Translations under genes and position numbers: made by a program | The notes under the pieces: model-generated | What the model was told of the DNA's origin: nothing | Databases searched by the model: none | Seen by the model: the letters and a program-made list of their open reading frames with translations, nothing else | Sequence record: NC_047829.1 | Strand: one strand, 5' to 3' | DNA from: Escherichia phage ST31 | Length of the DNA: 39,693 bases | In this document: in pieces, positions 1 to 39,693 of the stretch | Position numbering within the stretch: the first letter of the stretch is position 1 | Layout: each line of letters begins with the position of its first letter

Positions 1-513
1 GGCAAAGGCGCGTTCACTAAGTGCTACCTGAAGGATTGCGGGAAGCGTGTAATTCTGGTCTCTTCTGACCCGATAAAGGAGTGTATGGCGTGGGGATGGT
101 TTCCTGAGTCTCCACTGTTCCCTGAAGTCAAGATGATTGAGGTAGGCACGTATGAGATGGACTACATGCCACCAACGCGAGGTCTCAAGGCGCATTTAGA
201 TGACGACCAGTGGCAACTCTATCAGGTGCTGCGCGACTGCTTCTCACGGTCTCCGGTATTCTCTCGACCTGCTGACCTGTATCACAAGTGGTACGAGATA
301 TTCCAAGCTGCACACGACAGGTCTGAGACTGAGACTGTGCGGGAAGGTCTGATGGCTGTGCTGATGGCGCTGGACGCTTGCGCTAACTTCGGGTCAGACA
401 TTCAGTTTGAGATAAGCCCACGCAATGTACGGGCCGTGAACGGCAAGTTGATACTGGTGGACTGCTTCTTCCTTGTGTCCAAGCTGCAAGAGGTGAGGTC
501 ATCAAGATGGTAA
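1..513 (+). CDS. Atypical protein kinase-like early protein (T7 gp0.7 position); 5' end lies at 39672-39693 across the window junction
   Basis: Frame 1 is open from base 1; joined to 39672-39693 through the 10-nt end overlap it reads MKLIGKGAFTKCYL...RVILVSS, a glycine-rich loop resembling T7 gp0.7 LGNGHFSAAY...RVIKVG as I recall it; about 174 aa in total. Confidence 0.6.
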   Translation, partial: GKGAFTKCYLKDCGKRVILVSSDPIKECMAWGWFPESPLFPEVKMIEVGTYEMDYMPPTRGLKAHLDDDQWQLYQVLRDCFSRSPVFSRPADLYHKWYEIFQAAHDRSETETVREGLMAVLMALDACANFGSDIQFEISPRNVRAVNGKLILVDCFFLVSKLQEVRSSRW

Positions 514-656
514 CTTATGGTCTCTGCCAGCACCACGTCACCAACGCCCGGCTTATGGTAAAGACCGGGCAGTTAAACCACGATGCGACCATGCGCCACT
601 TGAAAGCGGTCTATGAGGGCCGCAAGCGTATACACGACAGTTTGCACGCTGAGTGA
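507..656 (+). CDS. Small early hypothetical protein (49 aa)
   Basis: ATG 507 preceded by GAGGTGAGG; overlaps kinase stop; below ORF-track size cutoff; translated by eye. Confidence 0.3.
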   Translation: MVTYGLCQHHVTNARLMVKTGQLNHDATMRHLKAVYEGRKRIHDSLHAE

Positions 657-722
657 TAAACGAGAGGTCATCGACTGATAGATGGCCTCAAAGATTACCA
701 CTTACATTGATAGGAGTTAACT

Positions 723-890
723 ATGAAACAACTTACAGGCATAGCACTTTACGCAACCTTTACGGCTTGGCTGACTGCGGTATTCACTGATGGGAACGCA
801 TTACAACTAGGCTGGATGGTAGCGGATATTATCTTCGCTCCGGTAGGGGTCGTGCGGGGCATCTTGATATGGTTTGGATTGGTGGGATAA
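723..890 (+). CDS. Small hydrophobic early protein (55 aa)
   Basis: TAGGAG 6 nt upstream of ATG 723; hydrophobic product (MKQLTGIALYATFTAWLTAVF...ILIWFGLVG); conflicts with minus-strand ORF 749-931, which I reject. Confidence 0.4.
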   Translation: MKQLTGIALYATFTAWLTAVFTDGNALQLGWMVADIIFAPVGVVRGILIWFGLVG

Positions 891-893
891 ACT

Positions 894-983
894 ATGAGTA
901 TTGGACATTGGGTATGTCTGTCTCCGGTCATCTGGATGATAGGTTATGGGATATACGACTGTATTAAACGGAAATCGCTATGA
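894..983 (+). CDS. Very small hypothetical peptide (29 aa)
   Basis: ATG 894 four nt after previous stop; stop TGA overlaps next ATG (ATGA at 980-983), suggesting translational coupling. Confidence 0.2.
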   Translation: MSIGHWVCLSPVIWMIGYGIYDCIKRKSL

Positions 984-1177
984 TATCTGCACTATTGATA
1001 GCCATAGGCTATGGACTTATCATCTACGTACTGGTGAGTGACATCAACAAGGCGCGTAAAGTCTATAAATTCAACTATGTACGTCTGGGTCGCTGGACTG
1101 TACGTCAACCTAACGGACGATTCATGCGCAACTTAGCGAACGTCTGGGATATAGCAACTCTTGGGAGCAAACTGTAA
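980..1177 (+). CDS. Small early hypothetical protein (65 aa) with N-terminal hydrophobic segment
   Basis: ORF track; start overlaps upstream stop, stop overlaps downstream start. Confidence 0.45.
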   Translation: MISALLIAIGYGLIIYVLVSDINKARKVYKFNYVRLGRWTVRQPNGRFMRNLANVWDIATLGSKL

Positions 1178-1437
1178 TGAAAACCGTATACACTCACAAA
1201 TCATCTAGCCGTAGCCGCATGGAGCAAGCCAATCGTGATATGTTCTTACAGCGCCGCATGATAGCTGAGGGCCATAAGTCCGAGCTGATGTGTCTGGTGT
1301 ATGGGGGACGACCAATCACCGACGATGGTAGACTTCTGGTCTCAGGCTGGAAGGCGATAGACCAACGGTCAACCATCAAGCACACGACTCATGGTGACTT
1401 CAGTCATCTCCACGCTAACCCATTGATATGCAAGTAA
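1177..1437 (+). CDS. Early hypothetical protein (86 aa)
   Basis: ORF track; GGGAG upstream; start ATG overlaps previous TAA; not present in T7 at this position. Confidence 0.5.
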   Translation: MKTVYTHKSSSRSRMEQANRDMFLQRRMIAEGHKSELMCLVYGGRPITDDGRLLVSGWKAIDQRSTIKHTTHGDFSHLHANPLICK

Positions 1438-1442
1438 TTCTG

Positions 1443-1465
1443 ACTTAACTATCACTATAGGACTC
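1443..1465 (+). promoter_or_regulatory. Phage RNA polymerase promoter, immediately upstream of the RNA polymerase gene
   Basis: TAACTATCACTATAGGA, one of 11 copies of the CTATCACTATAGG motif; analogous to T7 CGACTCACTATAGGGAGA. Confidence 0.7.
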
Positions 1466-1535
1466 AAGGTCTAAGACTCCAAGTGAAAGACCAAAGAGAC
1501 TTTAAAGTGAAAGACTAATAACAAGGACTTTAAGT

Positions 1536-4217
1536 ATGAGCGTCATCTCTATTGACAAGCACGACTTCTCTGATGTGTCGAACGCCATTGAGCCGTTTAA
1601 CCTGCTGGCTGACCACTACGGGCAAGACCTTGCAGTCAAACAGCTTCAGCTTGAGCACGAGGCATACACTGAAGGCGAGCGACGTTTCATCAAGAACCTT
1701 GAGCGCCAGACTGATCGCGGGGAACTGGCAGACAATCAGGTCGCCAAGCCTTTGATGCAGACTCTGGTCCCTAAGATTGCGCAAGCCGTCAAGGAGTGGC
1801 ATGAAGGTCCAGACGGGAAGCTGTCAACCTCTCGTCCGAGCGTAGCGTTCACCATGCTGAGCACTGAAGAGAAGGCCGTCAAGGACCGCTCTCTGCGCAT
1901 CTCCTGTGAGTCTGCTGCGGTTATCATACTGAAGGTCATTCTCTCCAAGCTGGTCAAGCCTGAAGGGATACCGATTACACCTATGGCCTCCGCGATAGGT
2001 CGCACACTTGAAGATGAAATCCGTTTCGGTCGAATTCGAGACAAGGAGCAGGAGCACTTCAAGAAGGCGATAGCTGAGAACCTGAACAAGCGAGCGGGGG
2101 TATCCTACAAGAAAGCCTACATGCAAGCGGTCGAGACCTCCATGCTGGAGCAAGGCCAACTGGAAGATGCGTGGGGGACTTGGAGTCCGACCGAGGCGGT
2201 CCACGTTGGCATCAAGATGCTTGAGATTGTCATCCAGTCTACACAGCTGGTCGAGCTTAAGCGTTACGGTGCTGGCAATGCTGCGGCTGACGTTGAGATG
2301 GTCCACCTGTCAGACTTCTGGGTCAAGAAGATGGCCCAACGTGGCTTCAGCCTTGCGGGTATCGCGCCAGTCTATCAACCTTGCGTAGTTCCACCTAAGC
2401 CGTGGACTGGAGTCGTGGGCGGTGGGTATTGGGCCAAAGGTCGCAGACCATTGCCACTGATTCGCTTAGGGTCTAAGTCTGCGGTGGCACGTTACGAAGA
2501 CGTGTACATGCCTGAAGTATATGACGCTGTTAACATCATCCAGAATACGCCTTGGAAAGTGAACAAGAAGGTGCTGGACGTGGTGAACATGGTCGAGAAG
2601 CTGAACAATACGCCTATTGATGACATCCCTCAAATGGAGCCACTGAAGCCTGAGGACTATGCGGGTGAGACTGAAGAAGAACTCAAGGCATGGAAGAAAG
2701 CTGCTGCCGGTATCTATCGTCGCGAGAAGGCCCGACAGTCACGCAGATTGTCGCTGAGTTTTATCGTCAGCCAAGCGAACAAGTTCTCTCAGTTCAAGGC
2801 CATCTGGTTCCCGTACAACATGGACTGGCGCGGTCGCGTCTACGCTGTGCCGATGTTCAACCCTCAGGGTAACGACATGCAGAAAGGTCTTCTGACTCTG
2901 GCAGTCGGTAAGCCTATTGGTGCTGATGGTTTCAAATGGCTGAAGGTCCACGGTGCAAACTGTGCGGGTGTCGATAAAGTAACCTTCGAGGAGCGCATCA
3001 AGTGGGTGGAAGATAACCACGACAACATCATGGCTGCTGCCAAAGCACCGATGGATAGCATTGAGTGGTGGGGCAGGTTAGACTCTCCGTTCTGCTTCCT
3101 TGCGTTCTGCTTCGAGTATGCTGGCGTAATGCACCACGGCCTGTCTTACTCCTGCTCGCTACCGATAGCGTTCGATGGGTCCTGCTCTGGGATTCAGCAC
3201 TTCAGCGCGATGCTTCGAGACCACATCGGTGGACATGCAGTAAACCTAACGCCATCCGGTAAGGTCCAAGACATCTATCGAATCGTGTCTGACCGCATTG
3301 AGGAAGAACTCAAAGTCCTGCTGGTTAACGGTACGGACAACGAGATGGTGACTCACGAGGACAAGAAAACTGGTGAGATTACCGAGCGTCTCAAGCTGGG
3401 GACACGAGAGCTGGCCCGTCAGTGGCTGACCTACGGTATGTCACGCAAGGTCACTAAGCGTTCGGTCATGACTCTGGCCTACGGGTCGAAAGAGTACGGA
3501 TTCGCAGACCAAGTGTACGAGGACATCGTGATGCCAGCTATTGACTCAGGGTCTGGCGCTATGTTCACTGAACCAAGCCAAGCGTCTCGCTTCATGGCTA
3601 AGATGATTTGGGAAGCTGTGAGTGTGACCGTAGTCGCTGCGGTTGACGCGATGAAGTGGCTTCAAGGTGCTGCCAAGCTGCTGGCTGCTGAAGTGAAGGA
3701 CAAGAAGACTGGCGAAATCCTGAAGCCATGCCTTCCGGTACACTGGGTAACACCTGATGGTTTCCCGGTCTGGCAGGAATACCGCAAGAAGGATACCACT
3801 CGTCTGAACCTGATGTTCTTAGGGTCATTCAATCTTCAGCCTACCGTCAACAGAGGTACGAAGAAAGAGCTGGACAAGCACAAGCAGGAGTCAGGCATTA
3901 GCCCGAACTTCGTCCACTCACAAGATGGCAGCCACCTCCGCAAGACTGTAGTCCACACTCACCGCAAGTATGGCGTGATGTCATTCGCAGTGATTCACGA
4001 TAGCTTCGGGACCATCCCGGCTGACGCTGAGTATCTGTTCCGTGGTGTCCGTGAGACGATGGTCGAGACCTACCGCGACAACGATGTGCTGCTTGACTTC
4101 TACGAGCAGTTCGAATACCAGCTTCATGAGAGCCAGCGTGACAAGTTGCCTGAGCTTCCGAAGAAAGGTAAACTGAATATCGAAGACATCTTGTCTTCAG
4201 ACTTTGCATTCGCTTAA
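1536..4217 (+). CDS. Single-subunit DNA-directed RNA polymerase (T7 gene 1 homologue)
   Basis: 893 aa; long colinear blocks matching T7 RNAP as recalled (PFNLLADHYG, MFQPCVVPPKPWTG, AIWFPYNMDWRGRVYAV, DGSCSGIQHFSAMLRD, HDSFGT, C-terminal FAFA). Confidence 0.98.
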   Translation: MSVISIDKHDFSDVSNAIEPFNLLADHYGQDLAVKQLQLEHEAYTEGERRFIKNLERQTDRGELADNQVAKPLMQTLVPKIAQAVKEWHEGPDGKLSTSRPSVAFTMLSTEEKAVKDRSLRISCESAAVIILKVILSKLVKPEGIPITPMASAIGRTLEDEIRFGRIRDKEQEHFKKAIAENLNKRAGVSYKKAYMQAVETSMLEQGQLEDAWGTWSPTEAVHVGIKMLEIVIQSTQLVELKRYGAGNAAADVEMVHLSDFWVKKMAQRGFSLAGIAPVYQPCVVPPKPWTGVVGGGYWAKGRRPLPLIRLGSKSAVARYEDVYMPEVYDAVNIIQNTPWKVNKKVLDVVNMVEKLNNTPIDDIPQMEPLKPEDYAGETEEELKAWKKAAAGIYRREKARQSRRLSLSFIVSQANKFSQFKAIWFPYNMDWRGRVYAVPMFNPQGNDMQKGLLTLAVGKPIGADGFKWLKVHGANCAGVDKVTFEERIKWVEDNHDNIMAAAKAPMDSIEWWGRLDSPFCFLAFCFEYAGVMHHGLSYSCSLPIAFDGSCSGIQHFSAMLRDHIGGHAVNLTPSGKVQDIYRIVSDRIEEELKVLLVNGTDNEMVTHEDKKTGEITERLKLGTRELARQWLTYGMSRKVTKRSVMTLAYGSKEYGFADQVYEDIVMPAIDSGSGAMFTEPSQASRFMAKMIWEAVSVTVVAAVDAMKWLQGAAKLLAAEVKDKKTGEILKPCLPVHWVTPDGFPVWQEYRKKDTTRLNLMFLGSFNLQPTVNRGTKKELDKHKQESGISPNFVHSQDGSHLRKTVVHTHRKYGVMSFAVIHDSFGTIPADAEYLFRGVRETMVETYRDNDVLLDFYEQFEYQLHESQRDKLPELPKKGKLNIEDILSSDFAFA

Positions 4218-4229
4218 CAGGAGAGAGTT

Positions 4230-4430
4230 ATGAAATTTGCACACAAGCAGACTGGCGTTAAGGGTGGGACTCAAATCGTGACCGTAACAGAGCACAACGG
4301 AAAGGGTCTGGTGAAGACCACTGTCATCCCTACCGAGATGTCAAAGCAGCTTAACGTCCAGTTCAAGTGGCTTGTTAAGCAGGTGGAGCAGACGCACGAG
4401 CAAGTCCTTAAAGAGGCGGCAACCAAATGA
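4230..4430 (+). CDS. Hypothetical protein (66 aa), lysine-rich
   Basis: ORF track; AGGAGAG upstream of ATG; no T7 counterpart at this position. Confidence 0.5.
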   Translation: MKFAHKQTGVKGGTQIVTVTEHNGKGLVKTTVIPTEMSKQLNVQFKWLVKQVEQTHEQVLKEAATK

Positions 4431-4508
4431 CAGACCTGCAGTTACTGGCATTGTGGCTGGGAGCACTAGCAATATTCACTCTAATCCAACGCAGAAGAGG
4501 TTAACACT

Positions 4509-4979
4509 ATGTTCGGTAAGTCAAAACTTAAAGCACAAATCAAAGAGTTGAGCATGAAGGTGACATACTTGGAGCGAGAGGTAACTGTCCTGGACAAGGA
4601 CAATGAGCGACTGAAGGATAAGCTCGCTGAATCAGAGCGTAAGCGCTTAACGCCACCAGCGGCTGTAACTGTAAAGCGTATGGTAGGCATCAATTTCAAG
4701 GCACTGTTCGACGGTAAGTATCAGCCCACTGAGTTCAAGATAGGTCTTGGCAAGTGTGGGAAGGTGGTCCACTACTTCGAGGTGACTAAGCGTGACGACC
4801 GGACGCTTACCATCCACCAGTATCACACAGACGGGTCGTCTAAGGACTTCGAGTACCGACTGAGCGACATTGATGGAAGCATCCAATACGACTACGAGAT
4901 GATGGAAGTATATGGTAAGGAGGCTGAGAAGGAACGTATAGTCCAAGCCTTCCGCAACATGCCACGATTCATGCCCTAA
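4509..4979 (+). CDS. Hypothetical protein (156 aa) with predicted N-terminal coiled coil
   Basis: ORF track; charged heptad-like N-terminus (KLKAQIKELSMKVTYLEREVTVLDKDNERLKDKLAESERK); no T7 counterpart recognised. Confidence 0.55.
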   Translation: MFGKSKLKAQIKELSMKVTYLEREVTVLDKDNERLKDKLAESERKRLTPPAAVTVKRMVGINFKALFDGKYQPTEFKIGLGKCGKVVHYFEVTKRDDRTLTIHQYHTDGSSKDFEYRLSDIDGSIQYDYEMMEVYGKEAEKERIVQAFRNMPRFMP

Positions 4980-4997
4980 ACTATCACTATAGGATTA
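4975..4997 (+). promoter_or_regulatory. Phage RNA polymerase promoter
   Basis: AAACTATCACTATAGGA. Confidence 0.75.
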
Positions 4998-5040
4998 GAC
5001 TCAAGGTCATGACTCAAAGTCGTGGCCTTCATGATTAACC
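4995..5040 (+). promoter_or_regulatory. RNase III processing hairpin (T7 R1.1-like)
   Basis: TTAGACTCAAGGTCATGACTCAAAGTCGTGGCCTTCATGATTAAC; AAGGTCA pairs with TGGCCTT; resembles T7 R1.1 (AAGGUCAUUCGCAAGAGUGGCCUUUAUGAUUG) as recalled. Confidence 0.6.
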
Positions 5041-5074
5041 CTAACATAACGTAAACTACTGGAGATTTAACAAC

Positions 5075-5254
5075 ATGTACCAGAACACTATCAACTTCGA
5101 GCGCATCCGTGAACGTCAGCAGACTGAAGGTTACATTCCTAAGGGCCGCAAGCTGAACAAAACTAAACGTGGTGGCGGTATCAAGGGCGCTTTCCGAAAC
5201 GCTGAGGGTAAAGACTCTCTGGTCAACCAAGAGAAATACTTCGTAGGAGTGTAA
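5075..5254 (+). CDS. gp1.1-like small basic protein (59 aa)
   Basis: Translated by eye (below track cutoff); contains KGRKLNKTKR, which I recall as conserved in T7 gp1.1; sits behind promoter plus RNase III site as in T7. Confidence 0.55.
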   Translation: MYQNTINFERIRERQQTEGYIPKGRKLNKTKRGGGIKGAFRNAEGKDSLVNQEKYFVGV

Positions 5255-5257
5255 GCC

Positions 5258-5509
5258 ATGAGTAAACGTTGGTTATTTGATGCATCCCCGAGCCAGTGGT
5301 CAGCGTTAGGACGGACTCACCGCGAGATGAGTGAGGCGGGACTTGAGGTCCGAATGGATGAACTGCCGCGCTCACGCACAACGCTGGTCCACATCATTGA
5401 AGCAGACGGTTGGAGGATTCTGGTCTCCCGCGAATTTACCGAAGATGAAATCTTTAGCTGTGAGCAATGGTGCTTGCGGCAACTGCATGACTATAGGAGC
5501 TGGAAATAA
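5258..5509 (+). CDS. gp1.2-like protein (possible dGTPase inhibitor homologue)
   Basis: 83 aa, AGGAG RBS, position between 1.1 and ligase; similar size and C-terminal WK as T7 gp1.2; similarity weak. Confidence 0.55.
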   Translation: MSKRWLFDASPSQWSALGRTHREMSEAGLEVRMDELPRSRTTLVHIIEADGWRILVSREFTEDEIFSCEQWCLRQLHDYRSWK

Positions 5510-6579
5510 TGACTACTACTCTCAAGACTAACCCGCACCGCGCTGTAGATTACTCTGAGTCCGGCGTTAAGAAAGCGCTGGAAGCTGCCGGGTCGCTGGA
5601 AGCTGAAGTGAAGTATGACGGTGTGCGTATAAACATCCCGGTCTTCCCTACAGGTGAGACCCAATGGCTGAGCCGTGAGTCCAAGCCTCTTCCAGCCCTT
5701 GAGTGGCTATCAGTCCTGACCAACATCGACAACATCGTGGAAGACCAACAGAGGGCTAGTGACTGGCGATGGTTCCTGAAGCAGGCTGGCTACGAAGGCA
5801 CTGGCCTGATGATTGACGGTGAGGTCATGGTAAAAGGAGTGGACTTCAATACGTCTTCAGGTCTCATCCGAACGAAGTGGGTAAAGCAAAAGAACTTTGA
5901 GTTTTCAACTGGTGAGCACTGGGGTAAGGACTGGAAGAAAGAGAAGCTACAATTCTGTCTGGACGAGAGGTTCATCAAAGTGGTCGTATACGGAGTCATC
6001 GACCTTAACGTCATCACCGACCCGAAAGCAGAAGGTCCTATCCATAGCGTAACACGCCTGAAGGCCGAAGCTATCGTCCCTCTCCTCCAGAAATACTTCC
6101 CTGAAATCGACTGGGTTCTGTCTGAGTCACACACGGTCTATGACCTTGAGTCGCTCAACTCCCTATACGAAGAGAAGCGTCTGGAAGGACATGAGGGTCT
6201 GGTAGTCAAGGACCCGCTGGGTAAGTACAAGCGTGGCAAGAAGTCTGGCATGTGGAAAATGAAGCCTGAGGAGACCATCGACGGGACCGTGTGTGGCCTC
6301 GTGTGGGGGACCCCGGGTAAGGCTAACGAAGGTAAGGTGATTGGCTTTGAGGTGCTGCTTGAGGATGGCATGGTGGTTAACGCCTGCGGTCTGACTGAAG
6401 AACAGAAGGACGAGTTTACACTAGCTGTTAAGACTCAGGAGCTAAACGGTGACAACCACGCCTATGAAGGATGGCAGTGTGAGGTCCTATTCATGGAGCG
6501 CTTCCCTGATGGCTCCCTTCGTCACCCTAGCTTCAAGTGCTGGCGTGGAACGGAAGACAATCCAACCGTTAAGAGTTAA
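5509..6579 (+). CDS. ATP-dependent DNA ligase (T7 gene 1.3 homologue)
   Basis: 356 aa; adenylation motif KYDGVR (in EVKYDGVRINIP); size and position as T7 ligase. Confidence 0.95.
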   Translation: MTTTLKTNPHRAVDYSESGVKKALEAAGSLEAEVKYDGVRINIPVFPTGETQWLSRESKPLPALEWLSVLTNIDNIVEDQQRASDWRWFLKQAGYEGTGLMIDGEVMVKGVDFNTSSGLIRTKWVKQKNFEFSTGEHWGKDWKKEKLQFCLDERFIKVVVYGVIDLNVITDPKAEGPIHSVTRLKAEAIVPLLQKYFPEIDWVLSESHTVYDLESLNSLYEEKRLEGHEGLVVKDPLGKYKRGKKSGMWKMKPEETIDGTVCGLVWGTPGKANEGKVIGFEVLLEDGMVVNACGLTEEQKDEFTLAVKTQELNGDNHAYEGWQCEVLFMERFPDGSLRHPSFKCWRGTEDNPTVKS

Positions 6580-6588
6580 CTAAACGTC

Positions 6589-6632
6589 AACCCAGTGGTC
6601 TTCGGAATGCTGGGTTTCTTTGCGTTTGGGGA
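6589..6632 (+). terminator. Putative intrinsic terminator for host RNA polymerase (T7 TE-equivalent)
   Basis: Hairpin CCCAG..TTCG..CTGGG followed by TTTCTTTGCGTTT just after ligase, where T7 carries TE. Confidence 0.5.
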
Positions 6633-6643
6633 ACCAGCCTGAC

Positions 6644-6666
6644 CCTAAGCTATCACTATAGGACAA
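6644..6666 (+). promoter_or_regulatory. Phage RNA polymerase promoter
   Basis: GCTATCACTATAGGACA. Confidence 0.7.
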
Positions 6667-6694
6667 CCATAACTTCGACCTAAGGAGGCCGACC

Positions 6695-6955
6695 ATGTTT
6701 AAGAACTTAATGTTCAACCGTTATTCCAATACCTTCCATCTGTCCAACAACCCGTTCGCATGTATTAAGCGCAACGAGAAGCTGGGCTACTTCGGGAAGG
6801 CCGTTAAGTTATCGCCTACAGTCTTCGCCTTGATTACTCCGGGAAAAGCTGAAGAGGCTCGCCAGAAGAAAGAGACCAGCGTACCTGTGGTCTACACTAA
6901 GTGGCCTCGCGTTCGTCTGTTCGTTGAGTTCGTGAAGGAGGTATTCAATGATTAA
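6695..6955 (+). CDS. Hypothetical protein (86 aa)
   Basis: ORF track; AAGGAGG RBS; gene 1.4-1.8 region of T7 map. Confidence 0.55.
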   Translation: MFKNLMFNRYSNTFHLSNNPFACIKRNEKLGYFGKAVKLSPTVFALITPGKAEEARQKKETSVPVVYTKWPRVRLFVEFVKEVFND

Positions 6956-7388
6956 GGTAGGGGATGTTGTGCGCTACGCTGGGACGCATAGTCAATTTAT
7001 TGGCCGCGTCGATGGTAAGGTTCTTAGCGTATGTAACTCAGGGGACTCAGTAGAGGTGGAATGGCCGGGGTTTATTGATCCAGTTAGACACGGTAAAGCC
7101 GCACTAATTATCACCAATACTGTTCAGGACAAACCAGAAGTCCGTGACGACGGTGTATACAAGCCGTCCCACTATCAGGTCTTTGACGGCGTGGAATCCA
7201 TTGAGATTATCGCCCGGTCCATGACTGTCAGTGAGTTCCGTGGTTTCTGCATGGGTAACGTCCTGAAGTATCGACTCCGAGCTGGTAAGAAGTCAGAGCT
7301 GGCTACTATGGAGAAGGACCTGAACAAAGCAGCCTTCTATCAGGAGCTGTTCGACCTGCATAAAGATAAGTGCTATGACTCCAAGTAG
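6948..7388 (+). CDS. Hypothetical protein (146 aa), possibly DUF3310-like
   Basis: ORF track; C-terminal PSHY..IE.I...GN.LKY..R..K pattern reminds me of DUF3310; from memory only. Confidence 0.55.
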   Translation: MIKVGDVVRYAGTHSQFIGRVDGKVLSVCNSGDSVEVEWPGFIDPVRHGKAALIITNTVQDKPEVRDDGVYKPSHYQVFDGVESIEIIARSMTVSEFRGFCMGNVLKYRLRAGKKSELATMEKDLNKAAFYQELFDLHKDKCYDSK

Positions 7389-7466
7389 CTGGTGCTTTAG
7401 GCAGTGGGTCTCAACCGGGAATGTGGACTACCTGTCCATGTACCATATGTGGAAGGAGAAAGGACT

Positions 7467-7625
7467 ATGAGCCTTGAGGAAAAGAAATACATCGTGGAGC
7501 TTGAGGGTCGCGTTCAGGCCTTCGAGGTTCCGGTGTACGCAAAGTCTCTTGAAGAGGCTACCCTGAAGTCCCAAGAGTATGAGGACGCTGGGTTTGTGGT
7601 CGGACGGATTCGTCCTGAGACCTAA
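7467..7625 (+). CDS. Host RNA polymerase inhibitor (T7 gene 2 homologue)
   Basis: 52 aa from ATG 7467 (GGAAGGAG RBS); [13 protein letters not shown]...[11 protein letters not shown] matches T7 Gp2 FEVPIYAETLDEA...PAGFEVTRVRP as recalled; track ORF 7404 has an N-terminal extension I do not favour. Confidence 0.85.
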
Positions 7626-7643
7626 ACTATCACTGTAGGACAG
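7621..7643 (+). promoter_or_regulatory. Phage RNA polymerase promoter (variant CACTGTAGG)
   Basis: AAACTATCACTGTAGGACA; one substitution from the consensus core. Confidence 0.6.
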
Positions 7644-7682
7644 ACGTCCAGTTCGTAACTTTAAATTAGGAGATTTACACCA

Positions 7683-8381
7683 ATGGCTAAAGAGCAACTG
7701 AAGACTTTCACCACTCCGGTAGCTGGTATCGTTGAGCCTTACGCATGGCTGAACAAAGCAGACACCAAGTTTAATGAGCGTGGTGAGCATAAGGTTAACC
7801 TGACATTCGACCTGAGCAACCCGAAGGTCCGTAAGATGATTGATGTCTTACAGAAGATTCACGACGATGCGTATGCGAAAGCACTCGCAGACCACGAGAA
7901 GAACCCACCTCAGGTTCAGCGTGGCAAGAAGCCTATTGAACCACGAGAAGGCGACATGCCGTGGATTGAGAATGGTGATGGTACTGTTACCCTGAAGTTT
8001 AAATGCTTCGCGTCTTACCTGAAGGATGGCAAGTCAGAGCCTATCGTATTACGGTTCTACGACACCGATGCTAAGTTAATCCGTGACGTCCCGAATATTG
8101 GCGCTGGCTCCAAACTGAAGGTCAAGTTTAAAGTCCTGCCGTTCAAGTGGAACGCTGCGACTGGTGCAAGCGTTAAGCTCCAGCTTGAGTCCTGCCTTCT
8201 GGTAGAACTGAAGGAATGGAAAGGTGATGGTGCTGGTGGAGATGGTGGCTGGGGTGGTGATGAAGACCTTGGCACTGGCTACAAAGCGTCAACCGATGGT
8301 GACTTCGGGTCTGATGACTTCAGTGACGATGGTTCCGAAGGTGGTGACGACTCTAACTCTGGTGGCGATTACGACTTCTAG
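7683..8381 (+). CDS. Single-stranded DNA-binding protein (T7 gene 2.5 homologue)
   Basis: 232 aa; RGKKP, NGDGT, GSKLKVK, GASVKLQLES blocks; acidic C-terminal tail ending DYDF. Confidence 0.95.
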   Translation: MAKEQLKTFTTPVAGIVEPYAWLNKADTKFNERGEHKVNLTFDLSNPKVRKMIDVLQKIHDDAYAKALADHEKNPPQVQRGKKPIEPREGDMPWIENGDGTVTLKFKCFASYLKDGKSEPIVLRFYDTDAKLIRDVPNIGAGSKLKVKFKVLPFKWNAATGASVKLQLESCLLVELKEWKGDGAGGDGGWGGDEDLGTGYKASTDGDFGSDDFSDDGSEGGDDSNSGGDYDF

Positions 8382-8833
8382 TGGCCCAATGGTCTGCAAA
8401 ACGGGGGCACTCTGTGGGTGCCTACCGCTCTGGACTTGAAGCCAAGAACCAGCAGTGGCTGGAACAGAACGGCGTCAAAGCGGAGTACGAAAGCCATTAT
8501 ATCAACTATGTGATTCCGGCTTCCGACCACAAGTATACACCAGACTTTATCCTTCCTAACGGTATCATCGTGGAGACCAAAGGTATCTTCGATAGTGATG
8601 ACCGTAAGAAGCACCTTCTGGTACGAGAACAGCACCCAGAGTTAGACATCCGGTTCGTGTTCTCAAGTTCCCGCTCCAAGTTATACAAAGGGTCTCCGAC
8701 CACGTATGGCGCATGGTGCGAAAAGAACGGCTATAAGTATGCCGATAAGTTTATCCCGGTTGAGTGGCTGCGTGAGGCGACTGTACGTCTGCCTTCAGGT
8801 ATCCTCATCCCCAAGAAGAAAGGAGTTAAGTGA
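8381..8833 (+). CDS. Endonuclease I, Holliday junction resolvase (T7 gene 3 homologue)
   Basis: 150 aa; YTPDF.LPNGI.VETKG, DRKKHLL.REQHPELDIR.VFSSSR.KLYKGSPT blocks. Confidence 0.95.
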   Translation: MAQWSAKRGHSVGAYRSGLEAKNQQWLEQNGVKAEYESHYINYVIPASDHKYTPDFILPNGIIVETKGIFDSDDRKKHLLVREQHPELDIRFVFSSSRSKLYKGSPTTYGAWCEKNGYKYADKFIPVEWLREATVRLPSGILIPKKKGVK

Positions 8834-9303
8834 TGACTCAGAAATATAAAATTAAAGTTAGCGCCTACGGGTGGCCTAAAGATACTATCGTCACAAAATG
8901 TGCGAAAGACCCATCACCAGTCCTTGGAAGGACTCTGGTGGAATCCTCCGAGCGTGGCGACTACAAGCACGGTAGCGCGGGTCCTAACACGCAGCCTGAC
9001 GGAATGTGGGGAGCATGGGTTTTAAATAAATATCTTGAGGAAATTGTAGAGGATAAACCTCAAGTCCTGCCAGCCTCAAGTGTCCCTCCTGTCACAGTTA
9101 AACGTGAAGTCCTGACCATCAACAAGATTGGTGTAGGTCAGACGTTCATCGTCCACGGTAAGCCTGACGAAGTGTACGTGAAGATTAGCAACTCTCACGT
9201 CTTCAACCATAAGTTGCTCCAGATGCACACGACTGACGCACAGCGCTTCCAGTCACATCTGAATCTGGTCGTAGTAGAGCTGGTGGTGTACAATGGTAAG
9301 TAA
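8830..9303 (+). CDS. Hypothetical protein (157 aa) inserted between endonuclease I and amidase
   Basis: ORF track; AAAGGAG RBS; start overlaps gene 3 stop and stop overlaps amidase start; T7 has no gene here. Confidence 0.6.
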   Translation: MMTQKYKIKVSAYGWPKDTIVTKCAKDPSPVLGRTLVESSERGDYKHGSAGPNTQPDGMWGAWVLNKYLEEIVEDKPQVLPASSVPPVTVKREVLTINKIGVGQTFIVHGKPDEVYVKISNSHVFNHKLLQMHTTDAQRFQSHLNLVVVELVVYNGK

Positions 9304-9751
9304 GGTTCAGTTCAACCCACGGTCCCGGACTGACGCTATCTTCGTTCACTGTTCGGCTACCAAGCCAGATATGGACATCGGGGTAGAGACCATCCGTATG
9401 TGGCATAAGCAGCAAGGCTGGCTGGACGTAGGCTACCACTTTATCATCAAGCGCGATGGCACTGTGGAAGAGGGTCGCCCGGTCAATGTCGTAGGGTCAC
9501 ACGTTAAGGACTGGAACTCCAAGTCCGTAGGCGTCTGCCTTGTAGGTGGAATTGACGCTAAGGGCAAGTTTGAAGCTAACTTCACTCCAGCCCAGATGGA
9601 CTCCCTGCGCAACAAGCTGGCTGACCTGAAGGCCCTGTATCCTCAGGCAGAAATCAAAGCACACCATGACGTAGCACCTAAGGCGTGTCCAAGTTTCGAC
9701 TTGCAACGCTGGTTGACTACCAACGAACTGGTCACTTCCGACCGTGGTTAA
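9293..9751 (+). CDS. N-acetylmuramoyl-L-alanine amidase / T7-lysozyme-like RNAP inhibitor (gene 3.5 homologue)
   Basis: 152 aa; DAIFVHCSATKP, GWLDVGYHFIIKRDGTVE, VGVCLVGG, HHDVAPKACPSFDL, C-terminal NELVTSDRG. Confidence 0.95.
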   Translation: MVSKVQFNPRSRTDAIFVHCSATKPDMDIGVETIRMWHKQQGWLDVGYHFIIKRDGTVEEGRPVNVVGSHVKDWNSKSVGVCLVGGIDAKGKFEANFTPAQMDSLRNKLADLKALYPQAEIKAHHDVAPKACPSFDLQRWLTTNELVTSDRG

Positions 9752-9775
9752 TAAACTCTAAAGGAGAACAACTCA

Positions 9776-9991
9776 GTGATTAAACTTATCGAATTTCTTG
9801 GTCGTCTGGTGGTGCGTGGTTATCGTCGTGCTGCGGTACTGGAACGAAAGGTAGAAAAGAAGACTGCTGACGGTGCGGCTGAGGCTGCTGCTCTGGCTGA
9901 CAAGCTGACCATTGCGTCACTGGAAGCTGGCATGAAGGCACGTCAAGCTGACACCAAAGCTGACCAGTTGGCCCAGTTCTTCAAAGCCTAA
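9776..9991 (+). CDS. Hypothetical protein (71 aa), probable GTG start
   Basis: ORF track; AGGAGA RBS before GTG 9776; alanine-rich helical product. Confidence 0.45.
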   Translation: MIKLIEFLGRLVVRGYRRAAVLERKVEKKTADGAAEAAALADKLTIASLEAGMKARQADTKADQLAQFFKA

Positions 9992-10009
9992 ACTATCACC
10001 TTAGGGATG
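9987..10009 (+). promoter_or_regulatory. Degenerate phage promoter-like sequence (CACCTTAGGG)
   Basis: AAACTATCACCTTAGGGA; two core mismatches; may be weak or inactive. Confidence 0.35.
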
Positions 10010-10054
10010 GGACCGTGAGTCCTGTCCCTTTGTTCGCATTTGTGATTAAGAAAT

Positions 10055-10133
10055 GTCTCCATAGCTCAAACGGTAGAGCGGCGGGTCGTGATGGCCTATT
10101 GCGATTAGGGTTCGAATCCCCGTGGAGACGCCA
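10055..10133 (+). tRNA. tRNA-like element (candidate tRNA or degenerate tRNA), anticodon unresolved
   Basis: Perfect 7-bp acceptor stem GTCTCCA/TGGAGAC then G-CCA; canonical D arm TAGCTCAAACGGTAGAGC; T loop GGTTCGAATCC; anticodon stem does not pair cleanly by hand (one fold gives loop GTCGTGA, anticodon CGT). Confidence 0.4.
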
Positions 10134-10144
10134 CTAAGGAGTGA

Positions 10145-11848
<1,704 letters not shown>

Positions 11849-11890
11849 GCGTGATATAGCTGATTATAAGAATTTTATGGAGGACCGTTA

Positions 11891-12055
11891 GTGTTAAAGA
11901 AACTTAAAGCTCGCTACCATCGGTTCATGTACAAATGGTGGAGCGAGGAAGCAACCTGCCTGTCCAACATTCTGGGAGACCAAAGGTTCGACTCTAAGGC
12001 ATGGAAGAAGGCTAACCGTAAGTTCATGTACCACTTCTTACGTACAGACTTCTAG
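11891..12055 (+). CDS. Small hypothetical protein (54 aa), GTG start
   Basis: GGAGG 7 nt upstream of GTG 11891; basic and aromatic-rich; translated by eye. Confidence 0.3.
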   Translation: MLKKLKARYHRFMYKWWSEEATCLSNILGDQRFDSKAWKKANRKFMYHFLRTDF

Positions 12056-12056
12056 G

Positions 12057-12103
12057 TCTAGACTCAAGGTCATTCACAGCGAGTGGCCTTTATGATTAGA
12101 CTA
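12057..12103 (+). promoter_or_regulatory. RNase III processing hairpin (T7 R1.1-like)
   Basis: AGACTCAAGGTCATTCACAGCGAGTGGCCTTTATGATTAGAC; second copy of the conserved hairpin. Confidence 0.6.
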
Positions 12104-12118
12104 AACGGAGGATTAACC

Positions 12119-14290
12119 ATGTTTGACCTTAAGAGTATCTGGGGTTCTGACATCGAGACCAACGGTCTCCTTGATACAGTCTCCCAGTTCCACTGTGGGG
12201 TCCTGATTAACGCCGAGTCGAATGAGACCCTTAAGTATGGGGTAGCTCCGATGGTCGGTATCGTCGGTGGCTTCAAAGAGTATGTGCATAAAGTGGAAGA
12301 GATTGCCGCATCACCTGATGGTATGCTTGTCTTCCATAACGGTATCAACTATGACGTCCCGGCTATAGACAAGCTGAAGCGTCTGTACTTTGGGAAACGC
12401 TTTAACTTCCCGAAACACAAGATGATTGATACCTTGGTGCTGGGCCGCTTGATGTATCCAAACATTAAGTTCTCAGACATGGGCGCGGTGAAAGCTGGTC
12501 GTCTGCCACCTAATATGATGGGACGTCAGTCTCTTGAGGCTTGGGGTTATCGTCTTGGTGAGATGAAAGGTGAGTACAAACACGATTACGTTGCCAAGTG
12601 CAAGGCTGAAGGTATCGAATATAAGGCTGGGGACGAATGGTTGTTCCCGTCTCAGGAGATGCTGGACTATAACGTTCAAGACGTTGTGGTCACGCTGGCG
12701 TTGTTCAAGAAGTTCCTGACTGACAAGTATTACTTCCAGTCTGAACAGTTCGCTTTCGACCAGATTTATGCGTTGCGGCTGGAACATGATGCTGCGTGGA
12801 CCTGTGCGAAGATGGAACGTAACGGCTATCCGATGAACACCGAGATGGTCGAAGGCTTATATCGTGAACTAACCGTCAAACGTGCAGAGCTGCTAGACAA
12901 GCTGCGTTCGACTTTCGGTAGCTGGTACGCACCAAAGGGAGGCAAGGAGTTCTTCAAGCACCCCAGGACAGGCAAGGACCTTCCGAAGTATCCGCGAGTC
13001 GTGTATCCTAAGGTTGGTGGCATCTTTAAGAAGCCTAAGAACAAAGCTCAACGCTTAGGTCTTGAACCTTGTGAGCGCGATACGCGAGACACGATGGAGG
13101 GAGCACCGTTCACACCTATCACTTACGTTGAGTTTAATCCGGGAAGCGGAGACCACTTAGCGAAAGTCTTGATGGAGCGTGGCTGGGAGCCTGTGGACTT
13201 CACTGACACCGGGAAACCTGTAGTCGATGACGAGACGTTAGAACACGTTAAGTTACCAGACGCAGAGGCTCAGGCTTGCGTAGAGCTGGTCCGTGAGTAT
13301 CTTGTAGTCCAGAAGAGAATCGGGCAGGCTGCTGAAGGTAAGAACGCATGGTTGAAACTTGTAGGTCCAGACGGACGTATGCATGGTTCAATCAACCCAT
13401 GCGGGGCAGTAACCGGACGTGCGACTCACAGTTCACCAAACATGGCTCAGGTCCCGGCTAACGGTGCTCCATATGGTGAGACTTGCCGTGGTGCTTTCGG
13501 TGCAGCTTGGAACAAGACGGATGGTAAGCCAGACCCTTGGATTCAAGTGGGTGTGGATGCCTCAGGTCTTGAGCTTCGTTGTCTGGGGAACCGAGCAGCT
13601 CCGTTTGATGGTGGTGCCTATGCGAAGACTGTGGTCGAAGGTGACATCCACTGGGCCAACGCAGTCAACGCTGGGTTAGCACCTAACGTCCCACGCGATA
13701 AATCGAACCACGATCATGAGGCTTTCCGTAACAACGCTAAGACGTTCATCTATGCGTTCCTGTATGGTGCAGGAGCAGCTAAGATTGGACTGATAGTCGG
13801 CGGTGGTAAGAAGGAAGGTTCAGCTCTCATGAAGAAATTCATTGAGGGTACACCAGCCATCAAGGACCTCAGGGAAGCTGTGAGTAATACGTTAATCTCA
13901 GACTCTAAGTGGGTGGACGGAGAGAACATCGTCAAGTGGAAACGCCGTTGGTTGCGTGGACTTGATGGTCGCCGTATCCACATCCGGTCGCCGCACTCAG
14001 CACTTAACGCCTTACTTCAAGGAGATGGCGCGGTAGTCTGTAAGCACTGGATTGTTGAGACTGAACGTATGCTCGAAGAGGCCGGGTATGTTCACGGCTG
14101 GGAAGGTGACTTTGCGTACATGGCATGGGTCCACGACGAATTGCAGATTGCGTGTCGTACTCAGGAGATTGCCGAAGAAGTCGTCAAGATTGCTCAACTT
14201 GCTATGCGTAAGGTGGGTGAGTTCTATAACTTTAAATGTGTCCTTGATACCGAAGGTAAGATTGGACCAACTTGGAAGGAGTGTCACTAA
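12119..14290 (+). CDS. DNA polymerase (T7 gene 5 homologue), 3'-5' exonuclease plus family A polymerase
   Basis: 723 aa from ATG 12119 (GGAGG RBS); DIETNGLL...FHCGV, LEAWGYRLGEMKGEYK, FGSWY, AVTGRATHS, NAKTFIYAFLYGAG, GLDGRRIHIRSPH, FAYMAWVHDE; track start 12083 is an upstream GTG I do not favour. Confidence 0.97.
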   Translation: MFDLKSIWGSDIETNGLLDTVSQFHCGVLINAESNETLKYGVAPMVGIVGGFKEYVHKVEEIAASPDGMLVFHNGINYDVPAIDKLKRLYFGKRFNFPKHKMIDTLVLGRLMYPNIKFSDMGAVKAGRLPPNMMGRQSLEAWGYRLGEMKGEYKHDYVAKCKAEGIEYKAGDEWLFPSQEMLDYNVQDVVVTLALFKKFLTDKYYFQSEQFAFDQIYALRLEHDAAWTCAKMERNGYPMNTEMVEGLYRELTVKRAELLDKLRSTFGSWYAPKGGKEFFKHPRTGKDLPKYPRVVYPKVGGIFKKPKNKAQRLGLEPCERDTRDTMEGAPFTPITYVEFNPGSGDHLAKVLMERGWEPVDFTDTGKPVVDDETLEHVKLPDAEAQACVELVREYLVVQKRIGQAAEGKNAWLKLVGPDGRMHGSINPCGAVTGRATHSSPNMAQVPANGAPYGETCRGAFGAAWNKTDGKPDPWIQVGVDASGLELRCLGNRAAPFDGGAYAKTVVEGDIHWANAVNAGLAPNVPRDKSNHDHEAFRNNAKTFIYAFLYGAGAAKIGLIVGGGKKEGSALMKKFIEGTPAIKDLREAVSNTLISDSKWVDGENIVKWKRRWLRGLDGRRIHIRSPHSALNALLQGDGAVVCKHWIVETERMLEEAGYVHGWEGDFAYMAWVHDELQIACRTQEIAEEVVKIAQLAMRKVGEFYNFKCVLDTEGKIGPTWKECH

Positions 14291-14580
14291 TGGCTATGAC
14301 CAAACGTATGCGAGTTTCGTTCTCGCTGGGTGCTGTACTGTCCACCGAAGACGTGGATCATTTCAAGAAGTCTCTTTGTAAGCTGAGCCGTAAGGTTCTG
14401 AACGGAGAGAATACCACTGGCTTAGAGCGTAAGATGGTAGAGGTAGGTGCTACAGAGGGTCTGGAAGCTGTGGTAGAGCTTGTCATTAAGAAAGGCATTG
14501 TTGATGGCCTGAAAGAAGACCTGAGTAGTTACGCTGACAAACCCAGCTTCGGAGACTTCCGAGTGGAGTTCAAGCAATGA
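14290..14580 (+). CDS. gp5.5-like protein (T7 gene 5.5 homologue)
   Basis: Start at internal ATG 14290 of track ORF (AAGGAG RBS, overlaps polymerase stop); MAMTKRMRVSF matches T7 gp5.5 MAMTKKFKVSF as recalled. Confidence 0.8.
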   Translation: MAMTKRMRVSFSLGAVLSTEDVDHFKKSLCKLSRKVLNGENTTGLERKMVEVGATEGLEAVVELVIKKGIVDGLKEDLSSYADKPSFGDFRVEFKQ

Positions 14581-14786
14581 GTGAATACTTACGGGTCCTA
14601 GCGGCCCTTAAGTCCGGCCCGAAGACCTTCCAGTCCAACTATGTGCGCAACAACGCTGCACTTGTGGCTGAGGCTGCGAGTCGTGGACATCTAAGCTGTC
14701 TGTCTATGGATGGGCGTAACAACGGTGCGTGGGAGATTACCGCTGCTGGCACCAAGTTCCTGAACCAACACGGAGGCTGCCTGTGA
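14577..14786 (+). CDS. gp5.7-like protein (T7 gene 5.7 homologue)
   Basis: 69 aa; MSEYLRVL..LKSGPKTFQSNYVRNNAALVAEAASRGH..GAWEITAAGTKFL matches T7 gp5.7 as recalled. Confidence 0.85.
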   Translation: MSEYLRVLAALKSGPKTFQSNYVRNNAALVAEAASRGHLSCLSMDGRNNGAWEITAAGTKFLNQHGGCL

Positions 14787-15649
14787 GCGAAAAGAAAATA
14801 GCTCTGGTTCTGGATGGTGACTATCTGGTCTTCTCTTCTATGGCTGCTGCCGAGGACGAGACAGACTGGGGTGATGACATCTGGACCCTTATCTGCGACC
14901 ATGAGAAGGCTCGTCGTATCCTTGAGAACACCATCGCTGAAATCGTTAAGAAGCGAAAGGCGTGGAAAGACGCTAAGATTGTTATGTGCTTTACTGACGA
15001 TAACAACTGGCGTAAGGACGTTCTGCCTACCTATAAGGCCAACCGTAAAGGTTCTCGCAAGCCTGTAGGTTACAAGAAGTTCGTAGCAGAAGTGATGGCT
15101 GACCCACGGTTCAACAGCTTCCTACGTCCTACGCTTGAAGGTGATGACTGTATGGGTATCATCGGGACCCGACCTCAGATTGTCGGGTGTGACCATGCGG
15201 TGCTGGTGTCCTGTGACAAGGACTTCAAGACCATCCCGAACTGTGAGTTCTACTGGTTGACCACTGGCGAAATCCTGAGTCATACGACTGCCGAGGCAGA
15301 CTACTGGCACATGGAGCAAACCATCAAGGGTGACACTACAGATGGCTACGGCGGTATTCCGGGGATGGGTGAGGACACCACTCGTGCATTCCTTGATGAG
15401 CCGTACTACTTCGTGCAGGAGAGCCGAGAGCTTAAGACTGGTAAGAACAAAGGCCAGATTAAGACTGAGTGGAAGAAGTATCCGAAGCGTGAAGACATGA
15501 CGCTGTGGGACTGCATGGTGACTCTGGCTGCTAAAGCTGGGATGACCGAGGAGGAACTTCTGGTCCAAGCTCATGTCGCTCGTATTTGTCGAGCCTCCGA
15601 CTATGACCCTAAGTCCAAGGAGGTCATCCTGTGGACACCATCCATGTAA
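14783..15649 (+). CDS. 5'-3' exonuclease (T7 gene 6 homologue)
   Basis: Probable GTG start 14783 (GGAGG RBS, overlaps 5.7 stop); LDGDYLVF, NWRK, YKANRK, KPVGY, CDKDFKTIPNC, TIKGDTTDGY, LWDC...AGMTEE; track start 14729 lies inside gene 5.7. Confidence 0.93.
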   Translation: MSEKKIALVLDGDYLVFSSMAAAEDETDWGDDIWTLICDHEKARRILENTIAEIVKKRKAWKDAKIVMCFTDDNNWRKDVLPTYKANRKGSRKPVGYKKFVAEVMADPRFNSFLRPTLEGDDCMGIIGTRPQIVGCDHAVLVSCDKDFKTIPNCEFYWLTTGEILSHTTAEADYWHMEQTIKGDTTDGYGGIPGMGEDTTRAFLDEPYYFVQESRELKTGKNKGQIKTEWKKYPKREDMTLWDCMVTLAAKAGMTEEELLVQAHVARICRASDYDPKSKEVILWTPSM

Positions 15650-15723
15650 TCTACTGGGCTGGACTTCTGGCCCTTTACTGCATGTACAAGTGGTTCGGGT
15701 CGAACAACCGTCCTAAACACTGA
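15631..15723 (+). CDS. Possible small membrane peptide (30 aa), GTG start
   Basis: AAGGAGG 7 nt upstream of GTG 15631; single hydrophobic segment; overlaps end of gene 6; speculative. Confidence 0.25.
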   Translation: MDTIHVIYWAGLLALYCMYKWFGSNNRPKH

Positions 15724-15775
15724 GTCTAGCCGATAGTCATATCCTATCAATCCAACAGTCATCCATAGGTGAAAC

Positions 15776-15798
15776 ACTAAACTATCACTATAGGGACT
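15776..15798 (+). promoter_or_regulatory. Phage RNA polymerase promoter
   Basis: AAACTATCACTATAGGGAC. Confidence 0.75.
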
Positions 15799-15859
15799 TT
15801 AGGCCCTAAGATATGACTATAAGATAGACTTTAGTCTTAACTTAAAGAGGAGATTCAAG

Positions 15860-16132
15860 ATGGCAATTAATGCTATTGAAAACGTTGTTAAGCAGTTACA
15901 GGAAGAAAGACCTGATGTCCCTAACATCTCCCAGTCTGCCATCCAGTTCCTGCACGTATTGTTCAACGCAAGCTACGCTGAGAAGATGGGAGCTATTAGT
16001 CTCCTCAAGCAGCAAGGCTACAGCGATGCGTTCATTGCAGGGTTCATCAAGGGTCTCCAGTATTGCTCTGACACTCTCGACTCTGCGATTGCTATGCGTC
16101 GTGAGCTGAAAGATACCGTTCAGTTCGATTAA
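15860..16132 (+). CDS. Hypothetical protein (90 aa), T7 gene 6.5 position
   Basis: ORF track; AGAGGAG RBS; assigned by position only. Confidence 0.55.
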   Translation: MAINAIENVVKQLQEERPDVPNISQSAIQFLHVLFNASYAEKMGAISLLKQQGYSDAFIAGFIKGLQYCSDTLDSAIAMRRELKDTVQFD

Positions 16133-16146
16133 CTGTAGGAGGGACT

Positions 16147-16371
16147 ATGTGTTTCAGTCCAAAGATTAGCACTCCGAAGCCTTCGGTCCAAGCACCTGAA
16201 CCAGCACCTCTGAGTGAGGAAGTTGCGTCAGTTGACATCGGGGCTGAATCTGATGTGGACACCAACGAGACCAAAGGTATCAAAGACCTGAAGGTCAAGA
16301 AGGAGTCTGCACCTAAAGATAAATCGTCAGTGAGTCGCGCTATGCGAGCCTCTGGCGTAAACATGGGGTAA
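16147..16371 (+). CDS. gp6.7-like small virion protein
   Basis: 74 aa beginning MCFSPKI, which I recall as the start of T7 gp6.7; GGAGGG RBS. Confidence 0.6.
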   Translation: MCFSPKISTPKPSVQAPEPAPLSEEVASVDIGAESDVDTNETKGIKDLKVKKESAPKDKSSVSRAMRASGVNMG

Positions 16372-16375
16372 GACA

Positions 16376-16780
16376 ATGCTACCATATCTCAACTCACGCG
16401 AAGGTCGCCACATGTGCGCTTGTCGCCTCTGGGAAGACGGGCAGTCTAACTTCAAGTCATTCGAGGACTTCAAGGCTCATACTTACCGTATGGCTGACGA
16501 GTTCGATGGTGAAGAGTACACAATCTACGATGTCTCAGGTCAACCAGTAGCGTATCTCTACATGCTGGCTACCGCATCTTGGCACAGACCGACTCCCGGT
16601 CTTGACCTTTCAATCGTCGCTATTCGTCGTGACTCGCAGTCCTCCCGCAAGGTTCTTGAGACTGTCAGGCACATCGTAAACGAAGAGTGCAAGCGTTGGG
16701 GTCTTGGCTGGTATTCTCGTGTCAAGCATGTTTCTGGGTCGGTAGATATCGTAACAACTAAGGAGATTAACCGTGGGTAA
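16376..16780 (+). CDS. gp7-like protein (T7 gene 7 position)
   Basis: 134 aa by ORF track; start uncertain (alternative internal ATG giving MCACRLW...); assigned by position. Confidence 0.5.
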   Translation: MLPYLNSREGRHMCACRLWEDGQSNFKSFEDFKAHTYRMADEFDGEEYTIYDVSGQPVAYLYMLATASWHRPTPGLDLSIVAIRRDSQSSRKVLETVRHIVNEECKRWGLGWYSRVKHVSGSVDIVTTKEINRG

Positions 16781-17021
16781 ATCAATCAGTAAGGCTTTCA
16801 AGAAAGTGGTGAAAAGTACGCTAGGGACCGTTGGTCTTGGAGCTGACGATGCACCTAAGGTTGTTGAGGCTCAGACCCCAGCAGCACCAGTGGAAGTACC
16901 GAACGACAAAGTGGAGGATGTGGATACTGAAACAACCGCATCTGACGAGAAGAAAGTGAAGCGTTCCGGTAAGCGTAGCCTTCAGGTCTCTCGCACCTCT
17001 GGTGGCGGTATTTCTATATGA
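16773..17021 (+). CDS. gp7.3-like tail-associated virion protein
   Basis: 82 aa; N-terminal MGKS..KAFKKVVKS and C-terminal KRSLQVSRTSGGGISI match T7 gp7.3 (KKSLSVARSSGGGINI) as recalled. Confidence 0.8.
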   Translation: MGKSISKAFKKVVKSTLGTVGLGADDAPKVVEAQTPAAPVEVPNDKVEDVDTETTASDEKKVKRSGKRSLQVSRTSGGGISI

Positions 17022-17428
17022 CAGACTGCATACTGCATAAGGGCTGCGTAAATAATGCTGGATATGGCCTGAAGTGGTATGCAGGTAAGCTGCGGGGAGC
17101 GCATGTAGTGTCCTACCTAAAACACAAAGGTCCCATACCAGAAGGTCTAGTGGTGATGCATTCCTGCGACAATAGACTATGCGTCAATCCCGAACACCTG
17201 AGCGTTGGTACTTATAGCGATAACATGGTAGACTGTGTTTCCAAAGGTAGAAAGAACGCTCCACATAGTGACAGCCATTACAACTCAAAGCTAACAGCCG
17301 AAGATGTTAAGTCCATACGAAAGTCAGGGCTAACAGCGACAGAGCTTACCTCTGCATATCCGGGAGTAGCTAGGAGAACGCTGTCTGACGTATTAACAGG
17401 TAAAACATGGAGGCACGTAGATGGCTGA
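17018..17428 (+). CDS. HNH homing endonuclease-like protein (T7 gene 7.7 position)
   Basis: 136 aa; classic HNH signature HSCDNRLCVNPEHL; overlaps both neighbours by a few nt. Confidence 0.85.
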   Translation: MTDCILHKGCVNNAGYGLKWYAGKLRGAHVVSYLKHKGPIPEGLVVMHSCDNRLCVNPEHLSVGTYSDNMVDCVSKGRKNAPHSDSHYNSKLTAEDVKSIRKSGLTATELTSAYPGVARRTLSDVLTGKTWRHVDG

Positions 17429-18989
17429 ACGTGAAGGATTTGCTGCTGAAGGCGCGAAGGCAGTTTATGATAGACTGAAGAACGGTAGACAGCCATATGA
17501 GACACGCGCTCAGAACTGTGCTGCTGTCACTATCCCGTCACTGTTTCCTAAGGAGTCCGACAACTCGTCTACGGAATACGTGACGCCGTGGCAAGCTGTG
17601 GGTGCTCGCTGTTTGAACAACTTGGCTGCAAAGCTGATGTTGGCATTATTCCCTCAGTCACCGTGGATGCGACTGACAGTCTCAGAATATGAGGCCAAGA
17701 CCTTGAGTCAGGACTCAGAGGCTGCTGCTCGTGTTGACGAGGGGCTTGCTATGGTCGAGCGTGTGTTGATGGCCTACATGGAGACTAACAGTTTCCGTGT
17801 GCCATTGTTCGAAGCTCTGAAGCAGCTTATCGTCTCCGGTAACTGTCTGCTCTACATTCCAGAGCCTGAACAGGGAACCTACAGTCCTATGCGAATGTAC
17901 CGCTTAGTGTCCTACGTTGTTCAACGTGATGCTTTCGGTAACATCTTGCAGATTGTGACTCTCGACAAGGTAGCGTTTAGTGCTCTACCTGAAGACGTGA
18001 AGTCACAACTCAACGCAGACGACTATGAGCCTGACACCGAGCTGGAAGTGTATACGCACATTTACCGTCAGGACGACGAGTATCTGCGCTACGAGGAAGT
18101 GGAAGGCATTGAGGTGGCAGGGACCGAGGGTTCTTACCCACTGACTGCATGTCCGTACATCCCGGTACGAATGGTTCGACTGGACGGTGAAGACTATGGT
18201 CGTTCTTATTGCGAGGAGTATCTGGGAGACCTGAACTCGCTGGAGACGATTACAGAAGCTATCACCAAAATGGCTAAGGTAGCCTCCAAGGTGGTGGGCC
18301 TCGTCAACCCGAACGGTATCACGCAACCTCGTCGTCTGAATAAGGCGGCTACAGGTGAGTTCGTGGCTGGTCGCGTTGAGGACATCAACTTCCTGCAACT
18401 GACGAAAGGTCAGGACTTTACGATTGCCAAGTCGGTGGCTGACGCTATCGAGCAACGTTTAGGCTGGGCCTTCCTTCTTAATAGTGCTGTTCAGCGTAAT
18501 GCTGAGCGAGTGACTGCTGAAGAGATTCGTTATGTTGCTGGCGAACTGGAGGCGACCTTAGGTGGCGTGTACTCAGTACAATCACAAGAGCTTCAGTTAC
18601 CTATCGTCCGTGTGCTGATGAACCAGCTTCAGTCTGCTGGCATGATTCCTGACCTTCCGAAAGAAGCGGTAGAGCCTACTGTCTCCACTGGTCTGGAAGC
18701 TCTGGGACGTGGTCAGGACTTGGAGAAGCTAACTCAGGCAGTCAACATGATGACCGGGCTACAGCCTCTGCAACAGGACCCAGACATTAACTTGCCGACC
18801 CTGAAGCTGCGACTGCTGAATGCCTTAGGCATTGACACCGCTGGTCTGCTTCTGACTCAGGACGAGAAGATGCAACGTATTGCTGAACAATCCGCTCAAG
18901 GAGCTGTGGTCAACGGTGCGTCTGCTGCTGGTGCTAACATGGGTGCTGCTGTAGGTCAGGGAGCTGGTGAGGACATGGCTCAAGCCTAA
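17421..18989 (+). CDS. Portal (head-to-tail connector) protein (T7 gene 8 homologue)
   Basis: 522 aa; PYETRAQNCA, IPSLFPK, TPWQAVGAR, YRLVSYVVQRDAFGN, RMVRLDGEDYGRSY, ITQPRRL, ERVTAEEIRYVA, DPDINL. Confidence 0.97.
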   Translation: MAEREGFAAEGAKAVYDRLKNGRQPYETRAQNCAAVTIPSLFPKESDNSSTEYVTPWQAVGARCLNNLAAKLMLALFPQSPWMRLTVSEYEAKTLSQDSEAAARVDEGLAMVERVLMAYMETNSFRVPLFEALKQLIVSGNCLLYIPEPEQGTYSPMRMYRLVSYVVQRDAFGNILQIVTLDKVAFSALPEDVKSQLNADDYEPDTELEVYTHIYRQDDEYLRYEEVEGIEVAGTEGSYPLTACPYIPVRMVRLDGEDYGRSYCEEYLGDLNSLETITEAITKMAKVASKVVGLVNPNGITQPRRLNKAATGEFVAGRVEDINFLQLTKGQDFTIAKSVADAIEQRLGWAFLLNSAVQRNAERVTAEEIRYVAGELEATLGGVYSVQSQELQLPIVRVLMNQLQSAGMIPDLPKEAVEPTVSTGLEALGRGQDLEKLTQAVNMMTGLQPLQQDPDINLPTLKLRLLNALGIDTAGLLLTQDEKMQRIAEQSAQGAVVNGASAAGANMGAAVGQGAGEDMAQA

Positions 18990-19007
18990 ACTATCACTAT
19001 AGGAACA
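18985..19007 (+). promoter_or_regulatory. Phage RNA polymerase promoter
   Basis: AAACTATCACTATAGGAAC. Confidence 0.75.
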
Positions 19008-19104
19008 CCGAAAGTAAGAGCGACTAAGCCGACCATATGGTAGCCGTTAGTCCCACACTGCAAGTAGGTGTTTACCTATTAACGACTTAAAGGAGAATGA
19101 CTCA

Positions 19105-19989
19105 ATGTCTCAATCAGTTTATGCCGAGTTCGGCGTTAGCTCTAATGCAATCACTGGTTCCGTTGAGGACCTGAACGAACACCAGAAGTCTATGCTTGAA
19201 CAGGACGTAGCTGTTCGTGATGGCGATGACGCTATTACCTTCAAGCAACTGGAAGCCGAAAACGAAGAGGCGACCGAAGAAGACGAGAACGTCGAAGAGA
19301 CTGAAGGTGAAGAAGACCACGAGTCAGATGACGAAGAGTCTGAGACCGATGGTGAGCAGCCTGAGTTCATCGAACTGGGCGATGCACCGAAAGAGCTGAC
19401 TGAAAGTGTCACCGCTCTGGATGAAAACGAAGCTGCATTCGACGACATGGTGTCTTCTGCTGTAGAAGCTGGCAAGGTCACTGCTGATGAAATTACCGCT
19501 ATCAAGGCTGAATACGCCAAGGACGGTAAGCTGTCTGACGCATCCTACGCTAAGTTGCAGGAAGCAGGTTACACCAAGCGTTTCGTAGATTCGTTTGTTC
19601 GTGGTCAGGAAGCTCTGGCTGAACAGTATGCTGCTGGTGTGGTTCGCTACGCTGGTGGTGCTGAACAGTTTAATCGCATCCTGTCACACCTTGAGTCCAA
19701 CGACCCGTCAACTCGTGAGGCACTGGAAGCTGCTATCGTTCGTAAGGACATTGCTACTACCAAAGCTCTGCTGAATCTGGCTGGAAAGACTCTGGGTAAA
19801 GCTGTGGGTGTTAAACCTCAGCGTACCATCACAGCTCAGGCTAAACCTGTGGTCGCACCTAAGGCTCCTCAGACCGAAGCATTCAGCTCCAAGGCTGACA
19901 TGATTAAGGCTATGAGTGACCCGCGATACCTGCGTGACGCTAAGTACACGATGGAAGTTCGCTCTAAGGTAGCTGCCTCCAGCCTGTAG
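19105..19989 (+). CDS. Capsid assembly (scaffolding) protein (T7 gene 9 homologue)
   Basis: 294 aa, strongly acidic; VRDGDDAI, SYAKL.E.GYTK.F.DS..RGQEAL.EQY, KAMSDPRY match T7 gp9 as recalled. Confidence 0.93.
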   Translation: MSQSVYAEFGVSSNAITGSVEDLNEHQKSMLEQDVAVRDGDDAITFKQLEAENEEATEEDENVEETEGEEDHESDDEESETDGEQPEFIELGDAPKELTESVTALDENEAAFDDMVSSAVEAGKVTADEITAIKAEYAKDGKLSDASYAKLQEAGYTKRFVDSFVRGQEALAEQYAAGVVRYAGGAEQFNRILSHLESNDPSTREALEAAIVRKDIATTKALLNLAGKTLGKAVGVKPQRTITAQAKPVVAPKAPQTEAFSSKADMIKAMSDPRYLRDAKYTMEVRSKVAASSL

Positions 19990-19990
19990 G

Positions 19991-20013
19991 ACTAAACTAT
20001 CACTATAGGGAGA
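19991..20013 (+). promoter_or_regulatory. Phage RNA polymerase promoter upstream of capsid gene (phi10-like)
   Basis: AAACTATCACTATAGGGAGACC, closest to full T7 consensus; strong RBS AATAGGAGA before ATG 20116. Confidence 0.8.
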
Positions 20014-20115
20014 CCAAGAGAAAGACTCAAGGTTTCCCTATTACTTCAGTCCATACGGATTGGGCATACAGTAAGTAATAAACTTTATCTTTCAATTGAA
20101 TAGGAGAATTATCAT

Positions 20116-21159
20116 ATGGCAAACGTTCCGGGTCAGAAAATTGGTACAGACCAAGGTAAAGGCAAATCTGGTTCCGACGCTCTGGCGTTGTTCCTGAAGG
20201 TATTTGCTGGTGAAGTCCTGACCGCATTCACTCGCCGCTCTGTAACTGCTGACAAGCATATTGTCCGTACCATTCAGAACGGTAAGTCTGCTCAGTTCCC
20301 GGTCATGGGTCGCACATCTGGTGTGTATCTGGCTCCGGGTGAGCGACTGTCCGATAAGCGTAAAGGTATCAAACATACCGAGAAAGTGATTACCATTGAT
20401 GGTCTGCTGACTGCCGATGTGATGATTTTCGACATTGAAGACGCGATGAACCACTATGACGTGGCTGGCGAGTACTCCAACCAGTTGGGTGAAGCTCTGG
20501 CTATCGCTGCTGATGGCGCGGTTCTGGCTGAAATGGCTATCCTGTGTAACCTCCCAGCTGCATCCAACGAGAACATCGCTGGTCTGGGTACTGCGTCAGT
20601 ACTGGAAGTTGGTAAGAAAGCTGACCTCGACACCCCGGCTAAACTGGGCGAAGCAATCATCGGTCAACTGACCATTGCTCGTGCGAAGCTGACCTCCAAC
20701 TACGTTCCTGCTGGCGACCGTTACTTCTACACCACGCCTGACAACTACTCTGCAATCCTCGCTGCTCTGATGCCGAACGCTGCTAACTATGCTGCGCTGA
20801 TTGACCCAGAGACTGGTAACATCCGTAACGTGATGGGCTTCGTTGTTGTTGAAGTTCCGCATCTGGTACAGGGTGGTGCTGGTGAGACCCGTGGTGCTGA
20901 TGGTATCTCTATCGCTTCCGGTCAGAAACACGCATTCCCGGCAACTGCTACTGGCGACGTTAAAGTTGCTATGGATAACGTTGTGGGCCTGTTCTCTCAC
21001 CGTTCTGCTGTGGGTACTGTGAAGCTGCGTGACTTGGCGCTGGAACGTGACCGTGACGTCGATGCTCAGGGTGACCTTATTGTTGGTAAGTACGCTATGG
21101 GTCACGGTGGTCTGCGTCCTGAAGCGGCTGGCGCACTGGTTTTCAGCCCAGCGGCGTAA
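20116..21159 (+). CDS. Major capsid protein (T7 gene 10A homologue)
   Basis: 347 aa; LALFLKVF.GEVLTAF, GKSAQFPV, KHTEKVITIDGLLTADV, DIEDAMNHYDV, AILAALMPNAANYAALIDPE, HRSAVGTVKLRDLALER, KYAMGHGGLRPEAAG. Confidence 0.98.
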   Translation: MANVPGQKIGTDQGKGKSGSDALALFLKVFAGEVLTAFTRRSVTADKHIVRTIQNGKSAQFPVMGRTSGVYLAPGERLSDKRKGIKHTEKVITIDGLLTADVMIFDIEDAMNHYDVAGEYSNQLGEALAIAADGAVLAEMAILCNLPAASNENIAGLGTASVLEVGKKADLDTPAKLGEAIIGQLTIARAKLTSNYVPAGDRYFYTTPDNYSAILAALMPNAANYAALIDPETGNIRNVMGFVVVEVPHLVQGGAGETRGADGISIASGQKHAFPATATGDVKVAMDNVVGLFSHRSAVGTVKLRDLALERDRDVDAQGDLIVGKYAMGHGGLRPEAAGALVFSPAA

Positions 21160-21290
21160 GCACCTTTAGCCAACCTAACGTCGCTACAGTAGCGGCTGCA
21201 CCTGAAGAGGAGACTCTAACTCCCCAACAGAAAGCTGCGCGTACTCGTGCTGCGAACAGGGCCGCTAAACTGGCTGAGTCCAACAACTAA
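21138..21290 (+). other. Putative -1 programmed frameshift extension of capsid protein (10B-like minor capsid C-terminus)
   Basis: G-GTT-TTC at 21138-21144 near the 10A stop; the -1 frame is open for 50 codons to TAA 21288-21290, then the terminator; mirrors T7 10A/10B. Confidence 0.6.
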
Positions 21291-21294
21291 TTGA

Positions 21295-21336
21295 AACCCC
21301 TTGGGTGCCTTCGGGTGCTTGAGGGGTTTTTTGCTT
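21295..21336 (+). terminator. Late transcription terminator (T7 Tphi-like)
   Basis: AACCCCTTGGGTGCCTTCGGGTGCTTGAGGGGTTTTTTG: G-U-rich stem, TTCG loop, T6 tract; matches T7 Tphi as recalled. Confidence 0.85.
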
Positions 21337-21353
21337 AAAGTGAGAGGAGACTT

Positions 21354-21920
21354 ATGGCTCAATACATTCCACTGAATGCTAACGATGACTTAGACGCCAT
21401 CAACGATATGTTAGCTGCTATCGGTGAACCAGCAGTCCTACAGCTTGACGAGGGGAACGCTGACGTCTCGAACGCTCAACGTATCCTGCATCGTGTCAAT
21501 CGTCAGGTCCAAGCTAAAGGCTGGAACTTTAACATCAACGAAGCTGCTGTCCTGACACCTGATGTCCAAGACAATAGGATTCGATTCTTGCCGTCATACC
21601 TTCGTGTAATGACCGCTGGGGCCACCAGCTACTACAGCAACATGGGTGGATACCTGTACGACCTGTCCACTCAGTCAACCACTTTCACCGACCCTATCAC
21701 GGTAGAGCTTGTGGAGATGAAGCCATTCTCCGAGATGCCTGTGGTCTTCAGGGACTACATCGTCACTAAAGCTAGCCGTGAGTTCAACGCTAAGTTCTTC
21801 GGTAGCCCAGAGTCAGAGCTATACCTTCGTGAGCAGGAAGCAGAACTCTATCAGCAGGTTATGGAGTACGAGATGGACACTGGTCGCTACAACATGATGT
21901 CTGACATCGGGAGGGACTAA
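21354..21920 (+). CDS. Tail tubular protein A (T7 gene 11 homologue)
   Basis: 188 aa; ILASIGEP, ILHRVNRQVQAKGWNFNI, VTKASREFNAKFFGSPE, MEYEMD..YNM. Confidence 0.95.
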   Translation: MAQYIPLNANDDLDAINDMLAAIGEPAVLQLDEGNADVSNAQRILHRVNRQVQAKGWNFNINEAAVLTPDVQDNRIRFLPSYLRVMTAGATSYYSNMGGYLYDLSTQSTTFTDPITVELVEMKPFSEMPVVFRDYIVTKASREFNAKFFGSPESELYLREQEAELYQQVMEYEMDTGRYNMMSDIGRD

Positions 21921-22147
21921 TGGCTAGTCACAACCTGAAGATTCACCGCCAGCACTTTGGTCCGGTACAGCTAGGTCTAAAGACAGCAGAGCTTAGACTT
22001 AACGACCGGGACTTTAAGGTTGGCGACTGGCTTATCCTGAATGAGTGGGACAACGGGTATACTGGACAACAGGTAGCACGTAAGGTTGTCCACATTGCTG
22101 ACGTTGGCGACATCGCCGAGGGATACGTCCTAATGAGTATGATTTAA
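21920..22147 (+). CDS. Small DUF3850 / ASCH (PUA-like) domain-like protein inserted between tail genes
   Basis: 75 aa; H.LKI...F..V..G.KT.E.R.NDRDF.VGD.L.L.EW pattern as I recall for DUF3850; start ATG overlaps gene 11 stop; no T7 counterpart. Confidence 0.55.
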   Translation: MASHNLKIHRQHFGPVQLGLKTAELRLNDRDFKVGDWLILNEWDNGYTGQQVARKVVHIADVGDIAEGYVLMSMI

Positions 22148-22156
22148 GGAGGGCAC

Positions 22157-24514
22157 ATGCCGCTTATCACACAAAGCATAAAAAATCTTAAAGGTGGCAT
22201 TAGCCAGCAGCCTGATATACTGAGGTTCTCAGACCAAGGCGAGGCACAGGTTAACTGCTGGTCATCCGAGAGTGATGGCCTCCAGAAGCGCCCACCTACA
22301 GTCTTCAAGCGACGTCTTAACATCGACGTTGGGAGCAACCCTAAGTTCCACCTGATTAACCGTGATGAGCAGGAGCAGTATTACATCGTGTTCAACGGGT
22401 CCAACATTCAGGTAGTTGACTTGATCGGTAATCAGTACTCAGTTTCCGGTGAGGTAGACTACGTTAAGTCCTCCAACCCACGAGATGACATCCGTGTCGT
22501 TACCGTGGCAGACTATACGTTCGTCGTTAACCGTAAGGTTGTCGTCAAAGGTGGAAGCGAGAAGTCACACTCTGGTTATAACCGAAAAGCACGAGCTTTA
22601 ATTAACCTGCGTGGTGGACAGTATGGTCGAACCCTTAAGGTGGGAATCAACGGTGGCGTTAAGGTCTCGCATAAGCTACCAGCAGGTAATGATGCCGAGA
22701 ATGACCCACCTAAGGTGGACGCTCAGGCCATTGGTGCAGCTCTGAGAGACCTTCTTGTTCAGGCCTATCCTGACTTCACGTTCGACCTTGGGTCTGGATT
22801 CCTGCTAATCACAGCTCCTTCAGGGACCGATATTAACTCAGTGGAGACGGAGGATGGCTACGCTAACCAGCTAATAAGCCCAGTCCTAGACACTGTGCAG
22901 ACGATCTCTAAACTACCTCTTGCCGCTCCTAATGGGTATATCATTAAGATTCAAGGTGAGACAAACAGTAGCGCCGATGAATATTACGTGATGTATGACT
23001 CCAACACTAAGACGTGGAAGGAGACAGTGGAGCCGGGAGTTGTTACTGGGTTCGATGTCACCACAATGCCACATGCTCTGGTCAGACAGTCTGATGGCTC
23101 CTTTGAGTTCAAGACTCTGGATTGGTCCAAGCGTGGTGCTGGTAACGATGACACAAACCCTATGCCTAGCTTCGTGGATGCTGCGATTAATGATGTGTTC
23201 TTCTACAGGAACAGACTTGGGTTCTTGTCGGGTGAGAACGTAATCATGAGCCGTTCAGCCAGCTACTTTGCGTTCTTCCCTAAGAGTGTGGCGACACTGG
23301 GCGATGATGACCCTATTGATGTAGCTGTAAGTCACCCTCGAATCTCAATCCTTAAGTATGCCGTTCCGTTTAGCGAGCAGCTACTACTTTGGTCGGATGA
23401 GGTTCAGTTCGTGATGACAAGCTCTGGGGTACTTACCGCTAAGTCTATCCAGCTTGATGTAGGCTCAGAGTTTGCCCTAGGTGACAATGCCAGACCGTTC
23501 GCTGTAGGACGCTCAGTCTTCTTCTCAGCGCCTCGTGGGTCATTCACCAGCATTAAGCGATACTTCGCTGTAGCAGATGTGTCTGACGTGAAGGATGCCG
23601 ATGATACCACTGGCCACGTACTGTCCTACATCCCTAACGGGGTGTTTGATATTCAAGGTACAGGGACTGAGAACTACATCTGCGTCAACTCTACAGGTGC
23701 ATACAACCGTATCTACATCTACAAGTTCTTGTTTAAGGACGGCGTACAGCTTCAAGCCTCTTGGTCGCACTGGGAGTTCCCTAAAGCTGATAAGATTCTG
23801 GCGTCTTCGTCGATTGGCTCTACCATGTTCATTGTTCGTCAGCACCAAGGAGGCGTGGACCTTGAGCACCTTAAGTTCATCAAGGAGGCAACTGACTTTC
23901 CATTAGAGCCGTATAGGCTCCACGTTGACTCCAAGGTGTCTATGATAATACCAATTGGCTCATACAACGCTGACACCTATAAGACTACGGTTGACATTGG
24001 TTCTGCTTATGGTGGAAACGCTCCGTCTCCCGGTCGGTACTATCTTATTGACAGTAAGGGTGCTTACGTGGACCTTGGTGAATTGACCGAAATCTCAACC
24101 GTGGCTATACTCAATGGAGATTGGTCAGGACGTACAGTGTTCATCGGACGGTCTTATCTGATGTCCTACAAGTTCTCACGGTTCCTGATTAAGATTGAAG
24201 ACGAGAGTGGCACTCAGTCTGAAGACACTGGTCGTCTACAGCTTCGTCGGGCTTGGGTCAACTACAAGGACACTGGCGCTCTTAGACTCATTGTCAGAAA
24301 CGGTGAGCGGGAGTTCGTGAACACCTTTAATGGGTACACCATTGGTCAGCAAACCATCGGGACTACCAACAGTGGGGATGGTCAGTATCGCTTCGCTATG
24401 AATGGTAACGCATTAACCACGAGTCTAACCTTAGAGTCAGATTATCCTACCCCAGTGTCCATCGTTGGCTGTGGCTGGGAGGCGTCATACGCTAAGAAAG
24501 CTCGTTCCGTCTAA
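22157..24514 (+). CDS. Tail tubular protein B (T7 gene 12 homologue)
   Basis: 785 aa; SIKNLKGGISQQPDILR, RMVTVADYTF.VNR, FFYRNRLGFLSGENV, DDDPIDVAVS, ILKYAVPFSE, GRLQLRRAWVNY. Confidence 0.97.
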   Translation: MPLITQSIKNLKGGISQQPDILRFSDQGEAQVNCWSSESDGLQKRPPTVFKRRLNIDVGSNPKFHLINRDEQEQYYIVFNGSNIQVVDLIGNQYSVSGEVDYVKSSNPRDDIRVVTVADYTFVVNRKVVVKGGSEKSHSGYNRKARALINLRGGQYGRTLKVGINGGVKVSHKLPAGNDAENDPPKVDAQAIGAALRDLLVQAYPDFTFDLGSGFLLITAPSGTDINSVETEDGYANQLISPVLDTVQTISKLPLAAPNGYIIKIQGETNSSADEYYVMYDSNTKTWKETVEPGVVTGFDVTTMPHALVRQSDGSFEFKTLDWSKRGAGNDDTNPMPSFVDAAINDVFFYRNRLGFLSGENVIMSRSASYFAFFPKSVATLGDDDPIDVAVSHPRISILKYAVPFSEQLLLWSDEVQFVMTSSGVLTAKSIQLDVGSEFALGDNARPFAVGRSVFFSAPRGSFTSIKRYFAVADVSDVKDADDTTGHVLSYIPNGVFDIQGTGTENYICVNSTGAYNRIYIYKFLFKDGVQLQASWSHWEFPKADKILASSSIGSTMFIVRQHQGGVDLEHLKFIKEATDFPLEPYRLHVDSKVSMIIPIGSYNADTYKTTVDIGSAYGGNAPSPGRYYLIDSKGAYVDLGELTEISTVAILNGDWSGRTVFIGRSYLMSYKFSRFLIKIEDESGTQSEDTGRLQLRRAWVNYKDTGALRLIVRNGEREFVNTFNGYTIGQQTIGTTNSGDGQYRFAMNGNALTTSLTLESDYPTPVSIVGCGWEASYAKKARSV

Positions 24515-24538
24515 CTTATTGAAGGGCCTATAGATTTA

Positions 24539-24561
24539 CCTTAACTATCACTATAGGGACT
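24539..24561 (+). promoter_or_regulatory. Phage RNA polymerase promoter (phi13-like), embedded in an inverted repeat
   Basis: TTAACTATCACTATAGGGAC; flanked by GGGCCTATAG (24524-24533) and its reverse complement CTATAGGCCC (24560-24569). Confidence 0.75.
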
Positions 24562-24590
24562 ATAGGCCCTTAAAGTTATAAGGAGACTTT

Positions 24591-25079
24591 ATGTATATTC
24601 GCAAGGCTACGGAACCAGATGTCCACTACTTTCTGTGGCATCTTTCAGCAGATGATGTTAATGAATGCAAAGCAAACTACGGGTCAACCGTGGGTCTCTC
24701 TGAAAGACTGCTTAAGCACCTATCTCCGTCATCTGTGGTTTTAACGAACGGTGTAGGCGAAGTGTTTGCCTATGGTGGAAACCAAGGGGATAACGTATGG
24801 TTCTTGACTTCAGGTCTTGTCTATAAGCTGAGACCTAAAGAGAAGCGAGAGTTCATAAAGCGTATCTCTGAGTACAGGGACTTAATGTTAGACCAATACG
24901 GGACCATCTGGAACTACGTGTGGTCAGGCAATAAGTCTCACATTAAATTCTTGAAGTTGCTTGGGGCTAAGTTCCATGATGATTGGACTATCAGCCCGGT
25001 AACTGGTGAGCGTTTTCAATTATTCACTATCTCTAAGGAGGACGTATGTGTGAACCAATTTCAATCGGCATGGGCGTAA
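24591..25079 (+). CDS. Internal virion protein, gene 13 position
   Basis: 162 aa; AAGGAGA RBS; assigned by synteny; 3' end overlaps gene 14 start by 34 nt. Confidence 0.6.
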   Translation: MYIRKATEPDVHYFLWHLSADDVNECKANYGSTVGLSERLLKHLSPSSVVLTNGVGEVFAYGGNQGDNVWFLTSGLVYKLRPKEKREFIKRISEYRDLMLDQYGTIWNYVWSGNKSHIKFLKLLGAKFHDDWTISPVTGERFQLFTISKEDVCVNQFQSAWA

Positions 25080-25633
25080 TGTCTGTAGCCGGGGCCACTA
25101 TGTCCGCATCACAACAGGCTAAGGCTGAAGGCGCTGCTATTGATGCTCAGAACCGACAGGCTCAGGAGATGATTAAGCAGATGAACTACTCAGATGCAAA
25201 CCTGAAGATGCAGGAGCGAGACCTGAAGGAGCAGCAGATGGCTGAATTGACAGAGACCACTCTAAACGGTATCCGCAATCAGGGTATGGTCCGGGCTGCG
25301 GTGGCTGAGTCAGGTCTGGAAGGTAACTCTATGGACAGGATTGAACGTCAGGTCGAAGGAGATACAATCAAGGAGCGAGCAGGGATTACCGAAAGTTACA
25401 ACCGCGACTATGCGGCTATCTTCGGGAACCGTATCGCCAACATTGAGAACACAAAGTCTGCTATCCGTGGTCAGGGTAAAATTATCAAGACCAGCCCACT
25501 GGCTCATGCACTTAATGTTGCTACCGCAGGGATGCAAGGTTACGCCGCTGGTAAGTCAATGTCTGGGACTTCAGGCTCTGGTGGTGCTGCACCAATTAGT
25601 GCTGCTAAAGGCACACCGACAGGTCATAGATAA
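25046..25633 (+). CDS. Internal virion protein A (T7 gene 14 homologue)
   Basis: 195 aa; AAGGAGG RBS; GNSMDRIER, YNRDY.AIF, APISAAKGT.TG match T7 gp14 as recalled. Confidence 0.9.
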   Translation: MCEPISIGMGVMSVAGATMSASQQAKAEGAAIDAQNRQAQEMIKQMNYSDANLKMQERDLKEQQMAELTETTLNGIRNQGMVRAAVAESGLEGNSMDRIERQVEGDTIKERAGITESYNRDYAAIFGNRIANIENTKSAIRGQGKIIKTSPLAHALNVATAGMQGYAAGKSMSGTSGSGGAAPISAAKGTPTGHR

Positions 25634-25644
25634 GAGGAGGACTA

Positions 25645-27927
25645 ATGGCTAGTAATATTCAATCAGCTCTGGCTAATCGGACTATGGGTCGTGGCAGAGC
25701 GCCTGGTAAAACTATCGCCGTAAACTATCAAGCAGCAAACGTTCAGGCTCCCACTGGGGACTCCGGGCTGGCTCGTGCATTAACTAACTTCGTTGAGTCT
25801 GGGACAGGATTGTACAAGCAGTTCAAGGACGATGAGAAGACCAGAGCTGACGAGCGGTCTAACGAGATTATCCGTAAGTTGACACCTCAGCAGAGACGTG
25901 AGGCTATCCAGAACGGCACATTGCTGTATCAGGATGACCCTTACGCTATGGAAGCACTACGAGTCAAGACTGGTCGTAATGCTGCCTTTGCTGTAGACGA
26001 CGAGATTAACGTTAAGATTCAGAACGGTGAGTTCCGTACACGTCAGGACATGGAAGAGTATCGCCACCAGCGACTTCAGGACGCCGCTAAGTCCTATGCT
26101 GAAGAGGCTGGTATTAACCCTACCGATGAGTTCTTCCAGCGCGGGTTCAACGATAACATCACAGACCGCAACATCGCTATCTATGGGTCTTTCAATAAGT
26201 ATTTCAGCAAGCAGTCTGAAGAGACAGCAATGTTGAACACTCGTATTGAGATGAACTCGTTCCTTAACGATGGGGACCTGATGCGTTCGCCTGAGTCTGG
26301 AAAGACCTTCATGGCCTACCTTCGGGATGGACTAACGACTGCTGCTATCCCTTCGGACCAGCGAGTACGAGAGGTAATTACCCAGACGGTCCGTGACGCA
26401 ATCCAGAAGTCTGGCGGCTCAAACTTCCTACAGCAAGTGCGAGGAGAGCGAATCACACTTAACGGTGTGGACGCTACAGTCGAAGAGATTGTAGGACCTG
26501 ATGTCTTCAACGCTGCTATTGTTGAGGCACAAGGAACTGAGTACAAGCTGGTGGCTAAGTATCAGGAGGACTTAGCGTTAGGAGTTCAGTCTGCGATTCT
26601 TCAGGACGACCCAACCATCGGTCTTGCCCAGATTCAGAAACTCAAGGAGCAGAACAACCTGCTTCAGCCGGGTGAAGAACTCACGCCTCAGCGTCAGATG
26701 CTTATTAATGCCGAAGCTAGCTTACTGGAAGCGGTCAAGCGTAAGTCCGCTGAACAGGCGAAGGAGAACACTAAGTTAATCCAGGCCCAGAACAAGCAGC
26801 TAGTCATAGACCAAGTGTATCAGCGACGTCTTGCAGGGGACAACGTGTCCACCAACTATGAGGACCTTCCAGTCTCTGAAGCTACAGGAGAGTTCAAGCG
26901 TTCAGACATGAACAACTATGCGTCTGCTAAGCTACAGCAGATTGACCAGATGGACATCCCTGAGGCTGCTAAGGACGCCCAGAAGGTTGCATTGTTAAGA
27001 GCTGACACTAACAACGGTCCGTTCCGTAATGCCTTCCAAACGCTTACTCAGGACGCTGCTGGTGAGTGGCAAGCTGCGGTCATCCGTGGACAGTACGACC
27101 CAGACAAGATGCAACGCTTCGAATCTCTTCGTCGTGCCTACACTCAGGACCCTTCGAGTTTCGCTGCTCTGTATCCTGACCAAGCTCAGTTGTTCTCTAC
27201 GTTCGACCAGATGGACAAGATGGGTCTGGACCCTCAGACGATGATTGAAGCTGATAAGCAAGCTGCAAGTCAAAGCCGTGAGATGCGCATGGAGTCAGAC
27301 AAGGCGTGGCAGGAGTTGAAGAACGACTCTCGTAATAAGGACCTTTCGCGTCTTCCTACGTCTCTGGACTCAAGTGCTCGTAAGGTCTGGGACTCATGGT
27401 ACTATCGTACAGGTAACGCTGACGCCGCAACTCAGCAGACTCAACGCTGGCTGAATGAGAACACAGTAACGTTCCAGTCTGAAGGTTCTGACGGTAAGTC
27501 AATCGGCATGGTGTCCAAGCACCAGCTTATGGTCGGGGATAACCCAGAGTCGTGGCAGGTGGGTCGAGACATTATCGACACCGCCCGTAAGCAGCTCATT
27601 AAGGCTAACCCTTGGGTAGTGAACTCTCAGTTGTCCGTTGTTGAACAGAACGGCTCTATCTTCCTCCAAGACGCTACAGGTACTATTCGTATTCGCTACG
27701 ATAAGGAACTTGTAGGTAAACTCTACCGCGAACAACAGCAGAAGGCACAAGATGCCGCATATGCTCAGGCAGAACGTGACGCTAACAAGCGAGCGCGTAT
27801 CGTCGGGACTAAAGCTGCTGGTGATAAACGTCGAGCTGACCGAGAGGCCAACATCGAGAAGCGCGGAGGGATGTATAATGACGTCTCACTGGAGGGTATC
27901 GCAAACGTACTAATCGGTAAGGAGTAA
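25645..27927 (+). CDS. Internal virion protein B / core protein (T7 gene 15 homologue)
   Basis: 760 aa; long block DERSNEIIRKLTPQQRREA.QNGTLLYQDDPYAMEALRVKTGRNAAF near-identical to T7 gp15 as recalled. Confidence 0.95.
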   Translation: MASNIQSALANRTMGRGRAPGKTIAVNYQAANVQAPTGDSGLARALTNFVESGTGLYKQFKDDEKTRADERSNEIIRKLTPQQRREAIQNGTLLYQDDPYAMEALRVKTGRNAAFAVDDEINVKIQNGEFRTRQDMEEYRHQRLQDAAKSYAEEAGINPTDEFFQRGFNDNITDRNIAIYGSFNKYFSKQSEETAMLNTRIEMNSFLNDGDLMRSPESGKTFMAYLRDGLTTAAIPSDQRVREVITQTVRDAIQKSGGSNFLQQVRGERITLNGVDATVEEIVGPDVFNAAIVEAQGTEYKLVAKYQEDLALGVQSAILQDDPTIGLAQIQKLKEQNNLLQPGEELTPQRQMLINAEASLLEAVKRKSAEQAKENTKLIQAQNKQLVIDQVYQRRLAGDNVSTNYEDLPVSEATGEFKRSDMNNYASAKLQQIDQMDIPEAAKDAQKVALLRADTNNGPFRNAFQTLTQDAAGEWQAAVIRGQYDPDKMQRFESLRRAYTQDPSSFAALYPDQAQLFSTFDQMDKMGLDPQTMIEADKQAASQSREMRMESDKAWQELKNDSRNKDLSRLPTSLDSSARKVWDSWYYRTGNADAATQQTQRWLNENTVTFQSEGSDGKSIGMVSKHQLMVGDNPESWQVGRDIIDTARKQLIKANPWVVNSQLSVVEQNGSIFLQDATGTIRIRYDKELVGKLYREQQQKAQDAAYAQAERDANKRARIVGTKAAGDKRRADREANIEKRGGMYNDVSLEGIANVLIGKE

Positions 27928-27931
27928 CATA

Positions 27932-30900
27932 ATGGCGACTCGTGGTATTCGCAATAACAATCCGGGTAATATCCGGGTAAGTAAGGACCAATGGGAAGGA
28001 ATGACTGGAGATGATGGTGCATTCGTCATCTTTGATAGTCCAGAGTCTGGCGTCCGAGCTTTAGGTAAAAACCTGCTGTCCTACGGTCGCCAAGGCTATG
28101 ACTCCATCGAGAAGATTATCAACCGATGGGCACCTCCTAACGAGAACGACACTAAGGCTTATATTGACTCAGTGGTGGCTGCAACTGGTATTCCAGCTAC
28201 CCAGAGTCTCGACCTATCGAACCCGGACACCCTGTCTTCTCTGGTGCAAGCTATCAGCTTCCATGAGACAGGCTCCCGGTACAATCCTGAAGTTTATCAG
28301 CAGGGAGTCACACGAGCACTCAACGGTATCAGCCCAAAGACTCCACCAGTAAGCGCTAATGTATTTGACGCACTCACGGAAGGACTCAAGGCTAAACCTA
28401 AAGTAGCTCTGGGTGAGAACCTTCCGACCGCTGCTGGTCTGAACATTGAGGGTCAAGCACCTGAAGCTCCCAACGAATCGTTCGGTGAGATGTTCTATAA
28501 GGCTACTGGAGAGACCATGCAGGAACGAGAGGACCGCTCTACGTGGTTCGGTTTCGGTGCGGCTACAGAAGCTGAAGTGAAGAACTCTATGGTCGGCGTG
28601 GCTATCCGCGCTGGTCAGACAGAGGACTCACTGGATGTCATTGGAGATGTGTTTAACCCTACCAGATGGAACAACCATAAGTGGACTCGCGAGGAGCTGG
28701 ACCAGATTCGTAACGCTGGGGTTCTGCCTCAGTATTATGGAGTCATTACTGGTGGGTCTCCTCAGAACCTGACCGAGCTTATTAACTTGGCTCTTGAGAA
28801 CCAGAAGTTGGACCAAGAGAAGGCCAAGTCTGGGACTGGTGCTCAGTTAGCTGCTGGTGTGATTGGTGCTGGTGTAGACCCTCTGACATACGTTCCTATC
28901 GCTGGACAGGTTGGTAAAGGCGGTAAGCTGGTCAACAAGATGTTCACCGTGGCTGCTCAATCTGGAGCACTGGCTGGTGTGTCTGAGATGGCCCGTACCT
29001 CAGTGGCTGGTGGTGATGCTCATGTGGCTGAAGCTATCCTTGGCGGTGCTCTCTTCGGTGGTGGTATGACTGCTATCGCTGATGGGTTAGGCAGAGCCTT
29101 AGGTCGCAACACTAATGAGTTCGCTGGCCCAGCTACACGTCTGGAAGCTCGTGAGACCGCTCGTAACGTTGATGGTCAGGACCTGTCTCGTCTCCCTATT
29201 CAGGAAGGTGAGCAGACTTTTAGTCATCAAGGCGTTAAGTTCGCTGACGTTCCTAACGAGCCGGGTAGTGTACGACTTGAAGATGGTTCAATCCTGATTG
29301 GTGAGAACCCTCTGAACCCTAAGACACGTCAAGTCTTTGACGAAGTGATTGAGCCGGAACGTGCCGCTGCTGGTGTGAACCTTGGTGGACTTACCGAGAT
29401 TGGCCTGAAGCTACTTCGGTCCGAGAACCCTGAGATTCGTGGAGTAGCTGCTGACTTAGTGCGTTCACCGACTGGTATGCAGTCTGGGGCCTCAGGTAAA
29501 ATCGGGACCACTGCGTCAGACGTATTCGAGAGACTTCGTGCTGTGGACCATCGGTTCTACAACGACATCGACGATGCTGTTACTGAGGCGCTCAAGGACC
29601 CATACTTCCAGACAGCATTCTGGCGAGATAACTCAGCTTTGCGTGAGGATGTTTATAAGCGCGTGGCTTTGGCTATCGAAGATGGTAGTGGGAACCTGAA
29701 GGCTGAACTTACTCCGGGGGAACTGAAAGTCTATGACCTGCTGAAGAACCAGTTTGATGCAAAGCGCGAGATGATGGAGAACCCAGCGATGTTTGGTCGT
29801 ACAGATGCTCAGTCTATCTTTCCGGGTAGTAGATTCAAGGGGACCTACGTTCCTGTAGTCTACAGCTCTCAGATGAAGCAGCTTTATATCAAGGAGCTTG
29901 GAAGTCCAGAGGCATTACAGGAGGCAATCAAGAAGTCCTGGCTGACAAGCTACGCGTCAAGGCCTGAAGTCAAGGCGCGAGTGGACGAGATGTTAGCAGA
30001 GCAGTTACGGGCATCTCAACCAGCAGCAGGTAAGACTGTAGGTACTGCACCGAATCATCGTTCTTCTGTAGAAGCAGCCCGTGACCAGATGAAACTGGAC
30101 GATGCAGCTACACAGGCAATTGATAAGGTAGCGGAACTCAAAGATGTCCTTACCAACGCTGAGAAGCGAGTCGCAGACCGTGAAAAGAAACTCCAGAACT
30201 CAAAGGACCGACTGGCTTCTCATGAAGCTAAGCTGAAGGAGTTGGAAGAAAAGCTAGCCGCTAAACCTAAGAGCAAGACCATTCCTGTTAAGATTGAGAG
30301 TCGGAAGCAGATGATTGAGACACAGAAGTCTCACGTCCGTATTAACACCGAGCGTCTCGACTACATGAAGGGACAGGCTGATAAGGTTCGAGACAGAATC
30401 ACCAAAGCAACAACTGAAGCTGAGGCGGCTGTGGCAGCTGCCAAAGGACAGAAGACTTCTGTAGACGGTCAGGCCACTACTGCTGGTGAAACTACATCTG
30501 GTAACGCATCTCAAGCAGCACCAGAGGTGACTATGGATATGGTAGAGAAGTATGCTAATGATAAGGCTTATGGTATCTCCCATACAGAGCAGTTCGAACG
30601 TTCATCCGTAATGGAAGAGAACATCAACGGTCTGGTTGGTCTGGAGAACAATAGCTTCCTTGAGGCACGCAACCTGTTCGATAATGACATGGAAATCACC
30701 TTGCCAAATGGTAAGCAGTTCAGCGTAAATAGTCTACGTGAGTGGGACATGGACAAGATTGCCCCGGCCTACAACCGTCGAGTTAATGGCGATATTGCTA
30801 TCATGGCTGGTACAGGCAAAACCACGAAGGACATGAAGGACTTGGTTGAGACCCTGATGAACAAAGCTGGTGATGACGGAAAGTTGAAAGGTGAGGTATC

Positions 30901-32320
30901 TACCTTACGTGACACCTTGAAGATTCTCACTGGTCGTGCTCGACGTGATGGTGCTGACGATGCGGCCTTCGCTACCGTGATGCGCACAATGACAGACCTA
31001 TCGTTCTTCGCTAAGAATGCCTACATGGGTGTTCAGAACTTAACGGAGATTGGCGGTATGCTGGCTCGTGGTAACGTTCGTGCAATGATGCATGGAGTCC
31101 CGATTTTCCGTGACCTAGCCTTCCGTAACAAGAAGGTCGGGGCCTCAGAGATTAAGGACCTGCACAATGTTATCTTCGGTAAGGAACTAGACGACTCAAT
31201 CCGTCCGTCTAAACAGGATGTCATTGACCGTCTGAGATCTTACAGTGACCTAGGTCGTGGTACAGCTACAGCTCTGGGGACTGCCAAGTATTACACTGGT
31301 GAACTTGCAGTACGCTCTCCGTTCACTAAAGTCCTCAACGGTACGACAAACTACCTGTTAGATGCTGGACGTCAAGGCTTCCTGTCTGACATCGTGGAGC
31401 ATAGTCTGACTGGCAGTAAGCGTAAGTTCGATGACCGCTGGCTGAAGACCGCTGGTATCTCTGACGAGCAGTGGAAGGGCATTAAGTCCCTAATCCGTGA
31501 GTCAGTGACTCGTGGTCCAGACGGGAAGTACACCATCAAGGATAAGAAGGCGTTCAGTCAGGACCCAAGGGCTATGGACCTGTGGCGTATGGGTGACACC
31601 ATCGCTGACGAAACGTTACTACGACCTCATAAGCTGTCTAACATGGATGCCAAGGCTTATGGTCCTCTCGCTAAGACTGTCCTTCAGTTTAAGAACTTCG
31701 TCATCAAGTCCATCAATGGACGTACCATGCGAACCTTCTATAACGCTACGAAGAACAACCGAGCGATGGACGCTGCTCTGTCCACTGTGATGTCTATGGG
31801 TCTGGCTGGTATCTACTACATGGCTCAGGCGCACGTCAAGGCTTACGCTATGCAGGATGGTCGAGACCGTGACTACCTCAAGCAGGCTCTTGACCCGACG
31901 ATGATTGGTTATGCGGCTCTATCCCGTAGTTCACATCTGGGTGGCCCACTTGGGGTAGCTAACATTCTGGGTGGCATCGCTGGGTATGAGGACACTAAGA
32001 TGCTCCGCTCGTCTATCCTACCTCGTTCACCTACAGAGAAGCCTGAACGTGCTATCACATATGGTGCGGCTACAAGTGACCCTGTGATGAATGTTGTTGG
32101 TAACTTCTTGGAGCAGGTTCCAGCTTTCGGATATGCTGCTAACGTTGGTGCTTCGGCTTACAACTTGGCTGGCTACCTCAAGGCTGATACTCGTGTCAAC
32201 GAACGTGACTACATGACCGGGATGTATAATACGTTCCGTGAACTGGTTCCGAACGACCCAATTACCCAGAAGCTATTACTTGGAACGTTTGAGGAGCAAG
32301 GCATCCACATCAAGGACTAA
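27932..32320 (+). CDS. Internal virion protein D (T7 gene 16 homologue) with a non-T7-like N-terminal module
   Basis: 1462 aa; body matches T7 gp16 (RLEARETARN, DLVRSPTGMQSGASGK, VKARVDEML, GISH..QF..SS..EENI.GLVG.ENNSFLEARNLFD, RRVNGDIAIMG, LRPHK, PNDP.TQ); first ~130 aa (MATRGIRNNNPGNIR...) lack the SLT signatures I recall. Confidence 0.95.
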   Translation: MATRGIRNNNPGNIRVSKDQWEGMTGDDGAFVIFDSPESGVRALGKNLLSYGRQGYDSIEKIINRWAPPNENDTKAYIDSVVAATGIPATQSLDLSNPDTLSSLVQAISFHETGSRYNPEVYQQGVTRALNGISPKTPPVSANVFDALTEGLKAKPKVALGENLPTAAGLNIEGQAPEAPNESFGEMFYKATGETMQEREDRSTWFGFGAATEAEVKNSMVGVAIRAGQTEDSLDVIGDVFNPTRWNNHKWTREELDQIRNAGVLPQYYGVITGGSPQNLTELINLALENQKLDQEKAKSGTGAQLAAGVIGAGVDPLTYVPIAGQVGKGGKLVNKMFTVAAQSGALAGVSEMARTSVAGGDAHVAEAILGGALFGGGMTAIADGLGRALGRNTNEFAGPATRLEARETARNVDGQDLSRLPIQEGEQTFSHQGVKFADVPNEPGSVRLEDGSILIGENPLNPKTRQVFDEVIEPERAAAGVNLGGLTEIGLKLLRSENPEIRGVAADLVRSPTGMQSGASGKIGTTASDVFERLRAVDHRFYNDIDDAVTEALKDPYFQTAFWRDNSALREDVYKRVALAIEDGSGNLKAELTPGELKVYDLLKNQFDAKREMMENPAMFGRTDAQSIFPGSRFKGTYVPVVYSSQMKQLYIKELGSPEALQEAIKKSWLTSYASRPEVKARVDEMLAEQLRASQPAAGKTVGTAPNHRSSVEAARDQMKLDDAATQAIDKVAELKDVLTNAEKRVADREKKLQNSKDRLASHEAKLKELEEKLAAKPKSKTIPVKIESRKQMIETQKSHVRINTERLDYMKGQADKVRDRITKATTEAEAAVAAAKGQKTSVDGQATTAGETTSGNASQAAPEVTMDMVEKYANDKAYGISHTEQFERSSVMEENINGLVGLENNSFLEARNLFDNDMEITLPNGKQFSVNSLREWDMDKIAPAYNRRVNGDIAIMAGTGKTTKDMKDLVETLMNKAGDDGKLKGEVSTLRDTLKILTGRARRDGADDAAFATVMRTMTDLSFFAKNAYMGVQNLTEIGGMLARGNVRAMMHGVPIFRDLAFRNKKVGASEIKDLHNVIFGKELDDSIRPSKQDVIDRLRSYSDLGRGTATALGTAKYYTGELAVRSPFTKVLNGTTNYLLDAGRQGFLSDIVEHSLTGSKRKFDDRWLKTAGISDEQWKGIKSLIRESVTRGPDGKYTIKDKKAFSQDPRAMDLWRMGDTIADETLLRPHKLSNMDAKAYGPLAKTVLQFKNFVIKSINGRTMRTFYNATKNNRAMDAALSTVMSMGLAGIYYMAQAHVKAYAMQDGRDRDYLKQALDPTMIGYAALSRSSHLGGPLGVANILGGIAGYEDTKMLRSSILPRSPTEKPERAITYGAATSDPVMNVVGNFLEQVPAFGYAANVGASAYNLAGYLKADTRVNERDYMTGMYNTFRELVPNDPITQKLLLGTFEEQGIHIKD

Positions 32321-32338
32321 ACTATCACTATAGGAAAC
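32316..32338 (+). promoter_or_regulatory. Phage RNA polymerase promoter (phi17-like)
   Basis: AAACTATCACTATAGGAAAC overlapping gene 16 stop. Confidence 0.75.
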
Positions 32339-32385
32339 GGGAGGCGCTACCATAGGTCTCCCTTTAATTCATAACAGGAGGCATA

Positions 32386-34851
32386 ATGTCCACGATTACA
32401 CAATTCCCTTCAGGAAACACTCAGTACAGGATTGAGTTCGACTACCTAGCCAGAACGTTTGTTGTTGTTACGCTGGTGAATAGCTCTAACCCTACCCTGA
32501 ACCGTGTACTGGAAGTTGGTCGAGATTACCGATTCCTTAACCCAACGATGATTGAGATGTTGATTGACCAATCAGGTTTCGACATCGTTCGTATTCATCG
32601 TCAGACTGGAACTGACTTAGTGGTAGACTTCAGGAACGGCTCAGTGTTGACAGCTAGTGACCTGACCAATGCAGAGCTTCAGGCTATCCATATTGCAGAA
32701 GAAGGTCGAGACCAAACTGTTGACTTAGCGAAGGAATATGCCGATGCTGCTGGTGACTCTGCGGGCAACGCTAAGGATAGCGAGGACGAAGCACGACAAA
32801 TCGCTGCGGGTATCAAGGCGGCTGGTCTACTTGGTTATATTACCCGTCGCTCCTTCGAGAAAGGCTTCAACGTTACAACATGGAACGAGGTCCTGCTATG
32901 GGAAGAGGATGGTGCTTATTACCGCTGGGATGGTACGTTTCCAAAGAACGTCCCTGCTGGTTCAACTCCTGAATCATCTGGTGGAATCGGATTAGGGGCG
33001 TGGGTTAGCGTTGGCGATGCTTCTTTGAGACAATGGGTCTATAAAAATACAACTATAGCATTTAATAGTGTTTCAGAGTTAATGTCTGGGACTCTGCCAT
33101 CAGGGGAGAGTGCCGCATTCAGCGAAGGGATGACTGTAAAAACATATAAAAACAAACATGGAATAAAATCTGAATCAGATTGGCTAATATCAACAACACA
33201 AGATAATGCAACATACTCCATCCCAATAGCTGGTGGTTTTTATGCCAACTTAATTGTAAGAGAAAGGATGTGTTTTGCAGAGTTTGGTTATGGTAGTGCA
33301 AACCCAGCGGATAACCCATTAGCTGTTGATGAGGCATGTCGGGTCGCACGGGCCAATCCAGTAGTCCATACGCTTGTGTTCCCTTCTGGCTCATTCCAGT
33401 GTAGTGACACAATACGCCTGGATGTAGACCGCCGTGGTTTTACGTTCGATGGGGCAGGGCGTGATAACAGTATAATTTTATCATCTGCTTCTGACATATC
33501 GCTGCACCACGTAGGCATAGACCCCCGCAATTCTACGCGTGACCGGCTTCACTGGCACCAGACAGTTAAAGGTTTTACTGTGAATGGCCAAGTGGACTCT
33601 TTGGCAGCGTCCGCTGCTCGTCGTACAGTATCAACAGCTCCATATGGAATATATGGCTATAAATCCATAAACCACAGAATCTCAAACTATGATGTCCTCC
33701 ACCTTGTTGGACAATTTGACGCTTTCTCTCAAGGGGCAACATCAGGGAGTACTCATACACAATATGGAATGCGCGTCCGAAATAACTCAAACAAAGTGAC
33801 AGGGTATATTGGCGGTGCAAGCAGAGGTTGTACTGTGTCTATTGAGGGTGGACGCACGAGTTTAACTGTTGCGGCAAATGCTGGAGACACTACTATAACG
33901 GTTGCGAATGCAGCAGCCTTTGACACACTGTTTGAACTAGGTTTTGGATCACCTCTTGTAGAAACAAAACGTATAGCCTCTATCAATGGTAATGTTATTA
34001 CTCTGGATAAAGGACTAACTAATTCCTACGCATCAGGGTCTGTTGTGGAAGTCCCATGTATAGCTAATGCAGTTACTAACGCAACTATAGAAACAGGCGA
34101 GATTCGTATTGGTGACAGTCAGGCAACATATATGGCAGGTAACTATAGCGAAGAAGCGAAGATATATATCACTAAGTATGTGCGAGCGTTAACGATCACT
34201 GGAATGTCAACAGCCGAGTCATCCCCAGCCATTACAATTGATGTGGATAAACGCTCATCCATCAAAATTGAAGGAAACGATACCACTTTTTCTATTGCTG
34301 TTAACATTACCGATCGCTCTGGGTCTGTAGGGGAGCGTATAGATTTATATAATGCCCCTAAGCTGGATATTAGTATGAACACTCGCGTCCAAAACCCAAT
34401 ACTCTTGAACGGAGTATATGGGCTTAGTAGTCTTAAGATTGATAAGACATTTGATACTGTTATCCAAGACGACCGTTTTACCCGAATGACTTTCTCTGGC
34501 TTCAATTACGTTGCTCCGGCTGGGGGTTCTACCGCTGAAGTAATGAAGTTTTTCCAAGATGCTACACAGTTCGGGTTTGATGGTTACACGTTTGACTTGG
34601 ATATTGTATGCAGAAGGGATGGTAATTCCTCTGCTGTTACACCTGGCATACTGAAGCGGTATGGAACATCGTCAGCCGCACCAGTTGCACAAAATAGCGC
34701 TCCTGTAAGCCTATTCTCTGATTTTAATGCTTCAACTGGTTATGATGTGTTTATCGGTGCATCTGGCAACAGGGGTACTGTTCAAATCAGACCTAACCCA
34801 ACTTCGGCTATAAAAGCAGCTATATCGGGAACGGTAACATCTGCAATATAA
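32386..34851 (+). CDS. Tail fibre / tailspike: T7 gp17-like N-terminal anchor fused to a large distinct C-terminal receptor-binding domain
   Basis: 821 aa; first ~150 aa match T7 gp17 (FDYLAR.FVVVTL, DYRF, DL..AQI...H.AEE.RD); remainder unlike T7 fibre, rich in G/S/T/N/V turns typical of beta-helix tailspikes; DNA from ~33030 on is visibly AT-richer. Confidence 0.93.
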
Positions 34852-34992
34852 AGGAAACCCTGATTCGGATGGTTTGTTTATCATCAGAAGGGTATTGAAT
34901 CGAAGGTTGTGGAGGTAGAGGCTAACTACACGCTGACCAACGTATGGTAACAACTTTGGGTCACGGACGACCCGCTTTAAACTGGAGGTTTT

Positions 34993-35187
34993 ATGATTGA
35001 GTTAGACTTCAAGAATGAGGTCCTTAAAGCCTCTCCTATCGTCGGGACCGCTGCGGCTGATGGTGCCAGTCGGTTCTTCTTCGGACTTACACTGAACGAA
35101 TGGTTCTACGTTGCAGCTATCGCGTACACCGTTGTCCAGATTGGTGTGCTAGTCTACAAAACGATTAAAGGAGGTGGTAAAACATGA
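34993..35187 (+). CDS. Holin, class II (T7 gene 17.5 homologue)
   Basis: 64 aa; SPIVGT..ADG.SR.FFGLTLNEWFYVAAIAYTVVQIG near-identical to T7 gp17.5 as recalled. Confidence 0.9.
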   Translation: MIELDFKNEVLKASPIVGTAAADGASRFFFGLTLNEWFYVAAIAYTVVQIGVLVYKTIKGGGKT

Positions 35188-35447
35188 CGCAGATGGACTT
35201 AGAGAAGTTCCTCTTGATGCTTGATACTGAACGTGCTCGACTCATGCTGCAAGACCTGCGGGATGACTCTAAGCGTTCACCTCAGCTCTACAACGCCATT
35301 GAGAAGCTACTTGCTCGTCACAACTTTGTGTTAAGCAAGGTGTCTGTGGACGAGAAGACGCTGGCTGATATGGAGGCCCTGAACGCAGAGTACGATAAGG
35401 TGCTTTCAGCGACTGAGGATAATGACACCGGGTATGGTGTTCAATAA
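35184..35447 (+). CDS. Terminase small subunit (T7 gene 18 homologue)
   Basis: 87 aa; F..MLDT, RSPQLYNAI.KLL.RH.F matches T7 gp18. Confidence 0.9.
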   Translation: MTQMDLEKFLLMLDTERARLMLQDLRDDSKRSPQLYNAIEKLLARHNFVLSKVSVDEKTLADMEALNAEYDKVLSATEDNDTGYGVQ

Positions 35448-35450
35448 GTG

Positions 35451-35496
35451 TTAGACTCAAGGTCATTACTATATGTAGTGGCCTTTATGGTTAACA
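35451..35496 (+). promoter_or_regulatory. RNase III processing hairpin (T7 R18.5-equivalent)
   Basis: TTAGACTCAAGGTCATTACTATATGTAGTGGCCTTTATGGTTAACAC; third copy of the conserved hairpin. Confidence 0.6.
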
Positions 35497-35548
35497 CTAA
35501 CTAGTGGAGGCGACTCTACGTGAAATCTGATAAACCGGGAGGGCAACT

Positions 35549-35998
35549 ATGCTCGAATTTTTAAAGAGAGCGGCTCCGTGGTTACTTGCAGCAGTGATGT
35601 TTGCTGGTGGCTACTACACCGCTAACAATAAGTGGGAGGCTAAGGTTAATGCAGAATACACCTCGAATCTTAAGGCATCGGAAGATACAAGGCTTGCTGT
35701 CCAAGCTGAAATCAACAAAGTGTCCAAACGGTTTCAGGACGAAATGTCCTCGCTGGAAGGCAGCACTGATAGGATTATTGCTGACCTTCAGTCTGACAAT
35801 AAGCGGTTGCGCATCCGAGTCAAACCAACGAGTGGAACCACGCAAAGTGACGGTCGATGCGTCATTGATGGTTACGCCGAACTTGACGAACGAGATGCTA
35901 AACGTCTTATCTCCATCGGACTGAAAGGAGACAAGTGGATTAAGGCCCTTCAGGACACTGTGAGAGCATTGCAGCAAGATAAGGAGGTGAAGCATTGA
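35549..35998 (+). CDS. Rz-like i-spanin (T7 gene 18.5 homologue)
   Basis: 149 aa; MLEFL..., N-terminal TM segment, [40 protein letters not shown] match T7 gp18.5. Confidence 0.92.
35649..35924 (+). CDS. Rz1-like o-spanin lipoprotein embedded in +1 frame inside Rz gene
   Basis: Nested ORF (track 35601-35924) with signal-like stretch [17 protein letters not shown] (lipobox ISGC); start codon uncertain (ATG 35649 has GGGAGG upstream). Confidence 0.5.
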   Translation: MQNTPRILRHRKIQGLLSKLKSTKCPNGFRTKCPRWKAALIGLLLTFSLTISGCASESNQRVEPRKVTVDASLMVTPNLTNEMLNVLSPSD

Positions 35999-37758
35999 GT
36001 AAAGACTTAGTGGCGCGTCAGGCGCTAATGACTGCCCGTATGAAGGCGGACTTCGTGTTCTTCCTGTTCGTCCTATGGAAAGCCTTGTCACTCCCAGTCC
36101 CGACTCGCTGTCAGATTGACATGGCGAAGAAACTATCGGCTGGGGACAACAGGCGTTTCATCCTACAGGCGTTCCGTGGTATCGGGAAGTCCTTCATTAC
36201 GTGTGCATTCGTGGTCTGGAAACTATGGAACAACCCAGACTTGAAGTTCATGATTGTGTCGGCCTCAAAGGAACGAGCAGATGCTAACTCCATATTCATC
36301 AAGCGAATCATCGACCTCATGCCTCAGCTTCAGGAACTCAAACCTAAGCAGGGACAGCGAGATGCGGTTATTAGCTTCGACGTTGGGCCAGCAAAGCCAG
36401 ACCACTCACCTTCGGTTAAGTCTGTTGGTATCACTGGTCAGCTTACTGGTAGTCGTGCTGACATCCTGATTGCCGATGACGTAGAGGTTCCGAACAACTC
36501 CGCGACTCAGGCTGCTCGTGACCGCCTGTCAGAGCTTGTGAAAGAGTTCGACGCTATCCTGAAGCCTGGAGGCACAATCATTTATCTGGGTACTCCTCAG
36601 AACGAGATGACCCTGTACCGTGAGTTGGAAGGTCGTGGGTATACCACTACTATCTGGCCAGCTCGTTATCCACGCGACAGGAAGGACTGGCAGTCTTACG
36701 GCGACCGTCTGGCTCCTATGCTTCAGGCAGAACTGGAAGAGGACCCTGAGTCCTTCTACTGGCGTCCTACTGATGAAGTACGATTCGATGATACGGACCT
36801 TAAGGAACGTGAGCTATCTTATGGTAAAGCTGGCTTCGCGCTACAGTTCATGCTTAACCCTAACCTGAGTGATGCAGAGAAGTACCCTCTGAAGCTCCGT
36901 GACCTTATCGTAGCAGACTTGGACCCAGCGTCTAGCCCAATGGTCTACCAATGGTTGCCGAACCCTCAGAACAAGCGTGAGGACGTTCCTAACGTTGGAC
37001 TCATGGGTGACTCGTACCACACGTATCAGACTGTAGGTTCTGCCTTCAGTTCGTACACCCAGAAGATTCTGGTCATTGACCCTAGTGGTCGTGGTAAGGA
37101 TGAAACTGGTTATGCGGTACTGTATCAGCTCAACGGCTACATCTTCGCTATGGAAGTGGGTGGTATGCGTGGCGGTTATGAAGACTCTACGCTGGAAGCC
37201 CTGGCTAAGATTGGTCGTAAGTGGAAGGTCAACGAATACGTCATTGAGGGTAACTTCGGTGATGGTATGTACCTTGAGCTATTCAAGCCTGTAGCGGCCC
37301 GTATCCATCCTGCGGCTGTAACTGAAGTGAAGAGTAAGGGTCAGAAAGAACTCCGCATCTGTGACGTTCTGGAGCCTATCATGGGGTCTCACCGACTTAT
37401 CGTCAACGCTGCTGCTATCGTCCAAGACTACCAGACAGCCTCTGACAAGGATGGTGTGCGTAACCCTATCTACTCTCTCTTCTATCAGATGACCCGTATC
37501 TCTCGTGAACGTGGAGCCTTGGCACACGATGACCGACTTGATGCGCTGGCTATCGGTGTACAGTTCTTCGTTGAGTCGATGGCTAAGGATGCCAACAAAG
37601 GCGAACGTGAAGTCACTGAGGAGTGGCTGGAGGAACAGATGGAGAACCCACGGAAAGGCTTCGAGTCCATCCACACCGAGTTCTGGGACAATGGGGTCCG
37701 GGTAACTCACAATAAGGACGACGAGCTAGGACTAGGGTCATACGTTACGTTCCACTAG
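35995..37758 (+). CDS. Terminase large subunit (T7 gene 19 homologue)
   Basis: 587 aa; [127 protein letters not shown]. Confidence 0.98.
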
Positions 37759-37852
37759 CTGAATGAATAATTATAGGTGAAAGCTGCATGAATACGCGGT
37801 TAGTAACCTATAGTTACTACCAGTCTAACCTACTGTTTTACAAGGAGTTTGG

Positions 37853-37875
37853 ACTTAACTATCACTATAGGGAAG
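37853..37875 (+). promoter_or_regulatory. Phage RNA polymerase promoter near right genome end (phiOR-like)
   Basis: TTAACTATCACTATAGGGAAGACC after terminase, as T7 phiOR. Confidence 0.75.
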
Positions 37876-38053
37876 ACCCCCGGTTACTTATAGTATTACT
37901 GTAGTGAATATACATATGCAGACTTTATGCAAGACCTTAGGAGGCAGACTCCGAGTTCTTACCTAAGGCTTGCACCGATGGAAGGAGGGTGATATTAATC
38001 ATAATCCCTCCAATACAGATAGTAAAGACCATAGATACAGGAGGTATGTAGCA

Positions 38054-38209
38054 TATGGCAAAGACCAAAGCTGTACTTAAAGCTCTGGCGACCAATCGAG
38101 CTACATACAGGTTTCTTGCTGCTGTTCTACTTGCTGCTGGCGTTACTGCTGGAAGTCAGTGGGTCGGGTGGGTCGAGACTCTCGTATGTTCTCTGGTCTC
38201 TCAGTGTAA
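38054..38209 (+). CDS. Small hydrophobic protein (51 aa), gene 19.5 position
   Basis: ATG 38054 with GAGG 10 nt upstream; predicted TM stretch (FLAAVLLAAGVTAGSQWVGWV); translated by eye. Confidence 0.35.
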
Positions 38210-38369
38210 TTAACGCAATCATGGTAACGATTCATGAGCGGAAGACCTAAGGTCAGTACGTGGATAAAGACTCACTCTACTGACCTTAGCTACTGTAGTC
38301 AAGGACTTTAGGTAACACCTTAATAGAAGCTCACTTAGGGTCATCCTACTTATTGGTCTATCCTAGTGT

Positions 38370-38420
38370 CGCCTGACCTACGGTCCTTGACCTACAGTAG
38401 CTGCCACCTACAGTCTTCGA
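38370..38420 (+). repeat. Short direct repeats (CCTACAGT-like) flanking the terminal repeat on the right-end side
   Basis: CCTACGGTCC, CCTACAGTAG, CCTACAGTCT within 50 nt; analogous to T7 CCTAAAG arrays. Confidence 0.4.
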
Positions 38421-38450
38421 TGAGTTTTGGACCAAAAGTTTGAGACCACA

Positions 38451-38635
38451 TCTCACAGTTCAAGAACCTCAAGTCTCCCCCATAGGCCCTCTTTCAGTCC
38501 AGACCAAAGGCCCTACCCAGTCTATCATAAGGTTGGACCGAGGGTCAAGACTTCAGGTCAACGATAGGTTGAGGCTATGGCTTAGGGAAGGACGATAGGT
38601 AGGGACTATGGGTCTGTCTCTGAGTCTCTATCTGT
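38451..38635 (+). repeat. Probable direct terminal repeat (single collapsed copy) containing the physical genome end
   Basis: Begins TCTCACAGT...CCCCCATAGG and ends GTCTGTCTCTGAGTCTCTATCTGT, paralleling T7 TR start (TCTCACAGTGTACGG...) and end (GTGTCTCTCTGTGTCCCTATCTGT) as recalled; boundaries approximate. Confidence 0.4.
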
Positions 38636-38654
38636 ATAGCCATAGGTCTCAACA

Positions 38655-38745
38655 ACCATAAGTCCTACACCTACAGTCTCACTAACCTACAGTATCAACC
38701 ATAAGACACTCACAGCCTACAGTCATAGACCTACAGTTAATAGAC
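38655..38745 (+). repeat. Array of short direct repeats (ACCTACAGT-like) on the left-end side of the terminal repeat
   Basis: At least five CCTACAGT/CCTACAC units between 38660 and 38740. Confidence 0.45.
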
Positions 38746-38850
38746 ACAAAGCTATAGACTTAAGGTCAAAGACATGTTAGTCAAAGACTATATCCTCTTA
38801 GTCACCATGGGGCCGACGATAGCTCAATCAATATTATTTAAGATTACCTA

Positions 38851-38879
38851 TTGACTACAGGTCTAGACTATGGCTTAAT
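38851..38879 (+). promoter_or_regulatory. Host sigma70 early promoter (T7 A1-like)
   Basis: -35 TTGACT (38851-38856), 17-nt spacer, -10-like CTTAAT; AT-rich upstream; flanking sequence parallels T7 A1 region. Confidence 0.5.
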
Positions 38880-38991
38880 AGCTTCCGTCAACACGACACG
38901 GCAATAACCGGATAGTGAAGACGCCGGGTCATCCCGGTTAAGTAGACAGCCTGATAAGTCATACGAACAACAGGCAGATGACAGAAAGTAG

Positions 38992-39021
38992 TTGACAAGT
39001 AGTACCGACTTAAAGTAGTAT
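38992..39021 (+). promoter_or_regulatory. Host sigma70 early promoter (T7 A2-like)
   Basis: -35 TTGACA (38992-38997), 18-nt spacer, -10 TAGTAT; preceded by CCGGTTAAGTAGACAGCCTGATAAGTC, near-identical to T7 sequence between A1 and A2 as recalled. Confidence 0.55.
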
Positions 39022-39139
39022 GTACCACGTAGCAAGATGGCGTAGGGATAGGAACCGAGAAACCTGCCCGTGACCAGCCAAGGATAAGGCACTAGCTGTG
39101 AGTCGAATTCGGTCACTCACCGCATAAAAGAATAACAGG

Positions 39140-39168
39140 TTGACAGCCTCCTTTAAAAGCTGTAAGCT
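39140..39168 (+). promoter_or_regulatory. Host sigma70 early promoter (T7 A3-like)
   Basis: -35 TTGACA (39140-39145), 17-nt spacer, -10-like TAAGCT. Confidence 0.4.
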
Positions 39169-39284
39169 GTACCACATCGAAACGACAGTGAGTCCCAACA
39201 CTGAAACGGGATAGCACGGCGACGACAGCCAACGCAAATGCTCTTTAACAATCTGGATAAACTCTTAATGTGCGCCGATAGCGA

Positions 39285-39345
39285 CTAACTACAGGGTCTT
39301 TGAGTCTACACCTGAAGGCCCTGACTGATAGTCACTAACTTAACG
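39285..39345 (+). promoter_or_regulatory. Leader hairpin upstream of gene 0.3-slot ORF (RNase III site candidate)
   Basis: ACTACAGGGTCTTTGAGTCTACACCTGAAGGCCCTGACTGATAGTCACTAACTTAACGG; CAGGGTC pairs GGCCCTG; near-duplicate at 39608-39660. Confidence 0.4.
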
Positions 39346-39346
39346 G

Positions 39347-39601
39347 ATGGACACTATGAAACACTTAAGCACAATCACTAATCACAATGAAGTATTCATG
39401 AACACTAAAGGTTATGCGTGGATTCAGCTTAAAGAGATGACAGGAGCGCGTCACCGTGTGGTAGTGCGCAAGGTCTCAAGCAAGCAGTTCAGCAACTACA
39501 GCGTAGATACTGTGCGTATAGACAACGAGACCTACCTGATAGACTCGCAGATAACCGTGAGTCCTACAGCTAGCGTCTCAGCTCCTTATTTCGCTAACTG
39601 A
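39347..39601 (+). CDS. Early protein of unknown function in the gene 0.3 (Ocr/SAMase) slot
   Basis: 84 aa ORF, first gene after the sigma70 promoters; no resemblance to T7 Ocr (not acidic) or to T3 SAMase as recalled. Confidence 0.6.
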   Translation: MDTMKHLSTITNHNEVFMNTKGYAWIQLKEMTGARHRVVVRKVSSKQFSNYSVDTVRIDNETYLIDSQITVSPTASVSAPYFAN

Positions 39602-39607
39602 GAGTGA

Positions 39608-39660
39608 TTAACTACAGGTCGTTAGACTCATAGCGGCCTGACTGATAGTCACTAACTAAA
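39608..39660 (+). promoter_or_regulatory. Leader hairpin upstream of kinase-like gene (RNase III site candidate)
   Basis: ACTACAGGTCGTTAGACTCATAGCGGCCTGACTGATAGTCACTAACTAAAGG; second copy of the 39285-39345 element. Confidence 0.4.
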
Positions 39661-39671
39661 GGATAAACAAG

Positions 39672-39693
39672 ATGAAACTGATAGGCAAAGGCG
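39672..39693 (+). CDS. 5' end of kinase-like gene, continuing at base 11 of the window
   Basis: ATG 39672 after AAGGA; MKLIGKG...; last 10 nt of the window (GGCAAAGGCG) are identical to the first 10 nt. Confidence 0.5.

Follow-up and report, generated by a model that had tools for sequence, protein, structure and literature searches.

Five small early genes of the K1F-like Escherichia phage ST31, one of them related to T7 gene 0.4

The block of five small genes in front of the RNA polymerase gene of phage ST31 is an ordinary, already annotated class I early region of K1F-like phages. On balance, it probably comprises an R0.5-type RNase III cut, a gp0.4-like FtsZ inhibitor encoded by the first gene (ORF1) and four conserved accessory early proteins encoded by ORFs 2 to 5. 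Sequence families, profile comparisons and a structure model place ORF1 in the family of T7 gp0.4. Furthermore, the residues required in T7 gp0.4 for FtsZ inhibition are largely retained, whereas those read by the bacterial defence protein CapRel(Ebc) are largely replaced.

Genome setting, gene layout and coding status

The window, i.e. the whole stretch of 39,693 nucleotides that was analysed (NC_047829.1), is the circularly permuted genome of a Kayfunavirus (K1F-like, T7 group). Its first 1.6 kb are matched by 206 phage records with 80-99% identity, most of them from Kayfunavirus (K1F-like, Autographiviridae, Studiervirinae). The left end of the genome aligns at about position 38451 of the window, and the window begins and ends with the same 10 nt. 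Because of the circular permutation, the gene upstream of the block starts at 39672 and runs across the junction (Table 1).

This upstream gene had been termed kinase-like in a preliminary description of the DNA. A significant similarity to kinases was not found: a comparison with the T7 gp0.7 kinase in hhalign yielded a probability of 0.8%, with a 13-residue G-loop-like motif as the sole aligned part, and searches in Pfam, NCBIfam and the PDB sequences returned no match. The resemblance consists of two short motifs like the G-loop and the catalytic loop of gp0.7. Inspection by eye revealed a Leu at the aligned position of the VAIK Lys and Glu/Ser at the positions of the catalytic Asp/His. A T7 gp0.7-type kinase was rejected, since the likeness is confined to the motif level. 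The 0.7 kinase is absent from this phage. In some of the more distant relatives, a gp0.7 homologue of 242-244 aa, consisting of the kinase domain only, precedes ORF4-ORF5.

In K1F and many relatives, an Ocr-like gene occupies the slot that is held here by the 174-aa upstream gene. The block had been regarded as an extra region between 0.7 and gene 1 compared to T7. This comparison was misplaced: with the upstream gene in the place of gene 0.3 (Ocr), the block corresponds to the 0.4-0.5-0.6-0.7 interval of T7. In K1F, gene 0.3 (Ocr) and gene 1 flank orthologues of ORF1, ORF2, ORF4 and ORF5, which are annotated in the same order as gp0.35, gp0.36, gp0.37 ("0.6" in a second K1F record) and gp0.38 and share 80, 61, 91 and 84% identity, respectively, with the proteins of the window. 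K1F differs by the lack of the 29-aa ORF3 and by Ocr in place of the 174-aa upstream protein.

Table 1. Features of the early region in the window (aliases of the ORFs in brackets)
Feature	Position	Strand	Assignment	Remarks
First codons of upstream gene (MKLIGKG)	39672..39693	+		Last 22 bases of the window, ATGAAACTGATAGGCAAAGGCG; gene continues at base 1
Upstream gene (UP), 174 aa	1..513, start codon at 39672	+	phrog_11084	Gene 0.3 (Ocr) slot
ORF1 (A49)	507..656	+	K1F gp0.35; PF26807 Phage_T7_GP04	Predicted two-helix hairpin; ribosome-binding site GAGGTGAGG upstream
R0.5-like RNase III processing element (putative)	653..701	+		Lower stem 653-658/696-701; upper stem 664-672/681-689
ORF2 (B55)	723..890	+	K1F gp0.36; phrog_7319	Very hydrophobic; AGGAG ribosome-binding site
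ORF3 (C29)	894..983	+	Not in K1F	29-aa hydrophobic peptide with basic tail KRKSL
ORF4 (D65)	980..1177	+	K1F gp0.37 ("0.6"); phrog_2385	N-terminal transmembrane segment (predicted), then basic tail
ORF5 (E86)	1177..1437	+	K1F gp0.38; phrog_7066	Basic three-helix protein (predicted)
Phage-RNA-polymerase promoter core (putative)	1447..1461	+		AACTATCACTATAGG; 10 nt past the ORF5 stop, 75 nt before gene 1
Gene 1, 893 aa	1536..4217	+	T7-type single-subunit RNA polymerase	

An ORF scan recovered all five small ORFs of the preliminary description (49, 55, 29, 65 and 86 aa) at the same coordinates, all of them on the + strand. ORF1 overlaps and is coupled to the upstream gene, whose stop codon (511-513) is contained in ATGGTAA. 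ORF1 and ORF2 are separated by 66 nt, ORF2 and ORF3 by 3 nt. ORF3 and ORF4 overlap in ATGA, ORF4 and ORF5 in TAATG. These two overlaps are present as described, but to call all five genes tightly coupled goes too far, given the 66-nt spacer that sets ORF1 apart from ORF2. The block is composed of two translational/processing units split at an RNase III-type site and is not one coupled operon. Purine-rich ribosome-binding sequences are located ahead of ORF1, ORF2 and ORF5. The corresponding sequence is weaker for ORF3 and almost absent for ORF4, whose translation relies on the ATGA overlap. Hydropathy analysis confirmed that several of the products are hydrophobic, namely ORF2, ORF3 and the N-terminus of ORF4. 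By contrast, ORF1 and ORF5 are basic and soluble.

All five ORFs are real coding genes under purifying selection. Each of them is, where present, intact from start to stop in 18 related loci, with 8-19 distinct relatives per ORF. Pooled pairwise dN/dS values (Nei-Gojobori) from related loci amount to 0.275 for ORF1, 0.247 for ORF2, 0.180 for ORF3, 0.312 for ORF4 and 0.270 for ORF5 in frame, compared to 0.71-2.28 when the same columns are read in the two shifted frames. In addition, third codon positions are enriched in variable sites. The preliminary description had suggested a comparison across relatives and named a lack of synonymous bias as an argument against coding. The bias is present in all five ORFs (in-frame dN/dS between 0.18 and 0.31), and the argument fails because the ratio is low exclusively in frame.

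The weakest candidate for a gene is the 29-aa ORF3. It has no PHROG family, is not found in K1F and was left unannotated in several records, as would be expected if at least some of the small ORFs were chance reading frames. This is highly improbable. ORF3 is intact in 12 relatives, its dN/dS rises from 0.18 in frame to about 1.2 in the shifted frames, and third codon positions account for 25 of its 44 variable sites. Moreover, it occurs in 63 phage records, and its stop codon overlaps the start codon of ORF4 in ATGA.

The view of the interval as a variable early cassette region was corroborated. The content between ORF1 and ORF5 is mosaic and exchangeable among relatives: the RNA polymerase is about 98% identical, compared to 60-98% for the small proteins, and ORF2 and/or ORF3 may be present or absent. 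Some relatives contain extra ORFs of 41, 66 or 115 aa, or an endonuclease VII/HNH gene between ORF4 and ORF5. Phage ZG49 carries an in-frame ORF3::ORF4 fusion as well as partial duplicates of ORF1 and the upstream gene.

The spacer hairpin and the probable promoter of gene 1

The 66-nt spacer between ORF1 and ORF2 aligns with the 0.4/0.5 spacer of T7 and with the RNase III site R0.5 annotated in T3. A core, AGGTC...TGGCCT...GATTA, is common to all three. The upper stem in the spacer is a 9-bp hairpin, although the fold z-score is modest (-2.4). The pairing is conserved: across 14 distinct sequences, 95.2% of the cells are standard pairs, compared to 30-57% with the partners slid, and three pairs are changed on both sides. 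The element resembles R0.5 of T7 and T3 in its place after a gp0.4-type gene, in the core and in the two-stem architecture, and differs in the loop and in the stem ends. In relatives, it always forms the left border of the following cassette, and some genomes have two copies. Together, these likenesses suggest that RNase III probably cuts the early transcript at this hairpin, as in T7 and T3.

The 15-nt motif AACTATCACTATAGG downstream of ORF5 was found eight times exactly and three times with one or two mismatches in the window, always on the + strand, whereas 1.1 occurrences are expected by chance. Its location is shared by all K1F-like loci. Judged by its recurrence and position, it is evidently the consensus of the phage polymerase promoter, and gene 1 would, therefore, have its own phage promoter. 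Scans for sigma-70 promoters and terminators yielded no more hits than chance, and an Rfam search of region 400-1700 found nothing. An R1-like hairpin before gene 1 was considered and discarded, as the fold is no better than that of shuffled sequences (z = -0.4).

ORF1 and the FtsZ inhibitor gp0.4

Several comparisons assign ORF1 to the gp0.4 FtsZ-inhibitor family, of which it is, by sequence, a diverged member. It is about 38% identical to T7 gp0.4 (39% in a BLASTP alignment of 41 aa), and the PHROG families of the two proteins match each other reciprocally. Profile-profile comparison in hhalign (39 ORF1 relatives against 35 gp0.4 relatives) yielded a probability of 94% and an E value of 1e-7. 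The Pfam family PF26807 (Phage_T7_GP04) is recorded for the exact ORF1 protein, and precomputed assignments to this family exist for 88 of 88 ORF1 relatives and 43 of 43 T7 gp0.4 relatives. ORF1 had no match in the Pfam copy that was scanned, because this copy does not contain the PF26807 model. In relative L042, whose polymerase is 79% identical, the slot of ORF1 is occupied by a bridging T7-type gp0.4, which begins with MVYGL as ORF1 does.

The AlphaFold2 model of ORF1 comprises two helices at residues 8-20 and 25-47 with a pLDDT of 90. This agrees with Gp0.4, for which two antiparallel helices are reported (PMC13423816). When the model was used in Foldseek, the matches were small proteins from other T7-group phages. 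PDB sequence searches with ORF1, ORF5 and the upstream gene returned nothing below an E value of 0.6. Thus, ORF1 and T7 gp0.4 are alike in Pfam family, size (49 and 51 aa) and predicted two-helix hairpin. In addition, both genes directly follow the 0.3 slot with a stop/start overlap and are followed by the R0.5 site. They differ in charge: T7 gp0.4 is acidic, whereas ORF1 is basic and His-rich.

In T7 gp0.4, substitutions at V15, V22, W28, M32, L35 and Y39 abolish FtsZ inhibition, and A12, T14, L16, S19, R23 and K36 are needed solely for sensing by CapRel(Ebc) (PMC13423816). Five of the six FtsZ-inhibition residues are identical in ORF1: V15, V22, M32, L35 and Y39 correspond to V11, V18, M29, L32 and Y36. 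By contrast, only one of the six residues on the CapRel(Ebc) face is identical in the profile alignment, the other five being changed. Identity at the FtsZ residues is enriched compared to all other positions (one-sided Fisher p 0.023). The retention of these hydrophobic residues may in part stem from how the hairpin packs, independently of any contact with FtsZ. The sixth residue, W28, is His25 in ORF1, and this His is nearly invariant across the ORF1 subfamily. Since the single changes W28L or W28A in T7 gp0.4 abolish FtsZ binding (PMC13423816), binding of FtsZ by ORF1 may differ or be lost.

The multi-ring filaments seen with T7 also arise upon infection with K1F, and Z-ring formation is blocked. 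It was stated that K1F "lacks the 0.4 genes", the responsible factor was reported to be unknown and a novel inhibitor was concluded to exist (PMC9372555). As K1F gp0.35 is 80% identical to ORF1 and K1F blocks division, the most economical reading would be that gp0.35/ORF1 is the division-blocking factor.

A different reading is that ORF1 is a retargeted protein of the gp0.4 family that does not bind FtsZ but acts on a different host protein, and that the division block of K1F is exerted by another early product, e.g. by one of the small membrane proteins in the manner of Kil of phage lambda. This agrees with the exchange of the W28 counterpart for His, with an identity to T7 gp0.4 of only about 38% and with the three uncharacterised membrane peptides that adjoin ORF1. 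However, all but one of the six residues needed for function are unchanged, and ORF1 has fold, gene position and Pfam family in common with T7 gp0.4. Retargeting appears, therefore, rather unlikely, and FtsZ inhibition by ORF1 is preferred.

A more far-reaching version of the preferred reading can be put forward tentatively. Here, ORF1 would be an immune-evasion gp0.4, which sequesters FtsZ while its solvent face sensed by CapRel(Ebc) is rewritten. With such a face, the phages would block division while leaving that defence silent. As a separate part of the same tentative proposal, the near-universal ORF4-ORF5 pair shortly before gene 1 may constitute a host-takeover module that has not been described before.

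ORFs 2 to 5 and the role of the block

ORF2 has a GRAVY value of +1.17. Like T7 gp0.5, it is small, very hydrophobic and encoded first after R0.5, which makes it a positional analogue. Sequence similarity to T7 gp0.5 was not detected: the hhalign probability is 0.4%, and the two proteins belong to different PHROG families. ORF3 contains a single hydrophobic stretch. It shares an IGYG motif with the N-terminus of ORF4, but a duplication of this N-terminus was dismissed, the hhalign probability being only 7%.

ORF4 can be assigned to a family as well. BLASTP against T3 gp0.6 yielded an E value of 6e-8 and hhalign a probability of 96%, and both proteins belong to phrog_2385. The similarity extends over their full length. 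T3 gp0.6 also has 65 aa, an N-terminal hydrophobic segment and the motif RxTVRxxNGRF, and is 37% identical to ORF4. It is unrelated to T7 gp0.6. The N-terminal segment of ORF4 reaches +2.43 on the Kyte-Doolittle scale. ORF4 is, on these grounds, a homologue of T3 gp0.6 and a predicted single-pass membrane protein. From the hydropathy of ORF2, ORF3 and ORF4, we infer that all three insert in the inner membrane.

ORF5 is present in every related locus. Its model shows a three-helix unit at residues 11-66 and a subsequent low-confidence tail, which carries the invariant motif T-x-x-G-D-F-x-H-L. The C-terminal peptide reads TTHGDFSHLHANPLICK. An exhaustive profile search against 1.84 billion representatives recovered only 12 clusters. 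All of them come from the same phage group except for one repetitive protein of 1594 aa, which matched profile positions 7-39 only. ORF5 is, as far as profile searches can tell, an orphan restricted to these phages, and a Foldseek comparison of its model with the PDB gave no match. A relation to T7 gp0.7 or T3 gp0.65 was not found either. Therefore, the idea that ORF5 might replace the shut-off domain of gp0.7 is unsupported. A zinc-binding protein was also rejected, as His and Cys are not invariant in distant members.

The preliminary description had proposed host-takeover and anti-defence functions for the region. The first part holds for ORF1 as a member of the T7 gp0.4 family, which serves host takeover. 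For the second part, no support was found in any ORF: comparisons with PHROG, Pfam, NCBIfam and PADLOC detected no similarity to known defence or anti-defence proteins. Scans of the Pfam copy lacking PF26807, NCBIfam and PADLOC gave no match at all for the five ORFs. Literature searches yielded no publication on the function of gp0.35-0.38 or on the Pfam accession, and these phages do not figure in a preprint on accessory genes of phages. Nevertheless, some features would suit an anti-defence cassette in which at least one of ORFs 2 to 5 inhibits a bacterial immune system. The interval is mosaic and evolves fast beside a 98%-identical RNA polymerase gene, the neighbouring slot is occupied by Ocr in relatives, and the ORFs are small, early and functionally uncharacterised. 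In addition to the negative searches, the near-universal occurrence of ORF4 and ORF5 in the group, which is not an accessory distribution, argues against such a cassette, and we consider it improbable.

The favoured reading of an ordinary early region with a gp0.4-like FtsZ inhibitor can be summarized as follows. Host RNA polymerase would transcribe the early region rightward from the left end of the genome. RNase III would cut at the R0.5-like hairpin and generate two segments, one with the 0.3-slot gene and ORF1, the other with ORF2-ORF3-ORF4-ORF5. Within each segment, the genes would be read via closely spaced or overlapping starts. The ORF1 hairpin would most likely attach to the polymerisation surface of monomeric FtsZ and thereby stop host division early, similarly to T7 gp0.4, with the face of T7 gp0.4 read by CapRel(Ebc) being replaced. 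ORF2 and ORF3 would act as small inner-membrane proteins, accompanied by the T3 gp0.6 homologue ORF4 and by ORF5 as a soluble basic protein with its invariant C-terminal motif. All four would be conserved accessory early proteins.

The assignment of ORF1/gp0.35 to the gp0.4 family is the one result of some value, whereas the rest is an expected T7-group early region. It means that K1F-like phages do carry a relative of gene 0.4, which corrects the published statement of its absence (PMC9372555). The block adds four conserved proteins, ORFs 2 to 5, to the candidates for screening. A kept FtsZ face combined with a changed CapRel face would represent a natural experiment, in which an effector keeps its target and alters what immunity sees. 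If true, an immune-evasion ORF1 that sequesters FtsZ would explain how K1F blocks the division of its host.

Gene content and cassette borders of the early region

The variable gene cassettes of the early region have a constant left border, the R0.5-like hairpin, which is homologous to the T7/T3 RNase III site R0.5 and lies between ORF1 and ORF2, the first two of the five small early genes. In some relatives, two copies of this hairpin are present, one on each side of a 115-aa ORF. This arrangement suggests that the hairpin may be a recombination joint in addition to a predicted processing site. In phage ZG49, the 29-aa ORF is fused in frame to the C-terminus of ORF4, and both the ORF1 N-terminus and the C-terminus of the 174-aa gene are partially duplicated. 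Such rearrangements of the early region resemble scars left by recombination.

In more distant relatives, ORF4 and ORF5 follow as a pair directly downstream of a gp0.7 homologue that comprises the kinase domain alone and lacks the C-terminal host shut-off domain. In some relatives, an inserted endonuclease VII/HNH-type gene, probably encoding a homing endonuclease, separates the homologues of ORF4 and ORF5. ORF5 homologues of 83, 86, 108 and ~130 aa differ solely by N-terminal extensions (window, 1177-1437, versus L006, L009, L013 and L017), and their C-terminal 55 residues are almost invariant.

Early-region features in the window and in loci of related phages (L numbers)
Feature	Window	Related loci	Remark
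174-aa gene	39672-39693 joined to 1-513		phrog_11084
R0.5-like hairpin	653-701	L009 1589-1661 and 2012-2087; also L014, L017	
Phage promoter consensus	1447-1461		+ strand
gp0.7 homologue		L041 1918-2652; L042 1832-2560; L016 920-1654; L017 1439-2173	242-244 aa
Endonuclease VII/HNH-type gene		L015 2010-2432; L016 2079-2501	phrog_2633
Rearranged early stretches		L012 (phage ZG49) 1520-1911 and 2292-2435	

The 174-aa protein in the Ocr slot

The genome is circularly permuted in the window: Its left end aligns at ~38451, the first 10 nt of the window are repeated by its last 10 nt, and the 174-aa gene, which lies upstream of the five small genes, runs on from the end of the window at base 1. This gene occupies the gene 0.3 slot in place of Ocr. 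Pfam yielded no match for its product. Two motifs in the protein, KLIGKGAFTKCY (G-loop-like) and FEISPRNVRAVNGKLILVDCFF (catalytic-loop-like), resemble gp0.7 without statistical support. Its fold could be that of a minimal kinase or pseudokinase, or else the protein could be an alternative early effector swapping with Ocr.

A probable phage promoter ahead of the polymerase gene

The promoter consensus AACTATCACTATAGG is located 10 nt past the ORF5 stop codon and 75 nt ahead of the RNA polymerase gene, and it is kept at this spot in all K1F-like loci. The window contains eight exact copies and three with one or two mismatches, all on the + strand. This position, conservation and set of copies suggest that the polymerase gene, unlike its counterparts in T7 and T3, is served by a phage promoter of its own.

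Follow-up and report, generated by a model that had tools for sequence, protein, structure and literature searches.

Is the RNA polymerase gene of a K1F-like phage transcribed by the host enzyme only, or also by the enzyme that it encodes? In the textbook view, T7 gene 1 is a purely early gene, transcribed solely by the host polymerase, and K1F-like phages appear to be wired differently. These phages find wide use, both in studies of phage therapy and as providers of orthogonal polymerases. A self-amplifying loop around gene 1 could affect the speed of cell takeover, the sensitivity to inhibition of the host polymerase, and the behaviour of K1F-type polymerase and promoter parts in synthetic circuits.

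The window, that is, the whole stretch of DNA analysed here (39,693 nt), contains the entire genome of a K1F-like podophage (Kayfunavirus, Studiervirinae) in circularly permuted form. Over positions 1100-1900, its identity is 95.5% with Escherichia phage TM1 and 93.8% with K1F. Nucleotide 1 of K1F aligns to window position 38451, which therefore marks the physical left end; the early region begins there, passes over the end of the window, and reaches to about 1535. The window starts and ends with the same 10 nt (GGCAAAGGCG), which gives it the look of a circularly closed assembly. From the ATG at 39673 (MKLIGKGAFTKCY...), an early ORF crosses the junction (39693 to 1) and ends at 513; it matches phrog_11084 (E=2.5e-93), and K1F has gene 0.3 at this place instead.

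The promoter site upstream of gene 1

Gene 1 (1536..4217, + strand) encodes a single-subunit RNA polymerase of 893 aa (Pfam RNA_pol, E=5.7e-106; RPOL_N), which is 99.2% identical to the polymerase of PE3-1, 98.7% identical to that of K1F over 855 residues, and 63.8% identical to that of T7; 2,749 phage records match it. Upstream lies the last early ORF (1177..1437, + strand; 86 aa; phrog_7066), the positional counterpart of K1F gp0.38. The intergenic gap of 98 nt between the two ORFs (1438-1535) houses the sequence ACTTAACTATCACTATAGGAC at 1443-1463 on the + strand, with a predicted start at G1460. The full element at 1443..1465 (ACTTAACTATCACTATAGGACTC), which we name phi1 here, covers promoter positions -17 to +6; the stop codon of the early ORF precedes position -17 by 5 nt, and the distance from the promoter to the ATG at 1536 is 73 nt. 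From the letters of this DNA, the first-pass annotation had proposed a consensus-like phage promoter about 75 nt ahead of the polymerase start codon. Its 17-mer TAACTATCACTATAGGA matches exactly at 1446-1462, and the leader of the predicted phage-polymerase transcript is 76 nt long (1460..1535). Allowing up to three mismatches, the 17-mer occurs ten times in the genome, always on the + strand, against 0.09 matches expected from shuffled sequences, in which the maximum was 2. The proposal therefore holds.

The ten predicted starts are 1460, 4992, 6661, 7638, 15793, 19002, 20008, 24556, 32333, and 37870. The first promoter after the gene-1 site (4975..4997, start 4992) is the counterpart of phi1.1 and is followed by an R1.1-type hairpin. 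Both the 17-mer match and the weight matrix identified the promoters at 6644..6666 (start 6661), 7621..7643 (start 7638, a CACTGTAGG variant), 15776..15798 (start 15793), 18985..19007 (start 19002), 24539..24561 (start 24556), and 32316..32338 (start 32333). The promoter at 19991..20013 (start 20008) lies upstream of the capsid region and has a GGGAGA start, and a phiOR-like promoter is found near the right genome end (37853..37875, start 37870). All of them are on the + strand. The copy with the start at 37870 shares the core ACTTAACTATCACTATAGG with the gene-1 site, and the two are identical from -17 to +2.

When a leave-one-out weight matrix was built from the other nine promoter copies, the gene-1 site scored 28.4 bits, compared with 35.6-42.4 bits for those nine copies and 17.2 bits for the next best genome position after a weaker candidate at 10004 (25.6 bits). 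The lower score of the gene-1 site is due to its flanks (-22..-18 and +3..+8). The site is an element of about 23 bp from -17 to +6 with the core CACTATAGG and a start G after TATA. Multiple near-identical copies are oriented in gene direction within gaps or at gene ends, and the same genome encodes the cognate T7-type polymerase (ORF 1536-4217). The gene-1 site is thus a genuine, conserved promoter of the T7 group (Studiervirinae) belonging to the K1F specificity class, and, on sequence and comparative grounds, it is very probably functional.

The start sequence of the gene-1 site is GGAC. The middle-region promoters at 4992, 6661, and 7638 all start with GGA, and four later promoters (15793, 20008, 24556, and 37870) start with GGGA. 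The best reading of the GGAC start is that the gene-1 promoter would be of the middle-class type.

The weaker candidate mentioned above is an eleventh promoter-like site, CCTAAACTATCACCTTAGGG, at 9987-10009 with a predicted start at 10004, about 140 nt before the primase/helicase ORF (10148); the counterpart position in GW1 has the variant TCACTAAAGG. Two of the promoters have a partial second copy of the core directly after them (stretches 24549-24566, CACTATAGGGACTATAGGCCC, and 15786-15806, CACTATAGGGACTTTAGGCCC), a pattern that is also kept in Pisces and GW1.

Conservation and co-variation with polymerase specificity

The promoter before gene 1 was found in 30 of the 30 Kayfunavirus relatives examined, among them K1F, 20 IMG/VR sequences, Pisces, GW1, Eclo_IJM, ENT2, IME278, SAKp10309, and Ro45lw. 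K1F has the identical sequence ACTTAACTATCACTATAGGACTCAAGGTC at the same place before gene 1. Within clade 1, the gene-1 site is invariant from -13 to +8, and the adjacent intergenic bases vary. Position -14, where the 17-mer TAACTATCAC... has its first T, varies between T and A, just as it does among the other promoters of the window genome.

Cronobacter phage GW1 uses the promoter sequence TTAAACCCTCACTATAGG at 12 sites, and the site located 76 nt before its gene 1 is GATTAAACCCTCACTATAGGACTCAAGG, that is, of the specificity of GW1 itself. Citrobacter phage CR8 from the sister genus Caroctavirus, the polymerase of which is 78.7% identical to the window polymerase, has promoters of the form AAGGAAGGTACACTATAGG with one copy before gene 1. 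The specificity loop of the polymerase is RLNLMFLGSFNLQ in the window, RLDLMFLGTFRLQ in GW1, and RIKLMFMG-VQYR in CR8. The loop TRLNLMFLGSFNLQ is common to the window phage, K1F, and Pisces (with LLF for LMF in Pisces), and the GW1 loop TRLDLMFLGTFRLQ resembles that of the T3-like phage phiYeO3-12, just as the GW1 promoter resembles the T3 promoter. Promoter positions -12..-8 and the loop accordingly pair as AACTATCAC with SFNLQ (window, K1F, and Pisces), AACCCTCAC with LD..TFRLQ (GW1), and GGAAGGTACAC with a distinct loop (CR8). In all three promoter classes (K1F-type, GW1, and CR8), the copy before gene 1 follows the specificity of its own lineage. Such tracking of polymerase specificity would not be expected of a relic or of a purely structural RNA element.

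When the specificity loop of K1F was built into T7 polymerase, the enzyme showed activity on a T7 promoter bearing the K1F-subfamily consensus at -12..-7 (PMC3458549). Biochemical data on a close relative point in the same direction as the co-variation. Purified Ro45lw polymerase initiates in vitro at the G of ACTTAACTATCACTATAGGGA, its minimal promoter (PMC12272871). The Ro45lw polymerase is 94% identical to the window polymerase (843/893 residues) with a near-identical specificity loop, and the gene-1 site of the window is identical to ACTTAACTATCACTATAGGGA from -17 to +2.

The Pisces/Ro45lw clade carries a gene-1 promoter with the substitution -2 T>A, giving CACTAAAGG (Pisces 3269-3277, Ro45lw 2410-2418, and nine further sequences). 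The substitution occurs in none of the other ten promoters of Pisces, the one whole genome of this clade examined, which have CACTATAGG or variants at -3. It may weaken the gene-1 promoter of the clade. Since T7 phi1.5 and phi1.6 also carry CACTAAAGG, the variant is still a plausible promoter.

Probable transcription of gene 1 by its own product

We consider it likely, from the comparisons above, that the gene-1 site works as a promoter for the single-subunit RNA polymerase of this phage, immediately ahead of the gene that encodes it. A cognate promoter on the same strand (start 1460) precedes the ATG at 1536, and a simple scan detected no terminator between them. The first-pass annotation had suggested that the phage polymerase could transcribe its own gene; the co-variation of the site with the specificity loop, the use of a near-identical sequence by the 94%-identical Ro45lw polymerase, and the lack of a terminator-like site before the ATG all support that suggestion.

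By analogy with T7, the host RNA polymerase would start at early promoters near the left end (about 38451-39400) and read into gene 1. The same simple scan found no terminator-like site on the + strand of 1-1535, including the intervals from the promoter to the ATG and from the early genes to gene 1; host read-through should therefore yield the first phage polymerase molecules. The newly made polymerase would then bind at 1443-1465, start at G1460, and transcribe the 76-nt leader, gene 1, and the genes beyond. Gene 1 would thus count among the early as well as the middle genes, and its product would amplify its own synthesis by positive feedback. If T7 is a guide, a promoter of the GGA class would be weaker and the first to be inhibited by the phage lysozyme, by which the loop might be closed. 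Literature searches for transcriptomes or 5'-end maps of Kayfunavirus or K1F found none that were relevant. After the capsid region, at 21308-21335, there is a terminator-like hairpin, CCTTCGGGTGCTTGAGGG followed by GTTTTTTGCT, which probably corresponds to the late terminator of T7; transcripts from 1460 would meet their first strong stop there.

A promoter before gene 1 is already known from other phages, so that our contribution is a confirmation together with a comparative argument and not a discovery. The CR8 record (Caroctavirus) has a predicted promoter at 3356-3378 and the ATG at 3460, and the record of Pseudomonas phage UNO-SLW4 (Pifdecavirus) has a PHIRE-predicted promoter at 3814-3839 with the polymerase gene at 3925; both differ in sequence from the window site (GGAAGGTACACTATAGG and AAAAACCCTCACCWAAAC, respectively). 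For the Kayfunavirus Sparklingdew, eight CTWAACTATCACTATAGG repeats were listed as promoters, and one of the eight lies at the 3' end of the gene that immediately precedes the polymerase gene (PMC13298934). Relative to the promoter set of K1F, Ro45lw, and Sparklingdew, the window site is an ortholog without material difference. Self-transcription of gene 1 was neither tested nor discussed in the studies of Sparklingdew, Ro45lw, and the K1F loop (PMC13298934, PMC12272871, PMC3458549). The main texts of the papers on IMM-002, KBNP1315, phiIBB-PF7A, ICP3, and Kvp1 mention phage-specific promoters and do not give their position relative to gene 1.

The idea of self-amplification is likewise already published, for the T7-like Pseudomonas phage LUZ100, where ONT-cappable-seq mapped a phage-specific promoter, phi1, to the position immediately ahead of the polymerase gene; in the authors' proposal, read-through by the host enzyme sets the system going, and the phage polymerase then boosts its own transcription (PMC10134795). 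LUZ100 is only distantly related and has temperate features, and the loop was proposed to be gated by a MarR-like repressor, whereas the window phage is lytic and we noticed no such repressor in it.

The self-amplifying loop apparent in K1F-like phages is absent from T7, T3-like, and K11-like phages. T7, phiYeO3-12, and BA14 have a similar layout, in which the early genes are followed by an RNA hairpin region and gene 1, and the CAAGGTC theme of the window leader also occurs in their gene-1 leaders. Unlike the window phage, these three phages have no phage promoter before gene 1, and the first one after the left end comes after gene 1. In BA14, no phage promoter is annotated before phi1.05, and in phiYeO3-12 the place of the promoter is taken by R1, annotated as a putative RNase III site. 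In Cornelius, a K11-like phage, only a phiOL-like site near the left end is present, and there is none before gene 1. The first-pass annotation had contrasted the window with T7, stating that T7 gene 1 is transcribed by the host polymerase only. This is right in that no phage promoter lies directly before T7 gene 1, but it is not strictly exact: the T7 record shows phiOL, a T7 promoter, at nt 405, ahead of the entire early region. A short way before gene 1 (3171), the same record has C, a minor E. coli promoter, at 3113.

The circuit logic, a polymerase gene under its own cognate promoter with positive feedback, is shared with the "T7 autogene", in which Dubendorff and Studier reportedly placed the T7 polymerase gene under a T7 promoter in 1991 and for which repression is said to have been needed for stability. 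The autogene is artificial, whereas the arrangement in the window is natural and resides in a lytic genome, where runaway expression is harmless.

Could the promoter be real and yet have been selected for another role? It might give the fast phage polymerase its earliest point of entry, for pulling in the rest of the DNA and starting middle transcription, or it might prime replication, with the transcription of gene 1 being incidental. A weight-matrix scan of the early region (38451-39693 and 1-1440) found no position above 8 bits, and the genome thus has no counterpart of phiOL, which makes the gene-1 promoter the leftmost phage promoter. With no phage promoter between the physical left end (about 38451) and 1460, the site is the earliest point on the genome at which the phage polymerase could engage; T7 and Cornelius have the phiOL-type promoter near the left end instead. 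The leader is rich in A+T (63%, with 43% A), and the region after the promoter at the annotated origin of phiYeO3-12 is also A+T-rich. Nevertheless, entry and middle transcription could be served almost equally well from the promoter at 4992, and Kayfunavirus, Caroctavirus, and Pifdecavirus all keep the promoter exactly in the gap that separates the last early ORF from gene 1. We therefore regard it as improbable that transcription of gene 1 is only incidental to such a role, and a role of this kind would in any case be compatible with autoregulation. Positive feedback on gene 1 may still be a side effect of a promoter selected as the leftmost start of middle-gene transcription.

The leader and a candidate RNase III hairpin

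The leader from 1460 to 1535 ends with a ribosome-binding site, AAGGA (1523..1527, + strand), in the context GGACTTTAAGTATG, as in T7 gene 1.1. It begins with the motif GACTCAAGGTC at +2 to +12 (1461..1471, + strand), of which exact + strand copies occur at 4998, 12061, and 35454. These three copies lie in strong hairpins of the type TAGACTCAAGGTCAT...GTGGCCTTTATGATTA, which are homologous to the stretch immediately downstream of T7 phi1.1A (AAACTCAAGGTCATTCGCAAGAGTGGCCTTTATGATTGACC), which we take to be the T7 R1.1 RNase III site. The layout of the gene-1 leader is like the middle-class layout of T7 phi1.1A and R1.1, with a promoter, then ACTCAAGGTC within a few bases, and then the ribosome-binding site context GGACTTTAAGTATG. 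It differs from it in that the 3' arm GTGGCCTTTATGATT present at 4998, 12061, and 35454 is absent. Of the R1/R1.1-type theme AAGGTCAT...GTGGCCTT, an irregular hairpin of about 20 bp with an internal loop, the leader thus has the 5' motif and not the 3' partner, and only the 5' half of the motif is present. The folds of the leader (1460-1545) and of the read-through RNA (1420-1545) were as stable as those of shuffled sequence (z = 0.12), and fold stability therefore gives no stand-alone support for a structured RNA. The first-pass annotation had noted that the leader begins with the motif seen in the RNase III hairpins. This link holds only in part: the motif is indeed shared at 1461-1471, but the leader lacks the 3' partner and the fold stability of such a hairpin.

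A different candidate hairpin (1452..1510, + strand) could form only in RNA read through from upstream, and the same fold is predicted in every lineage. In this hairpin, TCACT at promoter positions -8..-4 (1452-1456) pairs with AGTGA (1506-1510), with the inner stems AGG/CUU, CUC/GAG, and GGUCU/AGACC. The sequence AAGTGAAAGAC occurs twice in the leader (1481-1491 and 1505-1515, within 1481..1515 on the + strand), and TCACT in the promoter core could pair with either of them. The position of the candidate hairpin is that of the annotated putative R1 RNase III site of phiYeO3-12, just before gene 1. According to RNAalifold with 13 distinct relatives, the hairpin sequence is conserved with none of the 15 pairs compensatory, in an alignment that contains a register shift in clade 2.

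These features raise the question of whether the conserved element might be mainly an R1-type RNase III hairpin in host-made early transcripts, the 5' arm of which merely looks like a promoter. The annotated R1 site of phiYeO3-12 at the same position would agree with such a view, as would the TCACT/AGTGA pairing, which is possible in every lineage and extends to a perfect 11 bp in the Pisces/Ro45lw clade. However, positions -12..-8 lie outside the predicted stem and yet switch with the promoter specificity of each phage, for which a hairpin cannot account; the z-score of 0.12, the lack of compensatory pairs, and the missing canonical 3' partner also stand against it. We consider this explanation very unlikely. 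An origin of the site as a functionless relic, as a scar left by recombination, or by a chance match is scarcely credible and was rejected, given ten matches against 0.09 expected, the invariance from -13 to +8 in clade 1, and the co-evolution with specificity over three promoter classes.

With the site taken as a working promoter, its core might perform double duty. Positions -8..+2 would form the 5' arm of the R1-type hairpin (1452-1510), which could be processed in host read-through RNA, whereas RNA made by the phage polymerase from 1460 would lack this arm. We regard such a dual function as rather doubtful. If true, the two sources of gene 1 mRNA would differ in their 5' ends and possibly in stability or translation, which would amount to a built-in switch of polymerase expression as control moves from the host to the phage enzyme. 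The Pisces/Ro45lw clade would agree with a dual function: there, the substitution -2 T>A gives a perfect 11-bp stem between TATCACTAAAG and CTTTAGTGATA, the latter located downstream. What makes the stem suggestive is that only read-through RNA coming from upstream could contain the hairpin, and the combination of the substitution with a perfect stem suggests selection acting jointly on promoter strength and the hairpin.

The three T7-type RNase III-like hairpins of the genome are located at 4998-5040, 12055-12105, and 35447-35500, with predicted stabilities from -17.7 to -31.5 kcal/mol. The hairpin at 4998-5040 comes directly after the promoter at 4992, and the other two have no detectable promoter in front of them. 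Pisces and GW1 do have a promoter before the counterpart of the hairpin at 12061.

Follow-up and report, generated by a model that had tools for sequence, protein, structure and literature searches.

The window, by which we mean the whole stretch of 39,693 nucleotides that was analysed (NC_047829.1), is the genome of Escherichia phage ST31, a Kayfunavirus of the K1F/EcoDS1 group that is circularly permuted and has about 94% identity to its closest GenBank relatives. All the features discussed here are on the plus strand. Gene 1 (1536–4217 in the ORF list) encodes a T7-type single-subunit RNA polymerase of 893 aa, which is annotated as RNA polymerase in all relatives. It is followed by ORF A (4230–4430), whose product is a basic protein (+5) of 66 aa and the ortholog of K1F 'gp1.1', by a micro-ORF (4427–4504) for a predicted single-pass membrane peptide of 25 aa, and by a homolog of gene 1.05 (4509–4979) of 156 aa. 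The phage promoter phi1.1 overlaps the stop codon of the latter, and beyond it lies the gp1.1 homolog proper (5075–5254, 59 aa), recognised by PF08200 (E 6.1e-11) and phrog_4383.

The original prediction had placed two genes, of 66 and 156 aa, between gene 1 and the phi1.1 promoter. Both are found there, each starting with ATG, and the order of gene 1, the 66-aa gene, the 156-aa gene and gp1.1 is kept in 15 of 15 related loci. They had also been called non-T7 genes, and this label holds, since the interval is empty in T7 (gene 1 stops at 5822, phi1.1A is at 5848 and nothing lies between). Their number has to be corrected to three, because the 25-codon ORF in the 78-nt gap had been overlooked.

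Besides the conserved gene order, several features mark the two longer ORFs as genuine coding genes, well outside what chance would give. Shine-Dalgarno sites precede ORF A (GGAGAG, 4220–4225) and gene 1.05 (AGAAGAGG, 4493–4500), dN/dS is 0.04–0.36 for the former and 0.13–0.36 for the latter, and third-position changes are in excess in both. For the micro-ORF, pN is lower than pS in all comparisons (0.02–0.28 vs 0.20–0.66), the differences at the three codon positions are 386/335/781, and length and frame are the same in 15 of 15 Kayfunavirus loci. All three ORFs are under purifying selection. One may ask if these ORFs are untranslated chance frames in a long leader or intergenic RNA. All three have a low dN/dS, differ mostly at third codon positions and keep their length and frame; with the proper spacing of the Shine-Dalgarno sites and the curated Pfam family to which one ORF belongs, this leaves the idea a practically negligible probability. 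The RNA of the gap also shows less structure than shuffled sequences do (z +1.30) and a search of Rfam gave no hits; an RNA element at this place was rejected in favour of coding.

Transcription of the interval

Upstream of the three ORFs there is a single phage promoter, directly 5' of gene 1 (1445–1462, TTAACTATCACTATAGGA); it has one mismatch to the genome's own consensus, and its EcoDS1 counterpart is annotated as 'promoter phi'. Promoter phi1.1 (4977–4994, TAAACTATCACTATAGGA) matches the same consensus perfectly. Its position agrees with that of annotated promoters, at the same place in EcoDS1 and overlapping the 3' end of gene 1.05 in T3. No phage-promoter-like sites were found between 1462 and 4977. 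The T3-like phage AP5 differs in this respect, as a phi1.05 promoter is predicted directly 5' of its gene 1.05, where ST31 has none. The leader that starts at phi1.1 contains a hairpin (about 4990–5043, MFE −20.2 kcal/mol, z −1.99) that is positionally equivalent to R1.1, annotated at the corresponding place in T3, and by this position it is a candidate RNase III site R1.1. The 3' arrangement of gene 1.05, phi1.1 and R1.1 is the same in both phages.

Concerning termination, the only terminator-like hit on the plus strand in 1–8000 is inside gene 1. The early terminator TE is located 3' of the ligase gene (gene 1.3), at about 6592–6625, by a GC hairpin with a T run and by alignment to EcoDS1, with 92% identity over 97 columns taking in the region annotated there as 'terminator TE'. 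In EcoDS1, the annotated signals are host promoters, the phi promoter that precedes gene 1, and TE, which follows gene 1.3. With no phage promoter in 1462–4977 and no terminator-like site that separates them from gene 1, the ORFs must share a transcript with the RNA polymerase gene, as had been predicted. Their description as early genes stands only in part, because a phage promoter is present upstream of gene 1, and the phage RNA polymerase can thus transcribe the three ORFs too. Genes 1.1–1.3 are equally within the host RNA polymerase unit that ends at TE. The three genes, having no promoter of their own, are transcribed by read-through from gene 1: the host RNA polymerase reads them from the early promoters on to TE, and the phage polymerase also does so from the promoter before gene 1.

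In our opinion, the best explanation of the interval between gene 1 and phi1.1, which we give a probability of about 0.5 as a whole, is that of three tightly packed accessory cistrons belonging to two evolutionary modules. The first would be formed by ORF A and the peptide and the second by gp1.05.

ORF A and the 25-residue peptide

ORF A matches phrog_8082 over its complete length (E 1.7e-40, residues 1–66 on profile positions 1–66 of 66), and it has no Pfam match at E up to 1. The family comprises 155 clusters and 218 GenBank phage records, all of them K1F-like phages of about 40 kb. The AF2 model (pLDDT 77.5) shows three beta strands and two helices, one of them short and the other long and C-terminal. 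The label 'gp1.1' that the ORF A ortholog carries in K1F (YP_424917, phrog_8082) and in EcoDS1 is misleading: membership in the T7 gp1.1 family (PF08200) is ruled out for ORF A, which is unrelated to it, and PF08200 is matched instead by another ORF, at 5075–5254. The K1F ortholog is also directly after gene 1 and is followed by the same micro-ORF; gene 1.05, which ST31 carries, is wholly missing from K1F.

The ATG of the micro-ORF overlaps the stop codon of ORF A (ATGA), which implies translational coupling of both products, and its TAA is 4 nt before the ATG of gene 1.05. The encoded peptide, MTDLQLLALWLGALAIFTLIQRRRG (25 aa), has a Kyte-Doolittle mean of 2.25 over residues 4–20 and an RRRG tail at the C-terminus. 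Given the hydrophobic span, the charged flank and the coding conservation, it is predicted to be a single-pass membrane micro-protein; it is from conservation that we infer its translation. K1F and three lineages farther away also have the micro-ORF. A blastn search finds its DNA in 206 GenBank records. Of the 60 listed, most have no annotated feature at this place, and the micro-ORF is unannotated in the GenBank records inspected. The tblastn search with the peptide gave no matches, and the comparison with PHROGs, PADLOC and NCBIfam gave no hit and no homology to characterised small membrane proteins.

Small single-pass inner-membrane peptides are well known in bacteria and phages, such as AcrZ, MgtS, KdpF, type I toxins and phage division inhibitors. 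The peptide shares with them the size class, a hydrophobic span of about 17 residues and a basic end, but there is no sequence relationship, and the likeness, which we draw from general knowledge of these peptides, is physico-chemical only.

In every lineage checked, an ORF A homolog lies directly 5' of the micro-ORF, and the stop codon of the one overlaps the start codon of the other. It persists in K1F and in vB_EcoP-22664UKE3-2, both of which are without gene 1.05, and there its stop codon directly abuts the phi1.1 promoter. Conversely, the gene 1.05 genes of other lineages that have no transmembrane (TM) helix are accompanied by neither ORF A nor the micro-ORF. The first module would therefore be described as a basic alpha/beta protein of 66 aa together with a single-pass membrane peptide of 25 aa, a pair that may have a membrane-directed early function. 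It could even be that this pair is the functionally important unit of the locus, a module for superinfection exclusion, for blocking cell division or for modulating a membrane protein, and that gp1.05 is an unrelated passenger. Such a unit is suggested by the presence of the pair in every K1F-like genome examined (218 and 206 GenBank records, respectively), even at 47–55% ORF A identity, by the translational coupling, and by the hydrophobic peptide with its C-terminal RRRG, which fits an N-out/C-in single-pass insertion. However, its function is wholly deduced from physico-chemistry, with no PHROGs, PADLOC or NCBIfam hit to a characterised small membrane protein, and we consider it rather unlikely as a separate account; it is compatible with the two-module explanation that we prefer, not opposed to it.

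The gene 1.05 protein and its family

Judged by its sequence, the 156-aa gene is not new; it belongs to the gene 1.05 family of T3 and is annotated as gp1.05 in EcoDS1. Residues 58–129 (nt 4680–4895) match positions 2–73 of the 73 in the PF25755 profile (Phage_T3_1_05) with 88.1 bits, for a cut-off of 27, and E 3.8e-25, and the whole protein matches phrog_8103 with E 1.4e-59. When the profile was checked across the family, all 33 diverse aligned members matched it. Residues G79, G81, C83, V87, Q104, F114 and G123 are invariant in these 33 sequences (21–74% identity) and are all present in the ST31 protein, which contains the family motif G-x-G-x-C-G together with Q104, F114 and G123.

A charged heptad N-terminus followed by a beta-rich domain had been predicted, and this architecture is borne out by the a/d register and by the AF2 model, a monomer prediction with pLDDT 94.3. 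The leucine zipper corresponds to a helix at aa 4–47 (nt 4518–4649), six strands form the beta domain at aa 53–134 (nt 4665–4910), and a C-terminal helix at aa 137–149 (nt 4917–4955) precedes a basic/hydrophobic tail. The a/d positions are L7, I11, L14, V18, L21, V25, L28, N32, L35 and L39, i.e., five heptads with N32 at an 'a' position, and the coil gives weak matches to GCN4 peptides (E 0.3–0.6). With an Asn at 'a', the zipper is most likely a parallel homodimer, in which two PF25755 beta domains would be displayed. The Foldseek search of the PDB with the whole model gave no fold match at these thresholds (best E 0.059, TM < 0.3), which does not by itself establish a new fold; sequence searches of the PDB found nothing meaningful for these proteins, and neither did the PADLOC defence/anti-defence models or NCBIfam.

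Some other assignments were considered for this protein and discarded. The GenBank label 'microtubule-binding protein' of the TM1 and yong1 orthologs has as its only counterpart a match to PF13851 (GAS) within the coil, with E 0.35 and 10.7 bits vs a cut-off of 32.3. G79-x4-G84-K85 resembles the P-loop of NTPases (Walker A, GxxxxGK[ST]), but K85 is followed by V in ST31 and by T, V, N, Y or E across the family, some members do not keep K85 (GL, GH, RR), and the domain is all-beta with about 80 aa. A metal site formed by C83 and H106 was rejected too, as the family has a single invariant Cys and several members carry another residue in place of H106.

The closest comparison is with EcoDS1 gp1.05 (ACF15788), a full-length ortholog with 74% identity and equal length and position. 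The ST31 protein is a mosaic, with an N-terminal coil of the EcoDS1/TM1 type and a C-terminal domain of the L003/SH3 type. T3 gp1.05 (NP_523302) occupies the corresponding slot, 3' of gene 1 and 5' of gene 1.1, and has the same beta domain, with 35% identity over aa 55–130. It consists of the domain only (90 aa), whereas ST31 adds a leucine zipper of 50 aa at the N-terminus and, at the C-terminus, an extension of about 25 aa with a helix and a basic tail. The 'fusion protein' of KP32 and Przondovirus (YP_009801396, 187 aa) shares domain and slot, and a long coiled coil precedes its domain; it has an N-terminal TM helix and no C-terminal helix or tail, whereas ST31 gp1.05 is TM-less and has the C-terminal extension. 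According to a 2025 article (PMC12295037), no role has been published for the protein and its N-terminal region is highly variable among close relatives, which matches the mosaic N-terminus in ST31. In the literature, 'gp1.05' and 'gene 1.05' were found only in annotation tables, and 'PF25755' in no paper.

The slot between gene 1 and gene 1.1 is occupied by gene 1.05 in ST31, T3, EcoDS1, KP32-type phages and nine of ten metagenomic contigs that carry distant members; the tenth contig (L029) ends before any gene 1.1. The PF25755 domain occurs in 506 GenBank phage records, 310 of them from Klebsiella phages. From 143 representative clusters, 136 could be classified as short (70), long with an N-terminal TM helix at the threshold applied (48) or long without it (18), although four of the last 18 and one unclassified fragment have TM scores just below the cut-off. 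A C-terminal tail of at least 20 residues is present in 12 of 15 TM-less long forms vs 8 of 50 TM forms.

K1F lacks the gene, and in Citrobacter phage SH3 it is interrupted by an in-frame stop, at codon 71. Records of ORF A outnumber those of gene 1.05 in Escherichia (88 and 41) and Salmonella (59 and 40) phages, which indicates that a substantial fraction is without gene 1.05; these are organism counts and give a rough estimate. On this comparative evidence, gene 1.05 is a dispensable indel cassette, found in some kayfunaviruses and cleanly missing from others. Taken jointly, the identity of the genes, their coding status, architecture, transcriptional context, family distribution and dispensability are in our view as good as certain.

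The TM helix of the KP32-like proteins raises the question of whether the 25-aa peptide is a membrane anchor that has become separated from gp1.05, in a split-gene (Rosetta-stone) relationship in which both would form one tethered complex like the fused TM-coil-1.05 proteins. The order of TM peptide, coil and domain, with 4–5 nt between the cistrons, mirrors the fused form, basic residues follow both kinds of TM segment, and most long family members have an N-terminal TM helix. Against it, the micro-ORF is intact in the two phages that lack gene 1.05 and tracks ORF A through the overlapping stop and start codons, four TM-less long 1.05 genes (L019, L029, L030 and L031) have no micro-ORF upstream, and the frame offset between the cistrons is not conserved (+1 or +2). 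Examined in K1F, in 22664UKE3-2 and in eight metagenomic contexts, the functional link did not hold up and was rejected; we regard the split-gene reading as improbable.

Possible roles and practical interest

In the two-module explanation, gp1.05 would act as a zipper homodimer that carries two PF25755 domains, followed by the C-terminal helix and the basic tail. In most long family members, the N-terminal TM helix would hold the same domain at the inner membrane, on its cytoplasmic face. The protein may therefore be a non-essential host-interaction factor, for takeover or counter-defence, with a target at or near the inner membrane. It may be a small host-factor binder, the role that the original prediction had suggested from its architecture; the searches of homology, structure and literature assigned no function to it. 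The mechanism taken alone, i.e., dimerisation, membrane proximity of the target and a host-interaction role, is tentative, and we would put it somewhat below even odds. ST31 gp1.05 has no TM helix, so that membrane proximity is extrapolated from relatives. Moreover, 70 of the 143 clusters are domain-only like T3, without coil or TM helix, which means that the core domain can act without tethering or dimerisation. A joint reading, in which ORF A and the peptide would be a coupled membrane-acting early module and PF25755 a new-fold effector that Studiervirinae phages bring to the inner membrane on its cytoplasmic side, the long forms mostly through a fused TM helix and ST31 in some other way, seems to us unlikely.

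A different role could be sought in phage DNA replication, where gp1.05 might organise or regulate the primary origin. That of T3 is at the 5' end of gene 1.05 (in its record, 5682–5758 overlaps the gene start), and that of T7 is in the same interval between gene 1 and gene 1.1. A promoter and ACTTTAAG-type repeats are directly upstream of gene 1.05 in several lineages, and the coiled coil has a sub-threshold likeness to YabA (NCBIfam E 0.093; Pfam E 2.6e-4 in one family member). However, the YabA matches are generic for coiled coils and far under the cut-off (13 vs 130 bits), T7 and K1F replicate normally without gene 1.05, many relatives are membrane-anchored and no nucleic-acid-binding fold was detected. 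We consider a replication role very improbable.

The findings are largely ordinary and their novelty is modest, as both of the ORFs first noted belong to known families; the new detail is the gene of the 25-residue membrane peptide, which is mostly unannotated. The biology of the T7 group is not overturned: what is gained is a tidy-up and a modest lead. Annotation has been misleading in several cases, with 'gp1.1' used for two different genes and with the labels 'microtubule-binding protein' and 'fusion protein'. If a membrane module and a PF25755 effector did exist, they would represent an uncharacterised class of membrane-directed host takeover, counter-defence or exclusion, which would adjoin the RNA polymerase gene of hundreds of phages that are candidates for therapy. 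Chassis for therapy and engineering are often taken from the kayfunaviruses, Przondoviruses and T3-like phages, and early genes that are dispensable or that touch the cell envelope therefore matter. Gene 1.05, as an indel cassette of a family with more than 500 GenBank phage records, would be removable or replaceable in engineered phages.

Coding status of the interval between gene 1 and gene 1.1

The original prediction placed two genes that T7 does not have between the RNA polymerase gene (gene 1, 1536-4217) and the gp1.1 promoter; the observation is correct but incomplete, and its interpretation is partly right. The two ORFs, at 4230-4430 (66 aa, here ORF A) and 4509-4979 (156 aa, here gene 1.05), are exactly as claimed, each preceded by a Shine-Dalgarno sequence, and because in T7 the gene 1 stop lies just 25 nt from phi1.1A, both are absent from that phage. 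The order gene 1, 66-aa gene, 156-aa gene, gp1.1 is invariant in 15 related loci. Values of dN/dS (Nei-Gojobori, relatives versus the window) are 0.04-0.36 for ORF A and 0.13-0.36 for the 156-aa ORF, with the third codon position dominating the changes in both, and on sequence grounds they are genuine protein-coding genes. They are not new kinds of gene and belong to known, uncharacterised families. ORF A, in which no Pfam domain was found, is a member of phrog_8082; its 155 protein clusters and 218 GenBank records come exclusively from K1F-like phages of roughly 40 kb. It is named 'gp1.1' in K1F and EcoDS1, yet it is unrelated to T7 gp1.1; in EcoDS1 that name is given to two different genes.

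The 78-nt 'spacer' between these genes, unusually conserved in the alignment across loci, holds a third ORF of 25 codons (the micro-ORF, 4427-4504, MTDLQLLALWLGALAIFTLIQRRRG), which the two-gene count had missed. Its start codon shares bases with the ORF A stop (ATGA), and 4-5 nt separate its TAA from the ATG of the 156-aa gene. The length is constant in all 15 loci, the start being GTG in one of them (L009), and differences at codon positions 1/2/3 amount to 386/335/781, with pS of 0.20-0.66 versus pN of 0.02-0.28. Considered as RNA, the region shows less structure than shuffled controls and has no Rfam match; the product has no PHROG match. A hydrophobic span of ~17 residues followed by a basic tail makes the product a predicted single-pass membrane peptide. 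Its DNA can be found in 206 phage records of GenBank; in most of the 60 matches listed no annotated feature lies under it, and it is unannotated in K1F, EcoDS1, TM1 and MBBL139. The 25-aa gene is an annotation-level discovery. Its RRRG-stop codons (4493-4504, AGAAGAGGTTAA) also provide gene 1.05 with its Shine-Dalgarno sequence, and they are unchanged in K1F, which has no gene 1.05, so that either the tail of the peptide is itself under constraint or gene 1.05 was lost recently.

Identity and architecture of gp1.05

Over aa 58-129 the 156-aa protein scores 88 bits, versus a cut-off of 27, with the profile of Pfam PF25755 ('Enterobacteria phage T3 gene 1.05 protein'); it also matches phrog_8103, and its EcoDS1 ortholog is annotated gp1.05. 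T3 gp1.05, a protein of 90 aa, shares 35% identity with aa 55-130 of the window protein, and the layout 3' of the gene is the same in T3, with phi1.1 overlapping the gene 1.05 end and R1.1 following. The proposed coiled coil and beta-rich domain are borne out by an AlphaFold2 model (pLDDT 94.3, 33-sequence alignment), in which residues 4-47 form a helix, 53-134 hold six beta strands and 137-149 form a further helix. Five clean heptads run along the N-terminal helix, and Asn32 occupies one of their 'a' positions, a pattern classically associated with parallel dimeric zippers; gp1.05 would dimerise through this zipper and present two PF25755 domains. Within kayfunaviruses the domain is conserved and the coil is hypervariable and mosaic: the window protein joins an EcoDS1/TM1-type coil (pN 0.06) to a beta domain of the type of Citrobacter phage SH3 and locus L003 (pN 0.03-0.05, L003/L004 allele). 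The conserved domain occurs with four or more unrelated coil 'alleles' (window 4509-4979 versus loci L001-L015).

When 1.84 billion representative proteins were searched exhaustively with an HMM, 144 clusters emerged, one of which, a repetitive coiled-coil protein, was left out as spurious. A simple rule based on hydropathy and length allowed 136 of the remaining 143 to be assigned: 70 are short and domain-only, 48 are long with an N-terminal transmembrane (TM) helix and 18 are long and scored TM-less, although four of these 18, and likewise one unclassified fragment, fall just under the threshold. The KP32/Przondovirus 'fusion protein' falls among the TM forms; a 2025 Przondovirus paper independently describes a variable N-terminus and says that no role has appeared in print (PMC12295037). 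The domain is carried by 506 GenBank records (310 from Klebsiella phages), where gp1.05 can be found labelled 'microtubule-binding protein' or 'fusion protein'. A C-terminal helix with a basic/hydrophobic tail (~35 residues) is present in 12 of 15 TM-less long forms, the window included, versus 8 of 50 TM forms (P0241-P0383; kinship ignored), and this tail may take the place of the membrane anchor or provide a further contact. We think that membrane tethering is a family-wide architectural lead. As most long relatives are predicted to anchor the PF25755 domain to the inner membrane, on its cytoplasmic face, the partner of gp1.05 is likely to be membrane-proximal.

Context and dispensability of gene 1.05

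Gene 1.05 sits directly 3' of gene 1 or its accessory ORFs in every genomic context examined, and upstream of gene 1.1 in all those whose contig reaches that far. It is dispensable, being cleanly absent from K1F (L022, NC_007636.1 5262-5827) and vB_EcoP-22664UKE3-2 (L021, MZ234011.1), where the micro-ORF stop, GGTTAA, directly abuts the CC(C)TAAACTATCACTATAGG phi1.1 promoter. Spanning this junction, MZ234011 has instead an annotated ORF of 38 aa in a different frame.

The micro-ORF might be taken for a detached membrane anchor of gp1.05. This reading was rejected because the micro-ORF is intact in both phages without gene 1.05, because an ORF A homolog with an overlapping micro-ORF persists in three more distant lineages (ORF A being 47-55% identical in the two compared), and because four TM-less long 1.05 genes occur elsewhere without ORF A and without the micro-ORF. 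Retention of the micro-ORF without gene 1.05, together with its pairing with ORF A elsewhere, points to two units. ORF A and the peptide form one, found in every K1F-like genome examined, which is to all appearance translationally coupled and is predicted to act at the membrane; gene 1.05 is an indel cassette. In SH3 (KU687349; L004:2711-2713) an in-frame stop at codon 71 interrupts an otherwise intact gene 1.05, and is either a viable nonsense mutation or a sequencing error. An extra ORF of 76-86 aa lies between gene 1 and ORF A in EcoDS1 (L001:1584-1814), 22664UKE3-2 (L021:444-674) and a third locus (L020:2442-2702). The interval from gene 1 to gene 1.1 is an indel hot spot.

Transcription, a possible origin and the genome

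A perfect phage promoter (phi1.1, 4977-4994) shares bases with the stop codon that ends the 156-aa ORF; downstream of it come a stable hairpin (z -1.99) and the real gp1.1 homolog (5075-5254, PF08200). There is no phage-promoter-like site between 1462 and 4977, and no credible terminator between gene 1 and 4979. In the curated EcoDS1 annotation, three promoters for the host polymerase stand at the left end, gene 1 is immediately preceded by a phage promoter, and TE comes after gene 1.3; the phage promoter and TE are conserved in the window, at 1445-1462 and ~6592-6625 respectively. From these signals, ORF A, the micro-ORF and gene 1.05 are thus co-transcribed early with gene 1 by the host polymerase, as had been proposed for ORF A and gene 1.05; the promoter at 1445-1462, which T7 lacks directly upstream of gene 1, means that the phage polymerase very probably transcribes them too.

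At 1445-1535 the consensus promoter is followed by a weak hairpin and GACTTTAAAG / GACTTTAAG-type repeats, and a similar promoter, hairpin and ACTTTAAG repeats lie upstream of gene 1.05 in five other loci (L017, L018, L019, L030 and L031). T3 has its primary replication origin at the place of this array before gene 1.05, and the elements at 1445-1535 might mark the kayfunavirus origin. A replication-origin role for gp1.05 itself is weakly suggested by the position of T3 gene 1.05, which is the one observation in its favour; we think that gp1.05, as the product of a variable, dispensable early cassette, most plausibly modulates host function or defence.

The window is ~94% identical to Escherichia phages P762, YZ1, TM1 and EcoDS1 (Megablast, first 20 kb), all of them Kayfunavirus (Studiervirinae). 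Its bases 1-10 equal bases 39684-39693 (GGCAAAGGCG), and an ORF starting at ~39673 (MKLIGKGAFTKC...) crosses the junction of the ends, which makes it a complete genome, circularly permuted and roughly 39.7 kb long; it is an assembly of a linear genome with the terminal repeats collapsed. The phage promoter consensus TAAACTATCACTATAGGA gave 12 sites with at most three mismatches in the window versus 0.01 expected by chance, ten of them with at most two. At 24541-24566 lies a promoter core with an incomplete tandem copy after it (CACTATAGGGACTATAGG). Among related records, OR786095 (L016) is a Kayfunavirus deposited as 'Staphylococcus phage MBBL139', others carry Enterococcus names, and some label T7-type RNA polymerases 'N4-like RNA polymerase'.

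Follow-up and report, generated by a model that had tools for sequence, protein, structure and literature searches.

A two-module accessory gene between endonuclease I and the amidase in Escherichia phage ST31

In T7, gene 3 (10257-10706) directly adjoins gene 3.5 (10706-11161), as the original prediction had stated; thus, a gene that stands between the counterparts of these two genes in Escherichia phage ST31 is extra relative to T7. Such a gene raises the questions of where exactly it starts, how widely it is shared among phages and what its product could do. We followed these questions in the window, which is the whole stretch of DNA analysed here (39,693 nucleotides, NC_047829.1), and in the relatives of the phage.

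Position, start and expression context of gene 3.2

The features around the gene are as follows, with positions in the window.

7404-7625, + strand: gp2-type RNA polymerase inhibitor gene, Pfam-confirmed, a neighbour of the gene 3.2 region
7627..7641, + strand: phage-RNAP promoter-like core (CTATCACTGTAGGAC), ahead of gene 2.5 and the nearest upstream of gene 3.2
7683-8381, + strand: T7-type SSB gene (2.5), Pfam
8381..8833, + strand: endonuclease I gene (gene 3), PF05367, E 2.8e-81, Pfam
8820-8825, + strand: ribosome-binding site AAGGAG of gene 3.2, within the last endonuclease I codons, 7 nt before the ATG
8833..9303, + strand: gene 3.2, 156 codons plus TAA, from the ORF list, the conserved ATG and PHROG 16385
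9293-9303, + strand: 11-nt overlap of the gene 3.2 end with the amidase start (ATG at 9293), read from the sequence
9293..9751, + strand: Amidase_2 gene (3.5), PF01510, Pfam
9987-10008: next phage-RNAP promoter-like site, before gene 4

The + strand frame 8830..9303 in the ORF list is open between the endonuclease I gene and the Amidase_2 gene, and it had been read as a gene of 157 aa. A real gene does lie there; its start, however, has to be moved. In the junction alignment, the AAAGGAG, the spacer and an ATG aligned to 8833 are present in 18 of the 18 relatives, whereas the in-frame GTG at 8830 is unconserved and is replaced by GAA or GTA. Therefore, the gene starts at ATG 8833 and the protein has 156 aa. 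The ribosome-binding site that had been proposed is well founded in this conserved AAAGGAG. By contrast, the ATGA that had been described as an overlap at the gene start is not one, since ATGA at 8833-8836 is the ATG followed by the first base of the next codon; the endonuclease I stop (TGA 8831-8833) shares 1 nt with the ATG (TGATG), and K1F-type alleles in the junction alignment have a true ATGA stop/start overlap. The 11-nt overlap at the other end was correctly described and is conserved in all of the Kayfunavirus relatives aligned, so the final codons of gene 3.2 double as the translation-initiation region of the amidase. The overlaps with both neighbours are thus conserved, in agreement with the earlier view of a coupled gene. 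At the preceding junction, endonuclease I itself starts at a GTG (8381-8383, TAGTGG, overlapping the gp2.5 stop), and an ATG stands there in 6/6 relatives compared.

For the expression context, a promoter-like pattern was built on the annotated CR44b promoter; the window contains 11 such sites, whereas 0.5 would be expected by chance. Around gene 3.2 the promoter-like sites are those at ~7627 and ~9993, and no terminator-like site was found in 7000-10500. Genes 2.5, 3, 3.2, 3.5 and 3.7 thus lie in one promoter-to-promoter block, which looks, from its sequence, like a single middle-class block. An Rfam scan of 7000-11000 gave no RNA family within gene 3.2. Gene 3.2 is a middle-class accessory gene of Kayfunavirus and a block-mate of the SSB, endonuclease I and amidase genes.

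Homologues and distribution

The gene belongs to a family that has already been annotated. In megablast searches, both 8000-10200 and 1-25000 match K1F-like phages (Kayfunavirus, Studiervirinae) at ~94-96% identity, and the matches include Hafnia phage yong1 and Escherichia phages P762, YZ1, K1F and EcoDS1. The ORF is an ortholog, or allele, of gp3.2 of K1F and EcoDS1 (3.01 in CR44b; PHROG 16385): residues 1-156 match positions 1-157 of the phrog_16385 profile (E 8.2e-95), residues 87-156 match the short form phrog_15211 (E 3.3e-40), and the gene has the family position, directly after endonuclease I and before the amidase with start and stop overlapping. The K1F, EcoDS1 and CR44b proteins are 72-79% identical to that of ST31 over their full length, and their genes likewise stand between genes 3 and 3.5 with the same overlaps; the C-terminal module and the linker are the same, whereas the loops of the N-terminal module differ, and EcoDS1-type alleles have 7 aa more in the linker than ST31. 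The name gp3.2 is used in K1F and EcoDS1, 3.01 in CR44b and 'hypothetical protein' elsewhere; both PHROGs are labelled 'unknown function', and the literature found on gp3.2, K1F, Kayfunavirus and accessory genes consists of genome-annotation tables that call gp3.2 hypothetical. Gene 3.2 is therefore already known as an annotated hypothetical, and a function is assigned to it in no database or paper found. The original prediction had missed this annotation, the start 3 bases downstream and the presence of two modules that evolve very differently; what we add is the corrected start, a domain map and the evolutionary contrast between the core and the head.

The absence of a recognizable motif, which had also been noted, is upheld by the searches. 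Pfam gave no family for gp3.2 at E values up to 10, SH3b-type wall-binding families included; NCBIfam and PDB sequence searches, with the single sequence and with the profile, gave no match; and four members of the gp3.2 family matched no defence family in PADLOC-DB at E values up to 1. Ten proteins with other N-terminal modules matched, in Pfam and PHROG, only two unknown-function PHROGs, via the shared core.

We then mapped how far the family extends. A search of 5.8 billion proteins returned 255 homologues, the best of them 97% identical, and among the matches listed most gp3.2 homologues are carried by contigs of ~39-40 kb. A second profile search gave 44 proteins, and those on long contigs come from genomes of ~39-41 kb. 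In an exhaustive profile search, 18 clusters were recovered among 1.84 billion representatives, 17 of them gp3.2-like proteins or fragments and one, P0134, a spurious match to a 1872-aa tandem-repeat protein. Searching 50,697 phage records with tblastn limited the matches to Kayfunavirus-like genomes and one Providencia phage, and the gene occupies the Kayfunavirus position in 219 phage records. No host or prophage copy was found by blastn in E. coli genomes (n = 5,426), and there is no paralogue elsewhere in the window. As far as such comparisons reach, gp3.2 proteins occur in two T7-like lineages and nowhere else. The gene was suspected of being long established, which its presence at the same position throughout Kayfunavirus and after endonuclease I in a distant Providencia-phage-like lineage supports.

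The distant lineage (PSTCR2 and the loci L011 and L012) also bears on the age of the two junctions. There the gene directly follows endonuclease I with an ATGA overlap, and two or three more small genes stand between it and the amidase. The adjacency to gene 3 is kept and that to the amidase is not; thus, the linkage to gene 3 is older than that to gene 3.5. The gene 3.2/amidase junction is also occupied in PH1061, where an HNH endonuclease gene (L003, 1760-2131) lies between gene 3.2 and the amidase and starts at the position that the amidase start has elsewhere, 11 nt upstream of the gene 3.2 stop. A homing-endonuclease gene seems to have been inserted at the junction.

A frozen core and an exchangeable head

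gp3.2 is a putatively cytoplasmic protein of 17 kDa, for which the structural models predict two small SH3-like β-barrels with a proline-rich linker between them. No signal-peptide-like or hydrophobic segment was noticed by eye. The parts are as follows.

8833..9051, + strand: head of 'type A' (residues 1-73), with an invariant scaffold and hypervariable sites; the predicted fold is an SH3-like barrel of five strands
9052..9090, + strand: proline-rich linker, residues 74-86 (...KPQVLPASSVPPV), from the alignment and AF2 pLDDT <50
9091..9300, + strand: core module, residues 87-156, modelled as a basic SH3-like barrel; equals the whole 74-aa gp3.2 of SH4 and Dev2

The core is the conserved part. 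It is nearly invariant within Kayfunavirus, and the second lineage is ~30-35% identical yet shares the motif Y-x3-SNSHxFN-x4-QMHTT-x3-RF (residues 115-139), which is invariant or nearly so in the alignments of both lineages. The calculated pI is 9.5 with a net charge of about +3, and the core of the Providencia-like lineage has a pI of 8.3. In the full-length AF2 run the C-terminal half has pLDDT <50. Modelled alone, with an alignment that took in both lineages and is shallow, the core reaches a mean pLDDT of 78 and 84-94 in its central part, and all five models agree on a barrel of five strands in which a short helix precedes the last one. A BFVD fold search with this model returned the gp3.2 family, then unannotated phage proteins of 60-85 aa, and no annotated protein. 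Endopeptidase chains also occur among the structural matches; most of them are short, with 118-134 residues, and their descriptions name catalytic domains, so that wall-binding modules are probably not what was matched. We also considered an HNH or ββα-Me nuclease, as the H...N...H spacing of SNSHVFN...QMH might suggest, and rejected it because the segment agrees with neither the HNH profile nor the metal-finger pattern.

The head is modelled with more confidence, with five strands at pLDDT 89-96 over residues 1-70; its best Foldseek matches are SH3 and PsaE domains, with E values no better than 0.12. Both modules have the same predicted topology of five short strands as SH3-like small barrels in general (SH3, PsaE, KOW of EF-P and L2, FeoA, Tudor and CarD-type). 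Across 110 type A sequences, the invariant scaffold of the head consists of GWP, TIVTKC, DP, LVE, G-Y-HG and QP-GMWGAWV. In the same set, 18 sites have an entropy of >2 bits with 8-18 different residues each (positions 9-12, 16, 28, 30-31, 33, 39, 43, 49, 51, 64-67 and 72). The linker also varies in length between alleles, by insertions of 7-10 aa in the alignment, and P0094, P0099, P0120 and P0121 have an extra module of 65-70 aa inserted at this point.

The contrast between the modules is clear in the Nei-Gojobori estimates over seven alleles. For the core (residues 87-152) dN/dS is 0.12, and a sliding window gives pS values of 0.2-0.45. With such substantial synonymous divergence, the conservation acts on the protein and not on the DNA. 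A constraint at the nucleotide level, from a hidden promoter or an RNA element, was likewise rejected, because synonymous sites vary normally and the promoter-like sites lie outside the gene. The type A head (residues 1-73) has a dN/dS of ~0.5. Its 18 hypervariable sites show pN 0.59 and pS 0.62, but these sites were picked for their variability, which makes the near-equality circular, and divergence is near saturation, so relaxed constraint fits as well as diversifying selection. The remaining head sites have pN 0.11 and pS 0.53. The pS of the head (~0.55) is also far above that of endonuclease I (0.08), and the value for the amidase is 0.20; thus, the head alleles are much older than the present backbone. 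Old head alleles in a younger backbone are as expected for a cassette that is moved by recombination and kept diverse.

Exchange of heads is visible in the distribution of forms. A core-only gp3.2 of 74-76 aa is found in SH4, Dev2, GA2A and Penshu1. The 74-aa proteins of Dev2 (Cronobacter) and SH4 (Citrobacter), at the same position and with the same 11-nt overlap, are ~80% identical to residues 87-156 of ST31 gp3.2 and are without the N-terminal module and the proline-rich linker. Core-only forms account for 13 of the 22 IMG/VR loci and ~45% of evenly sampled phage records. YZ1, whose backbone is ~94% identical to the window, has a core-only gp3.2 as well. Type A heads occur in 53 of the 219 phage records (about a quarter), natural in-frame deletions take out most of head A in P0124 and P0150, and at least six further N-terminal modules, unrelated in sequence, are distributed as follows.

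Head B: IMM-002 and PH1061
Head D: P0126 and P0142
Head E: P0125
Head F: P0128 and CR8-like
Head G: P0130
Head H: Providencia-like lineage
Two further head types: P0175; P0177

Double-headed proteins of the A+B and A+D types exist. When the head types were compared with the core by hhalign, the likeness was limited to 17 columns of the first strand (L-T-x-x-D-L-x-V-G-x-x-Y/F), at probabilities of 18-42%. A separate observation concerns the head of the metagenomic protein P0177, which matches the first ~70 residues of a separate 117-aa gene of PSTCR2 (L004, 2798-3151) downstream of the gp3.2 homologue; thus, modules are exchanged between gp3.2 fusions and genes that stand apart from gene 3.2.

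Possible roles of gp3.2

From the architecture and the evolutionary pattern, and from these only, we tentatively read gp3.2 as a modular adaptor for host interaction or counter-defence rather than an enzyme, a possibility to which we give somewhat less than even weight. The C-terminal barrel, being nearly invariant, basic and often carried alone, would be the functional core. It would probably dock on a conserved partner via its invariant polar and aromatic surface (SNSH-x-FN...QMHTT...RF), and candidate partners are components of phage replication or recombination and conserved proteins or nucleic acids of enterobacteria. The head would be an optional, exchangeable specificity module, the loops of which diversify on a fixed scaffold. 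Its most likely task would be to bind a host factor that varies between strains (a protein of defence or of the stress response, for example) or to escape recognition by it, and it would thereby bring this factor to the partner of the core or sequester the factor from that partner. Some points weigh against the adaptor. The basic core and the DNA-metabolism block fit a nucleic-acid-binding role equally well. In a compact genome, the heads might also be mere in-frame passengers instead of specificity domains. Relaxed constraint fits the hypervariable sites as well, and the model of the core, with its shallow alignment, is of moderate confidence.

The architecture may be likened to known cases. 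A conserved anchor is combined with a swappable variable module in the receptor-binding proteins of phages and in the internal proteins of T4. By analogy, gp3.2 would resemble these proteins (the T4 internal proteins with their conserved targeting sequence) in having one frozen module and one that is exchanged and diversifying. The location, size and fold differ, however; gene 3.2 is middle-class, lies among DNA-metabolism genes and is not a late structural gene. A bolder and rather doubtful version of the adaptor would have a frozen 70-aa SH3-like dock on a conserved hub and shuffled SH3-like heads that capture or evade strain-specific immunity, with the 3/3.5 junction as a site for counter-defence cassettes. 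The hub of such a dock might be the replisome, where gp2.5 and gp4 have acidic tails (...DF) to bind to, or a conserved host machine.

The adaptor would matter because K1F-like phages are in development, for therapeutic use and for engineering, against E. coli with capsules and its relatives, and genomes that are otherwise nearly identical differ at gene 3.2 and at few other places. If the head decides which strains or defence systems are overcome, the gene would be a compact determinant of host range after adsorption and a natural engineering site, the modularity of which is already proven in nature. If gp3.2 is instead a cofactor of DNA metabolism, the replication and recombination module of T7 has an optional extra component.

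This last role is the main alternative to the adaptor. gp3.2 may be a nucleic-acid-binding accessory of phage DNA metabolism with heads of secondary importance, in which a basic barrel of the Sm, KOW, Tudor or chromo type binds to a nucleic acid (DNA or RNA) or to the acidic tails at the C-termini of gp2.5 or gp4, and modulates recombination, junction resolution or replication together with endonuclease I. The pI and charge of the ST31 core point in this direction, as do the same block with SSB, endonuclease I and primase and the start/stop overlap after endonuclease I, which is kept in both lineages even where the gene is apart from the amidase. However, T7, T3 and most Studiervirinae perform the same DNA transactions without gene 3.2, the swappable and diversifying heads are left unexplained, the Providencia-like core is weakly basic and the structural matches are generic. 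We regard this role as unlikely, though worth keeping in mind.

An accessory of the amidase is very unlikely. In this case gp3.2 would be an SH3b-like partner that binds the cell wall or the amidase, is made in a fixed ratio to gp3.5 through the 11-nt overlap and tunes lysis or the inhibition of phage RNA polymerase by the amidase. The overlap is indeed tight and conserved in Kayfunavirus. Lysins commonly bind the wall with SH3-type domains, which also speaks for such a partner; in lysins of Gram-negative hosts, wall-binding domains are unusual. Against it, there is no SH3b-type match in Pfam, the matched endopeptidase chains are probably no wall-binding modules, inspection by eye gave no segment of the signal-peptide or hydrophobic kind, and the gene stands apart from the amidase in PSTCR2, L011 and L012 (by two or three genes) and in PH1061 (by the HNH gene).

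There is also little reason to see gene 3.2 as a known T7-group gene in diverged or displaced form, the finding that was named at the outset as the one that would refute an extra gene. Small T7-group proteins diverge fast enough for sequence methods to miss them, and the same barrel fold is found in many small uncharacterized phage proteins. At the profile level, however, the C, A, B and H modules had no match with an E value below ~1 when compared by hmmsearch --max with all six-frame T7 ORFs of 30 aa or more; the clusters from the exhaustive search were, with one exception, gp3.2-like; tblastn reached only Kayfunavirus-like genomes and the one Providencia phage; and the BFVD fold search returned no annotated protein. 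Least credible of all is a largely functionless filler in a recombination hot spot, kept open by the amidase initiation region: the last codons do overlap the amidase start and the head is dispensable in nature, but purifying selection covers the whole 70-aa core well beyond those codons, the core motif is invariant across lineages that otherwise have diverged far in this domain, and the head scaffold is itself under purifying selection and has a confident fold.

Three minor observations concern the flanks of the block that contains gene 3.2. First, the ORF of the gp2-like RNA polymerase inhibitor runs from a GTG and encodes 73 aa, with a Pfam match that begins at residue 27, and 52 aa have been reported for the inhibitor of a related phage. 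An internal Met (MSLEEKK...) gives exactly this length, so the start is probably near 7467. Second, the preceding gene (6948-7388, + strand) encodes a 146-aa protein with DUF3310 (E 4e-21) over residues 70-132 only. Its first ~69 residues (MIKVGDVVRYAGTH...) resemble, by eye, the 'V-G-x-x-Y/F' first-strand pattern of the barrel modules of gp3.2 relatives. Lastly, a tRNA-Thr gene (anticodon CGU) is predicted at 10055-10133 (+ strand), downstream of the promoter-like site (9987-10008) and ahead of the primase/helicase start (10148), from an ARAGORN call and an Rfam match to RF00005 (36.7 bits, E 2.9e-5). To our knowledge, tRNA genes are unusual in T7-like phages. This one coincides with an 88-nt stretch that is absent from most Kayfunavirus relatives, in agreement with megablast matches that cover 96% in two pieces; a coverage of 100% is reached only by 22664UKE3-2 and 22664BS1.

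Follow-up and report, generated by a model that had tools for sequence, protein, structure and literature searches.

The DNA analyzed here (the window) is the whole 39,693-bp genome of Escherichia phage ST31 (NC_047829.1), a Kayfunavirus (K1F-like, Autographiviridae, T7 family) whose closest record is Escherichia phage TM1 (97.8% identity over 9700-10500). All large ORFs and all matches to the phage promoter lie on the + strand. T7-type phages have compact genomes of ~40 kb and are the textbook case of full reliance on host tRNAs. Between a small ORF and gene 4, which codes for the primase/helicase, the window carries a 79-nt element with the shape of a tRNA. The features of this locus are:

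9776-9991, + strand: small upstream ORF of 71 aa, phrog_1950 (E = 3.5e-25), function unassigned (hypothetical protein in relatives); the last gene before the element
9992-10007, + strand: variant promoter for the phage RNA polymerase, ACTATCACCTTAGGGA, with two mismatches to the consensus ACTATCACTATAGGGA
10004-10028, + strand: predicted 10-bp hairpin GGGAUGGGAC-CGUGA-GUCCUGUCCC, found in both the MFE and the centroid folds of 10004-10170
10047-10134, + strand: 88-bp cassette (TAAGAAAT, the 79-nt element and a C), delimited by alignment with relatives
10055-10133, + strand: tRNA-shaped element of 79 nt (ARAGORN, Rfam tRNA, pair counts over 10 variants)
10055-10061 with 10123-10129, + strand: acceptor stem GTCTCCA/TGGAGAC, 7 bp
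10064-10079, + strand: D arm TAGCTCAAACGGTAGAGC
10081-10102, + strand: central arm (stem 10083-10087 with 10093-10097; extension 10081-10082 with 10101-10102 over a 3-nt bulge)
10088-10092, + strand: 5-nt loop GUGAU, where the element varies most
10106-10122, + strand: T arm with the T loop GGTTCGAATCC
10130 and 10131-10133, + strand: discriminator G and encoded CCA, read from the sequence
10135-10147, + strand: gene 4 ribosome-binding region TAAGGAGTGACCA, invariant in the alignments of relatives and reused by alternative cassettes
10148-11848, + strand: gene 4, primase/helicase of 566 aa (ORF list; so annotated in all relatives)

The element reads GTCTCCA-TA-GCTC-AAACGGTA-GAGC-G...TAGGG-TTCGAAT-CCCCG-TGGAGAC-G-CCA. 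An earlier note had described by eye a 7-bp acceptor stem ending in G-CCA, a D arm and a canonical T loop at 10055-10133, and all of these were found exactly there. ARAGORN delimited the same 79 nt, called them tRNA-Thr(cgt), and reported no other tRNA in the window. With the Rfam tRNA model (RF00005) the element scored 36.7 bits, above the gathering score of 29 (E = 2.8e-4 over the whole window), so that both programs pass it; the other Rfam families gave sub-threshold noise. The 42 canonical tRNAs from six phage contigs scored 34-71 bits with the same model, mostly at least 48, which places the element at the bottom of the range, and the copy from Kosakonia phage Kc166A (27.2 bits) fell under the threshold. 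The Rfam fit spends 21 nt on the central arm of the element, while the anticodon arm of the model has 17 nt. Folded alone, the element was no more stable than its shuffles (z = -1.2). It has the 7-bp acceptor stem, discriminator, CCA, D and T arms and above-threshold score of a canonical tRNA, and it lacks a 5-bp stem with a 7-nt loop bearing U33 and a purine at 37, as well as a constant anticodon or amino-acid identity.

The earlier note had also remarked on the imperfect pairing of the anticodon stem. This was correct, and it became the key point of the analysis. Pairing was counted over 10 distinct sequences of the element, each cell being one pair in one sequence. The anticodon stem drawn by ARAGORN (26-30 with 38-42) was paired in 70% of the cells; it holds a G×G mismatch in all sequences, and the change G40A breaks it in three of them. 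A stem shifted in register (29-33 with 39-43), which closes a 5-nt loop, was paired in 50 of 50 cells. Within it, pair 32:40 is U·G in six sequences, U-A in three and C-G in one, and pair 29:43 is G·U in nine and A-U in one; the stem can be extended by pairs 27:48 and 28:47 across a 3-nt bulge. Constrained folding gave an MFE of -25.8 kcal/mol with the shifted stem versus -23.5 with the ARAGORN fold. RNAalifold predicted the same shifted arm from an alignment that had itself been fitted to the shifted-stem model. Every change in the central stem affects one side of a pair, turning wobble G·U into Watson-Crick, and none is doubly compensatory, so that the evidence for the shifted stem is good, not conclusive. 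In the loop GUGAU, positions 1, 3 and 5 vary, and the U at 2 and the A at 4 are invariant in the variant alignments.

A 7-nt loop, CGUGAUG, which has neither U33 nor a purine at 37, can also be drawn. Across the variants, G, A and U occur at position 33 of this loop and U and A at position 37, and a pair between its terminal C and G can reduce it to 5 nt. Since this loop would form if pair C33-G39 opened, decoding is conceivable. However, ARAGORN labeled copies that differ by 1-6 nt as Thr(cgt), Met(cat), Ser(tga) or Stop(tta), in two registers. Codon usage gave no sign of demand for a threonine tRNA: ACG is the least-used Thr codon of the window genes (8.7 per 1000, 15% of Thr codons). UCA stands at 14.5 per 1000 (23% of Ser codons) and is probably about twice as frequent in the phage as in E. 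coli. AAC stands at 33 per 1000 codons in the coding regions of the window. TAA ends 18 of the 26 window genes, so that an allele able to suppress ochre codons would be costly. The threonine anticodon CGT tentatively proposed in the earlier note was thus rejected on the pair counts, the shifting ARAGORN calls and codon usage. That note had left the choice among a functional tRNA, a degenerate one and a tRNA-like signal. A tRNA-shaped element downstream of a variant promoter is what was found, and tRNA-Thr(CGT) was dropped; as the variants back the shifted stem with its 5-nt loop, the tRNA-like and degenerate options are favored over a functional tRNA.

The fold of the remaining cloverleaf is kept. 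The elbow bases (U at 8, A14, G18, G19 and A21, with the T loop TTCGAAT) are invariant in all 10 distinct variants, Kc166A included, and so is the conserved elbow set T54-Ψ55-C56 and A58. The acceptor stem was paired in 98.6% of the cells, with changes on both sides at five pairs, and the D stem in 100%; the T stem reached 79.6% because it carries an A×C mismatch in nine of the 10 variants. In pO91 the acceptor pair U2-A has become C2-G. In Kc166A the acceptor stem is shifted in register by one base and keeps 6 bp, with A×A at pair 1:72, a T-stem G-C has become A-U, the central stem is all Watson-Crick, and the CCA is not encoded. The covariation score, the percentage of paired cells, and the numbers of pairs and of cells with changes on both sides were each matched by none of 500 shuffles. 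All nine independent single substitutions were neutral for the helices or improved them (P = 0.0045 under uniform mutation, 0.022 with a transition bias), and four of the nine fell within the 5-nt loop (P = 0.0016). The three broken pairs of Kc166A, against a simulated mean of 5.6, are suggestive only (P = 0.09). A metagenome copy (L147:5151-5228, - strand; contig CYGL01000127.1) is one nucleotide short in the CCCC run of its T stem, which may reflect misassembly of the homopolymer or real damage to this copy. Conservation as such was rejected as proof of selection: the identity of the element across phages is no higher than that of the adjoining 5′ end of gene 4 (97-99%), and the flanks are mosaic.

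The weakened promoter mentioned in the earlier note was located at 9992-10007. Matches to ACTATCACTATAGGGA number 11 on the + strand of the window, versus 0.38 expected by chance; they start at 1448, 4980, 6649, 7626, 9992, 15781, 18990, 19996, 24544, 32321 and 37858. Their core is ACTATCACTATAGG(G/A)(A/C), and the ending is GGAC or GGAT in the early and middle promoters but GGGA or GGAA in the late promoters. The promoter before gene 4 is alone among the 11 in having CACCTTA instead of CACTATA. By analogy with T7 promoters, transcription would start at ~10004, which leaves 51 nt before the element. The predicted hairpin at 10004-10028 sits at the 5′ end of such a transcript, and may act as a 5′ stabilizer, or as a protector of the 3′ end of the upstream RNA after processing. 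The promoter is invariant in the aligned kayfunaviruses with and without the element, including Kaz2018, which has no insert, and the hairpin is likewise conserved in both groups; hence, both are features of gene 4 rather than of the element. The predicted order of the transcript is hairpin, leader, element and, 2 nt past the CCA, the ribosome-binding site of gene 4.

Alignment with relatives showed that the element arrives as a cassette. The 88-bp insert is flanked by TAAG repeats (10047-10050 and 10135-10138) and is present in the window, TM1, phage U8 and IME278; the Kaz2018 allele without it reads TTTGTGAC directly followed by TAAGGAGTGACCAATG. Many relatives align in two pieces over ~713 bp rather than over 801 bp. 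At the same point vB_EcoP_F carries a 59-aa ORF (phrog_6794) and a duplicated ribosome-binding site; in Citrobacter phage SH5 the element precedes an HNH endonuclease (HNH_3), and in Kc166A it precedes a nucleotidyltransferase-like protein of 179 aa. Kayfunaviruses have a hot spot for cassettes where the amidase/small ORF meets gene 4 (10047-10147 in the window, and L005:593-850, L008:480-860 and L007:680-1233 among the loci compared), and its cargoes are none, the tRNA-like element, the 59-aa phrog_6794 ORF, the HNH_3 endonuclease or the mini nucleotidyltransferase. Every insertion re-creates the ribosome-binding site TAAGGAGTGACCAATG, and the tRNA-like cassette opens with a shortened copy of it (GATTAAG..AAATG). 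Since most kayfunaviruses lack the element, including relatives ~97% identical in the flanks, it is dispensable.

The 79-nt sequence was found in 33 of 50,697 phage records, all of them kayfunaviruses, whose hosts are Escherichia, Salmonella, Enterobacter, Klebsiella, Citrobacter and Kosakonia. The surrounding 801 bp match 184 records, so that ~18% have the element. A pattern spanning all known variants picked up two metagenome copies (L147 and L149) and none in IMG/VR, and in none of 185,579 bacterial and archaeal species genomes did it detect a true copy; a first, looser pattern built on the D arm had matched just unrelated canonical tRNAs. Blastn against 5,426 E. coli genomes gave nothing, even with the cutoff relaxed to E ≤ 10, and a host origin was rejected on these searches of the E. 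coli and species genomes. A covariance model of the element detected nothing in 80 T7-like primase loci or seven nucleotidyltransferase loci. Rare overall, the element is specific to phages and restricted to a single genus. Canonical tRNAs for Glu(UUC) and Arg(UCU) in unrelated viral contigs (L260:2164-2239, - strand; L258:1461-1535, - strand; L259:1779-1855, + strand) match its acceptor stem GTCTCCA/TGGAGAC and its discriminator G exactly, and a viral-contig tRNA-Glu also shares the entire 26-nt 3′ half GGGTTCGAATCCCCGTGGAGACGCCA. This could be a coincidence in a database so large, or the element could be a chimera or derivative of such tRNAs; because coincidence may explain the sharing, we claim no ancestry from tRNA-Arg(UCU) or tRNA-Glu(UUC).

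The neighbor of the element in Kc166A, at L007:694-1233, belongs to phrog_1614 (140-250 aa) and has the sequence GGCARD...DWD, matching the family motif GGxxRD...DxD, which resembles the head-domain motif seen in CCA-adding enzymes of class II and in poly(A) polymerases. The protein lies downstream of the sole copy of the element that lacks CCA. Its single NCBIfam match, PcnB, was weak and covered the motif region, and searches of PDB sequences and of PADLOC gave no match. Homologues of phrog_1614, often annotated as "tRNA nucleotidyltransferase", occupy the slot between amidase and primase in 195 T7-like phage records (Pseudomonas, Dickeya, Pectobacterium, Klebsiella and Yersinia hosts). A functional link with the element was rejected, as none of the seven homologue loci sampled (L171-L177) has a tRNA-like RNA nearby. 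The adjacency in Kc166A is best read as the shared use of one cassette slot.

The existence of the element was known before this work. Petrzik et al. (2021) predicted a "pseudo-tRNA" gene in Kc166A and in the kayfunaviruses DY1, ST31 and LM33_P1 (PMC8402661). It is the same element at the same position, identical to that of the window in phages U8 and IME278, in LM33_P1 and in 18 other records. That earlier work is a software prediction, and the labels conflict: GenBank has tRNA-Thr (U8, vB_VIPECLMC06), tRNA-Pseudo(GTG) (IME278), tRNA-OTHER (HC12 and the CHRF phages) or none, the Pseudo(GTG) and tRNA-OTHER records seeming to use annotation of the tRNAscan-SE type. The remark in the earlier note that phages of the T7 group are not usually described as carrying tRNAs was borne out in general, since ARAGORN found none near the primase gene in the 60 T7-like contigs scanned, yet this element already stood in GenBank and in print (PMC8402661). 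What is new here is the shifted stem with its 5-nt loop, the boundaries of the cassette, the promoter context and the distribution. A literature search on the kayfunavirus element found no expression, processing or aminoacylation experiments. Databases and phage-therapy genome papers label the element inconsistently, as tRNA-Thr, tRNA-OTHER, pseudo-tRNA or nothing, and "tRNA-like, with a non-canonical anticodon arm" would be the fitting label.

Several known RNAs invite comparison. The tRNA clusters of T4 and T5, the latter with anti-defence tRNAs (PMC11555353, PMC10264068), are likewise phage-encoded, cloverleaf-like, accessory and patchy in distribution, with an encoded CCA. However, those canonical tRNAs have a 5-bp stem, a 7-nt loop, U33, a purine at 37, a stable anticodon and scores mostly of 48-71 bits, none of which the element has; it sits alone in a 40-kb T7-type genome, in an mRNA leader. 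Anti-defence tRNAs of the T5 tRNA-Tyr and tRNA-Lys type are competent for decoding and stand in for host tRNAs that a defence nuclease has cut, while the element, judged from its sequence, would present a canonical anticodon loop in no register. Substrates of RNase P that resemble tRNAs include the precursor of the C4 repressor RNA of P1 and P7, the CI RNA of P4 and the eukaryotic mascRNA. Like these, the element has an acceptor/T-arm module that could direct RNase P, together with a 3′ CCA, and mascRNA also lacks a functional anticodon loop; they have no sequence kinship with the element, and their downstream functions are known, whereas its processing is only proposed. In the E. coli thrU-tyrU-glyT-thrT-tufB operon, tRNAs that are true decoders are co-transcribed with an mRNA, and the intergenic RNase III sites of T7 are hairpins and not tRNA-like. 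The element may be likened to both, as a putative structured processing module in a polycistronic RNA upstream of a coding region.

It is very likely that the element descends from a tRNA gene. Our preferred reading of its present state, to which we give about an even chance, is a tRNA mimic whose structure is under selection, which does not decode, and which is probably matured by host RNase P. The low diversity of the copies, 21 of the 33 records being identical to the window, counts against this. It is possible, if somewhat unlikely, that the element is instead a decaying and functionless relic of a tRNA gene of an ancestral kayfunavirus, conserved through recent ancestry and by hitch-hiking with the start of gene 4. 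Its absence from ~80% of related records, near-identical phages included, and from 21 Kayfunavirus-type contigs of IMG/VR fits decay, as do the Rfam score at the bottom of the phage-tRNA range with the Kc166A copy below threshold, the recurrent T-stem mismatch and the L147 deletion, the missing CCA of Kc166A, and an identity about equal to that of gene 4. The compensatory changes in the acceptor and T stems argue otherwise, and so does the absence of helix-breaking changes among the nine single substitutions (P about 0.005-0.02). Kc166A, whose genome is 68.8% identical to that of ST31 (PMC8402661), keeps the element at the same site with a fully Watson-Crick central stem, and a neutral 88-bp insert would be expected to vanish quickly from a compact 40-kb genome of the T7 type. 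More remote is the view that the insert is no RNA gene but either a scar of DNA recombination or a junction of cassettes, or else an ORF for a short peptide. The TAAG repeats and the partial copy of the gene 4 ribosome-binding site that bound it, the other cassettes that duplicate this site at the same place, and the two ORFs that overlap the element (ATG at 10052, 18 codons; GTG at 10015, 40 codons) point that way. We consider this highly improbable, since two independent tRNA models match and the changes at paired sites fit RNA helices rather than codons; the small-ORF version was rejected, the ATG at 10052 being ATA in pO91 and 1-nt indels shifting the frame in Kc166A and L147.

A genuine decoding tRNA with an odd anticodon arm, which would supplement translation or replace host tRNAs destroyed by a nuclease, is in our opinion unlikely. 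It could take either of two forms, one with a 4-5 bp stem, the 7-nt loop CGUGAUG and the anticodon UGA (UUA in pO91 and PDP21P1), the other with the Thr(CGU) fold of ARAGORN. Such a tRNA would pass both ARAGORN and the Rfam gathering score, as the element does, and would have the encoded CCA, unbroken elbow and sound acceptor stem that the element shows; UCA, which UGA would read, is fairly frequent. Phage tRNAs with altered loops that evade anticodon nucleases are documented (PMC10264068, PMC11555353). Against decoding, the loop is canonical in no register: the CGU fold has its G×G mismatch, is broken in three variants and would serve the rarest Thr codon, and the 7-nt register has inconstant bases at 33 and 37 and ends that can pair. 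The anticodon would vary among near-identical phages, becoming an ochre suppressor in two of them. Bacterial tRNA-Ser requires a long variable arm, and the element has none. Still more doubtful to us is that the element acts in trans as a decoy, an abundant tRNA mimic without an anticodon, driven by the phage polymerase, which would capture or divert immune effectors or enzymes of the host that sense the tRNA shape or the CCA instead of the anticodon. Examples of systems with tRNA targets are PARIS AriB, retron effectors, the "tRNA tail" cleavage by Cas12a3, and bacterial Schlafens. Under this decoy reading the fast-changing loop NUNAN would be the mark of an arms race and not of relaxed constraint; in a variant of this reading, the UUA-loop alleles of pO91 and PDP21P1 would be weak ochre suppressors.

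If the element is a non-decoding mimic, as we prefer, the following course can be proposed; we infer its transcription, its processing by RNase P and the absence of decoding. The phage RNA polymerase would transcribe the element within the leader of gene 4, both from the promoter at 9992-10007 and by read-through from upstream, and host RNase P would then cut at its 5′ end. Such a cut is expected because the 7-bp acceptor stem is stacked on the T arm (a putative coaxial stack of 7 and 5 bp) and because the sequence offers a U at -1 (AAAU|G), the discriminator G and an encoded CCA, i.e., a 3′ GCCA. Cleavage would part an upstream RNA ending in a hairpin from an RNA that begins with the tRNA-shaped module. 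The module may then be freed as a stable RNA of ~79 nt, or be kept as the structured 5′ end of the gene 4 mRNA. The leading candidates for its benefit are processing or stabilization of the gene 4 mRNA in cis, or a sink in trans for host factors that bind tRNA. That the whole L-shape is kept, beyond the minihelix that RNase P needs, is a mild argument for more than a cleavage site.

If this interpretation is right, kayfunaviruses would offer a compact case of tRNA mimicry in a DNA phage, with a shape kept by compensatory change and without a normal anticodon. An action in cis would represent an alternative of the RNase P type to the RNase III cuts by which T7 processes its polycistronic RNA. 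An action in trans would tie the element to the antiphage defences that target tRNAs and to the counter-measures of phages.

Follow-up and report, generated by a model that had tools for sequence, protein, structure and literature searches.

The -1 programmed ribosomal frameshift of gene 10A/10B in bacteriophage T7 was reportedly described by Condron, Atkins and Gesteland in 1991. The T7 shift site is given as G_GU U_UUC, and a CCCC in the terminator, located over 200 nt to its 3' side, has a long-range effect on the shift that is still unexplained (Atkins 2016, PMC5009743). The shift takes place in about 10% of translations (Slootweg 2006, PMC1635266). A closer point of comparison is K1F, the type species of Kayfunavirus, whose gene 10 is extended by 44 triplets through a -1 frameshift in the 3' region, yielding g10b, a minor capsid protein; stable fluorescent phage were obtained only with GFP at the end of g10b (Moller-Olsen et al. 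2018, PMC6277420). GFP-EGF was later displayed likewise via g10b, and the g10b::gfp-egf phages were stable and functional (PMC10367136). Two other phages, Kvp1 and CR8, have a poly-U/Phe-codon slip at the same position: 10B of Kvp1 is made at TTTTCA with proof by mass spectrometry (PMC2579914), and 10B of CR8 is annotated at the same tttt with mass spectrometry support according to its GenBank note. T3 and phiYeO3-12 also produce a minor decorated capsid subunit, by shifting to the -1 frame where the homologous capsid gene ends. However, their slip site is C_CCA_AAG, with a Lys codon, and leads into an unrelated 86-codon Ig-like extension (Big_2 by Pfam in relatives), whereas the site in the phage analyzed here is G_GTT_TTC.

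The window analyzed in this study is the whole 39,693-nt stretch of DNA from Escherichia phage ST31 (NC_047829.1), a T7-like podophage of the genus Kayfunavirus, and all features described below lie on its + strand. Gene 10 appears in the list of open reading frames as a zero-frame CDS at 20116..21159 encoding the major capsid protein 10A (347 aa, 36.2 kDa). Its product matched the Pfam profile Gp10A-like (PF21703, E 4e-105) and, in a PDB sequence search, the T7 10A structure 2xvr (E 4e-146), and a protein collection look-up found it to be identical to YP_009790646.1 of Escherichia phage ST31. Direct reading of the DNA 5' of the gene found a promoter-like 23-mer for the phage RNA polymerase, ACTAAACTATCACTATAGGGAGA (19991..20013), which we take to resemble the T7 promoter consensus; its position matches that of phi10 in T7, making it the counterpart of that promoter.

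The 3' end of gene 10 reads CTG GTT TTC AGC CCA GCG GCG TAA, with the stop codon at 21157-21159. The first-pass annotation had placed a G-GTT-TTC run five codons before the capsid stop, and this was borne out: the proposed tandem slip site G_GTT_TTC lies at 21138..21144 (Val342-Phe343) in the X_XXY_YYZ register of the zero frame, with TTC as the fifth-last sense codon, although the heptamer matches X_XXY_YYZ only partially. Translation also agreed with the claim of 50 open codons in the -1 frame; read from 21138, that frame contains 50 sense codons (GFQPSGVSTFSQPNVATVAAAPEEETLTPQQKAARTRAANRAAKLAESNN) followed by TAA at 21288-21290. Because the nearest -1-frame stop on the 5' side is TGA at 21120-21122, any shift is confined to 21123-21156. 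No ATG, GTG or TTG occurs in the -1 ORF between that TGA and the TAA, which is the reason that had been offered for its absence from the ORF track, and no ORF in the program-made list covers the extension. After a slip the extension would comprise 48 codons (QPSGV...ESNN) and the TAA (21144..21290), so that the predicted 10B is 20116..21144 joined to 21144..21290, or 343 + 48 = 391 aa (40.8 kDa), with a tail that adds 44 residues relative to 10A. The published description of K1F (-1 shift, +44 triplets) fits this arrangement exactly. The one point in which the first-pass annotation had to be corrected is the junction, which it gave as ...GFQPSGV...; the predicted transframe junction reads ...GALVF/QPSGV... 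(junction peptide region ALVFQPSGVSTF) because the slip would come only after Val and Phe had both been read in the zero frame.

None of this is significant within the window itself. GGTTTTC is not enriched there (2 occurrences against 3.9 expected), the -1 frame is open for at least 44 codons beyond the stop in 10 of the 27 + strand ORFs of at least 100 aa, and base composition gives a P of about 0.11 for 44 open codons. On these figures the -1 frame could be an untranslated spacer before the terminator, with a heptamer that is there by coincidence. The window alone therefore leaves chance possible, and the significance of the slip site and open frame comes only through comparison with relatives.

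K1F belongs to a different species of the same genus and has the same site. It is identical to ST31 at 237 of 245 nt (97%) over 21100-21345 and at 47 of the 48 tail residues, with a single substitution of A to D, and its 10A differs at 7 of 347 residues. In T7 (NC_001604), for which a joined 10B CDS is annotated, the homologous Val-Phe pair is encoded by an identical G GTT TTC that has the same register and lies a few codons ahead of the 10A stop. The -1 tail of T7 is likewise short, lacks a start codon and terminates immediately before Tphi. The T7 tail is homologous to that of ST31 (TVAA.PEE...ETLTPxQxAARTRAANxAxK), though it adds 53 residues to 10A rather than 44, and 10A itself ends in KVE in T7 but in SPAA in ST31. 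An 18-codon core, LTPQQKAARTRAANRAAK (21216..21269, read in the -1 frame), was defined within the extension by alignment across relatives. In it, 14 of 18 residues are identical between the window and T7, and the two extensions differ by 18 synonymous codons at 57% nucleotide identity. Judged by these alignments, the likeness to the T7 10A/10B arrangement that had been proposed for this locus is one of homology and not mere similarity.

The -1 peptide of the window also aligns with the tails of Berlinvirus, Apdecimavirus, Przondovirus and an Erwinia phage, and a core of LTPxQKAARTRAANxAxK is common to at least six genera. Across 17 distinct sequences of the 18-codon core, variable sites were distributed over codon positions 1, 2 and 3 as 6, 5 and 17. 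At a nucleotide identity of 0.81, the mean pairwise amino acid identity of the core was 0.90 in the -1 frame, whereas the two remaining frames gave 0.57 and 0.59 and, in 14-15 of the 17 sequences, were interrupted by stops. The core is thus under selection at the protein level in the -1 frame. Conservation of that frame begins at the heptamer and includes the stretch that overlaps 10A; inside the genus, the tail is freely variable in its N-terminal half, while the heptamer and the 18-residue core were invariant in the near relatives examined.

A total of 84 loci related to the capsid gene (82 of them distinct) were taken from IMG/VR and GenBank. A slippery motif was counted when N_GTT_TTY or xxA_AAG occurred in the last codons of 10A, and a -1 ORF when it was at least 35 codons long. 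With a slippery motif, 49 of 52 distinct loci had such a -1 ORF stopping just before the terminator; without one, none of 30 did, and in these motif-less loci the terminator lay 3-26 nt past the 10A stop wherever the pattern scan found one nearby. The slippery heptamer was found in all 36 distinct F-type relatives that bear a -1 extension. The Val codon provided a finer test. Among relatives with Val-Phe at this position, GTT_TTY was followed by a long -1 ORF in 37 of 38, whereas of the 23 with GTC, GTA or GTG, 19 had no extension (17 of these with the terminator at most 30 nt after the 10A stop) and 4 were extended via a downstream A_AAG site. The association of the GTT codon with the extension has a Fisher P of 5e-11 when relatives are treated as independent, a value that is overstated because they are phylogenetically non-independent.

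The loci in which a motif was called without a long -1 ORF are L010, which has a 1-nt deletion, and L046, which has a truncated tail; the call in L071 is false, as the extension there lies in frame. L010 (IMGVR_UViG_2974615076_000001) is a near-identical relative in which GTAAGC at the 10A stop has become GTAGC. The stop is changed to TAG and the tail leaves the -1 frame, such that a slip would yield a tail of just 17 residues. This frame-breaking deletion means that 10B may be dispensable, making L010 a natural knockout, or that the record contains a sequencing error.

A blastn search of the phage collection with the tail DNA returned 863 records, about 174 of which hold at least 80% of the segment. 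A tblastn search of the same collection with the 50-aa tail gave no match, probably through low-complexity masking, since the same DNA gave those 863 records in blastn. Phage ZH4 is 100% identical to the window over 21100-21345, yet no record in the phage DNA collection is more than 95% identical over the first 25 kb of the window. This suggests, from sequence identity, that the 3' end of gene 10 and its terminator are exchanged mosaically among Kayfunaviruses.

These comparisons weigh against the explanation by chance raised above. Substitutions in the -1 frame follow a coding pattern, its protein sequence is conserved from Kayfunavirus to T7, Przondovirus and the Erwinia phage, relatives without slippery codons have no spacer at all, and the g10b fusions of K1F work. 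Because of this comparative evidence (the coding pattern, the co-occurrence of motif and extension, and the Val codon test), a coincidental heptamer in front of an untranslated spacer is regarded as effectively refuted, and extremely improbable despite the unremarkable figures from the window. Translation of the extension on its own, as a small gene for a peptide of about 45 aa, has an example in annotation, as Erwinia phage MT822286 lists a separate 40-aa CDS, with an ATG that overlaps the 10A stop, as a 'putative minor capsid protein'. However, the lack of any start codon in the -1 ORF of the window excludes an independent gene here, and the conservation of the frame from the heptamer on, through the part overlapping 10A, also runs against it; its probability is negligible.

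Slippage could instead be transcriptional, with the phage RNA polymerase adding one U at the T4 run. An extra U in GUUUUC would give exactly the same ...VFQPSG... protein, and because the products are identical, protein data alone cannot separate this from a ribosomal slip. However, the run is just four T long, whereas a polymerase usually requires some 7 or more identical bases to slip productively. What is conserved, moreover, is a heptamer whose codon register is fixed and which includes the third position of the Val codon, as re-pairing of tRNAs predicts, and the alternative xxA_AAG of some relatives is a classic ribosomal slip motif. The T7 site is also treated as one of ribosomal frameshifting (Atkins 2016, PMC5009743), and a transcriptional origin is considered very unlikely. 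A similarly slim prospect is that the site and ORF are a decaying relic, inherited from a T7-like ancestor, at which shifting has become so inefficient that it no longer matters. The deletion in L010, the freely variable N-terminal half of the tail and the fact that no adjacent stimulator was found in the fold of 21145-21215 (see below) would fit such decay. Against it stand the invariance of the heptamer and core in the near relatives examined, the roughly 174 phage records that hold most of the segment, and the incorporation of g10b fusions into K1F virions.

The data are best explained, with high confidence, by gene 10 of ST31 carrying the programmed -1 ribosomal frameshift of T7-like phages and making both 10A and 10B. 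The first-pass annotation had proposed such a frameshift giving a C-terminally extended minor capsid protein, and homology, the coding pattern and motif co-occurrence all support that reading. The best-supported mechanism is tandem slippage of tRNA-Val and tRNA-Phe on G_GUU_UUC. Most ribosomes would read gene 10 to the TAA at 21157-21159 and produce the 347-aa 10A, while a minority would slip back by one base with tRNA-Val and tRNA-Phe on GUU UUC. In the A site tRNA-Phe would re-pair fully on UUU, and in the P site tRNA-Val would re-pair at 2 of 3 positions on GGU. The slipped ribosomes would then read CAG CCC AGC... for 48 codons and stop at the TAA at 21288-21290, before the Tphi-like terminator, and the 391-aa 10B would be a minor variant that co-assembles into the capsid and is exposed on its surface. 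That the shift takes place in ST31 and that its product enters capsids is expected by analogy with the K1F and T7 literature.

The terminator that follows was identified by folding and a pattern scan as a Tphi-like intrinsic terminator (21293..21333) with a 17-bp hairpin at 21293-21330 (-25.2 kcal/mol), a UUCG loop and a U-run after it. It was correctly stated beforehand that the -1 frame ends at the terminator, as the TAA at 21288-21290 stops 2 nt short of the hairpin. Alignment with T7 and others shows the terminator to be conserved, and the arm AACCCCUUGGG is the same in T7 and ST31. Within the conserved arm, CCCC at 21297-21300 is the counterpart of the T7 terminator CCCC that has been implicated in frameshift stimulation; it lies 152 nt past the slip site, compared with 179 nt in T7, and in all short-tail relatives a terminator with CCCC lies 140-179 nt after the site. 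A T7-like pairing of this CCCC with a G-run was considered. However, T7 has a G-run after its site (GCUGGGGGUGG) and the window has none. Stimulation here may work without the G-run of T7; if this is true, the clade would be a useful comparison for the long-range terminator effect.

Other candidate stimulators were also sought around the site. The 71 nt after it (21145-21215) folded no better than shuffled sequences (z +0.42), giving no support for an adjacent stimulatory structure. A 208-nt fold had a z of -2.4, and on inspection its dominant stable element was the terminator hairpin. This long fold also contained an 8-bp helix (21150-21157/21178-21185) starting 6 nt past the site, which is mismatched in K1F and was not recovered by RNAalifold across genera. 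What RNAalifold did recover across genera was limited to the terminator and base pairing between the heptamer and CAGAAAGC, which lies in the conserved core. This pairing was rejected as a stimulator because a helix that spans the slip site is already unwound under the ribosome, and because the CAGAAAGC partner is constrained by coding for Q-K-A. Upstream of the site, direct reading of 21120-21137 (TGAAGCGGCTGGCGCACT) found no GGAG, GAGG or AGGA, and a Shine-Dalgarno-like stimulator is absent there.

The kind of frameshift, its family and its instance in this genus are already known, because K1F gene 10b (-1 shift, +44) and T7 10B have been published. The practical upshot for ST31 is a missing annotation, and nothing new on recoding itself. 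The RefSeq records of ST31 and K1F contain 10A only, with 10B unannotated, and an exact-sequence look-up found neither 10B sequence in a collection of 15 billion proteins. No joined 10B CDS was present in the closely related records examined, and nearly all Kayfunavirus records examined list only 10A. The label itself is misplaced in some entries: the 347-aa 10A ORF is called 'minor capsid protein (10B)' in the PRF-SP/STP-SP/CRW-SP series, in P7124 and in PDB 9vvq. Mislabelled or split records include L001 (OM867676), L002 (PQ133619) and L086 (MT822286), the last being the Erwinia phage in which the tail was made a separate CDS. A Hafnia phage paper that compares its phage with ST31 does not mention a capsid frameshift. 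Annotating 10B as a joined CDS is relevant to virion proteomics and to the engineering of phage display, the latter because the 10B C-terminus is a tolerated fusion site in K1F. The comparative set also offers clean natural controls, in which a synonymous switch of the Val codon goes with loss of the extension, and a panel of homologous sites for revisiting the distal stimulator of T7 gene 10.

The sequence behind the slip site differs among relatives. Pfam gives only Gp10A-like for ST31 10B, and Big_2 was not found in it. In many Kayfunavirus/Caroctavirus relatives (L012, L014-L024, L026-L027, L070, L074-L075 and L085, the last being CR8), a -1 module of about 85-91 aa follows the same (G/C)_GTT_TTC and replaces the short T7-type tail. 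This module (…GLTTFKALSTEG…DWSLL…RRTNSLYFKA…VRSF…) has no Pfam match, and its form in CR8, about 88 aa behind the same heptamer, is unrelated to the ST31 tail. A Big_2 domain follows the site in L028. At least three module types therefore occur among the relatives (the short T7-type tail, the uncharacterized module of about 88 aa, and Big_2), and the presence of the latter two behind the site indicates that the 10B tail has been swapped as a module within one genus. It is possible, though on balance doubtful, that the slip site serves as a fixed docking point for unrelated display modules, and likewise that the invariant Ala/Arg/Lys-rich 18-mer of the short tail, which at least six genera share, has a specific function under selection.

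A much longer extension was seen in an environmental relative, L092 (IMGVR_UViG_3300034349_000001), with which L091, L043 and L058 were grouped. Its capsid protein is 73% identical, and G_GTT_TTT is followed by a 475-codon -1 ORF (1248-2681) that stops right ahead of the terminator and gene 11. This ORF could also start independently, at a GTG (1281). The N-terminus of the extension matches Big_2 (E 5e-11), and the following residues, about 390 in number, contain GDS(L)/GxN/DxxH-like motifs that were read as a candidate SGNH-hydrolase-like region, a reading that Pfam and PDB sequence searches did not confirm. The L092 extension may represent a large capsid decoration, perhaps with enzymatic activity, that is added via frameshift. 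The more distant relatives L071-L073 (capsid 59-64% identical) have no slip site, and their zero-frame capsid ORF is 23-30 residues longer. These proteins end in basic, Ala/Arg/Lys-rich sequence (…AQAATRNKRQA, …ASTRRKAAE) resembling the 10B core, and every subunit in these phages may carry the tail in frame.

Follow-up and report, generated by a model that had tools for sequence, protein, structure and literature searches.

Several proteins encoded at the very beginning of T7-like genomes have been described. Ocr is a strongly acidic, helical DNA mimic that inhibits type I restriction-modification (R-M) and BREX, and it is the product of gene 0.3 in T7 (gp0.3, PF08684). The S-adenosylmethionine (SAM) lyase of the T3 type (gp0.3, PF23780), an enzyme of about 138-164 aa, is also carried by an early cassette of T7-like phages. 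Besides, the small class I takeover proteins of T7, e.g., the FtsZ inhibitor gp0.4, are short, non-essential and variably present early proteins, binding host proteins stoichiometrically. The gene under study, a homologue of gene 0.2 of phage K1F, shares with T7 Ocr its nature of class I early accessory cassette, the host promoters of the A1-A3 type and the R0.3-type hairpin that precedes it. However, its product (gp0.2) has no sequence or profile similarity to T7 Ocr (hhalign E-value of 0.72 over 13 columns), is basic (pI 9.45) with an all-beta model whereas T7 Ocr is acidic and helical, and is encoded in a slot separate from that of Ocr, with which it usually coexists. Because it is basic and is modelled as all-beta, gp0.2 cannot be an acidic DNA mimic of the Ocr type. 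As for SAM lyase, it is encoded near gp0.2 homologues in phage PGT2 and in three metagenomic contigs, but gp0.2 is only 81 aa long, with no family match and no catalytic motif. Likewise, no sequence similarity to T7 gp0.4 was detected by tblastn, and the syntenic counterpart of gp0.4 in Kayfunavirus is another protein, gp0.35. The closest described relative is K1F gp0.2 itself, from which the protein shows no difference of substance and whose family has neither a Pfam model nor a solved structure. The genomic contexts differ, since the next gene encodes Ocr in K1F and a 174-aa protein that is not Ocr in the phage studied here.

Left end of the genome and the gp0.2 gene

The window, i.e., the whole 39,693-nt stretch of DNA that was analysed, corresponds to an entire phage genome of 39,683 bp in circularly permuted form, since bases 39684-39693 duplicate bases 1-10 and since its sequence runs colinearly with those of complete genomes of Kayfunavirus, the genus of the K1F-like relatives of T7 (Autographiviridae, Studiervirinae). 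The physical left end of this genome (TCTCACAGT..., 38451..38460, + strand) was located by alignment to position 1 of K1F, YZ1, EcoDS1 and yong1. A 178-bp terminal repeat is annotated at the matching site in the EcoDS1 record, and the terminal repeat is present only once in the window. The gp0.2 gene starts 906 nt from the physical left end, the corresponding distance being 925 for T7 gene 0.3, and it lies upstream of, and on the same strand as, the RNA polymerase (RNAP) gene 1 (1536-4217, + strand). Such a location near the left end corresponds to the placement of T7-type class I genes.

According to the original prediction, three sigma70 promoters precede the gene. They were found on the + strand at 38851..38879 (A1-like, TTGACT-17-CTTAAT), 38992..39021 (A2-like, TTGACA-18-TAGTAT, with 10 of the 12 consensus positions) and 39140..39168 (A3-like, TTGACA-17-TAAGCT). 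A scan with the sigma70 consensus alone returned 4 sites for 1.8 ± 1.3 expected, which is not above chance. The three sites nevertheless match base for base the three host RNAP promoters annotated in EcoDS1 (469-505, 609-647 and 764-800, respectively), the -35 and -10 elements being preserved amid diverged surrounding DNA.

The 84-aa open reading frame (ORF) that had been proposed as the first early gene (39347-39601, + strand, counted from the first ATG) is present, and both its early position and its identity as a phage protein, through a PHROG match, were confirmed. Only its beginning is to be revised. The start codon is likely the second ATG, so that the gp0.2-family coding sequence of slot A (see below) would occupy 39356..39601 on the + strand (81 aa and a stop codon), the upstream in-frame ATG at 39347 being left out. 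This start is favored because a Shine-Dalgarno-like GGATGG (39345..39350, + strand), which encloses the ATG at 39347, lies 5 nt 5' of the ATG at 39356, because the second ATG is the annotated start in K1F, and because most close homologues are 81 aa long with an equivalent Met. At the position of the Shine-Dalgarno-like site, K1F carries AAGGATGG.

The translated protein matches the PHROG 10124 profile with an E-value of 3.6e-40, positions 1-77 of the 77 being covered, and shares 94% amino-acid identity with K1F gp0.2 (CAJ29341), which is encoded at the same site behind the early promoters. The conserved core of the family (LS.I / KGYAW / RKV.SK.FSN.SVDTVRI / YLIDSQ / APYF) is found in the window protein. 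When compared with the copies of Phapecoctaviruses, the gene displays 33-38 synonymous and 17-21 non-synonymous codon changes, with 45-50 changes at third positions and 14-22 at positions 1 and 2. Judging from the profile match, the identity with K1F gp0.2 and this excess of synonymous and third-position changes, the ORF is a genuine coding gene. The same profile places it in the K1F gp0.2 family (PHROG 10124), which is catalogued but uncharacterised, with no function assigned to the PHROG, and which is already in databases as a hypothetical protein.

gp0.2 is a protein of 9.2 kDa with a pI of 9.45 and a net charge of +2.8. Basicity is a property of the family, whose pI is about 9-10 and at least 8.0 in 26 of the 28 members. 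The AlphaFold model obtained with a 28-sequence alignment (pLDDT 86, pTM 0.74) is all-beta, with seven predicted beta-strands spanning residues 5-73. The C-terminal tail (...SAPYFAN) has a low model confidence yet is conserved, while missing from the most distant members. The conserved residues, in the numbering of the 84-aa ORF, are L7, S8, R41, K42, F48-S49-N50, V56, Y63 and D66. The sequence gave no match in Pfam (E-value up to 10), NCBIfam or PDB sequences, and no catalytic motif or enzymatic signature was recognised in it. The view that the protein is uncharacterised and resembles neither Ocr nor SAMase therefore holds, as no Pfam, hhalign or tblastn match links it to them. Likewise, nothing on the gp0.2 family was retrieved from the literature searched, and no match to it was found in the large accessory-gene screen of Silas et al. 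What is new here is the confident prediction of a fold for which there is no solved counterpart.

Two cassette slots bounded by hairpins

Two hairpins, both R0.3-like putative RNase III sites, frame the gp0.2 gene on the + strand. The leader hairpin (type 1, 39284..39336), already proposed in the original prediction, folds at -16 kcal/mol and forms the 5' boundary of a first cassette slot, slot A. Its flanks and shape are homologous to the T7 sequence immediately 5' of gene 0.3, where the R0.3 RNase III site of T7 is located. The second hairpin (type 2, 39606..39658) folds at -18 kcal/mol (z of -3.6) and separates slot A from a second one, slot B. The two hairpins have common flanks (GAyTAACTACAGG / CCTGACTGATAGTCACTAAC) and different stem sequences, both of which still base-pair. 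No Rfam family was found for either of them.

The physical left end of the genome was compared to those of five relatives (K1F, yong1, EcoDS1, PRF-SP5 and YZ1). The terminal repeat comes first and is followed by the three promoters and by hairpin type 1, which opens slot A; hairpin type 2 then leads to slot B, after which gene 0.35 is found. In the window, slot A contains gp0.2 and slot B a gene for a 174-aa protein of PHROG 11084. In K1F, slot A also contains gp0.2 and slot B encodes an Ocr of 169 aa. The latter is also found, at the same length, in slot B of Hafnia phage yong1, whose slot A is occupied by an unrelated 92-aa gene (PHROG 9817). Slot A is empty in the three other phages, with slot B encoding Ocr in EcoDS1 (110 aa) and PRF-SP5 (127 aa) and the 174-aa PHROG 11084 protein in YZ1. 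All four Ocr proteins (K1F, EcoDS1, PRF-SP5 and yong1) match PF08684, with E-values from 2e-30 to 4e-38. By synteny, slot A is therefore an optional extra slot upstream of the true Ocr slot, slot B. The ORF had been placed in the Ocr/SAMase slot, an assignment that has to be abandoned, as synteny with the five relatives puts the Ocr slot at the next gene, past the second R0.3-like hairpin. In relatives devoid of gp0.2, the similarity stops exactly at 39339, to resume either with the second hairpin or with gene 0.35. In addition, the segment 39603-39656 is 100% identical to positions 1222-1275 of yong1, the genes on either side being different. These breakpoints suggest that the hairpins are joints at which cassettes are exchanged. 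Such a two-slot cassette architecture is described here for the first time.

The slot B gene of the window starts at 39672..39693 and continues at 1..513 (+ strand). By position, this 174-aa gene is the replacement of Ocr in the window phage, of which it holds the equivalent place. Records of related phages carry the label Ocr at this position, so that the 174-aa gene is easily mistaken for it, a common annotation error that is corrected here. The protein contains kinase-like motifs (IGKGAFTK.Y, DPIKE, FEISPRNV and LxDCFF). It matches nothing in Pfam, NCBIfam or PDB, and no member of its family matches any Pfam kinase model. Its homologues in Dickeya phages are annotated as Ser/Thr kinases, and an hhalign comparison with T7 gp0.7 gave an E-value of 0.012 for a probability of only 3.5%, with colinear G-loop and catalytic loop. 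This likeness to the T7 gp0.7 kinase concerns the slot B protein and not gp0.2; moreover, unlike gp0.7, the slot B protein is half the size and lacks the shut-off domain. A gp0.7-like kinase is thus a lead for this protein, its membership being unproven. Inactivation by gp0.7-type kinases has been reported for defence proteins such as DndFGH (PMC12345140). The next gene, gp0.35 (507-656), is syntenic with T7 0.4 and conserved in all compared Kayfunaviruses.

Known anti-defence genes were searched for in the whole genome using authentic T7, K1F and PGT2 sequences as queries. No tblastn match was obtained with T7 Ocr, K1F Ocr or two SAM lyases, nor any homologue of T7 gp0.4, 0.5, 0.6 or 0.7. The original prediction had also noted the lack of a gene 5.9-like RecBCD inhibitor after gene 5.7. 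This proved right, since authentic T7 gp5.9 has no match in the genome and since the genes in this region (gp5.5, 14290-14550; gp5.7, 14577-14783; gp6, from about 14741) abut or overlap, with no gp5.9 between 5.7 and 6. The window phage is hence recognised here, for the first time, as having no Ocr at all. As Ocr, SAM lyase and gp5.9 are all missing, this phage has to depend on early proteins of another kind.

Distribution and spread of gp0.2

Among about 218 Kayfunavirus-level records, which were found by their RNAP gene, approximately 69-74 contain gp0.2, i.e., about one third. Context statistics were drawn from GenBank phages and Logan contigs, IMG/VR having yielded only 6 loci. Ocr is encoded directly 3' of gp0.2 in 64 GenBank phage records, K1F included, while in 10 others the 174-aa gene directly follows gp0.2. 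Only one of these 10 records, vB_EcoP-U8, is exactly colinear with the window, the others, such as KM02, having an extra 62-aa ORF. Carriage of gp0.2 reaches about 35% in Ocr-type genomes and about 28% in 174-aa-type genomes, so that gp0.2 assorts independently of the content of slot B.

The divergence of the gene was compared with that of the genome backbone between the window and K1F or two IMG/VR relatives. The synonymous divergence (dS) is 0.04-0.07 for gp0.2 and 0.23-0.28 for RNAP, that is, 4-7 times lower for the former. For the same genome pairs, dN/dS is 0.3-0.7 for gp0.2, from just 5-10 substitutions per pair, as compared to 0.02-0.04 for RNAP. The counts are small, with 2-3.5 synonymous changes observed in gp0.2 for about 13 that, by our own estimate, are expected at the divergence of the backbone. 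Given this synonymous deficit, the cassette is younger than the backbone, which indicates a recent spread of the gp0.2 cassette by recombination.

Five lineages of virulent phages harbor homologues of gp0.2, which in every case are located in the midst of small early genes. In T7-like phages of Klebsiella, the homologue (about 70% identity) is the first substantive early ORF. In the Ermolevavirus PGT2, a SAM lyase gene (PF23780, E-value of 7.5e-24) lies directly upstream of it, with a gap of 1 nt. The N4-like Gamaleyaviruses encode a homologue with 35-48% identity between the genes of the RNAP1 subunits, and in the 150-kb Phapecoctaviruses it is found inside arrays of small genes. In metagenomic T7-like contigs, the homologues come first or second in the order of early genes, and SAM lyase is encoded 1-3 genes 3' of three of them (P0047, P0045 and P0055). 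That gp0.2 adjoins one of these two anti-restriction genes, Ocr or SAM lyase, is in part a trivial outcome, as early regions of T7-like phages comprise 5-10 genes, one of which is nearly always Ocr or SAMase.

Only 16 clusters were retrieved when 1.84 billion representative proteins were searched exhaustively with a profile. Distant members were independently assigned to PHROG 10124, and the core motif is kept down to 34% identity. The sole match outside the family (P0049), located in a repeated segment (5 matched stretches) of a surface protein of 1147 aa, was rejected as spurious and was not taken as a clue to any given fold. In a fusion protein (P0048), the C-terminal 120 aa gave only a sub-threshold match to DUF7447 and no PHROG, and no partner domain was revealed. 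A search of 5,426 complete E. coli genomes and 72,556 plasmids returned no copy of gp0.2.

By its distribution, gp0.2 is an accessory and horizontally mobile early cassette. It combines the features by which counter-defence genes are operationally recognised, namely a patchy presence in close relatives, horizontal transfer between unrelated phages and clustering with known anti-defence genes. The new element is that gp0.2 is an accessory gene spreading recently across lineages, as a partner of Ocr and SAM lyase instead of a replacement for them. It is thus unlikely to be the main anti-restriction determinant that had been proposed, as it is located directly upstream of Ocr in the 64 records mentioned above and adjoins SAM lyase in PGT2.

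Possible roles of gp0.2

From these comparisons, a sequence of early events can be proposed. The host RNA polymerase would read gp0.2 from the three A1-A3-like promoters, near the end of the genome that enters first. RNase III may then cut at the bracketing hairpins, which would release a short monocistronic gp0.2 mRNA stabilised by its 3' hairpin, and the same hairpins would double as recombination joints for cassette swapping. Within the first minutes of infection, gp0.2 would act as a stoichiometric binder of a host factor. Its target would most probably be some barrier of the host to phages that is distinct from type I R-M and BREX, because gp0.2 coexists with Ocr and SAM lyase, which cover those systems. 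That gp0.2 is a mobile slot A cassette encoding a host-directed binder with a counter-defence role is the reading that we favor, at a little short of an even chance. The proposal of a candidate anti-defence protein therefore stands as regards an accessory and mobile gene that neighbors Ocr and SAM lyase, and falls as regards the replacement of Ocr, the activity itself being one that we infer.

A more specific version can be put forward tentatively, in which gp0.2 would be the founder of a new family of counter-defence proteins, whose small all-beta fold has not been seen before and whose surface is basic and non-mimic. The gene would spread among virulent phages of enterobacteria as a cassette with RNase III hairpins at its borders, and the protein would neutralise a host barrier beyond those covered by Ocr and SAM lyase. 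In a bolder version, gp0.2 would disarm a system able to detect Ocr, SAM lyase or the early takeover by the phage. Together, gp0.2 and the 174-aa kinase-like protein would form an Ocr-free early anti-defence set.

A different function, that of a takeover factor with a non-immune target in cell division, transcription or RNA metabolism, is rather unlikely but deserves consideration. T7 gp0.4 and gp0.7, which are small early accessory proteins, hit housekeeping targets according to established T7 biology. K1F prevents Z-ring formation without T7 gene 0.4, through a peptide that has not been identified (PMC9372555), and the window also lacks a 0.4 homologue, so that gp0.2 could, for instance, be the FtsZ-mislocalising protein of K1F. 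However, gp0.35, which shares the synteny of T7 0.4 and is conserved in all compared Kayfunaviruses, is by position a better FtsZ candidate. About two thirds of Kayfunaviruses are devoid of gp0.2, which would be odd for a general takeover function, and its frequent horizontal transfer and recent sweep suit an arms-race gene better. The genomic signature as such cannot separate counter-defence from takeover, non-immune genes of the T7 0.4 type being also small, early and variable.

It is improbable that gp0.2 is a nucleic-acid binder guarding or regulating the DNA end of the phage or its early mRNA, e.g., as a nuclease shield in a phage without gp5.9. Still less probable is a factor of inter-phage competition or superinfection exclusion, or a neutral hitch-hiking ORFan, which would account for the patchy distribution and for the movement by recombination at repeated hairpins. 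Purifying selection over long distances and the preservation of a core motif down to 34% identity, in no fewer than five lineages of phages, speak for a selected function. Exclusion factors typically belong to temperate phages or to late stages, whereas gp0.2 occurs exclusively in virulent phages and on the very first transcript. Finally, the least probable reading is that gp0.2 functionally replaces Ocr or SAMase, as what chiefly protects this phage from type I restriction (and BREX). In its favor, gp0.2 comes first after the host promoters, its distance from the left end is close to that of T7 gene 0.3, and the genome is devoid of Ocr and SAM lyase. However, a genuine Ocr coexists with it in 64 of the approximately 74 Kayfunavirus records that contain gp0.2, and a SAM lyase accompanies it in PGT2 and in three phages from metagenomes. 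Its presence is independent of the content of the Ocr slot (about 35% for genomes of the Ocr type and 28% for those of the 174-aa type). Its basic, all-beta protein is not an acidic helical DNA mimic and, at 81 aa and with no SAM lyase match, is below the size of that enzyme, and the positional substitute for Ocr is the 174-aa gene.

gp0.2 can thus be considered as a reasonable, unproven candidate counter-defence factor, of the kind represented by early host-directed accessory genes. Kayfunaviruses such as K1F and LM33_P1 provide chassis for therapy and engineering directed at pathogenic E. coli, and the proteins that they express first influence their host range. From the combination of two slots and duplicated R0.3-like hairpins, a simple rule can be drawn by which T7-like genomes may be mined for further early counter-defence cassettes. 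Should gp0.2 block a defence system, a structurally new family of inhibitors would be added to those described, and the gene would be a pointer to a system limiting T7-like phages after type I R-M and BREX have been neutralised.

Genome ends and probable exchange of the gp0.2 cassette

The window corresponds to an assembly that is circularly permuted and whose two ends overlap by 10 nt (positions 1-10 and 39684-39693). The true genome end (TCTCACAGT...) lies inside the window, the left end being at 38451, and the direct terminal repeat of approximately 180 bp is present as a single copy.

Between the window and its K1F-type relatives, the synonymous divergence (dS) of gp0.2 (39356-39598) was 0.04-0.07. 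The RNA polymerase gene (1536-3935) gave 0.23-0.28 in the identical pairs, so that the value for gp0.2 is lower by a factor of 4-7. Such a low dS relative to the polymerase gene indicates a recent horizontal sweep of the gp0.2 cassette. The dN/dS ratio was 0.3-0.7 for gp0.2 vs. 0.02-0.04 for the RNA polymerase gene. gp0.2 is bracketed by two R0.3-like hairpins, on its 5' side (39284-39336) and on its 3' side (39606-39658), which have flanks of about 13 nt and about 20 nt in common, and whose stems differ in sequence and both pair. Moreover, the segment 39603-39656 is 100% identical to that of Hafnia phage yong1, where the neighbouring genes on either side are different. Shared flanks, differing stems that still pair and full identity between unlike genes together suggest that these putative RNase III sites also serve as recombination joints for early-gene cassettes. 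In most phages harboring both gp0.2 and the 174-aa gene that follows it, a 62-aa ORF (PHROG 336; 1089-1277 in Escherichia phage KM02) is found between the two. This ORF marks a third position for a cassette; in the window and in phage U8, that position is unoccupied.

Relatives of gp0.2 in other phages

A distant member of the family, the 189-aa protein P0048, is encoded at 4001-4570 of a metagenomic T7-like phage contig, as the first early gene of a phage that also carries a T7-type kinase. It combines a gp0.2-like N-terminal domain with a 120-aa extension, for which only a weak match, to DUF7447, was obtained. In the N4-like Escherichia phage St11Ph5, the protein encoded at 3866-4222, two genes downstream of the gp0.2 homologue, gave a borderline match to the YAcAr/SLOG family (27.5 bits for a cut-off of 28.2). 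YAcAr/SLOG domains probably bind ligands derived from nucleotides, and the match would be a further hint at a conflict-related neighbourhood.

Other features of the early and gene 5.5-6 regions

gp0.35 (49 aa; 507-656) directly follows the Ocr slot, as gene 0.4 follows gene 0.3 in T7, and was kept in all Kayfunaviruses compared. Phage K1F mislocalises FtsZ (PMC9372555), and gp0.35 would be, from its location, the best candidate for the factor responsible. No homologues of T7 gp0.4, 0.5, 0.6 or 0.7 were found in the window, i.e., over the whole genome. Immediately before the gene for RNA polymerase (about 1437-1475), the T7-type promoter-like sequence TAACTATCACTATAGGA matches the position of a phage promoter annotated in EcoDS1; from this putative promoter, the phage RNA polymerase could transcribe its own gene. 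Further along, the genes for gp5.5 (H-NS inhibitor-like), gp5.7 (75% identity to its T7 counterpart) and the gene 6 exonuclease abut one another (14272-15649) without room for gene 5.9, whose absence after gene 5.7 had been correctly predicted.

The gene occupying the Ocr slot

The original prediction placed gp0.2 in the Ocr/SAMase slot. Instead, the true Ocr slot is occupied by the next gene (39672-39683 then 1-513, + strand), encoding a 174-aa protein of PHROG 11084 that is not Ocr. Its conserved motifs (IGKGAFTK.Y, DPIKE, FEISPRNV and LxDCFF) align colinearly with two elements of the T7 gp0.7 kinase, its G-loop and its catalytic loop (hhalign E-value of 0.012, with a probability of only 3.5%), and its Dickeya phage homologues are annotated as Ser/Thr kinase; Pfam kinase models matched none of 32 family members. 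The family comprises more than 155 clusters and extends to Kayfunavirus, Klebsiella, Dickeya, Seurat-like, Ralstonia, Cellulophaga and Pseudomonas phages. The 174-aa protein may be a more important counter-defence candidate in this phage than gp0.2.
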